A DNA stretch of 63,354 nt, the filler included, from Globobulimina sp. (taxonomy: Eukaryota): the NCBI GenBank assembly GCA_003354225.1. It is 9 parts of 9 records of this genome, joined end to end, with 100 filler letters (N's around TTAATTAATTAA, not from the genome) between each part and the next. Parts side by side here need not be neighbours in the genome. Positions count along the whole stretch, not along the records: positions 35,360 to 42,296 come from PIVH01000215.1; 8 more parts are not named here. One strand, written 5' to 3'. This document shows positions 1 through 63,354 of the stretch, piece after piece. The stretch's first letter is position 1. Each line of letters starts with the position of its first letter. Made by a program: the position numbers and the translations under genes. Below the pieces are notes generated by a model. The model saw only the letters and a list, made by a program, of their open reading frames with translations. It did not search any database and was not told where the DNA came from.

Positions 1-2
1 GT

Positions 3-1826
3 GACGTTATACGGGGACCAGCCTTAATATTACATGCAACGTCGACTATTGTCATTGAGCCACACTGTACGGCCGAGATAAGCAAACAAGGCAACATTGA
101 AATAAGTATTGGTGATACAGAGCCGCAGCCGGTGACCACTGAATTAGACCAGATACAATTAGCTATATTTGGTCATAGATTTATGTCTATCGCAGAACAA
201 ATGGGCAGAGCTTTACAAAGGACCTCGGTTTCGACCAATATCAAAGAACGATTAGATTTTTCCTGTGCGATATTCGGTCCTTGCGGGGATTTAGTAGCAA
301 ATGCACCACATATACCGGTACATTTGGGCAGTATGCAAGATGCGGTACGATATCAGGTCAAGTTATTAGGCGATAAGATATTGGATGGCGATGTTTTAGT
401 TAGTAATCATCCCATTGCAGGCGGTACGCATTTGCCTGATATTACAGTCATTACACCGGTGTTTGCTCCCTGTGATGATACAGATGATGATAACCTGCAA
501 TTGCCTGTGTTTTGGTTGGCTTCGCGTGGACATCATGCGGATATTGGCGGCATTGCGCCAGGCTCCATGCCACCATTCAGTAAATATTTAAGTGAAGAAG
601 GCTGTGCCATTGAGTCCTTTTTCTTAGTTAAAAATGGTCGCTTTCAAGAAGATGGAATTACAAAATTATTAAACGACGGCGGCACCAGAAATTTGAGTGA
701 CAATTTATCAGATTTAAAAGCGCAAATTGCAGCCAATAAGAAAGGCAAAGAATTGATGAGATTGTTAATTGGAGAATATTCGTTATGCGTAGTGCAGGCA
801 TATATGCATCATATACAGGACAATGCGGAACAAGCGGTGCGCGCAATGTTGAAACAAATAGGCAATGCGCACGCGTACGAAGAGAAAGAGTGTGTACTAT
901 CGGCCATTGACTATATGGATGACGGTACCCAAATATGTGTGACAATTACGATAAATGGCGAGGATGGTTCCGCTATATTTGACTTTTCCGGCACCGGAGC
1001 CATGGTCTATGGCAATTGCAATGCCCCACCGGCAGTCACCTATTCTGCCATTATTTATTGTATGCGCTGTTTGGTGGAGCTAGATATCCCATTAAATCAA
1101 GGTTGTTTGAAAGCTATTACTGTCAAGATACCAAAGCATACGATTTTAAACCCATCTATTGAGTGTGGGGTGGTCGGTGGCAATGTATTGACTTCGCAGC
1201 GTATCACTGATGTTATACTGAAAGCGTTTAATGCCTGCGCTGCGTCACAGGGTTGTATGAATAATTTAACTTTTGGGGATAGCACATTTGGATATTATGA
1301 GACCATTGCAGGTGGATCCGGTGCCGGGCCACAATGGCATGGCCAATGCGGTGTGCACACACATATGACAAATACGAGAATTACGGATCCTGAAATATTT
1401 GAAAGTAGATACCCTGCGGTGTTGAGGAAGTTTTGTTTGAGGGAAAAGTCTGGCGGTGATGGTGAATTTGTTGGCGGTGATGGATGCGAACGATTTATAC
1501 AGTTTACACGACCATTGTTGGTGTCTATTCTATCGGAAAGGAGATCGTATCAACCCTTTGGATTAAATGGCGGTGGGAATGGCAAAGCTGGCTTGAATTT
1601 AATAAAAAGGAAATCTGATGGCGCGGAAATTAATATTGGATCCAAACGAAGCTATCAAACGGAAACGGGGGATATGATTAAAATATTTACGCCTGGTGGA
1701 GGTGGCTGGGGAATACCGGTACATATTGATGACAGTGATGGCAATGAGATTGTAGATAATGTAGATATTATTGATAATATTGACAATGATAACACTAGTA
1801 ACGATATTTTTGAATTTCATATGTAA
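3..1826 (+). CDS. OPLAH: 5-oxoprolinase (fused hydantoinase A/B type), 5'-truncated at contig start
   Basis: Frame is open from base 3 ([16 protein letters not shown], end of the hydantoinase-A part) into hydantoinase-B motifs [60 protein letters not shown] and TPGGGGWG. Confidence 0.95.
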
Positions 1827-1937
1827 TAAAAACAGGATTTGCATTGCATTGCATCTATACAGCCTGAGTACTCTCTAAGTTCAACTGATATTTTTTTACA
1901 CTTACCACTAACTTCCAAAGGTTGTTAATATATTACC

Positions 1938-3470
1938 ATGTCAGCAGTTGTTTTAGTATCTGTACCATTGCAATTGCTGAGTCTCTTTGTTGGAGCCTCA
2001 TGCGGTTCCATCGGTGGTAATGGCCCCAATTTTTTATTATTATTTCCAGATCAATGGCGATTTGATTGGGCAGATGAATATTACATTGATAATCTACAGA
2101 TTGCTACACCAACATTTCAGAGTATTGTTGAAAATGGAACAAGATTTAGCCGCACCACCGTTGCTTCACCGCTTTGTGCTCCGTCTCGAGCGTGTTTGGC
2201 CGCAGGGAAAGAATACGATTATTGCTATGTGCCAACGAATGCATTTGATTTCCCTACAAACACGACAACATTTTATAAATTATTGCAAGACAATGGATAC
2301 TGGCTCATGGTCTCTGGCAAAGACGATTTGACCAAACAGAGTGGCTGTGGCATTGACGGAACATATCGATTGAAAGAATTGGGATTTGATGCTCAAAAAA
2401 GGTGCAAAGGCAAACTGGATAACACTGCTCCTTTTCCAAAGGTAACTGACCCATTCGCTGCATATTTATCACGGCATTTCAGTTTGAACCACAACGGAGA
2501 GAACGACACAGAATGGAACATCACCGATTATTGCAATCATTATTGTTGTAAAGACCATGCCTGCACTGAATGGACAACTGTTGCTGACGAAGCCTACGAA
2601 GACAACTGGATCACTGCAAATACCTTAAATCTGTTGGATAATATTCCAAATAATAAGTCATGGTTTTTACAAATAAATTGGGCAGGACCTCATCCCCCAT
2701 TTATTGTAACCAAACGCATGAATGAGTCGGTAGGGAATCGCAGTTATAATTATCCAATGAATGCAAGCGAGAACGAAGAGGATATGCTGAATACGCGAAG
2801 AGATTATACGGCAGAGATTGAGAACTTAGACACTGCGTTTTCTTTAATTATAAATAAAATTCGTGATTTGGGAGAGTATGGCAATACAATTATTTGTGTG
2901 TCGTCCGATCACGGCGAAATGTTGGGAGATTTTGATTCGTGGCAGAAGTCGCAGCCTTGGGTTGCTTCTACAAATGTTCCCTTTGTCTGTATGGGACCGG
3001 GCATTCAGAGAAATAATACAATTTCTACATATGTCACAAATATGGACATTGCCGGAACTGTTCTCGATTATTCATCGATAGCTTTATTGCCTGCTATGAG
3101 CACAAGGTCATTGCGGCCATTTTTGAATGGAAGTTGGGATGATCGGAATAATGAGTATCGAGATTATGTGGTTTCTGGTTTGAATAACTGGCGGAGTGTG
3201 GTCCAGGATGTAAATAAAAGCACAACATGGAAATTTATTTGCTGTCAGGGACAGTGTCCGGGAAGGAAGCATTGGATAATTAATGATGGTTTGGTCGAGT
3301 TGTTGTTCAATGTGGTTCGAGATGTTTATGAAGAAACGGACGTTGCTCATTTATATCCAAATGTTGTGAACCAATTAAAAGAATTCTTGCCTCGGAACTT
3401 CTGCGTTCCTGGCAATTATACACAAAAATGGAATGATACCGACATTTCAGATGAACAATACTTACATTAA
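1938..3470 (+). CDS. Secreted/lysosomal formylglycine-dependent sulfatase
   Basis: Hydrophobic N-terminal signal, PNFLLLFPDQWR, CxPxR motif (LCAPSRA), GPHPP, SDHGEMLGD, K-SQPW..STNVPF. Intronless. Confidence 0.9.
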   Translation: MSAVVLVSVPLQLLSLFVGASCGSIGGNGPNFLLLFPDQWRFDWADEYYIDNLQIATPTFQSIVENGTRFSRTTVASPLCAPSRACLAAGKEYDYCYVPTNAFDFPTNTTTFYKLLQDNGYWLMVSGKDDLTKQSGCGIDGTYRLKELGFDAQKRCKGKLDNTAPFPKVTDPFAAYLSRHFSLNHNGENDTEWNITDYCNHYCCKDHACTEWTTVADEAYEDNWITANTLNLLDNIPNNKSWFLQINWAGPHPPFIVTKRMNESVGNRSYNYPMNASENEEDMLNTRRDYTAEIENLDTAFSLIINKIRDLGEYGNTIICVSSDHGEMLGDFDSWQKSQPWVASTNVPFVCMGPGIQRNNTISTYVTNMDIAGTVLDYSSIALLPAMSTRSLRPFLNGSWDDRNNEYRDYVVSGLNNWRSVVQDVNKSTTWKFICCQGQCPGRKHWIINDGLVELLFNVVRDVYEETDVAHLYPNVVNQLKEFLPRNFCVPGNYTQKWNDTDISDEQYLH

Positions 3471-3489
3471 TAATTAAAATATATACAAT

Positions 3490-4575
3490 TTACAAAGCAC
3501 CGGCTTCATTATTTGATGCAACTTCTGTTCCCATAAACTGATATTGCGGAGAAACGCACTTTTCTTGACCTGTTGTTTCTGCCTTTCCTCTTTTCATTCG
3601 CTGTCGTATTGCTTTGAATATATACATTGATACAAATATCAATAAACCCAAAGCCAACAATTGAAGCGGCACTACATTGCCATTATTAATAATATTGTTA
3701 TCTTCAATTTGCAGCATTTGCATAAAGTCTGGTGTGTCAAATGAGCCATATTCAATAACAGTGGACTCGAAAATACATTCGATTGCTTTATCCCCTTTGT
3801 TTTCAAAATGAAATAAGTAATCACCAGATGGTAATTCTGCAATTTTGCTGTTTTTATCAACTTCATCTAATCCAACTGCTATTTCTTCAGAACCAAAATC
3901 CAATGAAACTACACTTGAAATAAAATCTTTTTGTTGAATATCTGGTGCTAAATTTTGAAAAATAACTGTTGCGGATATCGATTGTGAGTCCGTTTGCCTC
4001 TCCGTTTCAGGAACAAAAGCAACATCTTTGTCGAGTAACTTTCTTGCTGCATTTTTATCCATTTCCTCAATGATATCTTGTCGATCATCAAACGATGCAA
4101 ATAATACATTGATACTTTTACCCCTTCCAACTGTGATTGATTTGCTTTGCTTTCTCTTCAATATGTCATCAAATACAGCCACTGAAGCAATGGGCAATGG
4201 GATGTCATTGCATTTAATTAATAAATGTTGCTTTCTTTGACCAGCCATTGTTTTAAACACAAATATTAATTCACCATTTATTGATTCGTATGGCTCCTTC
4301 TCTGTGGCCACACCGTTGATGATAATGCGACAATGTTTGGACGTATCACTTGCACCAAACATAAAATGCGTCAATACATTGTCGAAAAATAAAGATGGAG
4401 CGATAGGTTCGACTGCAACTCGCACAAAATATTGCCGTTTATGAGCATGTTTGATATGAAAACATTTTTTCTCTGCTTTTTTTTGTTTTGCTGCAACGGA
4501 TACATTTGCCATTGCGATTTGCCCCGATGACACTGAGGTACATCCTTTCTTTTTTACTTTTGTATTGCCTCTCAT
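3490..4575 (-). CDS. Hypothetical protein with C-terminal TM anchor
   Basis: 361-aa ORF with one hydrophobic segment (LLALGLLIFVSMYIF) followed by a basic stop-transfer run. True start uncertain. Confidence 0.55.
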   Translation of the reverse strand: MRGNTKVKKKGCTSVSSGQIAMANVSVAAKQKKAEKKCFHIKHAHKRQYFVRVAVEPIAPSLFFDNVLTHFMFGASDTSKHCRIIINGVATEKEPYESINGELIFVFKTMAGQRKQHLLIKCNDIPLPIASVAVFDDILKRKQSKSITVGRGKSINVLFASFDDRQDIIEEMDKNAARKLLDKDVAFVPETERQTDSQSISATVIFQNLAPDIQQKDFISSVVSLDFGSEEIAVGLDEVDKNSKIAELPSGDYLFHFENKGDKAIECIFESTVIEYGSFDTPDFMQMLQIEDNNIINNGNVVPLQLLALGLLIFVSMYIFKAIRQRMKRGKAETTGQEKCVSPQYQFMGTEVASNNEAGAL

Positions 4576-4838
4576 TCTTTATTTGTTTTTGATGAACTTT
4601 GATAATTGCTGTTGAGATCGAGTAGAGACTGCTTTAATTTAATTGTATATTTTTGTGCGCTAAAATTAACAAATTGCGACAAATTATGTACTGCCATAAT
4701 TGAAATTGGTTTATTAAACCAGCTGCATGTGATCCCAATTAATTGTGATTGTATCAGAACGGTTTTATTTTGTGGATTATCTCATTAACGCAACCCATAT
4801 TTTCTTTAATTTACAGTACGAGTTTTTTCTTTAAAGTA

Positions 4839-6422
4839 ATGGACGATGATCTGGACTTCAGCAATGATGGTTTGCTTCGTCAATTGCAATCTCACAAAGA
4901 AGAAACCCAAAAGAGGTTAAACGAATGTCGTGACGGCTTGCAATCGACAGTGGATCAAATATCTCACATTGAACACAAGCGCGAAATTTTAAGATTAAAC
5001 ATCGAAAAAGAATTTGAAAAAACGCGTTTAAATATGTTGTACATTTTGGATAAGCGCAGGAAAGCATTGCTGAAACAACTCGACTCAGAAATTGATAGAA
5101 AACGAGAATTATTATTACAGCGAGTGCACATTTATCAAACTCAAATCATCGAAGCCGCAGAACTTCAGCCCGAGATCTTGAAATTAGAAAAATATGAATT
5201 AAACAACAACCAACACATTCAATTGCAATCCAACGATTCCTTAACAATCCATTTTAACAAATTTATCCACCAAAACAAGCAAAAATTCTTCTCACCAAAA
5301 AAAAAGGCGGCACCACAGAGGGCACCGCCACCCGTTCCACCTCACAACAGCCACAACGATGATTTTATCACTGTGCCATCGCCGGCTTTGCATAATTTGC
5401 CCATTCACATTCACATCAAACCGGAGCTTGACGGAGAGGGCAAAAACGAGCCAGAATATGCACCGACAACTTTAGCAAAAAAAAGATTATTGTTGGAATT
5501 GGAGAAGTTTTTATTTTATAAGCCACCGACTCCAAATAAGCCGCATGTTGACTTCATATGCCATCGCAACAAATTTGTGACAGATTTGGAGGGCAAACTT
5601 GCGAAATATGGGCATATTGAAAGTTCATCGGGTTCGCTGGCGTTGGACCTGCAATATTCGATCAATATGGGCATGAATTGGATGGTAAACAAAACGAATC
5701 CGATTGTTAGTTTTGGCTCAATGCTGGCGAATGGATTCAAGAAAAAAGAGCAAAGCAAAGAATTGAAGACCATCCCGCCGCCGCTGTTGATTATTTATTT
5801 GAGTCCGATGGAGAAAGCATTGGCGGAGCAATTTGCAGAATGTTTGACATTAATCACAAACGAATCGGGTGTCATCATCAGTGTGGTGGAGAATGCTCAG
5901 CATAAAGCCATCCAGAAATGGCTGGATCCGGCATCCATAAATGCCACAAAAACTGCCATGGATAAGATTGTGTGGAATGGAGAGAAGGAAGCAATGCATG
6001 AGAACGACTATGCGTATAATCCAGATTTGGAGAGCGAGAAAACAGCGCATTGTGGACAGCGCAGTGTGTTGCGAGTTTGCATATTGTTGTACGGAGAGAG
6101 CCAAACAAGTGAGTTTATAAATGATTTGGTGCAGCAATATGAGAATAAGTATAATGTGAAAAGTCTCTGTGGCGTGGAAATGAAGAAAGTGATGGATAAG
6201 GCACCAAATAATAAGTTTGAGGATTGTCCAAACTGTTATATTGGCAATATATTTTATGATGAGAATGAAGGCATTGTTGAAGGACAAGAAACCATCTTTC
6301 AATCTATTGCAAAATGTGTGTTTTCACCCAATGAGTTTGATGATGAGGAAATAAATGATGATGAAGTAAATGGTAATTATCACAATGGCCATAAAAGTGC
6401 GAACTCATTTCAAATAATGTAA
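4839..6422 (+). CDS. Hypothetical coiled-coil, proline-rich protein
   Basis: Long ORF; first ATG at 4839 (MDDDLDF). N-terminal heptad-like region and RAPPPVPP. No family recognised. Confidence 0.65.
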   Translation: MDDDLDFSNDGLLRQLQSHKEETQKRLNECRDGLQSTVDQISHIEHKREILRLNIEKEFEKTRLNMLYILDKRRKALLKQLDSEIDRKRELLLQRVHIYQTQIIEAAELQPEILKLEKYELNNNQHIQLQSNDSLTIHFNKFIHQNKQKFFSPKKKAAPQRAPPPVPPHNSHNDDFITVPSPALHNLPIHIHIKPELDGEGKNEPEYAPTTLAKKRLLLELEKFLFYKPPTPNKPHVDFICHRNKFVTDLEGKLAKYGHIESSSGSLALDLQYSINMGMNWMVNKTNPIVSFGSMLANGFKKKEQSKELKTIPPPLLIIYLSPMEKALAEQFAECLTLITNESGVIISVVENAQHKAIQKWLDPASINATKTAMDKIVWNGEKEAMHENDYAYNPDLESEKTAHCGQRSVLRVCILLYGESQTSEFINDLVQQYENKYNVKSLCGVEMKKVMDKAPNNKFEDCPNCYIGNIFYDENEGIVEGQETIFQSIAKCVFSPNEFDDEEINDDEVNGNYHNGHKSANSFQIM

Positions 6423-6557
6423 TAATAATAATATGTTATTGTTGTTTGTGGTATAAATAATTTTAATGTGATATTATTAACGCGTGATAGTAAATTACAA
6501 GTCACTCACTTTACTTTTTTCACCTTAAGAAAAATATCTTAAAATTTAACATGGCTT

Positions 6558-6995
6558 TTAATTTGGATGATTTTGTAATTGGGTTTTATTAGAGTTTTCA
6601 GAGTTATTTTGTTTAGTTGTTTTTTGTTGGGAATAATCAAGATTCTGCGCATTTGTTTCCTTTAATAGCATTGTCGATATAATTGCTGCAACAACAGCCA
6701 CCGGAATTATTATGAGAGCATAATCATAATCATATGTGGTATATATCCTATCTCCATCCTCATTTGTTTCGCCATTTCTTTTCGCCCACATAATATCGAG
6801 CATTTCTCCAATAAACAAATTACTAACAAATCCGGCAGAATTTTGCAATGTATTTATGAATCCTGCAGCAGCATCTTTACATTGATAATATGCATTGTAT
6901 TCTCTTTGCAACGACCACATTAACCCCCAGGTTCCGGCACCAATTCCAGAAATTAAATTTAATCCAACCACAAATATTAACATTGTTGATCCATT
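6558..6995 (-). CDS. MFS transporter, C-terminal helices only (truncated by contig end)
   Basis: Three hydrophobic helices with MFS TM10-12 style motifs AAAGFINT..N..GF...FIG..LD and YDYAL. Confidence 0.65.
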   Translation of the reverse strand, partial: NGSTMLIFVVGLNLISGIGAGTWGLMWSLQREYNAYYQCKDAAAGFINTLQNSAGFVSNLFIGEMLDIMWAKRNGETNEDGDRIYTTYDYDYALIIIPVAVVAAIISTMLLKETNAQNLDYSQQKTTKQNNSENSNKTQLQNHPN

Positions 6996-7095
6996 NNNNN
7001 NNNNNNNNNNNNNNNNNNNNNNNNNNNNNNNNNNNNNNNTTAATTAATTAANNNNNNNNNNNNNNNNNNNNNNNNNNNNNNNNNNNNNNNNNNNN
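6996..7095. other. Artificial contig spacer
   Basis: N44-TTAATTAATTAA-N44, which gives stops in all six frames. Confidence 0.99.
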
Positions 7096-7179
7096 AGTAA
7101 AACATGTGACGGATGGGGTGGAGCTTTTTAGCAGTTCACATTCTTAGTAGAAAATCTTAATGTAAGTAATGAAATAGCA

Positions 7180-8407
7180 ATGATATGTCAGACTTATAAC
7201 TATTTGAGTATAGCAAAAGTATGTGGAACTTTCCTGAATTTTCGTTCATTCCGCCATCGATCTACAATTCAAAGAACGGGAAGATCACTACCACAAAAAT
7301 TGTTAGGTCAATTATAAGTTTATAACTTGTATTATATTATTTCGTTTTTAATACATTTTATCCGAAAAAAAACCTACAGATCGTTCAAAGGGACAACACA
7401 TTTTAAGGAATGACAAATTGTTACAAAAAATAGTAGACTCTGCAAACTTAAATGAGTCCGATATCGTTTTAGAAATTGGATCCGGTTCTGGAAATCTAAC
7501 ACTTCGAATTCTTGAGCAATGTTCCAAAGTTTTGTTGTCTTTTTATTAACTGGTACTCGGAAAATATAATTGAATAATTTAATTAAAGGTATATGCAGTG
7601 GATATCGATAAGAGTTTAACCAATATTTTACAAAAAAGAATCCATAAATATTACAATGAATTTTCACCCAAATTAAATTGTATCGTTTGTGATATATTGT
7701 CAATGAATATTCCCTCTGATATCGACCATATTATATCAAATGTTCCATATCAAATATCATCTGAATTAATATTTAAATTGCTGTCATCAAATTATTTCCA
7801 ATCAGCAATCTTATTATTTCAACACGAATTTATTCAAAAATTGACATCCAATCCAAATAGTAAACAATATTCACGATTGTCAGTGAATGCGCAAATGCAT
7901 TGTAATATACACACATTATTTAGCATCGAGAGAGAACATTTTCAGCCCCCACCCCATGTCAATAGCGGCGTTGTCAAATTAATTCCCTATAATAATGATA
8001 ACAATCCATGGATAAAAGCAGATGTTGATCATAAATATGAGTTTGCCTCATTATTATTAAATAATTATGGGAAATACACCACAAATATTAAAGAGAGTGA
8101 GATTGATCACGCATTATTAACGCGCAAATTATTTGAATATGAACAATGGAATGAGTTTTTAAAGATTTGTTTTGCTCAAAAAAATAAGAAATTACCAACA
8201 GTGTTTGAAAATATATTGCATCAAACACCAAACAGAATAAAATATAATGGAAAGCAAGGAAATAATGTCAATGTTGCTGCTGTATTAAAGGATTTGTTTC
8301 AAAAATTGGATATGAATCAAAAACGCGCAAATGGAACTGACATTGCTTCTTTTTTGAGATTTTATGATGCAATCCGCACACATAATATTCAATTTTATTC
8401 ATTATGA
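7180..8407 (+). CDS. Dim1/KsgA-family rRNA adenine dimethyltransferase, possibly mitochondrial; 3 exons (7180-7306, 7380-7528, 7589-8407)
   Basis: GT-AG introns 7307-7379 and 7529-7588 join [43 protein letters not shown] and FQPPPHVNS. Exon 1 is R/S-rich and lacks acidic residues, like a transit peptide. Confidence 0.9.
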
Positions 8408-8480
8408 CTGCAATTATTCAAAATTGTATACTGTGCAAGATTTCGAAGTGAAAAACTTGTAATGTACAGCTAATTGAACC

Positions 8481-9491
8481 ATGGGTAATGTTCTTTGTTA
8501 TTCTGACACTTTAATTGATTACACGGCAGTTGTTGGAGCTCTAATGACAGTAATAATGACAATATCAGTATTTCGAAATCTATATAAATACCCAGATGAA
8601 ATGAAAAATGCAAGTCATAAACGTATATCAACCGCAGCAATAACATGTTATGCAACAGCAATGGTTGCCATGTGTTGCTATCATGTGTTGTCAAATGACA
8701 ATACATCTTTAGAACACTTAATTGGATGGGAAATATTTGCATTCTTTTGGGGAATTGCTAATTGTTTATCATATCTGTTATTTATTTTGCGTCTTAAAAC
8801 AACATTTCAAGGCACTGCATTTAGGACTCCATCATGGCTGTATACATCATTATATTTATGTGTCTTCATTTTTTTTAGCGCTAATATTATTTTACTGGTC
8901 ATTTATGTATTAAAATATAAAGGAAACACAAATGCAGAAATATTGACCAAACTACACACTGGAGAGCTAATAGCAAAATTGTTTGCTGATTTATATTTGT
9001 CAATTTTTTTAACATATTTATTTGTTTCCAAACTGCTGCAATTAGCAATGGATATGTTTTCAAATCAAATTGGCAATGCGACCATGGTTACCTCTGACGA
9101 ACGGGTTAGCGTTGAAATAATTGATATGAAATTAACAAGGAATGAACATAATTTATTGCGCGTTGCTAATAAAATGACTGTGTTATCCACCACCACTGCA
9201 TTGAGTACAGAGTTTGTAATTTGTGTTGCTGCGTTATCATCGGAAATGGGCGATGATTTTTTAAATGGATTTTTATGGTATTTTGCTGTAATGTTTTGTT
9301 TAATTATTGATTCAATGGTGAACGCATTTTGTATTTATGTAAGTTTACCGTATTCATCATCAAAGCAATTGTATAAATGTTGCAGATTTTGTGATGAGTG
9401 TTGTATGTATTGTGTTATGAGGAGATTGGAAAAAAGGAAACTAAAAACAAGCTTGGATGGTTATGTGTCGATGCAAGAAATGCAACTTTAA
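8481..9491 (+). CDS. Seven-TM (GPCR-like) membrane protein
   Basis: About seven hydrophobic segments, long loop between TM5 and TM6, IDSMVN in the last helix, Cys-rich cytoplasmic tail. Confidence 0.7.
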   Translation: MGNVLCYSDTLIDYTAVVGALMTVIMTISVFRNLYKYPDEMKNASHKRISTAAITCYATAMVAMCCYHVLSNDNTSLEHLIGWEIFAFFWGIANCLSYLLFILRLKTTFQGTAFRTPSWLYTSLYLCVFIFFSANIILLVIYVLKYKGNTNAEILTKLHTGELIAKLFADLYLSIFLTYLFVSKLLQLAMDMFSNQIGNATMVTSDERVSVEIIDMKLTRNEHNLLRVANKMTVLSTTTALSTEFVICVAALSSEMGDDFLNGFLWYFAVMFCLIIDSMVNAFCIYVSLPYSSSKQLYKCCRFCDECCMYCVMRRLEKRKLKTSLDGYVSMQEMQL

Positions 9492-9600
9492 ACATTGTAT
9501 ATACTGTATAGGGTTTGTCATGACTTTATTTGAAAAGCCTGCACTCGTATTCAAAAAGTTTTGTTTGTAGTGAAGTGACCTCTAAATCCTCAAATTCGTC

Positions 9601-12600
9601 ATGTCAACTGGTCACAATTACGATAGCAACGATCAAGATTCAGAACACACACCAACACCATCCCCAAATGGAATGAATATCCCCTCGACATACATAACAA
9701 TCCGTAATTCATCAAATGAATCCAATCATTCCAATGGCTCTCCTGGTCGCGACAGAAAAGTAAAATCAAAACCACATAAATCAAAGTCTCGTTCTAGTTC
9801 GCATAGAGAGCACCGAGACCAGAACCACAGAGATCGCAGAGATTATAGAGATTATTCCAATGCGCACAGATCATCCACCAAACATCGCGGTGGTCGCGAC
9901 AATAACAACCATCGTCAGATCCATCACCATCAAATACAATATGAGAATGAAAATATTATCGTCAATCAGCAATCATCAAAACCTAAACCAAAACCAAAAC
10001 CAAAACCAATGCCATATACATCCCCCTCCAAATCCAAATCATCCAAACGTAACAAACCACAAAACCTCAACAAACGCGCCATAATTAACGATAACATAAT
10101 TGCTAAAAAACAACACATCGAGCAACTACCCAATAGGAAGAAATTAGTGATCATCGCAGTGGGCGACAACCCTTTGCCCTCTCATGCCGCCTTCGATTTT
10201 ATTCATTGCAAAGTTGGCATGGAACGTAAAGTAATGTGGAAGCATTTCGATGTGATGGTATTGATTGTTCCCACCAACACCTCACACAAAAACAAAGAAA
10301 TCATGTTCGAAGCTTGCAAAAAAGCAAAGAAAATAAACCCCAAACTATTCGTCTGCATCATCGACATCGGAGCATCTGAATCTGCCGTATTTAGGTACGT
10401 AACCTTTCAGTTTCAAACCAACCCAAAAAAGCAACTTCCACAGTTGCACCCTTTTAGTTTGACACTGAAAAACATATCTTATTACAATTTGCAACAAAAA
10501 ACCATACGCAATTTCGCAACACACCACACCACTGTTCCCAGGTCGCGATGCTTCGGCTACGGCGCCAATATGGTGACCAACGACCATCATTCACTAAAAC
10601 AAGTGTTGAATATCATTGGCAACAAAGGCTTCAAAGGCAATGGCCGCTACAGCTGCCCTTACTGTGGCATGAACAGCTTATCCGAAGACGAGCTATGGCA
10701 TCACGTGCCATTGTACCACATCAACGACAACGGCACCTCGCCATTGTACCTGTCGCCCCAAGGCACGCCGCAACAGTCCCAACCTGTGCAATCCGCCTCC
10801 CTCACACATATCCATTGTCCTATCTGCAACAAGGAAGAGAAGAGGAACCGCAATTTCATGCTCCATCTACGCAATTACCACGGCCCGGTGCACCGCGGCG
10901 AGAGATTGCGCGAGTATCGCGACGGCATATTGACGCATGCTTTTGCCTTGGTGGTGGTGCGCAGGCCGACGGACAACAAGTTCTTAGTGGTGCAGGAGGC
11001 CTGCAATTCAGGCTTCTGGTTACCTGGAGGCCGGGTGGAGGTCGGCGAGACTTTGTTGCAAGCCGCGATCCGCGAAACTAAGCAAGAAGCCGGCATCAAC
11101 ATCGATATTAAGGGCATACTGAAAATCGAGCACAGTACGTACTCGTTTGACGATAGAAAAAAGGCGTACAATCGCATGCGGATCATATTCTATGCGGGTA
11201 TGTGCTCTCTGGCTATGTGTCTACTGTCTATGCCATTTATTGTGGGCTGTGGTGTGGTACAGAGCCGTGCGACGAGAAGGAACTGCCGAAATCTATACCG
11301 AATTATAACTCTGCGGGCGCCACGTTTATAAGCATCGAGGAGTTGGACGAGATCGAATTGCGGGCGGATGAGCCACGCGAATGGTTCAATTCGCTAACAC
11401 AGAATTTCTACTATCACTCCTTGGACCTGCTCTCGTGTTGGAAGCACGACCATACCACGGCCCCCAACCGCCACTCCAGCCACTCACACAACAGCGACCC
11501 CAGCGGCGCTCCGCCAACGCCGCAGCAACAGACCATTGTAGGCAATGAAAACACGCACAGTCCCACACACAACGGCTACCGGCACGACTTCATTGAATCA
11601 GATACGTCGTCGGATGAAGTGACTGCTAATCACCAACACGAAGCACATCAACACCAACATCAGCATTCACATCAAAGTGCGGGGAGTACCGGCAACGGCG
11701 ACGAGAGCAGCGATGAATTGACCGACGATGATTATAAACAACGCGTAAATAAAAACACCAACAAACGCAGACATACAGCCAACGCGGCGCCGACTCCCAC
11801 TTCGCCATTCACACAGTTTCAGGCCCAAATCAGTAACAATCCCAATATCCGCATGCGCGGCTCCTCCGACACCGTCCCACCGCCGCAGCGCGTGCGCAAA
11901 ATGAGGTCGTTAGAGCCGGCGATGCGGTTCGAACATTCTGCGCCGTCTCCGCTGCCCAAACCGAATAAAATGGTTAAAAAAACGAGTAAAAAAGGCATAA
12001 AACGCAGTAAAACACCGACCAATCTCAACAGTTTGCATAACTCTGCATTGAATTTGAAGGCCAAATCACAGAAAAATCTGTCCAAACAGCCGGGCAATTT
12101 ACCCACACAAAGCATCAACGCAATGAATGATATCAATTGTCACAATCCCGTAGCCAATAAATCCAATCCGACCTCGCCACCGTCGCCGCAACCGCCTCAT
12201 ACACAGCAACAACTACAACAAGTGACGTATATGATTGCGCCGTCCATGAATCCCATGATGTACCCTCAGTTTATTCCCAATTTGTACTATCCCACAGCCC
12301 AAAACATGCAGAATATGAGCATGCCGGGTTTATACCAACAGAGGCAGTCTTTGTTGCAAATTGCGCCGCAAAATCTGGCCAATTTACAGAAACAAATGGC
12401 TATGGAACAGGACCCCGCAACGCCTGACTTTTATTTACAACAAATGGCGTTGCAACAACAGCAGCAACAGCAACAGTATCCGTACTATGCGCAAACACAG
12501 CATCAAGCAGCACAGCATGGTATGAATGGTATGTATCAGGTTTATGCGCCGCCGCCCGGTGGCACTGTGTCGCAGTCACTGTCACATTGCGGTGTCCCCA

Positions 12601-12944
12601 TTGCGAATTTTCATAATCAACTACCGCGGCCAGAGCTGAAATTGACGAAGAATACGAATTCGAATCCCAAGTTGAAGAGCAATGGGCATAGCGATGAGCA
12701 TAAGAATCGGAACAAAAAGAAGAAGAAAACCACAGTGGCTCAGGTGTCGCAGTCAGACTCTTTGTTGCGCAAAAAGTCACATCGCAGATCGTCATCCAAC
12801 ACATTGCCACAACGGAACACGTTGCAGTCTCATTTCTCGCATCCGCATCATAACACGACGCCGCCGCCGGGACTTATTTATTCGGATCAACTTAATAAGG
12901 TTTCTGCGCAAAGGGGCATTGTTGGCGGCAGTATCAAAAAATGA
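9601..12944 (+). CDS. C2H2 (Di19/KCMF1-like) zinc finger + Nudix hydrolase with long disordered termini; introns 10395-10541 (in-frame, probable) and 11198-11262
   Basis: CPYC..LWHHVPLYH and CPIC..HLRNYH fingers; Nudix box WLPGGRVEVGETLLQAAIRETKQEAGI. The GTATGT..TACAG intron joins IIFYA to EPCDEKELPKS, merging ORFs 9601-11331 and 11202-12944. Confidence 0.8.
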
Positions 12945-13512
12945 TTTTGTCGTAGTATTATATAGTTTTTTTTTGTGTTAGTTTTTTTAAATTTTGTTAA
13001 TTGTAAGTAATATAATATATAATTTTTTATGTCAGTTTCATTTTTTTGATTTGGCTTTCTTTTCTTTTATTTTTTGTTGTTATTGTTGGTGCTGTTTTTT
13101 TTATTGATGTTATTGTCGATCTTGTTGAAAAATTTATGTTTTACGAGTTTGTGATATAAAATTTTTTTCTCTTGTTTTTATCTCATTATTCGATTGTCAT
13201 AATGTCATTGCAGTTCACCAATTCGTTTGAGATTAATATTATAGCCCTCAGATGTTCGCTAAACGAAGAGTTCTGATAGATAACCACTCCGAAGTCAAGT
13301 GTTTTGGTGAATGACTCATTTAAGATATTCCCTATCTACTATGCAGCGTTTCCTAAGGGGTTGTTCTTATATTGCGGAGCAATATAAATTGGGACCTAGG
13401 ATCCTTAATTGCAATACAGTGCATACAGCCATACACTAATTTAAGGTATCCTTAGAAGATTTTCGAGTTGCAGTGAGTGATTCTACTTGTAAGATTTTCA
13501 CAGAGTTTAAAC

Positions 13513-14074
13513 ATGGTGCTTGCAGCGGCGTTTTTTCTATTTATGGTTGGTGTAAGATGTGCTCCACCACAGATATCTACGATAGGACAATCCTATAATA
13601 CAACGCGTATAGAAACGACAATATTATTGACAAACCCAACAACAAACCATCAAAATACGGATTTGCCATTGATATTTTGGGTTTTTTCATTGGGTTTAAT
13701 TTCAACCACCATCTGTATAATATCGTTACGCGCATACAAACTGTATCAAGAACAATTATCCAAAGCCCAATTAAAAACAGAACAAGTATCGCATCAAGAC
13801 TTGAAAGCAAGTGGTGATCATATGGTGTATGGGCAATATGGCGCTTCCTCATCAATTGTAGTTAAATCGAGTGTTGACAGCATTGCAGAAATCTACAATT
13901 CTTATCCAGGATATCCAGCAGAACAAATCACATCAATATCACCAAGGTCTCCGAGTATTGGATATATTGAAGCAATTTATGCAAAATATAATAATGCGGG
14001 CAATGAAGAACAAATAATGGATGAAAATGAAATAGAATTAAACGAGAAACCATTAAGAATACAAATAAATGGAA
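13513..14074 (+). CDS. Small type I membrane protein, 3'-truncated
   Basis: Signal-like N-terminus, Thr-rich stalk, one TM helix; runs into the contig end. Confidence 0.5.
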
Positions 14075-14174
14075 NNNNNNNNNNNNNNNNNNNNNNNNNN
14101 NNNNNNNNNNNNNNNNNNTTAATTAATTAANNNNNNNNNNNNNNNNNNNNNNNNNNNNNNNNNNNNNNNNNNNN
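14075..14174. other. Artificial contig spacer
   Basis: N44-TTAATTAATTAA-N44. Confidence 0.99.
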
Positions 14175-14204
14175 TATGTTTATCACATTTTTAATTGATA
14201 GAAA

Positions 14205-14630
14205 TTGTCTGCGATTATTTATGGTCAAAAGGATGTGTGTTTATGTACGTACTGTCATTGTATTCAACAAATATTATCAAATGAAGATAGAATTAAAGAT
14301 CTGAAGAAATGGATGAGTCGAATTGGGCTCGATACGCGGGATAGAACAGCCATACTTTCTTGTGATGCGGTGTTGTGCCAACATTGTAAACGGGTAATAA
14401 AGCGAAGCGAGACTAGATATGAATGGATTGCAGACACTGTGAGCTATTGTATAGCATATATTGTCATATTGCCCGTGATATTAATACTTTGTGTACCAAC
14501 TGGATCACTCAGTGTGTTGTGGGAGAGATTGATTGGCGTTGAAAAAAATGATACCAATGAGTTTTATCAGTTGCTATATGAAAAACAAGTTACTATCTAT
14601 TTTCTGTTTGCATTCATTATATCTGAATAA
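14205..14630 (+). CDS. Hypothetical protein fragment (Cys-rich, one TM)
   Basis: 141-aa ORF near the contig start; probably an internal exon. Confidence 0.35.
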   Translation: MSAIIYGQKDVCLCTYCHCIQQILSNEDRIKDLKKWMSRIGLDTRDRTAILSCDAVLCQHCKRVIKRSETRYEWIADTVSYCIAYIVILPVILILCVPTGSLSVLWERLIGVEKNDTNEFYQLLYEKQVTIYFLFAFIISE

Positions 14631-14914
14631 AACAATAAACAAATGTTCAGAAACAACACATTGGAAATACTGATCCTTTAAAAATGAGAAAGTTGTTTGC
14701 TCAGAAACGAGTGTCCGGAATATTGGAGAAAATGCGAAAATACTGACATTTTGTGATAATAAATTGTAATTTAATTTGTGCTATTTAAATTAATGACATA
14801 TTTATGCAGATCTGCTATTTAATTTGTATGTTTTTTTTCATATTCCACGTCGTTCGCATAAAAACTTTTTTTGCAAACTCATCGTCTATAAAATTTCAGC
14901 ACATTTAAACAAAA

Positions 14915-16214
14915 ATGAATAATGCTGCCAGGAAAAGACGGTACAAATTATTAGTATCATTCATCATTCCATTATATAATATATAAAATAGTGGGATTAT
15001 ATTCTATTGGTAACAACAGATTGGACAACAAGGAAATGGAGGATATGAAGATATTAAAAAAATAACAGAAATAAAAACATTTGAAAAACACATAAAAAAT
15101 ATTGTCACTTGTGGTGGTTGGAGTGGTTATATAGCAGTATATATTTTATTTGATGATGAAACAAATGAATGTTGTGGTTATAATGAAAAGGGTGTATTAG
15201 GTGTTGGACATTATAATAATATTAATATATGGCATCAAATAAAAGATATGAAAATAAAAAATATATTTTCAGCTCCAAATGAATCATTGCACTCAGTTTG
15301 TATTTCAAAGGAGAATAAATTATATGTTGTCGGATCAAATTATTATAATCAATTTGGTATGAAAACAAGAAACAGCAAGAATACTCAATGGACATTAATT
15401 AATACATCCTTCTCGATTCAAAAAGTAGCCACGGCCAAGCGATATACAACATTTTTAAGTAGAAATGGTAAAATATATGTGGCTGGTGCTGGTGCTGACG
15501 GTGGCTATGGTTTTGGATTGGGATTAGGATTAGGTAAAAATGTTAAATCATCACCAAACATTCAACAAATTCAAATAAAAATTAAATTCAAGGATATATA
15601 TTGTGGACGTGATCATACCTTAGCAATTGATGATAATTATGATGTTTGGTCATGTGGGCGTGGTGAGGATGGTAGATTAGGCCATGGAGATGATAATAAT
15701 AGATATTCACCCACAAGAATACAATATTTGATTGAAAACAATATTAAAATTGGTAAAATATGTTGTGGTAAGTATCATAATATATTATTATCATTAAATA
15801 ATAAAGTTTTGATCTTTTTGTGTTGTGTTTTGTCTGTCATACACAAATATATTTTAATAAATAAATAAGGTATATTGTTTTGGAGAGAATGTTTGGTATC
15901 AATGTGGAAATGGTTCAAATGAAAATGTTTATTTACCACAACCAAATGAAAAATTAAAACAACAAACAATTATTGATATTAAATGTGGTTCAAATCATAA
16001 TATTATTAAAACAACGGATAATAAATACTATTTATGGGGATATAATTATTACAATCAATGTTTATATGTTCATGGTGCCTATCTTCCAAAATATATTAAG
16101 AAACCATTATTATTTAAGTTGAATTATTTTGATAAAGATGAAGAAATACTTGATATATTTCCTGGAAATAATGCAACACGAATAATAATTGGTAATTGTA
16201 AAGATAATTTATGA
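14915..16214 (+). CDS. RCC1/BLIP-II repeat protein with an apparent frameshift near 15021; introns ~14941-14991 and 15806-15869
   Basis: Repeats CGYNEKGVLGVG, VVGSNYYNQFG, CGRDHTLA..VWSCGRGEDGRLGHG, CGKYHN|VYCFGEN, CGSNHN. The first repeat GLYSIGNNR/GQQGNG is split across two frames. Confidence 0.8.
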
Positions 16215-16395
16215 TTTGTTTTAATTTTGTTCGAGATGAGTTTCAAGAGCTAACATTTGAAAAATACATTAAAATATGAGAAATATGAATAATCTTTATC
16301 GGTGAATCTTGTGTAATACGGGTCTCATTTGTAGAAAGTAGAAACGAGTTTTTGAGTCGAAAATTAGTGAAGTCTTAAACTACTCTTTTTTGAGA

Positions 16396-18092
16396 ATGTC
16401 ACAGATACAGAATGAAGAATATAAAAGCGAGACAGAAATAGTGTCACTAAACAATGCGAATCCGAGCAAAGCAGTGACGTCGACAAACCTTGAGCTGCCA
16501 GAACGTGGAGATTCTGATAACATTTTAAAATCAACAATCCAAAAAAATAAGACGCAACGATCATGGGTAGATCCGTGGGAGCCAGCAGTTCAAGACACAT
16601 TTTACCATAAACAACTCAATACATTACGACCGACTTTCGATATCGTCCAAGACTCGATAATGGGCAATGGGAGCGCCCAGACCTTGGACTATTTATTTGA
16701 CCAAGACCGCAGTCTCCATTATAATGCATTTAATAATAATGGCGACTTAGATCAGTTGGATGAGGCCGGCGTCGACGGAGAGGCAAAAGACGTCGAATTA
16801 GAAGAAGAGGAAAAAGCAATGGAAGAGGAGAAGAAAGATAAAAATCGGCAGTTTGGAATGTGGGATGGTGTGATTGCTCGTAATCTATTAAATATATTTG
16901 GTGTGATTATGTTTTTAAGGGTTGGCTTCGTGGTGGGTCAGGCGGGAATTATTGAGGCATTGATCATAATGGCGATATCCTCAGTGGTTGTTATATTAAC
17001 GGGATTGTCGATGAGTGCAATATGTACAAATGGTACCATACTCAGCGGGGGCGCTTATTATATGATATCGCGCGCTTTGGGCCCATCCATCGGCGGCGCC
17101 ATTGGCTTATTATTCAGCATTGGCAATATGGCGGCGTGCTCATTGTACGCCATTGGCTTCGCAGAGACCTTAGTCGTATGTTTATATTCCATTTGTATGC
17201 ATTTGTCGTATTATACATTTAATATATTTCTATTCCATTTGTATGCAAACTGAAACTGAACAAATCATTTCCGATCGGCTCTCAACAAATACTTTCTACA
17301 AATAAAATAAAGGTGAATTTAACGGACATGTTTGGCTTTCAAATCATCGATGGCGCCATCAACGATGTTCGTATTTGGTCAAATGTGGTGTTATTGACAG
17401 TATTAATCATCTCCATTGTGGGCCTAAATTGTGTGGTGAAGACTCAATTGGGTTTATTAGTCTTTATCATATTTTCTATTATTTTGTTTTTCATCGGTTC
17501 CTTTTATAAACAAGTGTACATCGACGATTTCCCAAACCCAGAATACCCACAATGCGGCTCAGAATGCGACGAAGCTATCAAACATTTAGTGGTTACGCCG
17601 GCTGGTTGGATCAATGGTAATTTTATTGATAATCTAAGCAGCGGCTACGATGGGTACAATTTTTGGAGTGTGTTCGCCATATTTTTCCCGGCGGTGACGG
17701 GTATCATGGCCGGTGCAAACATTTCGGGCGAAATTAAAAACCCCTCCGTGGATATTCCGAAAGGCACTTTAATATCGATTTGGGTGTCGAGCATCATCTA
17801 TATGTTACTGGCTGTATTTGTGGGGGCAGTGACGGTGCGATATGAGTTATTAAACAATGAATTGGTGATGGCGTCGATTTGTGTGTGGGAAGGATTCATT
17901 TTAATTGGCATCTATGCCGCGACATTGTCCTCAGCCATTGCCTCCTTGGTGGGCGCTCCCAGAATATTACAGGCCGTCAAAAGCCGAGGACAATTTGTTC
18001 CCATTCCGCGTGGCGAGCCGTTACGAGGCTATTTCTTATCTTTTAATTGGCGAATTGAATGCCATCGCTCCATTAATCTCTCAATTCTTTAT
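16396..18092 (+). pseudogene. SLC12 cation-chloride cotransporter, N-terminal ~2/3 only; intron 17176-17312; degrades at 17979-18092
   Basis: FGMWDGV..NLLNIFGVIMFLR, LSMSAICTNG, GGAYYMISRALGP, FFPAVTGIMAGANISG, IPKGT, GAPRILQA. The next motifs (AEDNLFP, GEPLRGYFL, LIGELNAIAPLISQFF) alternate between frames, and the C-terminal domain is absent. Confidence 0.85.
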
Positions 18093-20661
18093 AACTGGTG
18101 ATGTCGACACACAAAATGTATCCGAGAAAGAAGAGCAAAAATCAAAGGCAACGGAAGCAGCAAACTCGTCGACATTGCAAGCTCTCACAACTGGCATTTC
18201 TCTGCACATTAATTCTACGCTTATAGAAGTTTCTAAATTATTTGGCATTGACAATCCACAGCAATCTGACTCCATTCCTGATTATTTTATTGGTTCATGT
18301 TTCAGATTATGGTTTTTTGTGCTTACTTTACTTTCAGCGATGGTTGCAACCATTTTTGTCGGCACCGAGCTCGAATTTACATCCACATTCTACGGATTTG
18401 GGCTGCGATACATGGCCATTGGAGGGCTGCTATGGTGTTTAGTGTATACTATGTACGCATTCTATTTTGCCATCATTTCACGACTTCATAACTATCAATC
18501 GATAATCGAATCGGATACGCAATCCATATGGAACTTTATTCTGTTGATTGACGTGAAAGACAAACAGCAACAGCATAAAACCTGGGCCTTTATTAAATGT
18601 GTAATCGTATTATTTTGCACTGTCGGCGGTGTTATCTTTATCATCATCGGCCTGGCCACAAAAGAAGGCTTTGTCATATTTATTGGCTTGACATTGATGA
18701 CGTATTGGTGGTGTAACATATTTACGATTTGCAAACCGTACTCATTGATCAGTTTGTTGCAAGGAAACATCCCGCCGCCGTCAATGCGAAATCACGCGCA
18801 CAGAATCATTGAGCATAAATGGAAAGAGCTGCGAGTGGGCAGTGAAGCGGTCAGTGCTTATGCGGAAATTGCCGATGAAGAGCAACAAGCAATCATTCAA
18901 ATTGCACAACAGAATCGAAAAGATATTGTAAAGTCTGTGTGTGCAGTATTAAAAGGGCTGTGTCATCCTTGCGAATTTATTGAGGAGCACCGGTACCGGA
19001 ATGCGGGGAACAATTCCAATCGCCACGCATTAAATGCATTAGTCAATGAAGCGTCTATTAAAGAATTAGATGTTCCATTTGATTCAGTCATTATTGAACA
19101 TGCGTTGATTTATATTAATTTAATGGATGGCTATCGAACAGAACAAGGCCGGTATCGTTATCATAACTTGCATGGCAGTGTGGAATTAAAAGTGGAGAGT
19201 GAACCTGATTTCGTTGCGGTGCACTCAATCGAATTTGAGGCAGACGATAATGGCAAAGCAGGTGCTGATAAATGTTGCGATTATATCCATTTTTCAACCA
19301 CGATACGTAATTTCAAGCGTTTAAGCGCCAATTATTCAGATTATTGGTTTAAAGTTTATAAACCTTTCGCAGAGTTTGATATAACAACGGATGAAACGGA
19401 GAATGTATTGCACGGTTTCCAGTTCTTGCGATATTTTACGGATAAAGTGGATGATAAGGAATTAAATGATTTAACCAAAGAGTTTTTTACTGCGCAGAAA
19501 AAGCGACGGAAGAAAAATTGTTGTGGATTTTGTAAAAAATGTTTGTCTTCGAGCTGCAAAAAATTATTGGATTGTTCGTGTAACGCATTGATTTTATTCG
19601 CCATCGTGTTTGCCATTGGGAGTATTGGTTGGTCCTCGATCACATTCAATAAAGAATTGAATGCGATTGATTCCAATCCATTTGGTTATAATAAGCAAAA
19701 TGTGAGTCAAACCTACGCAATCTGCACAGATGAATACTATGCATCGCAGGATCACAATGAGAGCGTGAAAAGCTACAATGTTTTGGATTTGTTATATATG
19801 ATTCAGGGTTCCTATGCCATGGACAATTACAATTTAACCCAATTCATTAATAAATATTTCGATGAAGACGACTTTGAAATTGTTTACGCCTCCACTGATT
19901 ATCCCGTCTTTTACCATTTGAAGCAAAAAGAACAAGCTTTACATTTCATTGCGATCCGTGGCACGGAGGAATACTTTGAATATTTGCAAGATTTATCATT
20001 ATTTTTCGAGGCGGCCACCTTTCAATTTTTATCCTTTTTGCTGCCACTTTTAAATGCATTGCCCACCGGTTTTATACGTCGCGTTGTATTATATTCGTCA
20101 TTGCCGGAAGGATTAGTAAATAGCAATGCGAGATGGCATTTGTACGAAGGGGTGTACTCATATTGTAGGGAGAATATTATTTTGAGTGATTTGTATGATG
20201 ATGATTCTACAGTGTACCTCGTTGGACATAGTCTTGGCGGCGCCATTGCAAATATTGCTGCTGCCAAATTGTATGATGATTTTAAAGACGACGAGCAGTA
20301 CAATATGAATATATTAGCATTTGGAGTGGCAAACCCTGGCTTGCTTTATAGCTCCGCAAAGTTTGATTTTTCAACGGATAGCTATGATTTCACGGCAACC
20401 TCAGTGCTTCCTAGAGGTGAGCTGGTGGGCAGTATTGATGAGCACGGCGGGTTAATACAACACATTGCCTGCAAACATGATAAGTTTTATAATTGCCACA
20501 AGCTAAATGCACCAGTTTGTGAAATCTATAATAACTGTCCTTCGCATATGATTCGAAATAGTGCTGTTTTTGATTGTTATTGTAATCCTCAAAAATCCAA
20601 ATATCAATTTGGACATTGTTTAAACATTACTTGCATTGATCCTGATGGCAAATGCGTTTAA
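18093..20661 (+). CDS. Multi-pass membrane protein with C-terminal class-3 lipase domain; own start unclear, in frame with the last SLC12 fragment
   Basis: FIAIRGT oxyanion motif, nucleophile elbow VYLVGHSLGGAIA, several N-terminal TM helices, Cys-rich C-terminus. Confidence 0.8.
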
Positions 20662-21152
20662 TTTAATTTTATGCTTCTTTCTTTTTGCTCTTTCTTGTAT
20701 ATTAATAATTAATATTATATTTAATATGTAAAAACTTGCATCTTTTTTTTCTTCTTTTTTAGTTTATTACGTACAGTCGTTTATTACGTACACCATTGCC
20801 ATCCAATTTTGCAAATGTCGAGCGAAGCGAGGTGCCGTCCGAGCGCAGCGAGGTGAGACGGGATAAAATAAATAAATTAATTACTGGGATCCTTCAATAA
20901 CTTTATAAAGTTCAAATAATTGTAACAAACACAGTTCACACAGATATTGATTGTTGATATTTATAATATATGTTTTAATGAGGTTTTATTTTTCATTGAC
21001 TGTTGAGATGTGGCTGCTGTGAAAACAATTGAGCTTTTTTTTTGATTATTTCTCGATTAGTTTTATTCAATTTCAATTCATGATTATATTATAAAATATT
21101 GATTCCATTTTTAATTTTAAATATTATTGCTGAATTTGTAATTTTGAATCAT

Positions 21153-21252
21153 NNNNNNNNNNNNNNNNNNNNNNNNNNNNNNNNNNNNNNNNNNNNTTAA
21201 TTAATTAANNNNNNNNNNNNNNNNNNNNNNNNNNNNNNNNNNNNNNNNNNNN
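21153..21252. other. Artificial contig spacer
   Basis: N44-TTAATTAATTAA-N44. Confidence 0.99.
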
Positions 21253-23987
21253 GGTTTTTAATGGGTTTTTCACGTAATGTTGTTTAATATGGTCTCGATA
21301 TTCATAAATATCCTCAAAATGTTTATGACATAAATGACAATGCACTGACACATAATAACTATCCTCAAAGTCATTGCTTTTACTTTTATTTTTATTTTTA
21401 GTTTTTCTCTTTGACATCGACGGTGATTTAACATTCTTCTTTTTCTGATTAATATGTCGTTTCTTCTTATTAATATCATGAATATTGTGATTAAAATGTG
21501 ACTTCCAATGCGAACGAATATTTTTCCTTTCCCCAAACGCAGATTGACATTTTATTCCATTTATAACCACATCACAATTATATGGCTTCTCTTTTGTATG
21601 CTGCGCAATGTGTGAGATAAACAAAGACGAAGTGGCGAGCAACGCCTTTTTCCCATCCACCACACAGCCAAAATCGCATTGTTTCCATGCTTTTGCTGTG
21701 TCGTTGTTATAATGCTGTTCCATATGGGAACAATATCCATCATAATTGTCAAAATGCACACGACATAAATGGCAATGTACTGAAAAATGAAAACTACCCT
21801 CAAACGCCACATGTTCTCCACAATGCACACTTTTCATGATTTCGGCTGGTTTGTAATGGCCCTGTCTTAGATTTATATGCTTTGTATTTTCCTTTTTATT
21901 CTTACGTTTATTATAAACGACTTCCTTTGTCTTTGCTGTATTGGTGGCATTCCAATGAGTTTTCCAATGTTGTTTAATATTTGGTTTATAACCTCTGGCC
22001 ACGTTACATTTAATTCCATCAATGGTCACATTGCATTTATATGGGAAGTCGCGAGTATGTGTAGCAATGTGGCGAACAAAAAACACGCCGACTGCTGATT
22101 GATAATCGCAGCCTAAATCGCAATGTCCCCAGGTTTTATTTGGGTCATTGTCGTAATGTTGCTGTAGATCAGCTCGATATCGCTCAAAATCATCAAAATG
22201 TTGCTTGCAAATATGACAATTAACAGACATATAATAACTATCTTCAAATGCTGCATAATTGCTAGGTTTGTTGCGTTTTATTGTACGCTTGTTTTTGTTT
22301 CCATTTTTGTTTTTGTTCGGTTTGTTTTTATTTTTGTTTTTATTCTGCGTTTGGATGTTTGTTTTAAAGTGAGTTTGCCAATGTTGTTTACAGTTTGATT
22401 TATATCCTGTGACCGCTTTGCATTTAACGCCATTGCTTTTCACATTGCATTTGTATGGTTTATCGTTTGTATGCGTCGAAATGTGGCGAATGAAATGTAG
22501 GTCTTGCTGCGATTTATGATTACAGCCTAAATCGCAATGTCCCCAGGTTTTGTTGGCATCCTTCTCGTAATGTTGCCGTAAATGATTTCTATATTTGTAA
22601 ATATCATCGAAATGTAGCTTACAAATATGACATTTGACTGATATGTAATAACTATCTTCGAATGCTACATAATCGGTGCTATAATCACTATCATTTGCAC
22701 TGTCACTGCTGCTCTCATTATGTATATGCCTCACATTATTTATCTTTTTCCTCTTCCTGTTTGATCGTAATCGTCTGCCATTATTTAGCTGTCAGAGATA
22801 TGTTTGAATATAATATTAAAAAATGAAAACAATAAAATCACCACAAAGAACGTATGGAATGTCATGTTGTTTTCGAATCGTTCATCGTTGTGTTTTTACT
22901 GTTTATGTTGCTGATGTTTCATATAACATTGCATAGATTTTTTATGGTGATAGGTTTGATTAAAATAATTTAACTTTATCGGGAGTGAAGGTGTCAATTA
23001 ATTGATTAAATACAGATTGTGGGCTTTCATTGGATGCGTAGTATAATGATATTTTATTTAAAACTTCATTTCTATCGTATCCCATCTCGAATAAACGATC
23101 TCTGATCAAATCATATTTTCCCATCACATTATTAGTATTATTATTACTTGCAATTGGTTCTGGTTCTAATTTTAATATATTATGATTATTATCATTTGGG
23201 TGATTGTGAAGGTGGCGAGATATGTTTATTTCATTTGGTTTTATCTGTAAAAATGTAGTTAATGTATTGTATATTTTGAGAAGGAGAATTTTTATAAATT
23301 AAAGTAACATTATTTGAGCCGATATTGTTATTCTCGAGCTCTGTTGATTGATTTTTATGGTTTGTGCATTCGTCAAAATTAATATTCTAAATAACAAATA
23401 AAATTAATATTTAATAAACAATCATGCATAAAAATACAATAAAATGCAAGTACTTAACATCTATTTCCATCTTCAATATATTATTTGGAGGGGTTGCTGA
23501 TGTAAATACTGATGTTGTTATTTGGTGCATAGGCATATGATTGTGATCATTATTAATTTGATCAAGCTTAAGATTTGTTATCTGCGTTAACCGTGCACTG
23601 TGACAAAAATATAAAATATATGAAAATACTGTATGTGATATTAATATTTTATAAATTTAACTATAAGCTCATATATTGTGACTTCCATTTATTTGCTTCG
23701 TTTTCACATTCATCTCTTTCTTTTATTAATTTATTATTTTCTTTTTTTAATGCATTATTTTCCTGTTTTAACGATTTATTTAATTTCCTCTTTTTTCTGT
23801 CAGGTTCATTGTTATTGCCATTAATATTATTATGATCACGTTGCAACTGATTTAGTTTCCGTTTTTTTGAATTGGTTTTGGTTTTCTTTTTTACTGTTTT
23901 TGGTTTAAATGTCTTGGGATACATTGGCGAATCATTACTATCACTAGTACTAGATATCGATTGTTCACTCGATTCATCAGCAGCCAT
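21253..23987 (-). CDS. Multi-exon C2H2 zinc-finger protein (coiled coil, UBA-like motif, at least 4 triple-finger modules), 3'-truncated
   Basis: The 21253-22734 exon has repeated FEDSYY.SV.CH.C..H...H / CD.GC..HI.TH / KPYKC..KC..HW.TH modules. Upstream exons (from MAADESS at 23987; LFEMGY near 23080) can be joined by four phase-compatible GT-AG introns. The upstream linkage is inferred. Confidence 0.7.
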
Positions 23988-24101
23988 TTTCACAAGAATC
24001 GTCTACTAACAACACTGAAAACCACTTTTTTTCAACACATTGCTATCAAAAACTACAATAGTCGGTACTTCTATAATCTATATATTCATTGTAAATCAAA
24101 A

Positions 24102-25409
24102 ATGGCTGCGCCCAAAGTTGAAGAAAAGCAAGAGGTAAAAAAGGATGAATCAGAGGCAAAGGAGAAATTGATAGTAATCCCTGAAGCAGATGGTGTGTTA
24201 TTGGAGCAATTAGCAAAAGAAATGTTGGAATTATACAAACACAAATGCAAACATACGGTAATGGCGAATGGATCTGTGACATTTTGGCCAACTCCAAATT
24301 GCAAACCTGCTCAAAATAAATTAGCCACAAACAAAATATCAATGGACAGCATGCTTTCCAAACAAAATTGTGGCAAAGCCGCAGCATATTCGAATCCGTA
24401 TGAGGCCATTATACAAACACAACAGAGTGCTCCTGTTTGTTCATTCATTACAGCCGCATTGACTGCGTGGTCGCAACACTATCCCTTCAGGTTCCGAGCT
24501 GAACACATTTGGCTCTTAATATTGCAGTCCGTGGCAGTTCACGTTGATAAAAACGCAGAGAAATTAAGAAATAAATATGTTGAGCACGAAGGCCAAAAAG
24601 AATTAGTGGTTGATATATCGGGTCGGCCGTCGCCAAAAGAATGGATGAGCACAATTGCAAATTTTGCCAGGCAGATTGACGAAAATACGGTGGAAGATAC
24701 GTGTAAATTGTTTGACTGTGACTTCTCAACATCCACTTTGACAGAAAAGATTGCCACAAAGGTGACAATTATGGATATCTGTAAGAATTATTTTTCATAT
24801 AAATGTAGGACAATGTGTGGCTTCCCGCAAATTACATTGGATGGAACTAAAAAAGATTGGATAAAATTAAAGGAAAAAACAAGCAAATTGCTACAGGAGA
24901 AAGTTGACAAAAAATTTGGTGCGCAATGGGGTGAGGCGTTGTTGCCGATATTGGACAGATTCATTGTGGCGTTTGATGGGAACATTGACTGTGTATTTTG
25001 GAATTCGATGATTAAGAGAGGTGCGAGACGCGGCAGTGGTGCACGTAGTTGGTATTCTGGATGGTTTAACATCTTTTTCCCGTTTATAACTGGGCGATGG
25101 AACAGATTTTGTGAGCCCTATGCCATGGACAGAGCGTATGTTAAACATGGCCTTGAATCGACCGGTAATGGTCCGGATACGTCAGATTTCCCAATGGGTA
25201 TTGCGTCAGCACCGGTAAAATGGGATAGAAACGGAACATTAATCAAATTGAAATTTTTAAGTGGATTTGTCGGATTTAAACAAGATGCAAAAACATTGGA
25301 GATTTGTCCGAATGTTAGTTGGTGTGTTGCTTTTTGTTTGACTGAGCAGCAAATGCAAGAAAAGGAAGCTGCGGTGAGCAAGAAAAGGAAGAGAAGATAT
25401 GGACGCTAA
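24102..25409 (+). CDS. DUF4419 family protein
   Basis: AWSQHYPFRFRAEHIWLLILQ, NAEKLRNKYVEHEGQKEL, DFSTST, YFSY...CGFPQITLDGT..DW, SGW...FF. Confidence 0.8.
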   Translation: MAAPKVEEKQEVKKDESEAKEKLIVIPEADGVLLEQLAKEMLELYKHKCKHTVMANGSVTFWPTPNCKPAQNKLATNKISMDSMLSKQNCGKAAAYSNPYEAIIQTQQSAPVCSFITAALTAWSQHYPFRFRAEHIWLLILQSVAVHVDKNAEKLRNKYVEHEGQKELVVDISGRPSPKEWMSTIANFARQIDENTVEDTCKLFDCDFSTSTLTEKIATKVTIMDICKNYFSYKCRTMCGFPQITLDGTKKDWIKLKEKTSKLLQEKVDKKFGAQWGEALLPILDRFIVAFDGNIDCVFWNSMIKRGARRGSGARSWYSGWFNIFFPFITGRWNRFCEPYAMDRAYVKHGLESTGNGPDTSDFPMGIASAPVKWDRNGTLIKLKFLSGFVGFKQDAKTLEICPNVSWCVAFCLTEQQMQEKEAAVSKKRKRRYGR

Positions 25410-25450
25410 TTAATTTTGTGTTTTTTTAATTATTAAATTGCTATTTAGAG

Positions 25451-26719
25451 TTAATCACATTTGCCAAAATCTGCTCGTCGCGCTGCTTGAATTAAGTTAT
25501 CTTTATTGTTTCGAATTTCGTCACCAAATTCATATCTTTGTCTTCGATAATTGTCAACTTTGTTTTTAATATATTTCATATCGCCACAAACAAACAATTT
25601 AATGGTGTCACTCACATCTCTGTCAACACAAATATTTAACTTTCTGCACAAATAACTCACAATAAACATTATTTTATATTGGAAATTGACTGTAACATTT
25701 TCTGTGGTATAATTACTATTTTCCTTCAGAAAAAAGCCCAAAAGTTTCCTTGTTCCAAATACTTTATTCCCATTTTTGTCATGATACATATTATGCGCTT
25801 TGGGCTGGCCATGGATATCAACATTCATTTCGTTTACTTTATGTAAATACGGCTCTTTATTCGTGAAAAACACCGTCATGTTATCCTTTATTGCAACCTC
25901 CGTATCACTGCTACTTACACGCCATTTATATGTTGGATCATGAAATGATAAGTTGCCGCCGACGATATTCGAAGAAATATCAAAATAATATAAGGCTACA
26001 CCGTAAATATTTTCTTCTTCAAATCCTTCAGAATGAAAATTGCCACCACCATAACTACTATTTATTCCATCTAAAAATTGATAATCACTCATTTTGATTA
26101 TAACATTGTATTCGACGACATCGCCACCAACATCTTCATGAACAATGTCATAATCAGATAGATGTGGCTCCAATTTATCATTTGCACTTTTCCCCCTTTC
26201 TGGATATTTGATTAATGTCTTTTTAATATTTGGCGAAAGTGTGTTAAATATTTGTTCAATAACATTATATAAAGGATTATTGTTAAAACGCGGTAAATCA
26301 ACAATATCACTTACAATCTCATATTTTTTTGTTTTTTTGTTTAATCGAAAAACGGTTGGGATCCATGGATGTATTTCATCCGAAATATTGTTGTCATCAC
26401 TTGTTGGATGCGCTATGGTGCCGACATTATGCGGTTCGATAATATCTTGAATCTGCACGTTGTTTAAAGTCATTTTGTTCGATAAATCACAATTGCGGTA
26501 ATCTAATTTATTTTTATTCTCTATTAATGGTTTACATTCACATATTAATCTGTTTTTTAATGCATTTGGGATTAACGAATCTGAGTACTCTCCGATATAA
26601 ACTGGCCATCCACCCCAATACGTAGGGGAACCGACATGTCGCTCATATTTGATGCCAATTTGATCCACATCGCCGTCATCGCGTTCACTTGGCTTCAACC
26701 ATGCAAACAATTGTTTCAT
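25451..26719 (-). CDS. DUF4246-like (putative 2OG-Fe(II) oxygenase fold) protein
   Basis: WIPT.F, VIIKM, GGNFHSEG.EEENI..VALYYFD, HKV, GTRKLLGFFL. Confidence 0.65.
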   Translation of the reverse strand: MKQLFAWLKPSERDDGDVDQIGIKYERHVGSPTYWGGWPVYIGEYSDSLIPNALKNRLICECKPLIENKNKLDYRNCDLSNKMTLNNVQIQDIIEPHNVGTIAHPTSDDNNISDEIHPWIPTVFRLNKKTKKYEIVSDIVDLPRFNNNPLYNVIEQIFNTLSPNIKKTLIKYPERGKSANDKLEPHLSDYDIVHEDVGGDVVEYNVIIKMSDYQFLDGINSSYGGGNFHSEGFEEENIYGVALYYFDISSNIVGGNLSFHDPTYKWRVSSSDTEVAIKDNMTVFFTNKEPYLHKVNEMNVDIHGQPKAHNMYHDKNGNKVFGTRKLLGFFLKENSNYTTENVTVNFQYKIMFIVSYLCRKLNICVDRDVSDTIKLFVCGDMKYIKNKVDNYRRQRYEFGDEIRNNKDNLIQAARRADFGKCD

Positions 26720-26810
26720 ATTTTTTTTGTTGCTAATCTTTAAAGTTTAAGAAACATAAATCAGTGAATGATAAAGGTATAAATTAATATTTTTAATAGA
26801 CACAAAACAA

Positions 26811-28215
26811 TCAATCAAGTTCCAAGCCATCGAAATGATGTACTCTTCTTTTATTAATTTGCAAAATATCCTGTTCCAACATCTTATAATGTTTAGTAAT
26901 ATCAAACTCCTCTTCCAAGCCGGCAGCTCGCGCCAAAGTAGCAAATAGGTCAGATACCACACCTGATTTAGCGAAGACACTATCTTTAATAAAATTAGCA
27001 AAGTATTTGTTTTGCAAAAATTGTCCAAGATCAAAACCTAAACTCTTATCCCATAAATCTATGCCAAAATGAGTCATTCCAATATCAAATCCTCTTTCAT
27101 CAAATTTTGCGTAATAATGTTCCCGCACAAATCTTTCCACTTCGCCAACATATTCTGGATGAACCATAAAATGTATATCCAACTTACTGTCCCTATTTCC
27201 ATCAATAAATGACAATATTGACTCAAACACTGGCTTTTCAGTCACAATGTCATGAACCTGTTCATATGTAAAATTATATCGTAAATGTTCTGTATTTGGG
27301 AATATTGCCATCAAAGCATCCAATTTGATCAAACCATTGTCGTCTTTAAAAAATAAATCTAACATTTTATGTTTTGGCTTACTATTAAAAAAAATAATTA
27401 ATTTTATCTTTTTACAATGCGAATCCATCAAATCGAGAATATATTGCGGACACGATTTAAATTCACGTATATGTTTTCTATTTAAATTTGAAATATTTTT
27501 TCTATATCTCCAAAATTGATGAGATAACAACCGATAAACTATCTGTGTTTCAAATGGTGTGCTGGGAATATGCAAATTCATCAAATCCACTATGGGTCAT
27601 TCCTGAAGTCATTTGTTTCAATCCGGTTATATACGGCTTATACTTGACACCCACTGCAGTCGTAATTGAGTCAAAATGAAAGCGATTTAATCCTCCAATC
27701 GTGAATACTTCTGCTTCATTGCTGAAATCACTCAGCCATTGCATGTCAAAGCAACATACTTTCTGCATCGCAGCAAAGCCATCTTCGAATATTTTAAAAA
27801 CCCATGTTTTTACATCAATGTTCAAGTCCAACACAATGCCCTTTTGGTCGCAAAAATTTATGGCCGCAGTATAACTTCTGCTCGTACTGCACGGCCCTTT
27901 AATATAAGCAAACAATGTCTCAAAGTCCATCACTGCACTAATTCCATGATACAAATTAATATGGTTTCCTTCGCCGACAGCGTCCATTCCAAAACATTCC
28001 ACGCATTCTCTTAACCGTCTACCGAGCCAATAATACTCGCGATGCCTCTTTTTAATATCTCTGATATGTTCGCCTTTGGATTTGGGCCAATATGTTTTAC
28101 TGAATTCTCTCTGCAAATCGTCATAATTGCAATAGACCATTGCAGAAATAATATGTTCTTTTGTGAGCGGATCGTTCTCTTTCATTTCATAATACTTTGC
28201 TGATTTCGTCATTGG
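26811..28215 (-). CDS. ADP-ribosyltransferase-like domain protein, 5'-truncated, frameshifted near 27550-27590
   Basis: LYHGIS...PCSTS...SDFSNEAEVF matches the ARTC (R/H)-STS-ExE layout. The downstream ORF 26811-27590 overlaps in the +1 frame. Confidence 0.55.
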
Positions 28216-28315
28216 NNNNNNNNNNNNNNNNNNNNNNNNNNNNNNNNNNNNNNNNNNNNTTAATTAATTAANNNNNNNNNNNNNNNNNNNNNNNNNNNNN
28301 NNNNNNNNNNNNNNN
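28216..28315. other. Artificial contig spacer
   Basis: N44-TTAATTAATTAA-N44. Confidence 0.99.
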
Positions 28316-28695
28316 AAGGCAAGGTCGGTATCACCAGAATAACCAACGGCTGGTGCTTGATAACCAGAAGAGCCATAACCTCGAAAATCGGGCATATAAC
28401 TCAATGCTTTTTGCGATTCATCATCATATTCATCATAATATCCAACACGGGCATCGCTGAATGAATAATCTCCAACACGGGACATGGCGACTTTATGACC
28501 TCCAATAATTTTCGCTTTATGTTTTGCATAAAATTTCTTCGTTTCTGCAGCTGCTTTACGTTTCATTTCCTTTCCTTTCTCAGATGTTTGGGGCATATCC
28601 GCAATTTGTGCTAATTTATCATACTCAATATAATAATCCCAATCTGATACTGGACCCGTTTTTACGGCCTCTGATACTGAGTTTGAATTACCCAT
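28316..28695 (-). CDS. Hypothetical protein with N-myristoylation-type start, 3'-truncated
   Basis: Starts MGNSNS (MGxxxS); Tyr/Gly/Asp-rich; runs into the spacer. Confidence 0.5.
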
Positions 28696-28843
28696 TGTAT
28701 TGCGTTTTTGCTTAGGTGTTTTTTGTTACTTAACCGCAAAAATGTACAAGCAAAACAATGCTAACTGTGCCCTATTTCAACACGTACAATAACCAAAATA
28801 TCAGTATTACCAAATTATATGTGATGAAACTGCTGGTTATGTA

Positions 28844-30064
28844 TTACAATAACCAGAGACCTCTCATATATTTTTGTTGATAGCATTTCTCATTTTTAAA
28901 ATTTAATGCTTTCGAGATATCATTATTTACCACTTTCCATTGTTTAAATGTATTATCCCTCAAATCTAAATATTCAGCATATCCCCAATCTTTTTCATCC
29001 TTATTATATTTATAAAAATCGCCCGTAATCATTAATATGTTATTATCATCCATCATTTTTACAGTTGGATGCCATCGATGTTTGTACTTTAAATCTGGCA
29101 AATAATACCATTCATTTTTATGAAAATCATATCTTTCACATTTCCTATGTCCAGAATACGATGCCAGCGCATACACATTATTCCTATTCTTATCATAATA
29201 AATACCAAAACAAGAATGATGCACATTCATTCTCTTCGTATTTACCCATTTATTCCCATCAAAATCATATATCTCCGTACTGGACGTCGGTGTATTACCG
29301 CCACAAACAAATATCTTGCTATCCTTCTCCAAAAACACTGCTTTATGATTGATACGCTTTTTATTCATAACTGCGATCTTCTTACTGTTCCATTCGAATT
29401 TATGTCTACGCTCATTCCACTGCAACAATTGTACTTTTTTTGTGTCGCCACCCAAAGCAAACAAGCCATGCTTCGATGATTGTAATAACTCGCATCGATC
29501 GAAGCTCTTTCCACCATTTGCTGATAACAATCGATGTTGATCCACTTCTATTAAACTGGCGCTCATATCATAATTAATTGTTTGTTTCGATGCAGCTTCG
29601 ATACGAAATAAAACATGCAAATTTAAGTTATTTTGGGAATAAATTTTAGCATATTTTGGGAATAAGTTATCGCGAATAAATGGAGGGAATTTGTGCAATG
29701 AAAATAAACGAAAGGTGGTGCCATACACTTCAGTAAATAACTGCGTTAATGACGAGTTAATATCGAGGCGATGCAAATGGTTTGTTAGATTGAATGAGGA
29801 TAAATGTCCTTTTTGGATCAATGCTTTATTTGTTTCTGTAAATATTGCAATGTATTCATATTTCGATAAATCATACATGTAAAATAATAAAATGAGACGG
29901 ATTATATCGTAGGACAACAGCGGTGATCGCATGATACCATTCATGTAACACAGTACTAATTCATCCATTTGATGTAATGTTTCGCGTTTTAACTTTTTCT
30001 TTTCTTTTGAATATTTTTTCAGGTTAATATTGATCCAATCATTTGGTTTGTCTTTGCTTTCCAT
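28844..30064 (-). CDS. Kelch-repeat protein
   Basis: LFALGG, IFVCGG..STEIYDFDGNKW..MN, CERYDFHKNEW..LPDL, EYLDLRD..W. ATG at 30064 (MESKDK). Confidence 0.8.
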   Translation of the reverse strand: MESKDKPNDWININLKKYSKEKKKLKRETLHQMDELVLCYMNGIMRSPLLSYDIIRLILLFYMYDLSKYEYIAIFTETNKALIQKGHLSSFNLTNHLHRLDINSSLTQLFTEVYGTTFRLFSLHKFPPFIRDNLFPKYAKIYSQNNLNLHVLFRIEAASKQTINYDMSASLIEVDQHRLLSANGGKSFDRCELLQSSKHGLFALGGDTKKVQLLQWNERRHKFEWNSKKIAVMNKKRINHKAVFLEKDSKIFVCGGNTPTSSTEIYDFDGNKWVNTKRMNVHHSCFGIYYDKNRNNVYALASYSGHRKCERYDFHKNEWYYLPDLKYKHRWHPTVKMMDDNNILMITGDFYKYNKDEKDWGYAEYLDLRDNTFKQWKVVNNDISKALNFKNEKCYQQKYMRGLWLL

Positions 30065-30179
30065 GACAAAAACAATAACTGAACAAGGGCACAATTAGGC
30101 TCTGATTTGTGCTGATTTTTTTTGCTGCTCAAAAAGTTTTTTCATTTGTTTATGCCAACTTAGTAACACTTTTTTTATG

Positions 30180-30630
30180 TCAATCAAGGGGTTTAGTATA
30201 TTGTACAATTTCTGCAGTATCACCACTATTCCATAAACTGACACCAATAGCAACTTGTTTTGGAATGTTATATGCGACTGGATCAGTTTTTAGGTATTGA
30301 CCGTTTATTGCTATCAATAATACTCTTTCGTCTAAATCCACTTCAATTGTAATAATGGTATTATTTCCTTTTGTTAACGCATATCCTTTGACAAATTCTG
30401 ATCTTTTGTGACGAGACCCACCGTCCCATATCGCCCATGAATTGCCATCACAACCAACCCATTTTCCAACAGATATATCAAATGCTCTTCCAACTATTCC
30501 TACTCCCACGTGACCACAATTATAAACTTTTACATTTATAATATGTCGGCCTGATCTCAAGAATTGTGTCCGTATTGAACACTCCTTCCCAATTAAAGAA
30601 GCTTTACGACAATGTTTCGTAAAACATATA
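30180..30630 (-). pseudogene. SPRY/B30.2-like domain fragment without a clear start
   Basis: SGRHIINVKV, VGVGIV, NSWAIW, ITIEVDLDERVLLIAING, IGVSLW. The frame closes upstream near 30633 with no ATG. Confidence 0.5.
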
Positions 30631-30719
30631 TGTTACACCCATATTTTTCATTAGACAAACTGCTATGATATGGATATCAACATACTAATTATTCAATTTT
30701 ATCGCTCTTTATATCCATA

Positions 30720-32040
30720 CTTAATCATATTTAAAATCTCAATCAATTCCACTCATGCATTCCCTTTTAAAAAACCATTTTTCCATAACTTTATACAGAT
30801 ATTGCGTTTCCATAAGTTTCCGTATAATAATAAATAAAACGTGTTCTTTGTCCATAAACTTTTCCGCCCAAAAGCTTGGCCGCCAATTTTTTAATATTCA
30901 TATTATCATTCTTTATCACTTAAACTTAACGTAAAACCATTACCAGCTCAAACCAATTTGCCAATTTTTTGTTCTGTGTATATTCATCCAACCCCAGTCC
31001 ATATTATCCGCAGCATCGATTATATGCGAATGGTATAGCTTTTGACTGGTTTAGAAGCATTTTAATGGTTCCATGCTGGATTGAGTAGCTTCTTCGGGTT
31101 TTTTTGTGATGTTTGTGGTGCAAAAGTTTAATTTAACACAAGCATGGCAAGCATGGGTGCGTTCCGTTGTGATAGTTTGTAATTCAAATTAGAGAATCGA
31201 TAATAGGTATACTAAACATATTATATTTGATTTACATTTTACAATCAAAAAAGCCAATGGGATCAAAATAATAATGCGGATATGCGCTAAGTTAAATGTT
31301 CGATTTGGCTGGAACTGGATATTGTTGGTTAGAGATTTTTGAGAATACACGAAAGCAGAGATATTTATGGATATGACGAGGGAAAAGGTGGTACTTTGTA
31401 TGATATAAAGATATAATTAATGTCTATTGATGGTATCAATTTGGAAAAGCGAATTTGAGAAAAGATAGAGGTATATTGGATGACGCTTTTGTAAATCAAC
31501 TTCTTTGCAAGGTTCTTATTTCAACTTTAATTCTAGAATTCTTAGGTTTGCGCATAAATGCTGCAAATTTTCTAAAACAAGATGTAAATGTCTGCAACTA
31601 AGAATAACTTATTTAGTTTAAAAAATCTCAAGACCACTTAAAAACTTGAACAATCGAGCATGGAACCATGGAATGCGTCTAAAGCGGTCTAAACCTATAC
31701 CAATCGCATCTAATGGATACTGTGGATATAATGATGGATATTTATATTGATGGAGCTAGAACTAATTATCTTGAAATTGTATTATGCTATCAATGGAACT
31801 ACATTGGGTTTAGATGATAATGAATAGGAATATTGATATTAAAAAAAAGCCCCCCAAGCTTTTAATGAAAAAATGGATTGGTTTATGTTGACATTTTTAT
31901 CGCGGATTAAAAGGAAACGCAAGGAAATTTCCTGAGAAACGAAATCGGTATAAGTCGACAGGAATCTATGCATATTATGGACATGTATGAGTGGAATTGG
32001 CTGAAAGTTAAAAATTAGTTAGATACACATATAATTAAAG
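30720..32040. repeat. Degenerate inverted repeat, arms ~30720-31085 and ~31650-32040
   Basis: Matching blocks in mirror order: caattccactcatgcat / atgtatgagtggaattg; aaagcttgg..tttttaatat..attatcat / gataatgaat..atattaaaaaaa..ccaagcttt; atggttccatgct / agcatggaaccat. Confidence 0.7.
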
Positions 32041-32268
32041 TTCGTATCTAACTAAAAAAATGGCATATTTGGCACGCAAAAATATCGTGGTATTTTTTTG
32101 GCGCATCTCCTAAGGGGGAAAATATGGGTGCGTTGTGGATTTACTGCATTATCAAATTGTAATACAGCAGCACCCATTGGATTGTAATTCCTACGCCCAG
32201 TGCTATTTCCTTTCTCATCATCTGGCATCCTTCGACAATGTTTTTAACTTTAGTTAGAGCGCAATATA

Positions 32269-33682
32269 ATGAAGTCAATAATAATGCTGTCGTGTAAATT
32301 ACGTTTTCCAACCCACCATTACATCCACAGACTTTCACATTGCAAACAGTACTGCCACACGAAAGTTAAATTGCATAACTATCCACATACATAATTGCAA
32401 TGTCTACCTGACACTATATACTTAGTCAACGCTCTCAGAACAATACCAAACACTCATTGCATCCAACACAATACAATACGATGCAAAGCAAGAACGCGTC
32501 GTAAAAGAGCTAGATACGTTATATCACCAAATCCAACACTACAATGCACCCAAATTGCCCGACAAGCCATGTTTAGAAGCATCCGCTGGCACATTTGATA
32601 AAAAAGCCTCAACCACACAATCCAAATCCAAGTCGGCGCGCAAGTCCAAACCTGGCATATTCCAACAACTGTTAAACATCGCCAAACCTGACACCATATG
32701 GAGCCCCCCACCAACCGCCGACATCCCACATAGTTTGTACGTGTGGGGAGGCACAGGAACGGGGAAAACTATGTTAATGGATTTATTTTATGACAGCATC
32801 ACTTCACACAGCAAACAGAGAGTACATTTCAATACATTTATGTTAGAGCTCCACGCTGAAATCCATCAACTTAAAAATAAACAACATTCATCCTCGACGG
32901 ACGAAGATGTCTTACCGCTGTTATCGCTGAACATGGCTAAAAAATGCACGATTTTCTATCTTGACGAGTTTCAAGTGACTGATTTGGTGGACGCGCTGTT
33001 ATTGAATCGTTTATTGACTTCATTGTTCCATTACGGCGTGGTTCTATTTGTGACTTCTAACCGCGAGCCAGACACACTTTATCTCAATGGGTTGCAGAGA
33101 GAGCAAATATTTGTTCCGTTTCTGAAGTTACTGCAACAAAAATCAGTTGTGATTGATTTGAATACTATGAATTATAGGGATTTGGGTTATGGTTATGGAT
33201 ATTTTACGGATTTGGAACCGTTTGAAGAGGCTTGGAATGAAATGATCAATGTCAGCGATGGCGAGAGCATGGAGGTGGTACAGATTATGGCCGGGAGACA
33301 GTTAGAATGTCCTCGGAGTATTGGAAGGACAGTGACAAGGTTTAAATTCAGAGAGTTGTGTGCGCGGAGTAAAGGGACTGCGGATTATTTAGCACTTTCT
33401 AAATCATTTCGGACCGTTTTCATTGAGAAAATACCTCTGTTTGGGTATGATCCGGAGAGTAGGAATGAAATGAAGCGATTTATTTGGTTAATTGACGAGT
33501 TGTATAATGGCAAGAATCGGATTGTTTGTTTGGCGGCGGAGAGACCGGAACAATTGTTACGTGCGGATGAGGATGGCGAGAAACATGTTTTTGAAGAAAT
33601 ATTTCAATTTGAAAGATGTAAGAAACGGTTGATTGAAATGCAATCGATTCAATATCTGGAGGAAACGAAAGATATTTTATAG
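32269..33682 (+). CDS. AFG1: AFG1/LACE1/ZapE-family mitochondrial ATPase; intron 32365-32425
   Basis: SLYVWGGTGTGKTMLMDLFY, RVHFNTFM, LDEFQVTD, TSNREPDTLY.NGLQR, RFIWLIDELY, RLIEMQS. Exon 1 resembles a transit peptide and splices in phase 0. Confidence 0.92.
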
Positions 33683-33831
33683 AAATAAATGTGTGATTAT
33701 TACATAGTTATTTTTACTTTGTATTAGTTATAATTATCGAAAGCATTTATAACGTCCATTTTTTGTTGTTGTTGAATTTGATAACGTATAAGATCAATAG
33801 CACTGACTTTACATTGCCATGATGCAAACCA

Positions 33832-33908
33832 TGCACTGCAGTCACAACTATTGAGATCGGACTTCAATTTAATCGATCACCACAATAAATTAGCTCAATA
33901 GTTGTGAG
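33832..33908. repeat. Hairpin MITE-like dispersed repeat, copy A
   Basis: tgcactgcagtcacaactattgag...gatcaccacaataaattagctcaatagttgtga; same arms as 43674-43771. Confidence 0.7.
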
Positions 33909-34238
33909 TCTTGTAACAAAAAATTGTAACGGTTGCAGTGAGTGGGAATTGTAACAAAAAATAATACATTGTATAATTAATCCAAAGATTTGACAGATTG
34001 AATGTAAACGTAATTGTTACCATATACGTATTTATTGATATGGTTTTCTGCTTTCAGTGAATGATTTGTGGGAACAAATGCTACAGCTTTATATAAATAA
34101 CTTCATACCGTATCATACGCGTCATTTAATACTAGCTGATTTGGATAAATATTTTGTTCTGGTTCCATTTTACTTTTTTTCTGACTGAGACCAACAAAAC
34201 ACTTATTTTTAAATTTACATTCAATTTCAATCAGCATC

Positions 34239-35148
34239 ATGTCCTCCAACAAGCCACACGATGACAAACCTTGGCTCACTCCAACAAGAACTACATTTCT
34301 AATGGGTTGTGCCACTGGAGCTGTCACAATAACTGCATTATTATTAATATTCCGTAAATATATCTCGAGCTCAAACAACAACAAAATCGCTATACCACCA
34401 ACAAAACCTACATCCACTATAAAAAAGGAACAATTTTCCAACAATAAATCATTATTAAACGATAAAGTTTACAAACGCTTACAGGCAGAATGCAGGCCCA
34501 AAACTACATTTTATTGTCAATATGCTCCAAACTCACAAATTCCATTTGTTACAGCCATAAACATTTTAGTTGAATATCTCCCAAATCCTGTCATTAAAAC
34601 AATATTCTTATATCTCCCGCATCCATCAAAACAATTTGATGTCTCATCCTTTCTAAAAGTATGCCAATAATCTTCACTGTTTCTGCTATCCACGCCATAC
34701 AACAACACAACAGAACGGATGGGACGTTTCCAACAACACTTTGCATGATTACCCACACATTTATATCGAGAACGTGTTGCCAATCAAGAACCAGCCATCG
34801 CTAATACTAACCATTGGATTACCAGGCTCCGGAAAAACAACCTGGGCCAAAATCCGTACTCCATTCAACAAACACGTCATCGCAGCGGATGATTATTTCG
34901 ATAAATTCAACAATGGCACGTTCAACGCCTCGCTCCTCGGTAAAGCTCATGAGTGGGCACAGCAAAATGTTGCCAACTCACTGAAAGCTGGTCATACCGC
35001 GGTGGCTAACAATACAAACACCACTTTGTCTGAGATGCACGCTTATGTTACAAAGGTAGTTTTCGGTAACTTGCCTCATAAAATAATCTTTGCTGTGATG
35101 CCTGAAACGAATATCTACGTTATCTCCGTCCAAATGATGACCCTTTAA
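34239..35148 (+). CDS. N4BP2-like/AAA_33 P-loop kinase with N-terminal TM anchor; intron 34659-34713; 3' end unresolved
   Basis: LILTIGLPGSGKTTWAK, AADDYF, AHEWAQ, NNTNT. The GTATGC..AACAG intron joins ORFs 34239 and 34741 in phase 0. Confidence 0.75.
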
Positions 35149-35259
35149 TGTTATATCGATGTCTCCCAGTTGAGCAGCCGATTGTTTGTTCGGTGGTGTA
35201 ATGCCATTTTCCAGGGCGTAAATGATCGAGTAGGCCAAACGCTTTTTCCAAAAAGTCTT

Positions 35260-35359
35260 NNNNNNNNNNNNNNNNNNNNNNNNNNNNNNNNNNNNNNNNN
35301 NNNTTAATTAATTAANNNNNNNNNNNNNNNNNNNNNNNNNNNNNNNNNNNNNNNNNNNN
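35260..35359. other. Artificial contig spacer
   Basis: N44-TTAATTAATTAA-N44. Confidence 0.99.
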
Positions 35360-35467
35360 CAAACAAAACCTAATATTTTAAAAGGCTTTTTATTATTCCA
35401 CTGCCAAATGAGGTTTTATACAACCAAACACAACACAACATATAATAACCATAATAATATTCGAATT

Positions 35468-35928
35468 AATAAATACGGGTCTATGAACGCACCGTTTACC
35501 GCAAAATCCACCCATAAATAAATACGGTGTTTATGTACACACCGTTTACCGCCAAAATCCACCCATAAATTAATACGGTGACTATGTACGTCGACCGTTT
35601 AACGCCCAAATCCTCCATAAATTAATACGGTGACTATGTACGTCCACCGTTTAACGCCCAAATCCTCCATAAATTAATACGGTACTATGTACGTCCACCG
35701 TTAACGCCCAAATCCTCCATAAATTAATACGGTGACTATGTACGTCCACCGTTTACCGCCAAAAACATCCATAAAATAATACGGTGACTATGTACGTCCA
35801 CCGTTTACCGCCAAAATGCTCCATAAAATAATACGGTGACTATCCACACACCGTTTACCTCCAAAATCGCCCATAAATAAATACCATAAATAAGTCCGGT
35901 GTCTATTTACACACCGTTTACCACCGAA
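35468..35928 (+). repeat. Tandem array, 9 units of ~50-52 bp (left subterminal array)
   Basis: Consensus ATTAATACGGTGACTATGTACGTCCACCGTTTA(A/C)CGCC(C/A)AAATCCTCCATAA; each unit contains the ACGGTG-N10-12-CACCGT palindrome. Confidence 0.95.
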
Positions 35929-36169
35929 CTAATGTTTCATTATCTCAAGTTTAAAAAGATTAGTAAAGTTGTTTTGCAATCTCAAGCTTAATGTTAACTC
36001 CGTAATAAAAGAAACAGAAATAAAATAATATTGAAACTATAAATAAAAGAAACTAAAATGAAATAATTTTGAATTAATTGAAAGGAAATAAAATGAAATA
36101 AAATAATATCGAAAGTTAAAAAAATGAATAAAATAATTTTGAAAGTAAAGAAAATGAAATAAAATGTAT

Positions 36170-38338
36170 TTATTGAAATCGTTTTAACATATTATGGTTA
36201 TTAACAGTATATATTAGTTTACATAATTTATTGAAACCAATGGATGCTCTCTGTGCCCTATGTATTTGTTTAATTGATGTAAAACTCTGCTCAACACATT
36301 CAATTCCTGTTGGCAGTTTACATAGTTTCAATGCCCATTTTGCTATTATCAATAACGAATTATTACTTTCACCAAATCTGCATTTTAAATTATCCCAATA
36401 CGTTTTATTGAATTCCCATGGACTTTCTGGTGAATTTACAAAAAATTCCATTCCATTACTGTTTAATTGCACAGCACCATTTTTATATATTCCTCGTATT
36501 TGTCGATAATTAAAATATTCTTTCTCAAATTGTGTATATAGTGAATCATTATTTATTTTATTTTTCATTAAAACTAAAAATGTATCCACTGAATTATTAC
36601 GAATAAATTTTCGACAACGAACATATCGAACGTCTAACATATATGACATAAAATGAACATCATCGTATATTAAATCCCAGGCATAAAATAAATCATTTAT
36701 TATTGAATTTTCTTTTGGTGTTCTTGAGGCGGAATAATAATTAAAATATTCCAATATTTTTATCCAATTATAATAAACCGTTGAAAGTGATGCATTTTCT
36801 ATTTATTTTTATTTAAATTTGGTGATATATATGTTAAGAAATATAATTATAAATACTAACCTTGAAATGTTTTATTGATGATATGGAATTCTGTGACATC
36901 TTTGAACATAATATTTACTTTATCCCAATGGTTCCAGTTTCGAATAATATCTGTATTTTTCTGTGAAATATATCCTTTCCAATCATCATTTGTTGTAGCT
37001 TCCTGTAAGCCAGCTCTCAACTTAGTTTGTTGTTTTAACTGATCAAATCTTGAATCCCATCGAGTAATTCCTGGATCTGCGATTCCAACACGCTTTTCTG
37101 AGCCAGCACCGCTGTCAATTTGTATTCTTTGCCGTATTTTATCATTTTTAATTGCAGCTTGTACACTGTCAACATCTTCTAATACTTTTTTATTTTCATT
37201 AATTTTAAAATATCTACCTAATGCAATTTGTAAACCATGCGAACCACAGCCAGGTTTTACGCCTCCTGTTTTATTTTTATACTCTTTACGCATTGATACC
37301 ATGGTAGCCTCGTTATCTGTTACTAATGCAATATCATTAAATTGTGCATCTATTTTTTTTAAATCTTTTTTTATAATATTTAATTTTTCATAATGTTGTT
37401 GAGCACCAAAAAAAGCTTGACCATTATGTCCAGAGACATCAACAACTAAAGGATATGGATTATTGATTGTAGTTAATATCACAGGTTGCTTGCAACGATC
37501 GCTGCTGCCATCATAACACATAGCCCATTCATGCTCGTCTGAATTTCTGATCACCTATAAAAAATAGTCAGGATCACACATCAAAATCAAAATTGAAAAA
37601 ATAAAAAAATATAAAAAGAATCGAACGTACATTATCTACAGACGTTTTAATATCATCATATAAATTATCCAACAACCTTCCGCCTGTTAAACTGCGCCCT
37701 GGCATGGCATATCCAGGACAAATATAACGGAACAATTCTTTAAATTCAACCTCTTCAACAATATTAAATTCGTGGTTATTAAAAACAACCCACTTTTCAA
37801 TCAATTTATCAATCATTCTTGAATGTTGATCAGATATTTTTTGCGGAAAAGGCGAGGGTGGATCGAGTTGCATTGGTTGGGTATGAACGTGGTTGTTGTT
37901 GCTATTATTGTAGTTATGATTATTGTGGTTATGATTGTTGTTTTTGTTTGACTGAAAATTAATATCGCAACTAATTCCATTTAATGATGGTAAGTGCATA
38001 ATTTCAGTTTGGGCATTTTCTTTGTCACTTTCTTCTAATTTTCGTTTCTTATTTTTTCGGTTAGTGATACGTAATTTTTCCTGTCGAGCTATATTTATTG
38101 CAGTGCTATCATCTTTAAACTGTTCACAATATAAAATATGATTACACAATGTTGGAATATCTGCACTTCTGGACAGTTCACATTTTTTGCAGCGGGCTAT
38201 AGTGGATACTTTCCTGATCTCCGTTTTTTCAATGTCGGAATAATAAATACGTTGAAAACGATCAAAATATGCCCAAATATCGTTTCCTTTACGCCCTACA
38301 CGATTATTAAATGGTTTTGCTTTTTCTGTTGTTGCCAT
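36170..38338 (-). CDS. hAT transposase, 676 aa; exons 38338-37631, 37554-36861, 36798-36170
   Basis: BED finger IWAYF..CKKC..NHILYC; FNIVE...FKELF...PGY..P.R; catalytic YDG and TDN; CGSH (CxxH); TRWDS; hATC VEQSFTS..IH..QRASI. GT-AG introns 37555-37630 and 36799-36860 give an uninterrupted 2031-nt frame. Confidence 0.93.
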
Positions 38339-38411
38339 TGGTTAAGGTGATTGTTTGTGATTCAATGACTAGTTACATTTAAAGTTTTTTTAAAATAGTC
38401 CACCAGAAAAA

Positions 38412-39432
38412 ATGTCAACAATTTGTTGGAGTATGAAATTACGAGAACGTTCGGTAACTCGACGCAAAAGAAAATTAATCAGTGACTTTTTTACATTATA
38501 TACAATCAGTGCAGTTTGCAGTTCGACTGGTTATATTTTACCAGATATACCAACAAAAGAAAAAGCTGTTTGCGTGAACTGTAAAGTAATGTTAAACGCA
38601 ACAGGCATGTTTTTTATTTATTGCTATGTATTATTGCTTACATTCACATGTTACATAATTAAATTTTAGATATGACGTTAACTGCGCACTTTGAAAAGTG
38701 TTTTTGTAAACATCATCAAATCAAAAAAAGAAATTAAATAAAAACACTTTAAGTGCACAAGAAAGAAAATATTTTGCTATTTTGTGCTCATTTAAGTTAT
38801 TAGATTTGGTATTATGTGGAATGATACGTGAGTTTAATGTATTTAGTGTGGCAGATATTGTAAGGTTGATTACCAAATTTATAATTTGCGGTGATAAATG
38901 GCGTCATTCAGTCCCAGAATATTCCAGATGTAATGCCATAAAATTAAATAAAAAACAAACGTTTATTTTAAAAAAAAAATGGTCGTACTCCCACCCAACA
39001 TTTGCATTAGGAACAGTAGTTGCGGATTATTCTGAAAATAAAGAGGCAGTTTGGGAGTGGAAGGTTGTTGTTAGAAAAACATTAATTGCACGCCCACAAA
39101 GTGACGCATTGACCGGTATTTATATTGGATTAAAATCTATAAATGATCCACAATATATTCATTTATCACATCCATGGTATCATTCAAGTATTGGCGCGTA
39201 TGTGCCAGGGTGGGCTGCTGCTGATTGTGAAACAAATAAAATAGAATTATTAAGTGGTGATTTGATTACAATAACACTTAACATGATAACTAAAACCATT
39301 ATTTATAAGGTTAATAATAAAAATATTAAAATATACACCAAAATTCCAGTTGTTAAACAACAATTTATTCTCTTTGCTGTTTTACAAGAATTGAACACTG
39401 GCGTTCAAATTTTATCATGTTCCTCCTCTTAA
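38412..39432 (+). CDS. Transposon passenger gene: BED-like finger + SPRY/B30.2-like domain; probable GC-AG intron 38605-38669 and 1-nt frameshift near 38708-38735
   Basis: Splicing gives ISDFF..KAVCVNCKVMLNATDMTLTAHFEKC. ORF 38782-39432 has ALGTVV, WEWKVVV, IYIGL, GDLITITLNM..KTIIYKVN. Confidence 0.55.
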
Positions 39433-39904
39433 ATACAAAATATTGGGATTCGAATATTGCTGACGATGATGCCATAAAAACGTATTCTTTATAAACGTTT
39501 CCATTCCATTATGATTTTATTTTCTATCTTTCTTCTTTTAATTTTATTCTATTCTTTCTTTACTTAGATCTTTCTATTTGAGTGATTTTATGTGTTTGAG
39601 TGATTTTATTTTTGTTTGTAATGTTCTTTCCAAATGCATCTTTTTATTTAGTTAGTCATTTTTGAAGTTACTTAGTCTTCGACAATCAGCATTTTTCGAT
39701 GGCACACAAGGTTCGTATCTATCATAAAATGAATGATCTATAGTTACAAAACAATTATACAGATTCTTAAACGTAAATGGATTTATTTAATGGAAATGGA
39801 TTTATTTATGGTAATTTTAACAGAAAATATGTTTATGGTAATTTTATAAGGCTGTAATGGATTTATTTATGGATGATACACTGCCATCGCAGCATTATTA
39901 TATT

Positions 39905-40222
39905 TGTGGTAAACGGTGGACGTACATAGTCACCGTGTTAATTTATGAAGGATTTGGGCGTTAAACGGTCGACGTACATAGTCACCGTATTATTTTATGA
40001 AGGATTTGGGCGTTAAACGGTCGTACATAGTCACCGTATTAATTTATGGATGTTTTTGGCGGTAAACGGTGGACGTACATAGTCACCGTATTATTTTATG
40101 GAGCATTTTGGCGGTAAACGGTGTGTGGATAGACACCGGACTTATTTATGGTATTTATGGGTGATTTTGGTGCCAAACGGTGTGAATAGACACCGTATTT
40201 ATTTATGGATGATTTTGGTGCC
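39905..40222 (-). repeat. Tandem array, 6 units, reverse complement of the left-array unit (right subterminal array)
   Basis: Repeated taaacggtggacgtacatagtcaccgtattaatttatgg. The outer flank attatggttattatg (40246-40260) mirrors ataataaccataat (35442-35455). Confidence 0.95.
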
Positions 40223-41281
40223 ATTACTGCATATTATTCGCATATATTATGGTTATTATGTGTATAAATGTGCTGGTTATTATGCGCATGGACATATGGA
40301 AGGAAAAATGATGTATTTATATGATTGCTTTTGGTGTTTTTCTAATATTTGTCTATCACTTTTCTGATATTAGAAAATGATTAGACAAAGATCAGAATAT
40401 CACCAGAAAACAATTTGAATTTGAAAATGATCTGTAAATGTTCGAAAATGATCAGAAAAACGATTTCCTCTGAAAATAATTCTAATATCATTTTATGCCC
40501 AGAAAACAGTCAGAAAACGTTTTTCTAAGTCAGACTTTGAAAATGCTGCAGCTTTGCCCTCGCCACCTTCACAGTGTCTTTACGATGCAAAAATCAGTCT
40601 CGTTCATTGTGAAATAGAAACACATCTTAAATGTACGGAAAGAATGGAAAAGAGGATAGTAATATCAAGCAATACAAATAGAAAACAAACAGTATTGAAC
40701 AGATACAAAACAACAAAGCCTTACCAAATACACTTCCTCCATCCAAACATAACGCATTACCTAAATATATCCCACCAACTTTCCAACAACAACACCAACA
40801 TTGCCAATACATTTGACACTTTAATAAAAAACATATTGCATCACAATAAACACACCATGAACGAGCTGATAAATAATCCTAATTTAAACAATAACAACCC
40901 GAACTTTGATAATAAACGTGACCACTGTACAGCAGGCATATCACCTGACTTTTTAGCCACTGCCGATATCCCTGCCCTGCCAAATTCTCCTACCATTTCC
41001 CCAATGCTCCGGTCTTCCAACCATCTCTTCCTTTGTCTCCATTATCTCTCTCCTCCATTTTTCCACCATGTATACATTTGTATTTATAATATCATCTTTG
41101 ATATCACTCATCGCGAGCAACCACCAAAAATCCGAGATACAAATAAAACACAGAAACGTGTTAGCCACTACTTCCAAAACTTGCTTTTCATCAACTTCAA
41201 AATCAAAACTTTCACTTCTTCCCACCTCCATCCTCTCTACAAACTTCCCTCACTAAATCTCTCTATTTATAACCAACACAA

Positions 41282-42296
41282 ATGGCAAAAGAACAAAAAG
41301 GTACTCCTAAATTTCAAAATATACAAAAACAGCAATATACCTAAAATCACATATAATATACATTTCATAGTTGATGAAGACTTTCCTTTTGAAGATGATG
41401 AGGATATGTCTGATAAATCCCACATCCCATTTCCAAGCAAATCCAACTCAAATCGCGTAATTAAATCTTGCAAAATAATCCCAAATCCCCTCAAACGTAG
41501 ATATGTCCGCTCCAACCTCTTCGATGCCAACCCGCCCTCCTTCAAAACCACCCGTTTATTCTCCATACAAAATCCCGGCGATAATATCAATAAACTTTCC
41601 TACATTTCGGGCATCCAAAATGTCCCATCCTCTGCCAAAACCATCAATATCCGGTGTACTTCCTCCATTGTACCAGACACTGCCACCACGTTCAGCCAAT
41701 ATGATGATTTGAAAATTAATTTCGACCAACAGCAAATAGCGACAAATCCCCATCGCACCGTCACCAAAACAAAAGCATATCTCCCAGCAACCCGCACCTC
41801 CCGCATGATCCAGAAATATTATCAAAAACAAGTGGAGCGTACTGATAAATGGCTCAATGCGGCAACGAAACACCATTCGTCGTTAAACGTGGAGCATAAT
41901 GCGCAGATCGTGTATTCCAAAGTGTTTATTAACGACCGGATAGTCGACAGAATATCCATTCGCGATGGCGATGAGTTTATTAAATCCCTGAAACATGCCC
42001 CAACCATCCAGACAAGAGCAGAATTATTACCCACTACGGCACCGCTCACCGTCTTATTTCGCTCCTCGTCGTATACCTATTACCCGAATGACACTGCTTT
42101 TTATAATTCATTAGACAAAATTGAGGGAGATACACAGGGAATTTTAACATATCTGAATCCATTACATGGCAATGCCAGAAAGACTGGCTCTGGTTTTAAT
42201 TATGTGGCGACGAACCAGCTTTTATTAGACTACATCACCGACATTATCGCACAGCCATTACTATTGCAGTACGAGGTATTATTCAATAACTATCTG
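41282..42296 (+). CDS. Hypothetical protein, 3'-truncated; probable intron 41301-41370
   Basis: ATG GCA AAA GAA CAA AAA G|GTACTC..TCATAG|TT GAT GAA joins the long open frame 40554-42296. Upstream part of that frame may be non-coding or further exons. No family recognised. Confidence 0.5.
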
Positions 42297-42396
42297 NNNN
42301 NNNNNNNNNNNNNNNNNNNNNNNNNNNNNNNNNNNNNNNNTTAATTAATTAANNNNNNNNNNNNNNNNNNNNNNNNNNNNNNNNNNNNNNNNNNNN
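42297..42396. other. Artificial contig spacer
   Basis: N44-TTAATTAATTAA-N44. Confidence 0.99.
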
Positions 42397-43613
42397 AACT
42401 GCAATACGTCCGGCTCGTCGTCGAGGAAAGATTTGTCCAACGCGTCGCGCAATTGCTTCATTTCCAAGTTCATCTTTTCCATCTCGTCCAACACGGCGGC
42501 TTCCTGTTTCTGAGTGTCGAGACACGATTTGCTGAGCGCTTCCGAGATGGTCTTAAATAATAAGGTGCCTAATATGGAGATCTCCCACGTCTCGCTGTCG
42601 TCTCTGTAGATGGTGCTGGACAGCGCAGCTCTGCCCATTCCATCAGAGCTGGAGGTCAAACCGACGTATTTCTTCTCTTCCTCGTGGATCACCGCTATGC
42701 CTTTGGCTGCCAATTGCTATGTAGTGTGGGGATACTGTGCTGAAAATTGAATGTTTTTCGCGACTGAAGTGAGTTTTTTACAGTGAAAAACGAGTTTAAT
42801 TTCGTTTTTTTGGCGAGTTACAAGGGAATATAAGCAGTGCTTTGCAAAGCACATACTGGTATTATCTGCAATATATACCTCAGGTTTTGGGCGTAATTGA
42901 ATGAAGGCAGCGAGGTCTTGCTGTGCAGAGGATTTTCGTCTATGTTTTCTCGTCATAGCAACTTCGTGTCCTTTGCTGAAATATCCCTTTGGTACAATAC
43001 CTTTTAATTCTAATTGCTGCGGTGTTGGACGTATGGATGGGTTTAATCGACGGTTCAATTGATCGCCAACCACGGCGCGATTCTGGCGGATAAAACGTAT
43101 AATTTCTTGTGGATCGCTTCTTATTTTGCCCAAAAACTGGGGGTTCAAAAAGCCTCTTTCTACTAAGTGCTCGAAGCGGGCTATCATTATTTGGACGAGT
43201 TCATTCATGATTGGGTTGTCAGTGTCTACTGATATGGCAGTATTTTGTTGCGATGGGGTCACTGTTTGTGTTTGAGACTGTGTTTGTTGTGCTTCTGGTT
43301 GTTGTTGTTGTTGGTCGTCCTCAGAAGAGCTATTTTCGGCGATCATATCATTAATATTGTCGTTGTTATCGCTACTGATATCGTCATCATTGTGTTGGGT
43401 GTATTTGGTATCGACATTAAATTGAATATCATCCTCATTTGCATGAATTTCAGGCGTTGGATGTACATTGGTTTCTTCTTCGGTTTCTGCGCTGAAAAAT
43501 GCTGAACGACTCCACTGTATGTTTTTATATTCGAATGGTGTTATATATATCATGTAATTGTGTGTATTGTGGTTGCATACATCTACATTGTGGCTCACTG
43601 CTAGGTTTGCCAT
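42397..43613 (-). CDS. RPEL-repeat (G-actin-binding) protein, 3'-truncated; intron 42717-42878 plus a probable in-frame intron near 43515-43580
   Basis: DQLNRRL...RPTPQQLELKGIV, and after splicing QDLAAFIQLRPKPE|QLAAKGI. Confidence 0.75.
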
Positions 43614-43673
43614 GATGACTTCTGTTCGAGTGAAGAAAAACTTTACTAACTTCGAAAAAGCAACTGAACATTT

Positions 43674-43771
43674 CACTGTCACAACTATTGAGCTAATTTA
43701 TTGTGGTGAACCAAAAGTTAAAATTCGATCACCGCAATGAAAATTAGCTCAATAGTTGGGACTGCAGTGCA
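43674..43771. repeat. Hairpin MITE-like dispersed repeat, copy B (most complete)
   Basis: Arms gtcacaactattgagctaatttattgtggtga (43678-43709) and tcaccgcaatgaaaattagctcaatagttgggac (43729-43762) around a 19-nt loop. Confidence 0.75.
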
Positions 43772-44099
43772 ATAGTCGCAGTGGTTGTCTGCAGTGGATT
43801 CAAGTATTTCTCAGTATCTTGTCACAAACAGGCAGTGGGATCGAACAATATATTCCAACATTGGAAAAAAATCCAACGATTAAAAGCACGGCATAATTAG
43901 AACTTTGTTGTTGATGAGATTTAATATACATTTAATAGAACTGAGTTAAGTTTATGGGAATTGTTTGATAATCTTTGTTTGTTTTGAATTAATGATTACA
44001 TTCTGTGAATTTTGAAGTAATGCAGCTGCAATTATGTAATTATAATCACTGATAATAATATCTGTATCACCGCCAACTCCACATCGACATCGACACAAA

Positions 44100-45425
44100 A
44101 TGCGCTCAACGATATCCAAACAAGATTTATTACCAATAACCAACAATTATCATACACCCAAACAACATGAGGATGACAAATCTGTCAAATCATCAGTACG
44201 AAAGTTGAAGAAACGAATAAAATTTTGGTGTAAAGATTTAGTCTTCGCACTTCGGCGGTTTTTTGGATGTAAATTGAGTGTAATCGCATGGATTGCAATG
44301 TTTTCAATCACTTGTTGCTGCGTCCTATTTATCATTATTTCCGTGGTATTAATGATGCAGAAACAATTCACAATAATCAACTCCATCGGAGATACGCACG
44401 CACCACAACACACTTTGAATACTAGCGTGGATCTACGAGCAAACGCAATGAGATCACAAATATGGAACAAACTTAAGTTATTACAAGAACCAAATAATTG
44501 CAGCAAGGCAGAATACTTAATATGTGACATAAGAGTGCTCTGCGGGTTTGGCTGTTATTTGAGTTCGGTTCTTCAATGTTTAGCCCATGGCCATCGAGAA
44601 GGAAAAACTGTAGTGCTGAAGAATGAGAAAACTGTTTTTGGTAAAAACGCGTGGAGTGACTTTTTATTACCGCTTACTCAATGTCAAGCATATTTTGATG
44701 ATCACCAATATGATATTACACACAAAAAATCAACCATTAATTTTATGGACAATGCAGATGAGTGGGAGTCTCATAGAGAATGGGTACCAGAATATACAAA
44801 AACGTTTTTAAACAAAAATAATATGCAATACCCAACAGGCTGGTTTGTTGGCATAATGAATGGATATTTATTTCGCGAATTTCAGCCAAAAGTTGAAGAA
44901 TTTATATCTCGGAGAATTTCGGAGTTATTCAATGCGAAAGAAGACCAAATCAAATTTAATGTGTCGTGTCATATTCGAAGGACTGACAAAGTGTCATGGG
45001 GCGAGGCGTTGGAATTTAAAGTGAGAGCATATATCAATGAGATTGACCATTTTACAGTGATGCGAAATAATGAACGAAATTATCATGGGAGTTATGACAA
45101 AAAGTATGATGTCTCCGTATATTTAGCAACAGATACACCACCGGTCATTGATGAGGTTGTTAAGACGTACAAACAATACAATTGGTATTCTAACACTGAT
45201 GGGGCGACACAAGCAAATAAAGAAGGCGTTGTTGGACGGCTCAATGATGTCAATGGAATGATGAATGCCATTTTTGATTTAATTATGATGGCCAAAGCTG
45301 ATTATTTTGTGGGTACTTTATCGAGTTATTTTGGAAGGACAGTATTCCAATTATTGGCAAATAAATATGTTGATCCCGCACTATATGTTTATTCATTGGA
45401 TGAAGAGTATTTTGCTGCTGTTTGA
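44100..45425 (+). CDS. FUT8: Alpha-1,6-fucosyltransferase-like (GT23), type II membrane protein
   Basis: Single TM near the N-terminus; LQEPNNCSKA, CGFGC, HIRRTDK, VYLATD, DYFVGTLSSYFGR, SLD. Confidence 0.88.
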   Translation: MRSTISKQDLLPITNNYHTPKQHEDDKSVKSSVRKLKKRIKFWCKDLVFALRRFFGCKLSVIAWIAMFSITCCCVLFIIISVVLMMQKQFTIINSIGDTHAPQHTLNTSVDLRANAMRSQIWNKLKLLQEPNNCSKAEYLICDIRVLCGFGCYLSSVLQCLAHGHREGKTVVLKNEKTVFGKNAWSDFLLPLTQCQAYFDDHQYDITHKKSTINFMDNADEWESHREWVPEYTKTFLNKNNMQYPTGWFVGIMNGYLFREFQPKVEEFISRRISELFNAKEDQIKFNVSCHIRRTDKVSWGEALEFKVRAYINEIDHFTVMRNNERNYHGSYDKKYDVSVYLATDTPPVIDEVVKTYKQYNWYSNTDGATQANKEGVVGRLNDVNGMMNAIFDLIMMAKADYFVGTLSSYFGRTVFQLLANKYVDPALYVYSLDEEYFAAV

Positions 45426-45488
45426 GTCATAGATTGTAGAATGACTTTGTTTTGCTGCAGTTTGTAGATACTTTTTGATTTTGTTTTT

Positions 45489-45528
45489 CAGTCACAACTA
45501 TTTTTCATTGATCGATCACCACAATAAA
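45489..45528. repeat. Hairpin MITE-like dispersed repeat, copy C (internally deleted)
   Basis: cagtcacaactatt...atcgatcaccacaataaa. Confidence 0.55.
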
Positions 45529-45848
45529 GAGCATATGTTATGTTTACCTTTATCAGTCACAGTCTGACGCTGAAGACCGGATGCTCTTGGATGGGATTAA
45601 TGGCTGCTGTAAGTCAAACAAGATCCAAAATACAAATAAATAGTCCTAAATAATCAAACAAGTCTTATAGATTCTGTACAAATAAACATTCACAAACCCA
45701 AGCTATAATTATGGGAGCTCACAAACACTAATGTGTAAAAAAAGCTATTTAGACAGGACAAATCCATCGAAAACTAATATCTATAATAAAAATCTCAACA
45801 TTACACATATTATTAAAATTATGATGCAAACAAAGGGGTTAAATTAAA

Positions 45849-47159
45849 TCATGTAAATTTTATGTTTGGATTAATAATTATTATAGTTTCTTGATTTAAT
45901 GCCAATACTTTTTCAATGCGTGCATGTTCTGGAACATTTAATTCATCGCATTTTGATATAATATGCGGTTTGCATATTATTTCTGTTCTAATTATTGATG
46001 AACATTGAGAATATTCATTATCTCCAAAACATATCACATCATTGTTTCCTGTTAATAGTACATTATGTTGATCACCACAGCATGCTTGAATAATATTCGT
46101 TTTTTCCTTCACTTTTTCACCATCAAATACGTCAAATGGTGTTGCTATCTGATTATCAAATGTACCATTTCCAATCTGTCCACATTGATTATCACCAAAC
46201 ACAAAACAATTTCCATTCATATCAATACAAAATGAATGACTTCGTCCACATCCAATATCCTTTATTTTTATCTTGTTATCTTTAAAAAATTGATTATAAA
46301 TAGGAATATATACAATTTCTTGATGATTATAATTATTGTCAATTCCTAATTGATCATATTCATTGTCTCCAAATATAATTACATCAAAATAGTCAGTTAT
46401 CGCTAAATTGTGGTGTTTACCACATGCAATTTTATTAATTTTCGCATTATCGGGGATTTTTACCATTTGTGGTGATAATAATTGTCTATGTCCGTCAACT
46501 CCGCACTGCCCAGATCCGTTATATCCGGAACTCCATAACGTACCATTTGATGTTAGAAATAATGAGTGGAATCTACCACACTTTATATCAATGATGGAAT
46601 TATAATTAACAAAGATTGATTGGGTCATTTCATTTTCTATTCTAGTTAACAAAGATGCACCATTTGAAGTGTTTCCATTTCCAAAGGCACCCAAACCATT
46701 ATTACCTGACACATATAAGTTATTATCCATTGTATAGATAAATGTATGTCCTTCATTATATATTCCAGTTGATATTATCTTTGCTTTTTGCGTGATATTA
46801 ATGTCATTAATTTCTGTAAATTTATCAATCATTGAGCTTTTATGTTTTCTTATTATACCTAAGCGTGACCATTGATTATATCCACACGCAAATATCTCGG
46901 AAATTGCAGTTGCGATGATTATACTATTAAAGTTGACAAATATTTTATTAAAATCTGTGACTAAAGTTGATAAATTGTGGAGTTTGACGAAGTGTTTTTG
47001 TCTTTTTGATACTGCAAATGCACCATATTCATTCTTGCCAATTCCATAGATATCAAAATTACAATTGTATAGACCTATTATATGACCAATGCTTTTAGGA
47101 ACCAATAAATGATATTCTTTTTCTTTTCTTCGCAAATATCCAGCAACTAAGTAAGCCAT
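45849..47159 (-). CDS. RCC1/BLIP-II repeat protein
   Basis: ACGYNQWSRLG, KCGRFHSLFL..SGYNGSGQCG, ACGKHHNL..FGDNEYDQLG, GCGRSHS..FGDNQCGQIG, CCGDQHN. Start placed at MAYLVAGYLR. Confidence 0.88.
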   Translation of the reverse strand: MAYLVAGYLRRKEKEYHLLVPKSIGHIIGLYNCNFDIYGIGKNEYGAFAVSKRQKHFVKLHNLSTLVTDFNKIFVNFNSIIIATAISEIFACGYNQWSRLGIIRKHKSSMIDKFTEINDINITQKAKIISTGIYNEGHTFIYTMDNNLYVSGNNGLGAFGNGNTSNGASLLTRIENEMTQSIFVNYNSIIDIKCGRFHSLFLTSNGTLWSSGYNGSGQCGVDGHRQLLSPQMVKIPDNAKINKIACGKHHNLAITDYFDVIIFGDNEYDQLGIDNNYNHQEIVYIPIYNQFFKDNKIKIKDIGCGRSHSFCIDMNGNCFVFGDNQCGQIGNGTFDNQIATPFDVFDGEKVKEKTNIIQACCGDQHNVLLTGNNDVICFGDNEYSQCSSIIRTEIICKPHIISKCDELNVPEHARIEKVLALNQETIIIINPNIKFT

Positions 47160-47199
47160 TAATTTTAAAAATGCGCAAGTAACTGAATTAATTACTGAC

Positions 47200-48870
47200 A
47201 TGGACCTCGCAACTAAACAAACAATGTTCAATGCCAAACCATTAGTAAATTTATCCAATGACATTGCGTACATCAATACCAACTTGAATAAAATATGTGC
47301 ATTGTGGGTCAAACGCAAAACTGAGATATTATTTGAATCATTCGTCGACCAAGAAACAGAACTAATCTTTGATGCTCTCGTTGGTGACTTTAAAGATATT
47401 CGATGTAATTATCACCGCATTTATAAATATCAATTTACAGACATACATTACACATTATTTACAAAGAAATTGACTCAACACAAAGATGTAATATTATTAA
47501 TGAATGGCAAACATAAAAAATATATGATTCAATCATATGATATCACTGACTGTATACAACATTTTATTGTTGATATATACAAATGGTTGAAACTACCAAC
47601 TCCAATCATACAAATTGGAAACCTCAAACGAAATGAAAACAATATTAAAACAGAGGCAGACGATGAAGCTGATCATGATTCATTGTCAATACATGCAATG
47701 ACTGAGATATTTGGCGAAGTATTCGCTGCCTCAAATGAGTGCCAATTGGATAAATTGCAATTTGTACTTTGTTTGGAAGCACGTTGTGGTATATCTCAGA
47801 TTTGGAATGAAAACACGAGACAGAAATTGCAAATATTATATGAAAATATAATTGCTTATATAGCTATAGATATCGATGAGGAATATAATGAGGAATACAA
47901 TGAGGAATATGAAGAATATGAAGAATCTCCCGAATATGTAACATTTTCAGATTTTATTAATTTTTTTTCATTTAATATGAATTATTTTGAACATATTTGG
48001 GAAGAAATTAAACTGTCCATTTATAATTCGCCTCTGTCAAAAAAGAATAAATTACATCGAAATATTGATGCAATATCAAGCGAAATATACAAAGAAAAAT
48101 TATCAGATATTGGACAATTAATTGATTTTATGCAAGAATCGATAATTTTTCATGAAATTGAAGATAATGAATATAATAAATTTATAAAACACATAAAAGA
48201 TGAATTATTGAGTAAATTATTTAAAAATCATGCCATTGTTGGAATAAATAAGGATTTGGATGAATATTGCCATATAAATAGATGTAAAACATGTTCATTT
48301 CCCACGCGATTTGATGTGATTAAGTCAATAAATGTGATAGGTAATAAAACTAAGAATGAGTCAGGTATACCATTACAATGTGATGCATCCATATTAATTG
48401 CAGGATATATTAAATTAATTAAACTAAAATATACATTATCGTCAAATATAAGTTTTGCGATCGAACAAATTATTTATTTATATTTTGAACCGTATACTGT
48501 AATTTCTGTGGAATGTGATGATAAAATATGTATTGTGTCGGAGAGCGATGATGAGATATCACTCATATCAGTCATGTCTGAATTCGAATTATCATCGAAT
48601 TGCGAAGATGATCATGATACAATGGATGGAAACACTTTTAATTCGGATATTATAATTTGGATAAATACTTTGGAGAATGGTCGTTTTACAAAATATTTGG
48701 ATGTATTAAAGAATGGATTTAAGGAATACGAGATTTTTACTGTATATGATTTAGCTAATTTATGCTCTGCAGAATTGAGTGAACCACCATTTAGTATTAA
48801 AATATTTAGAGACAAACGAGATTTGGTCAAATATTTTAAAATGTTAAAGAAACTGAACAGTAATTTATAA
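47200..48870 (+). CDS. Hypothetical protein with possible C-terminal SAM-like domain
   Basis: 556-aa ORF; C-terminal WINTL..GRFTKYL....F.EYEI...DL..L...EL pattern. Confidence 0.55.
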   Translation: MDLATKQTMFNAKPLVNLSNDIAYINTNLNKICALWVKRKTEILFESFVDQETELIFDALVGDFKDIRCNYHRIYKYQFTDIHYTLFTKKLTQHKDVILLMNGKHKKYMIQSYDITDCIQHFIVDIYKWLKLPTPIIQIGNLKRNENNIKTEADDEADHDSLSIHAMTEIFGEVFAASNECQLDKLQFVLCLEARCGISQIWNENTRQKLQILYENIIAYIAIDIDEEYNEEYNEEYEEYEESPEYVTFSDFINFFSFNMNYFEHIWEEIKLSIYNSPLSKKNKLHRNIDAISSEIYKEKLSDIGQLIDFMQESIIFHEIEDNEYNKFIKHIKDELLSKLFKNHAIVGINKDLDEYCHINRCKTCSFPTRFDVIKSINVIGNKTKNESGIPLQCDASILIAGYIKLIKLKYTLSSNISFAIEQIIYLYFEPYTVISVECDDKICIVSESDDEISLISVMSEFELSSNCEDDHDTMDGNTFNSDIIIWINTLENGRFTKYLDVLKNGFKEYEIFTVYDLANLCSAELSEPPFSIKIFRDKRDLVKYFKMLKKLNSNL

Positions 48871-49325
48871 ATTCTTTTAGTGGTGGTTTTTTCAGCATAA
48901 ACGCGAATAATTTTATATTAATTTTCAAAATCACTTTCATTAAAATGCTTCTCAACAAACGTTTGATACGAAACGTTTCTCAATCATAGTCAACTAGTTA
49001 CGTTTGATAAGAAACGTTTTGGAATTAAATTAGGCGGATTTTTATACATTGATATGCAGAGATTAAATAGCAGACAGCAGCATTATTTAAAATTTAAAAG
49101 CAATGTCAAATGTTTAATTTCGATCATCCATCGCCACAAACCAAGGTGGTAGCTCTTCCTCAATATCATAATATTTTTTGTAAGCATTTTTTGATGCCCT
49201 ATTGGCAGAGCCAGTGCCTATTTTATGAAATGCGAATGCCATCATAACCAATATTGCAACCATTGTACAGGTTGCACCTCTTGCATGCTTTAAACAGTTT
49301 GGAATGAAAACAAAAACAGTGAATG

Positions 49326-49425
49326 NNNNNNNNNNNNNNNNNNNNNNNNNNNNNNNNNNNNNNNNNNNNTTAATTAATTAANNNNNNNNNNNNNNNNNNN
49401 NNNNNNNNNNNNNNNNNNNNNNNNN
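49326..49425. other. Artificial contig spacer
   Basis: N44-TTAATTAATTAA-N44. Confidence 0.99.
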
Positions 49426-50899
49426 TCTCGGCTTCAAAATCTAATAATTTCTCGACATTCACAGTGAAGGGCGACAATAATCGCCGATTCCCTTTGTCAA
49501 TAAATTGAACATATGACTCATACGTTATATTACCATTACAATCTAAATCAAATAACTGCATCGTATTTTCGATTAATGTATCAACAAAAGTTTGAGAATT
49601 GTCATTTATTAATTTTATTAATAACGGATGAATCAAAGCATTTGCATTTAATAATAAGTCATTTATTAATGTTTTTAATTCAGATTTATGGATAACACCA
49701 TCATTATTTATGGATAATAAAGCAAAGGAAAACTCACACTTTTCATTGATAGATGCTTTATTACTCAACATCGACATTGTACGGGCAAACACGCGAAATG
49801 ATAACTGTCCCATTTTATGTTCATCCATGTAATCAAATAACCGCTGCACTAAAATGCAATGGCTCGGCACTCCAAATATGTGTGCCATAGCATCTATATC
49901 TAGCTTTATTTTAGTGTTCAAATTCACATTATTTTCCGCTTCATTTTCATTTGTATTATTTTGTGTATTCTCGGTACGGTGCAGTCGTCGATACATTTTA
50001 TGAATATATTTAAATCGTAAATGTAATAATCGCAACGTATTCTCATCAAAATGTGTAATTTGGGCCAAATATTGATAATTATTTGTTTCCTGCGTTTGGT
50101 ATTTGCTTAAATCAGAACTAAATATATTTTGTGGAATGGATTTGCTTTTTGCATGTACTAATCGTCTTTTTTTCTTTGATGTATTTATTTTACCATTTTT
50201 TGATTTATTATATGCATATTTGTTTGGTCGCGATCGACGTCGTTTAGCTAGCTTTAATACTCTTGCTTGGGTTTGTTTATTTGTGTCGTGAGATTTTGAT
50301 CTTTTTAGTTTTAGAGTATGTTCCCTATTTCTGTACGAAAACATTGTCCGTTTCTCTGGATTAAGTTCATTCATTTCATCATCATTTAAATCTAAAATTG
50401 TATTAAGTGGCGCAGTCATTGGCGAATTATTTGGTGATGATTTACAGGAAGATATCATATCGAAATCCAAATTTACATCTTCTTGATCTTCATCAATTGT
50501 ATAATTTGGTAGGATTATACGATTACTACTATTATGGTACGGCGGTGTTGTATTTGTTATTATTGCAGTTAACGTTGTTGCTGTTGTTGCTGTTGCTGAA
50601 TTCGAAATTATTGACTGTTTTGTAAATGACTGTATTGAATTACTATTAGTATACATTCTTTTCCTCAGCATAGATTTTCTATCACAATTGTCTAGAATGG
50701 CTATATTTGTGTCTATTGGTTGAGGTTTTATATTGTTAGTATTGTTGTTTGTATTGTTGTTTGTATCTGCTTCACGTGGCCATGGCGTTAATTCTTTATC
50801 TGATTGTTCATTTGTATAACATCGTGAATGATGATGAGTTAACGTTTTATTATTACTTGGCGAGTTTGGTGAATCCCCTAATCCTTGAACACAACCCAT
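49426..50899 (-). CDS. Calcineurin-B/recoverin-like EF-hand protein with long N-terminal extension and MGC acylation start, 3'-truncated
   Basis: THFDENTL..L..RF, RLFDYMDEHKMGQLSF, EKCEFSFALLSINNDGVIHKSEL, FDLDCNGNITYESY. Confidence 0.8.
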
Positions 50900-50956
50900 T
50901 GTATAGTTTATTAAAGTTACAGTTTTTTTTTACTGTAACAAGTTTTCGTCTGTCAA

Positions 50957-52391
50957 TCAACGCAACTTAGAACCAAATTTATCATTCCATTGTTCGTATC
51001 GGTCGATATCTTGAGCTGTATTTGACGCAGTTGTATGTTTTATAGCTTGTTCCACATCTGTTAATTGCAAAGGTCTTAATGATTTTTTTTCAACAGTTTG
51101 AACACTATATTTTGAATCTCTTAACGGACCCAATGCTGATTCCAATACAACATCGCTTATGTCACTACCCGAATATCCTTTTGTTTTATTCACCAAAATA
51201 TCAATATCCTTATCAATTAATATATGTCCCGATGTCTTATCTGCTTTTTGCAATAAGTTTAACAATAATTGTTTCCTCCCCGTAGCATCTGGTAATGGTA
51301 TATATAACCTTTTACTCAGTCTACGTCTGGCTGCGTCATCAATAACTTCTGGGAAATTTGTAGCACCAACAATTAACACATAGCCATCATTTTTATTTGT
51401 TTTTGCACCTTGGAACTCCATTAAAAACTGTGTTTTTAATGTATTCATAGAATTATTGGAAGAGCTGCCATCGGAGCCTCTTTTACTGAGTAAACTGTCA
51501 CATTCATCAATAAATATGATTGAGGGTGCCATATATCTCGCGATTGAAAACATGGTCTTCACCAATTTTGCCGATTCACCAATCCATTTTGATTGCAATG
51601 AGGAGGGCGAGATGCTGAAGAAATTGGCATTGGATTCATTTGCAATTGCCTTTGCGATCATTGTTTTGCCGGTTCCAGGCGGACCAAATAATAATACGCC
51701 TTTTGGCGGAGCTAACAATGAATCAGAATCAAATAAGTCACTCCGTTGCAATGGCCATATTACAATTTCTTTTATTTTCTGTTTCTCCAATTCCAAACCA
51801 GCAATATCGTTCCATGAAATATTATCCATTTTATTTAGTAATTCATAACCAATGGATTCCACTAATTTTGGATCTAAATCTTGTAAATCTGAAACTAATG
51901 CACCGGTTTCACTGTCAAATAATCTTTCGCAGCCAATCGGAATTTTATTGTTTGTATTTTTTTTATTTTTATGCGTTGATACGTAAGGTTTATTATGTCC
52001 GGTTCTCCAATCACTTGTTTTCTGCTTTTTTTGTGGTGGTTGTTGAGTACTAGTAATTGTTGCGTTTGTTTGTATTTGTATTTGTGTGATTGTGGTTGTT
52101 TTATGTTTTGTAAATGTAAATGAATGTATTGATGGTGGATTAATTCCAATGATTATTCTGTCTCCTCTTGGTTTCTTATCAGATTTCTTTTCTGTCAGTA
52201 ATTCTTTAAAATCAAACGCTGTTTTATTTTATTGTTTTATTTTTGAATTATATATGCAAGGCTGCACTGATTCAATTACCTGGAACGGCATTTTCAGGAG
52301 CAATTGATTGTATATTCACTGATTGTTGACATTTATCAAGAAATTCCATCTCTTCGTCCCAACTGAAAGGAAAATGTGAACCAAACGACAT
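50957..52391 (-). CDS. FIGNL1: Fidgetin-like/spastin-clade AAA ATPase; one intron near 52218-52279
   Basis: DLDPKLVESI, ISWNDIAGL, EIVIWPL.R.DLF, GVLLFGPPGTGKT, SKWIGES, IFIDECDSLL, GATN.P..IDDAARRRL.KRLYIPLPD, GYSGSD. Upstream frame is open to the acceptor near 52218. Confidence 0.85.
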
Positions 52392-52630
52392 CTATTAGTC
52401 ACTTTAACTTTTTATTAATATTGGATTAAAAACAGATGAAATCTATTGGTTTGCCGTTGGTATTAGTGATTAGTGAAAACAAAGCATTCGATATTTGAAC
52501 AGATTGCATCTCCGGTTTCGGACTTTCGGATGACACTTATAGTGGTAACTATAATGGAATCTATAAATTAATAATAAAAATGTTAAAAGTTAAATAAGGT
52601 AAACATTAATCAGTTTGGTCAATGGTCACC

Positions 52631-53919
52631 TCAGTCACCATAATTACCGATAAAAATGCAGTTACTATCGGGCTTTGCATGCAACTGTTTCCTTAATTCA
52701 TTAACATCTAAATCATCTTTCGATGGATGGACACTTTTTTGCCGTTTTAATGATATTCTGCTTGAACTAAACGCATTGTGTAATCGTAATATCTCATCTT
52801 TATGTCCATCATCAATTAAATCAATAAATGAATTATTTATTCCTTTAAATTGCATTGAAAGTTGTCTTTCGTTTCTAAAAAAATCAATATCGATACGTAT
52901 ACCAATTATTTCTTCTAATACAATACTCTCTTCTTTTTTTAATGTAAAATTATTTTTTTCTTCCAATTCTCGTTCCATTTCAAGACTTTCAGATATTTGT
53001 AACAATCTTTGAAATTCGCTCTCATACAAATCATGGTTGTCATCTAATATTTCTTCAATTAAACCTAAAAATTGTTCCACATTTATTGTTTGTTTATCAC
53101 CAAATAGTTGTTTCCACTCACCTTTTTTTACAAATATGTTCCTCCATTTTGGAGTTATTGTCCCTAAAAATCGTTTGTACTCTTTTATGTTCATTTTAAT
53201 ATTATTTATATTACCATCACGAAATACCACAGTGTAATAATTTTGCAATAAATATGTTTTATGGTTTTGTTTTATTAAATCAGCCATACGTTCCAATGTT
53301 TGATTCATATCATCCATAATATCCAATATATTTTCGCCGCATTCTGCTATTTCTTGTAATTTATTGTTTAACTCTGCAAATTCGTTTCCGTCTGCTTCTA
53401 ACTGAGTACATTGTTGATTGAGTGTAATAACTTCAAATTTAAATTCTTTTACACCGGATTTTAATATTTGTCTTAGTTTGTCGAAAACAAAAGGCACCGT
53501 CGGTGTGACGCTGACCAATCAACGAAATACAGTGATACGTACCTGGTGTTTGTTAACTGTTTTTGCTGTTTCTCGTACATAAAATTATTTTCTTTTAATA
53601 TTTCAATTTCATCTAAAATTTTAGAAAATTTATACAAACCGCAATAACTACACATTGATGCTATTGTAATGGATGACAAGGTAGTTATCATTGCAATCAT
53701 TGCAAATTCTGTAAAAAATATGGCAACAACAACAGCAGAGATAATTAGTAATGATAGAATCACATAAATGCTCAATAATAATTTTCCAAAATAAACATTT
53801 ATGTTTTTTACATCAATAAACTGAATGGGGAAATCATAGGAATCTTGATGTATTCTTATTGAGTTTGTAATATGGTTTGATACTGGATCGTTTGAATCAG
53901 ATAACAGAATTGTTTTCAT
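52631..53919 (-). CDS. Two-TM + coiled-coil hypothetical protein; intron 53472-53542
   Basis: The GTACGT..CTAAG intron joins ORFs 53473-53919 and 52631-53518 (TNTR|QILKSG). Confidence 0.65.
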
Positions 53920-53954
53920 CCTCAGCTGAAATTCAGAAAAACTTTTTAAATAAA

Positions 53955-55255
53955 ATGGAAACCATTCTTCAGCGCGTCAATGAGAAAGCATCTAAGAAGG
54001 AAGTCACGGAACCATTCAATTTTATTCCTAACATTAACTGCCCTGAATCAGCGAGTAATGGAATAATATTAATCCAAGTTACAAATATTAAGGAATTGTG
54101 GGAACATGGTCTGTTTAAAAGTATGCACCAGAGATGCTTCCAATTAATTTATAACAAAGATTCTGGTGCAAACACTGATATTGATAATTTATGGAGATGT
54201 AGGACTATTTTATTAGGCAATATAAACGGTGATGGCTCATTTCATATTAAATTACCAGTACATTTGCATCATTACACCATTCAATTTTGTTTACAAGCAA
54301 TAAACGTCAAAACTAGACAATTTATGAGTAAATCCGCATTCCACCTTGTAAATATACCATCATTTCTTGCAGATACATCGTATGCGATTGGTGATGTCAT
54401 AAGTTTCCGTGATGAAAATACATTTTATGTCAAAAAAGGACAAATCATTCAACCTTTACCAGATAACAAATTTAAATTAGGTATAATGCACAAATATGTT
54501 TGCTTAATTATTTGCAATTATATTATTTGTATATAGGATATGTTGAATATGATAAAAGTTTGCGAGAACCACAGCGAAAACATGCATGGCTTGACAAGGA
54601 ATGCATTATTGATAAGTCACGCATATATCGCGAAGGTTTGGAGTTGCAGTATGAAACTGATATGATTGATCCGTCAGCAATGCGTAAATTATTATTGATT
54701 AAGCGTAATGATGAAGAAAGTATTGCTATTTTTAATACATTGTATGATATTTATAGCAATAAATCATTGGTTTATTGTATTGATAGTTTTGGTTTGGAAG
54801 AATCATTAATTTATTGGGAACCAATGGCAATATTTGTAGCCAAGAATATCTTTGATTTTTTATACAAGAAACAATTTGAATATAAAGTAAATTGTTTGAT
54901 GAACCCATACAACGATGGTAGATTAGAAATGGTTAATTTGCGACAAAGTGATATCCGAACGTATTATAAAGGATCAATTGGTGGCGCGGAAATGGGCATT
55001 GCTGTATTTGATGAAGATGATATTGATTATAGTTGTGATTGGTGTAGGAATGGATTGCGTGGTTGGCATTATGTCTATCAGTGCAGCACTAGTTATTGTG
55101 ACAGACATGATATCTGTTTAAATTGTGTCTTTACTGTAATTAAACTGGGCACAGAGTTGCAACAATGGTTACAAACGATACTAAACGATGAGTTGAATGG
55201 GGATTGTGTTAATCTCGTTGTTGACTATGTCATTGGTACTGCTATTTGTCTATAA
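53955..55255 (+). CDS. Hypothetical protein with C-terminal ZZ-like zinc finger; intron 54481-54536
   Basis: The GTATAA..TATAG intron joins FKL|GYVEY. YSCDWC..YVYQC...CDRHDICLNC. Confidence 0.65.
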
Positions 55256-55365
55256 ATCTGTTAAATAAATTGTACGTACTGTTGTGTCTAATTGCAGTAT
55301 TTAAAGATGTTTCTAAATAATGCTACTGGCTAGCTAGGTAATTTTAGCTGAATACCGAATAGCAA

Positions 55366-56130
55366 ATGGAAAGTAAACAAGTTGGATATTGGGGAAAGGT
55401 GGATAGTTTGCAAGATTGGTGTGAACCTAATTATGTTATTACTTTTTATATTGCAGAGTTTTTTAACACATTATCATCATTGCCAATGATATTCTGGTGT
55501 ATTATTGGACTTTATTACACTCATAAAGCAAAAATTAAAGAGACACGATATATACTTTGTTTTGCAGCATTAGGTATTACGGGTATTGGTTCGAGTTTAT
55601 TTCATGGAACATTGAGATATTACATGCAATTAATGGATGAATTACCAATGATGATTGCAAATATGATTTTTATATACACGATATTGGAAGCTCATAAAAA
55701 GATAAATGCCGATATTAATTATAATCTAATTATTGTATTAACAGTATTATGTGCTTGTGCAATTTATGGATATGTATATCTTAAATGGTGGTTCATATTT
55801 TTATTGTTTTATGGAGGCAGTTTAGTGGTACAATATTATTATTTGTATGTACGTTGGAATCATTTGATAATCAAATACCTTGTGATATGTATTACGTGTT
55901 ATTATGGTGGATTGTTACTATGGATTATTGATTTAACAAACTGTGAATACGTTCAGTCATATCATTTCCATTCGTTGTGGCATATTAGTGCTGGATATGG
56001 AACATATGTATATATTCTTACAGTTGTTATGTTAAGAGTTGATTACATGAAAAAAAAAGACCTTGGAATAGAATTTCAAATGTGTCCAGTTCCAATTCAT
56101 AAAATTTCTATCAAGACACATAATGTTTGA
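55366..56130 (+). CDS. ACER3: Alkaline ceramidase (CREST superfamily, ACER3/YPC1-like)
   Basis: YWG.....DWCEPNY, IAEFFNTLS, GIGSSLFHGTL, QLMDELPM, HSLWH; seven TM segments. Confidence 0.93.
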   Translation: MESKQVGYWGKVDSLQDWCEPNYVITFYIAEFFNTLSSLPMIFWCIIGLYYTHKAKIKETRYILCFAALGITGIGSSLFHGTLRYYMQLMDELPMMIANMIFIYTILEAHKKINADINYNLIIVLTVLCACAIYGYVYLKWWFIFLLFYGGSLVVQYYYLYVRWNHLIIKYLVICITCYYGGLLLWIIDLTNCEYVQSYHFHSLWHISAGYGTYVYILTVVMLRVDYMKKKDLGIEFQMCPVPIHKISIKTHNV

Positions 56131-56344
56131 CAAAACTGTACTATTCAACAAAAAATGGCTGAGGCACACAGAATAAAGGTTACAGTCACCGCCCCGTGCA
56201 TAAGAGCAGCCATCAAACTAGGCCATCAGGGAACTAAAAACCATTGAAAGTGTAAATCTACGGGATCAGATTTATGAAATAATCAGAGACATGATCTTGC
56301 GTCGAGACATCAATCCGGGAGACACCATTCATCGTCATCGTCGT

Positions 56345-56444
56345 NNNNNNNNNNNNNNNNNNNNNNNNNNNNNNNNNNNNNNNNNNNNTTAATTAATTAA
56401 NNNNNNNNNNNNNNNNNNNNNNNNNNNNNNNNNNNNNNNNNNNN
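56345..56444. other. Artificial contig spacer
   Basis: N44-TTAATTAATTAA-N44. Confidence 0.99.
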
Positions 56445-57954
56445 ACAGCAAAAACATAATGTACTGTATATATCTGACACACACTAAACTGCGCTCCCTG
56501 CCACCTAAAAACGCCCATCTTTGATAGCAATCGGTCGTAAATACGCTGTTCATAATTAATATCAATTGGTGCAATGCTATCCATCCATTTTTTATCTTCC
56601 ACAGAGCCAATAAATTCAAACTGTTGCCGCTGTGCATCATCTTCCTTCTCTTCCAGCTCATCATCACAGTCTAACAGTTGTTGTTCGCTGCTAACTCTAT
56701 CAAAATGACAGCCATATTGCACTTTAGAGCTTAGACAAATTAACATTTAACAATTATTTTTAACACATTACTTTTGAAAAATACGTAACTGTAAGAAATA
56801 GCAATGGACGGTGTCGCATAATTCACTGAATGCAATATCTATGCAGTCAGATTTTACGTATTTCAATTTTGGAACATCATTACTGTTTTCCTCGTCGATA
56901 TTATGTATACTTTGTTTACTATCTTCTGTGTCAAAACTAGTTTGCTCGACAAATTGATTTTTCTTATCCAGAAAACGTGTGTGTCTGTCTTGGATATAAC
57001 ATTTATTTGTTTTGTTTGCAAAACATGGATATCTGCTTTTAATTGCTCGACAAATTTCTTTTTGCAAACGATGGTTTTCCGTCATATGAATGGCGTGGAT
57101 ATGCAAAAAATCTGCACGTAATCGATTGTGATCATATTCATCAATTTGCAGATAATTCGCAATCTAAACAATATTCAAAATATACATACGTTTGTTAAGT
57201 ATAGATACAACTTAACATTTACAGCATGTTCGGTATTTAATTCAGTATCGAATTTATGATATATATGTAAGAAAACGCACACTCGTTCAAGACAGGGACA
57301 CTCACTAACAATGTCATCATTTTTTGCTTCATTTGGCAGCATACGCATACAACCTTCATTTTTGCATTGTTTCTTAAGCCGTTTGGCAATGGAATTTGTG
57401 TCGGAGTGGGAGTGTTTGGGTAACAACGGCCTTATTTTTGAAGTAAATTCGTTTTTAATATTATGCATTGCAGCATCATTTAATCGAATTAGTTTGTTAT
57501 CAAATTTACAACGTTCCACATCATGAACGACATTTCCATCCCAAATTTTTGGTGTATTTGGAGAGTTTGGGGATTGAGCAATATGCGCTGTTGGTTGATC
57601 ATGATATATTTCATAAATAATATTACTGACTCGCGTCCGTAACTGATCGTGATGATATTGCAAACATTTTAATTCTTTAAATATAGCTTGTTCTAATTTA
57701 CTTGTTTCGGTTTCGTTATAATTACATTTTTCAGTCAACTCTTTAATAATATCTCGTAATAAATAATAGTCGATTGTATCGCATTCATGTTTGGCATTTT
57801 TCCACCGCGCACTGGGTTGTGATTTAAGTAGTTTAGGCGATTTAAGTTGAGATTTAGGCGAATTGTCACTGCTACATAATGAATTATCTTGAAGTAAATT
57901 GGTACAACTGAGAGCCAAGGAAACGTCTGCTAAGGAACTTTCTTTGTTTTCCAT
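56445..57954 (-). CDS. Multi-exon hypothetical protein, 3'-truncated
   Basis: Consecutive same-strand ORFs 57175-57954, 56768-57106 and 56393-56746 separated by AT-rich intron-like gaps; CPCLERV, DTVHCYFL. Confidence 0.55.
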
Positions 57955-58005
57955 GTTAATTACGAAATGTTAATTTGTTTTTCAGGGTTTTTTTCAAAGA
58001 AAACC

Positions 58006-61000
58006 ATGTCAACCACAACAACAATCCGTGTTTCAATATTTCTGACAGTAATACTATACCTATCATACACCATTGGTTTGTATTTTATACGTACATAAAT
58101 AGTTATACACAGCTCGTCACAAACATAAACAACAAAAAAGAAATTGTTCATGCACAGAGAGATTTTGATACAACATCTGACAATCAATACAAAGATGGCT
58201 CCATTACATGTGGCGCAGGCGGCGATTGTACTGTTCGATGCGACAAAACAAAGTTTGTAAATCAAGCATCCACATGTATATAGACTATAAAAACACATTA
58301 TACAAACAGTGCCTGTCAAAACACGCAAATAACCTGCAGAAGTAACCTAAATTGTGCCGTAACCTGCAGCTACACTGATGATTACTGGACTAGCGGAGGT
58401 GACTATGATTCATGTAACTCCGCAACAATAACTTGTCCAACAACCACAACCAATGCTTGCGCAATAACCTGTGCTACGGACACATGGCGGGATCAAAGAG
58501 GATGTAACGATTTAAACATAATATGGACTGCAGGCGGTATAAATACATTAATATGTGACAAATCCTGCAGTAATGTAATATATCCACCGCCTGTGAATAA
58601 CATCACGCCTTCGACAATCACGTGTGATGCACAGGAAGCATGCTATGGGACCATTATAACCTGCCCTTTAAACGCACGATGTGATATCACCTGCTCCGCA
58701 GACGATTCCTGTCGTAATTCTGTTATTAACTGCCCACTTGACTCACAATGTAATATTATATGCAGTGGTACAGATTCCTGCCATTCAGCCACAATAAATT
58801 GGTCAAGCACTTCGGATCTTGGCTCTCTACAATGCACTGTTGGTGGCGATGAGTGTTTGAATGTTATTTTACCACCAAAAACAACAATAGCCAGTGATAA
58901 TTTTGCTGATTTTACAGTTACATGTGATACTTCTTATGAATGTCAGCGTGCATTGATAATCTGTCCAACAAATGCAAATTGTAATATTGTGTGTTCTGCG
59001 TTGAGCGCATGCAATGAGGCTGTCATTCAATGCCCTGTTAATAGTGGTATTTGTGCTGTAACATGCACTGCAAATTCAGCCTGTAAGAATGCAGATATTC
59101 AATGGATTGACGGTCTGGAGCACAGTATAAATTGTGCTGCATTTGACAGCTCTTGCTATGGAATACATTTTCGACCCTATGATGAAAATACGCCATGGAC
59201 TATGGATTGTAGTGCCGCCAGCAATATGTGTAAAGCTGCGATATTTGATTGTCCACAAAATGCAGATTGCACCGTAAAATGTGATCCTATTTCCACTTCA
59301 ATATCGAATGTATGTCAAGGAGCTGTTATTAATGGACCTGTGAATTATCAATTGACTGTTATGTGCAATCAAGGTATTTTATACTATTTATATTTTAATA
59401 TCATTCCAAAAACATTGTTTTTGATGCAAATTGTATACACACTCTGGCACAGAAACGTTATTTGTGAACAATTTATAACTTCTATTTCCATTCATTTTGT
59501 AACTAACAGGTTATGCGTGTCAAGCGGCACAATTACATGCAGAATATGCGTCATTTTTCACTTTGGATTGTTTAGTGTCTCAAACTTATACATGCACCTC
59601 GCAATGGATATGGTTCCCTGAAAATGTCGCAGGCACTAAAATGTCCATTATATACGCTCGAGATGACAGCTTTAGCGATGCCGGTTTGTCACAGCAACCA
59701 CAACTATTTTATGCAATAAATGGTTGGGCAGATGTCGATATACAATATGATGTGAATAAATATTGGAACTGGCATTCAGGAACAATGCATTGTAATATTG
59801 ATTATGTGCAATTATGTTCATTTGCAACCTATGCATTTGCCTGTGGCACAGGTGATGACTGTGATAATCCCATTTTGTTCACCGCACCACCAACCACTGC
59901 ATTTCCCACAGCAAATCCAAGTTATCCAAGTCGCTCACCAACCGACTTACCCACTGTCCCAACACAATCACCATCAGAAAACCCCACACATACTCCAACA
60001 ACGCCAACATTGCAACCAACTATAAATCCGACTGATTCACCAACCAAAAACCCGACTGATTCATCAACCAAAAACCCGACTGATTCGACAGCAAATCCAA
60101 GCAAATATCCATCGACGAGTCCAAGCAAATCGCCAACGGGAAATACAAATTATCCGTCAGACACTCCTACGAAATCTCCGACTGTACAGCCGACCAAAAC
60201 GCATTCAAATATATTGATTACACTCCCAACGCCATCGCCAACCAATAGAGAAGGTATGTATTTGTGGGAAATGACATTTTGAATAATATTTGTTGTTGCA
60301 GCTGGCGTAGACGACGAAACCACACAGACAGAATCCGAAGATAACAATGGCTTAAAATTAGAAAAGAATTCATTTATAGATTCACCCATTTTTTTGACAG
60401 TGGTTGGTTGTATGGTTGGTTTAGTATTATTTGTTATTATTTGTGCTATTTATTATCGAATAAAAAAATGTCAACAGCAAATCAAAAGTATCAAAGATAC
60501 GTTTCATAGCTACCAGTCAGAGAGAGCAGTGTCGAGCAGTCCTCACAGTTGTACTGATGTCGATGTTGTGCGAGGCATAGAAAAAGGTGGAGGAGCAAGA
60601 AAAGGGAGTATATCGTTGCAGGAGTTGCGATATCCAGCGGGTGCAAAGGCACAAAATAAGTGGGACACCAATCCATATGATGATGGTACTGCAAATTATG
60701 GATCATATCATCCAAATACAGGAGCACTGGCATTTAAGCAAGTGAGCTCATTGTCAGATGTAATGATTAATAATATGGCAAATAATGTGAATGAAATGAT
60801 AAATCATGCAACATTGCGTGGACCAGCTGTCATGGAGCATGACGAAGGGAATCAAGGATTGGAGCAAAATGCATATGTGGGGTCAATGTCATCTGTAAAT
60901 GGTGTGTTGATGGCAGACATTGTGAATGAAACGAGGACACCGCAATTTCCAGGAAATTATAATGGTAATGTTGTGAATACAGATACTGACGAACGAGTCG

Positions 61001-61050
61001 AAGATGACGAAATAATAATTGGTGATGATGAACGAGTAACTGTGCAATAA
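58006..61050 (+). CDS. Cys-rich repeat surface protein with Pro/Thr/Ser mucin-like stalk, one TM helix and cytoplasmic tail; multi-exon
   Basis: Spliced signal peptide MSTTTTIRVSIFLTVILYLSYTI|EIVHA; repeats C..A.I.CP....C.I.C; PT.SP stalk at 59880-60245; TM VVGCMVGLVLFVIICAIYY. Confidence 0.8.
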
Positions 61051-61363
61051 CTAATTTATATGTACATACAATTGACTCATACATAATACAACTGACTTAG
61101 TTTTTAATTTTTGTATTTATAATTATACGCGAAACGTTTTCGATTTTGTTTTCGATTTTGAAGTATTAATATTATATTGACAGAAATTAATGATACATTC
61201 GTTTTATATGTACAATAGTAACAAGACAAAGTGAAGGGACTGAAGGCTCGGAAGTTTTCGCTAAAAGTAAATCCTCTTAAAAAATTATTTCAAATTGGTA
61301 TTTGTATACCGCTATAAAAACAACAATTGTTTCGCATTCTATTCTTTATTCGAACTCGAACGA

Positions 61364-62908
61364 TCAAACAATGACATCCAACTCTCTTTTTTGTGCTTGT
61401 TGCATGTACCGGTTCTTGTTTCTTGTTCCACGCCTTTTTCTTGCAAATATTACTGACACAATAATACCGATCACAAAAATGATACATCCAATAATTATCA
61501 TTGATTCACATCCGTTACAAATTGTAGCTTCCTCCTTCAATAATTTTCTTCTTTCTGCTGCAGGAATAACTAAACATCCATGATAAGCTTCGACTGAGTC
61601 AACAGATAATACCTTACATTCTTCCTTCATATCGCAAGCATCCGCACGTTCATAAAACGGAGTAATTATAACCTCTCTCTGATGTTTGTGCACATCTTCT
61701 TGATATTGTGTTTGCTGTTTATTAAACTCTTTCATAACTTCATTGATATCGTTGTTTTTATTGACAATACTAAAAAAGTCGTTTAACTGTTCCAGTCCTG
61801 AAGTAACACCGTACGCAGCAAAGAAATGGTTACCAAACGCAGCATCGCCTACTAAAGCATAATCATTTACTTTCAAAGCATCTGTTTCTGTTGTTTTAGT
61901 TTCATGCAATCCATACAGTGGAGCATGGTGTAATTTTATTGCGAATTTCCATACCTTTACGTTATTAATCTGACCATCAAAATCATAACCATACTGTTCA
62001 GTGAATATATGTGAGATTAAACGTTGGAAATATGGAGGCAAAGCTGCTAAATCTGCCATGTCATCAGCGTTCACTTGAAAACCTGCAACATCAACATCTT
62101 GTAATATTGCCCATTCTTTGCGTGTTAGATGCAGCGCGACATAATGTGCATATTTTGCAACACTGTCTGTTTGTATTAAAGCAACGCGTAGTATTCTTTT
62201 ATCTGTATCTTTTAATGTTCGCTTGCGGTAATTTACAGGTTAAGGCCGTGGCTTTTCTTTCGTCGCGCCATTAATATTGAACAATATTCCCAGTGCATAT
62301 GCCTCATCATCGAATGAAAGCCTTTCTTTCTCTCTCTCTCTCTTTGACTGTTGATACATGATTTGGCGTCCAAATGTAGATCGTGCACCATCTGCAACTA
62401 AAAATAATATGTGTTCAGGAACTTGATTGTCGCGCACTTTCTGGGTAGTTATTTCATGCAATCTGCCAGTTCTAATCACTTTAATTCCTTCTTTTTCGCA
62501 TAGTGCAGTCAACACAGAAATTAGCTCACCGATTTTTATGTGCATTCTGTCAATATCTCTGACTGATATAATATGTTTATGTTGGTTTTGATGACGAAAT
62601 ACCAGCGGAGAGTATTCTTTTACCGCTAAATCAACAAAATCTTGGCCTAAAAATTTCACTGCTTCCCGCTTTAAAATCATTGGAAACTGTCTTGCTTCAT
62701 TCTTTCTTTTATCGTAAACATGGGTTGTGATTGTTTTTTTTAGCTTTGGATAAATCTTATTTGCTTTGTAAGCCGCTGCTAAACCAACTGGACCACCACC
62801 AACCACTACAATTTTATCCACATTTTTTAATTTTGCTGATTCTGGTATCGATGTTTTTGCTGATGATCTTTTTCCCAGTGAGCTCATTAAAGGTATAAGT
62901 GAGGCCAT
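61364..62908 (-). pseudogene. FAD-dependent monooxygenase with C-terminal TM anchor, interrupted by one in-frame TAA (62240-62242)
   Basis: IVVVGGGPVGLAAA, LVADGARS and LVGDAA all lie in one frame, which is otherwise open for 514 codons. Confidence 0.75.
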
Positions 62909-63354
62909 TGTGAGGTAAATGGTATAATTTAATAATATATATTAATAGCAGCGTAGATGTATATTAAATGAGCAGTATAAATGGATTATGAGCAGTGTAA
63001 ATGTATAATATATTATTCATAATCATTTTAAAATGTAATTTTTTTATTCAAAAATGCAGTTGCTTTTATCTTCCATCTTTCGATTGCTTCATTTTTTTTA
63101 GATCATGCTACAAACCATCCTTTATATTACCTGAGTTCTGAAATCAATATATCATTATATATGTGATGATGAACGAGAATAATTCGAGGGGAGCTATGCA
63201 GCCCCCATTCTGAACCCCCGCGAGATGTCCGAATTTTTTGAATAAACCATCATCGATAATAACAAGTCAAAGTACAGAAAAAAAACTTTTAACTTATTTG
63301 TATTCATCAGAAACAATCCTGTGAGCATCAGATTATATTTTGACTTATTTGTAT

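Follow-up and report, generated by a model that had tools for sequence, protein, structure and literature searches.

The locus on contig C215 raises the question of whether a hAT transposon of Globobulimina sp. carries a second gene beside its transposase, and whether such a gene serves the element or merely travels with it. The window, by which we mean the whole stretch of 63,354 nucleotides analysed, is composed of nine contigs of about 6.9–7.0 kb each, separated by N-spacers. They were drawn from a 70 Mb assembly of 48,370 contigs that represents an AT-rich, intron-bearing eukaryote. The second gene, referred to here as the passenger, lies on C215 (window positions 35360–42296). An initial annotation had described it as a gene divergent from the transposase that joins a second BED finger to a host-type SPRY domain and makes the carrier a two-gene hAT.

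Boundaries and transposase of the carrier element

C215 begins inside the element. Its first segment (35360–35467) matches the left end of a derivative on contig C9143 at 82%, and the 202 nt that separate the terminal inverted repeat (TIR) from the matching contig-start position in C9143 place the left TIR of the present element about 200 nt beyond the start of C215. This left subterminal region is followed by an array of 8.2 copies of a 52-bp unit (35468–35884, plus strand), which is inverted relative to a right array of 4.2 copies (39908–40123, minus strand). The right TIR has a 21-bp core beginning with CA (40536–40556, minus strand), so that the true end of the element is at 40556; the core has 16 exact matches in the assembly compared with 0 for a reversed control. 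Directly outside it lies an 8-bp target-site duplication (TSD; 40557–40564, plus strand), and the identical 8-mer precedes the left TIR on contig C1728, where the left junction of this insertion is found. Comparison of nine right ends with seven left ends recovered three exact 8-bp flank pairs, this one included. The element measures about 5.4 kb, and with its 8-bp TSD, short TIR beginning with CA and subterminal repeats it has the features of a hAT; the first two are listed as hAT marks in Table 1 of PMC4423477. Several right ends differ from that on C215 by 0–1 base over the first 80, which indicates that the family moved recently. The passenger sits between the two inverted 52-bp arrays, as the initial annotation had placed it, and inside the TIR and TSD. 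To the right of the element, 40566–42296 (plus strand) contains an open frame of 577 codons that is strongly C-skewed and matches no clear Pfam family. This frame stays open for 58 codons into the C1728 flank across the empty site, and the hAT may therefore have landed in its 5′ part.

The transposase is an intact protein of 676 residues encoded on the minus strand (36170–38338, ATG at 38338) and interrupted by two GT-AG introns (37630–37555 and 36860–36799). Its N-terminal finger has the form C-x2-C-x13-H-x3-C. A homologue on contig C1117 shares 50–68% identity per exon and the same intron positions, and the CCHC finger is conserved between the two, as are the acidic-core motifs, which we take to be of the D/D/E type. 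The Pfam zf-BED model scored below its cut-off against the transposase (E 0.58), no other hAT family in Pfam matched it, and we found no PDB sequence match. Relatives outside the assembly were sought among 1,463 candidates, none of which qualified, and none was present in metagenome or viral contigs; a search of metagenomes with the TIR returned seven stretches, all of them chance 22-mers without homology to the element. The start codons of the transposase (38338, minus strand) and the passenger (38412, plus strand) face away from each other across 73 nt (38339–38411), confirming the divergent arrangement first described. This gap is probably a promoter shared by the two genes.

First exon of the passenger, its probable GC-AG intron and probable zinc finger

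Passenger exon 1 (38412–38604, plus strand) spans 64 codons, including a basic stretch (RRKRK) and a CxxC motif. It is coding: its in-frame score of 0.035 is close to the mean of held-out coding sequence (0.036) and far from the wrong-frame mean (−0.118), and only 1.2% of wrong-frame scores rise above zero. Exon 1 has no relative elsewhere in the genome at the DNA or protein level, and as a query on its own it retrieved nothing from Pfam or the Atlas.

The exon is followed by a probable GC-AG intron of 65 nt (38605–38669, plus strand). The segment contains 22% GC and has an intron-minus-coding score of 8.7, whereas the 99th percentile of coding chunks is 2.4. The donor at 38605 carries +5G/+6T, like all four homology-supported transposase introns (58–76 nt). 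Introns were graded here exclusively by composition scores; de novo splice-signal learning and a hexamer count were too noisy for donor statistics. Excision of 38605–38669 gives the ISDFF..KAVCVNC..TLTAHFEKC reading of the initial annotation, within an 86-residue product that stops at 38735–38737.

The predicted zinc-finger core, C-x2-C-x13-H-x3-C (38562–38701, plus strand), forms solely if this segment is spliced out. Its 13-residue spacing is that of all four BED cores of the same subtype in the genome. Two of these comparison cores come from a protein on contig C37864 (L029, 128–688, minus strand) that is single in the genome and combines two tandem BED fingers of 13-residue spacing with a long Ser/Tyr/Arg-rich tail. 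This protein reaches 24.7 bits with Pfam zf-BED, above the cut-off, and may represent either the N-terminal part of a transposase or a BED protein in its own right. In an ungapped profile of the two transposase cores, the score of the passenger finger was reached by 24 of 5,000 shuffles and by none of 36,796 background windows. With all four cores, it was reached by 10 of 20,000 shuffles and by 2 of 71,394 background windows, both of which are zinc fingers. Among the 45 splice options that stay open, the 38605–38669 intron gave the highest finger score; corrected for these options, P is about 0.02, a value that is partly post hoc because two of the cores entered the profile only once the first comparison had been made.

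The zf-BED family has a conserved N-terminal motif of Trp and other aromatic residues. The Trp of all four comparison fingers is missing from the passenger, which has ISDFF instead and keeps the Phe two to three places further on. The earlier claim of a second BED finger thus stands as far as spacing is concerned, which exceeds chance in the ungapped test, but not in local HMMs, where the finger came 54th and 248th against roughly 1,000 shuffled sequences and was not significant, nor with respect to the absent Trp. We consider it probable, from its sequence, that this is a BED-type zinc finger, short of a proven member of the zf-BED family. It shows no DNA similarity to the finger of the element's own transposase (score 67 compared with 79.5 ± 7 for shuffles) and so is not a recent duplication of it.

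Helical box and SPRY domain

Downstream, the frame 38710–39432 is open for 240 codons. Among 2,000 shuffles of the region, none had an open frame of at least 212 codons and the longest reached 153, which bears out the second frame of about 240 codons reported initially. Its coding score is 0.018, compared with −0.07 to −0.18 in the other frames. The frame lies one base out of register with that of the finger. Because it has no Met before the box described below, it needs an upstream exon, for which exon 1 is the sole candidate.

The N-terminal part of this frame contains a degenerate helical box of host type (LVLCGMIRE..DIVRLITKF..GDKW, 38803–38901, plus strand), which aligns with a host gene on contig C9306 at 26% over 91 residues (pairwise E 2e-7). 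An HMM of the box region built from eight seeds, six of them near-identical, did not raise the passenger above 500 shuffles. The remainder (38887–39432, plus strand, stop at 39430–39432) is well supported as a SPRY/B30.2 fold by sequence profiles and modelling. In the Atlas, which uses no alignment, the SPRY cluster scored 0.92 and the F-box plus SPRY cluster 0.91, with two unnamed clusters higher (0.96 and 0.95), and all ten best named matches of the SPRY half belong to one family or clan. An HMM of 29 host SPRY regions gave the passenger 18.6 bits, compared with 9.1 for the best of 300 shuffles. A structural model using 22 host SPRY rows reached a pLDDT of 71.7 (29 for the single-sequence model) and matched SPRY structures first (VIA, Z 15.5, rmsd 3.2, 160 aligned residues), although this match is partly circular because the model was built on the host-SPRY alignment. 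The host-type SPRY domain of the initial annotation is therefore upheld by three approaches that agree, even though Pfam was silent: no family matched the passenger pieces, and the PF00622 cut-off was not reached. Searches for homologues of the SPRY frame yielded none among 150 candidates and none among 1.84 billion representatives, and a profile search returned 13 generic SPRY proteins, none of them close (best pairwise E 0.11).

SPRY proteins form a very large family in this host, with 150 matches scored among 329 candidates. The closest relative of the passenger is the stand-alone gene on C9306, which likewise encodes the box and then the SPRY domain (27% identity, genome E 0.0027), and the box-plus-SPRY layout recurs in 7 of the 29 extracted host SPRY regions. 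Judged by similarity and layout, the downstream frame is a diverged member of this large host family. We found no paper on an expanded SPRY family in a related foraminifer. Behind the stop codon, a T-rich region (39433–39850, plus strand) is the probable 3′ UTR; its T fraction is 0.56, compared with 0.61 behind the transposase stop.

Several other host genes touch on this architecture. A recently expanded subfamily of highly similar box-plus-SPRY genes is represented by L072, L074–L078, L080 and L083. The window also contains host genes for a Kelch protein (28844–30094), a SPRY protein (30180–30632) and an RCC1-repeat protein (45849–47408), all on the minus strand; the Kelch and RCC1-repeat genes have a similar N-terminal helical box.

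Distribution of the passenger and the question of neutral cargo

The passenger is single in the assembly, both as DNA, where a search returned one match, itself, and as protein, where the best relatives share 27% and 29% identity. In the DNA run X1, 38875–39244 was covered by a single contig of uniform depth at 80% likeness. The lack of any close host donor in these searches speaks for a long residence in the element; fragmentation of the assembly may hide such a donor. With 5% simulated neutral divergence, the SPRY frame remained open in 10% of copies; with 10% divergence, in 1.6%. The open frame thus points either to selection or to a very recent capture, in which case a near-identical donor ought to be present.

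The sole other transposase-bearing relative in the assembly is a sister hAT on C1117 (61% alike). No passenger homologue is present in the 1,008 bases upstream of its transposase; the contig ends before the TIR, and a gene could lie farther out. A stop-riddled frame in this region was considered as a decayed passenger and rejected, as it showed no DNA or SPRY similarity and no Pfam match; part of it is a foldback repeat that also occurs on contig C430. Copies of the foldback piece are found at 440–546 of C1117 (L011) and at 446–551 and 755–861 of C430 (L097), where they form an inverted pair inside a transposase frame that is presumably Harbinger-like.

The derivative on C9143 keeps both element ends and lacks both genes, and X1 contains a joint of 36029 to 39857, a deletion derivative that matches it. 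At least two kinds of non-autonomous derivative with the element's ends are represented by C9143 (L005), L006, L007 and L019, one retaining the 52-bp arrays and another whose interior has diverged. Since deletion derivatives without the passenger are mobile, the gene is not needed in cis for movement. Its absence from these derivatives and from the upstream bases of C1117 argues against a two-gene design shared by the whole family, and goes part of the way towards a refutation named in the initial annotation, that of other copies lacking the gene.

In X1, contig depth stood at 17–18.5 across both genes, compared with 10.3 for the flank and 50–60 for the element ends. These values would fit about two full and four deleted copies, a hint only, as contig depth is no copy number. 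At 37484, an X1 contig has T where the window has G, the sole listed full-depth single-base difference in the element body. Runs X3 and X4 contained next to no words of the element, and X2, from another study, gave short pieces at low depth. One low-depth X2 contig differs from 39475–39615 by 7 letters and 20 gaps and is possibly a diverged, though short, copy; two X2 transposase pieces are 99–100% alike.

We tentatively read the passenger as an optional, element-borne accessory gene, intact or freshly broken, in one hAT subfamily, and hold this with slightly less than even confidence. Its main competitor is neutral cargo of the Pack type, a recent pickup of a host gene (box plus SPRY, perhaps with the finger exon) whose donor is unassembled or lost and whose one-base break marks the first step of decay. 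This is a serious possibility, though we would stop short of calling it probable. The great size of the host SPRY family, the same layout in the stand-alone gene on C9306, the apparent frameshift and the absence of the gene from the derivatives and from the upstream bases of C1117 are all consistent with it, as is the fact that Pack-hATs are known in plants, according to PMC8903248. Against it, no donor was found at either the DNA or the protein level, the genome contains nothing else related to exon 1, and a finger with hAT-type spacing is unlikely to occur on cargo by chance. The missing donor and the transposase-type finger on the cargo lead us to favour a long, selected residence. What speaks against it is that the frame seems broken, that the gene is missing from the derivatives and from the upstream bases of the sister, that a single copy is assembled, and that the assembly is fragmented enough to miss a donor. 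Between an accessory gene and neutral cargo, the choice is roughly balanced.

One gene or two at the junction

The finger frame continues into exon 2 (38670–38737, plus strand), which ends in TAA and contains the A-run junction zone, where the gene shows either the frame offset or a second intron. With the short intron only, the product ends before the SPRY part. The one-base offset noted initially is present as assembled but need not be a frameshift, since four in-frame splice models would give proteins of 273–299 residues. A second intron at 38706–38803 would yield 285 residues with the finger complete, and one at 38698–38753 would yield 299 residues with the last Cys of the finger lost. Alternatively, a single longer intron from the 38605 donor, of 157 or 199 nt, would give 287 or 273 residues and lose the finger. 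The two candidate second introns have donors without +5G, and their composition scores (0.7 and 5.1) are ambiguous. Programmed −1 frameshifting relies on a slippery heptamer; by inspection, the codons before the stop form no canonical one, and we discarded this option.

The long introns would make the likeness to BED accidental: the element would express an intact box-plus-SPRY protein of 273–287 residues with an unrelated N-terminus. Both long splices are in frame, the 38803 acceptor, with TAG at its end, is rich in T, and the finger HMMs were not significant. In contrast, the four homology-supported introns are short, a good acceptor is present at 38669, 38710–38805 has a score typical of coding sequence when read in the SPRY frame (0.031), and the finger appears with the short intron only. 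We regard an accidental likeness as improbable.

The assembly may have been made from X1, which is thus no independent witness. X1 contains one contig over 35814–38733 that differs by one letter and has no gap, the A-run included, so the one-base offset is present in the X1 data. The next contig begins at 38739, and this junction (38734–38738) is the sole X1 break in 4 kb; a second allele or copy that differs here is possible, and none appears among the X1 variant rows listed. We consider it very improbable that finger and SPRY were joined artefactually at this A-rich junction, through the assembly or through alleles. The long contigs do end and begin there and no listed piece bridges it, but they lie 5 bases apart, differ little in depth (16.9 and 18.5) and continue into the transposase on one side and towards the right array on the other; this continuity, with the derivative joint, places both halves in one element.

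A proposed role for the passenger

Returning to the accessory-gene reading, the passenger would be chimeric, combining a BED-type zinc-finger exon with a gene captured from the host box-plus-SPRY family, and would be transcribed from the putative shared promoter in the direction opposite to the transposase. During a long stay in the element, it would have lost close similarity to host genes while its frames were kept open, and it was therefore probably under selection. The present copy may have been freshly broken by one base or be completed by the weak second intron. By analogy with hAT BED domains that bind subterminal repeats, the finger may bind the element's own 52-bp arrays. The box-plus-SPRY half may, like box-plus-SPRY proteins elsewhere, recruit a host partner, for example a ubiquitin-ligase scaffold and its target, and this partner might tune the transposase or local chromatin. 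In its fullest form, the proposal is an active two-gene hAT in which a BED-box-SPRY protein of 285–305 residues, restored by the second intron or encoded by an unbroken sister copy, binds the arrays and brings in a host adaptor of the ubiquitin-ligase type as an accessory regulator or anti-silencing factor. We consider this specific version unlikely, though worth stating.

If the chimera is expressed and selected, a cut-and-paste element has captured a host adaptor domain and wired it to a DNA-binding finger of transposon type. If it is neutral cargo, the element is still an unusual, autonomous Pack-like hAT, albeit of more modest interest.

Comparison with known systems

The carrier resembles hATs such as Hermes, Ac and Tol2/Tgf2 in its CA TIR, 8-bp TSD, subterminal repeats, single transposase and CCHC finger. 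In PMC4423477 and PMC10368747, a short CA TIR, 8-bp TSD, subterminal repeats and an N-terminal finger are given as hAT features; the former states that hATs usually encode one transposase and the latter that the BED domain of Hermes binds subterminal repeats. The C215 element differs from this superfamily by its second, divergent gene and by a transposase too diverged for Pfam or PDB matches. Our literature search, with most subscription journals outside its coverage, found no hAT with an accessory gene; the cases in PMC4423477 and PMC3212995 concern other superfamilies. Nor did a matching case appear among the papers listed for accessory proteins of DNA transposons in connection with F-box and SPRY domains.

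With Pack-TYPE elements and Pack-hATs, the C215 element shares host-derived coding sequence between its TIRs. Pack elements are defined as non-autonomous in PMC8903248, whereas the present element has an intact transposase and its cargo is nearly a whole gene for which no donor was found. The cargo matches host genes at the family level only (27% protein identity), with no DNA donor in the fragmented assembly.

A second element-borne gene, possibly one that binds tandem repeats in the element's non-coding DNA, also recalls VANC and the second genes of Harbinger, CACTA and Mutator elements. VANC of VANDAL is an element-borne accessory gene whose targets often form tandem repeats (PMC5735166), and second ORFs are reported for Harbinger, CACTA and a rice Mutator family in PMC4423477. 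These belong to other superfamilies, however, with which no homology is expected, and the Harbinger and CACTA genes are features of their families, whereas the passenger is seen in one of two related elements.

The order of modules, with a transposon-type DNA-binding module N-terminal to the adaptor module of an expanded host family, resembles fusions of transposable-element domains with F-boxes. Among those treated in PMC12062965, the Mariner-HTH F-box A2 fusion of Caenorhabditis and the fish CxC7-F-box fusion, as seen in zebrafish, are host genes; the paper also notes an F-box in one Zisupton isoform and found no evidence that transposable elements have captured F-box domains. Telomeric retroelements have captured F-box gene fragments, as described in PMC13534243. 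In contrast to the TE-domain/F-box fusions, the passenger chimera lies inside an element, its finger is of the BED type, and its box is at most a candidate F-box. If the chimera proves to be expressed and selected, the direction of capture would be the one for which PMC12062965 found no evidence.

The combination of a helical box with a SPRY domain is also found in FBXO45/FSN-1 (F-box plus SPRY) and SPSB (SPRY plus SOCS box) proteins. Atlas clusters with the corresponding Pfam sets scored 0.91 and 0.89 for the passenger, respectively, and SPSB3 is among the top fold matches. FBXO45/FSN-1-type and SPSB-type proteins act as cullin adaptors or ligase substrate receptors. The passenger differs from both in matching no Pfam F-box or SOCS family and in having a degenerate, lineage-specific box motif; should the chimera prove to be expressed and selected, it would offer a handle on the role of the large box-plus-SPRY family of this lineage.
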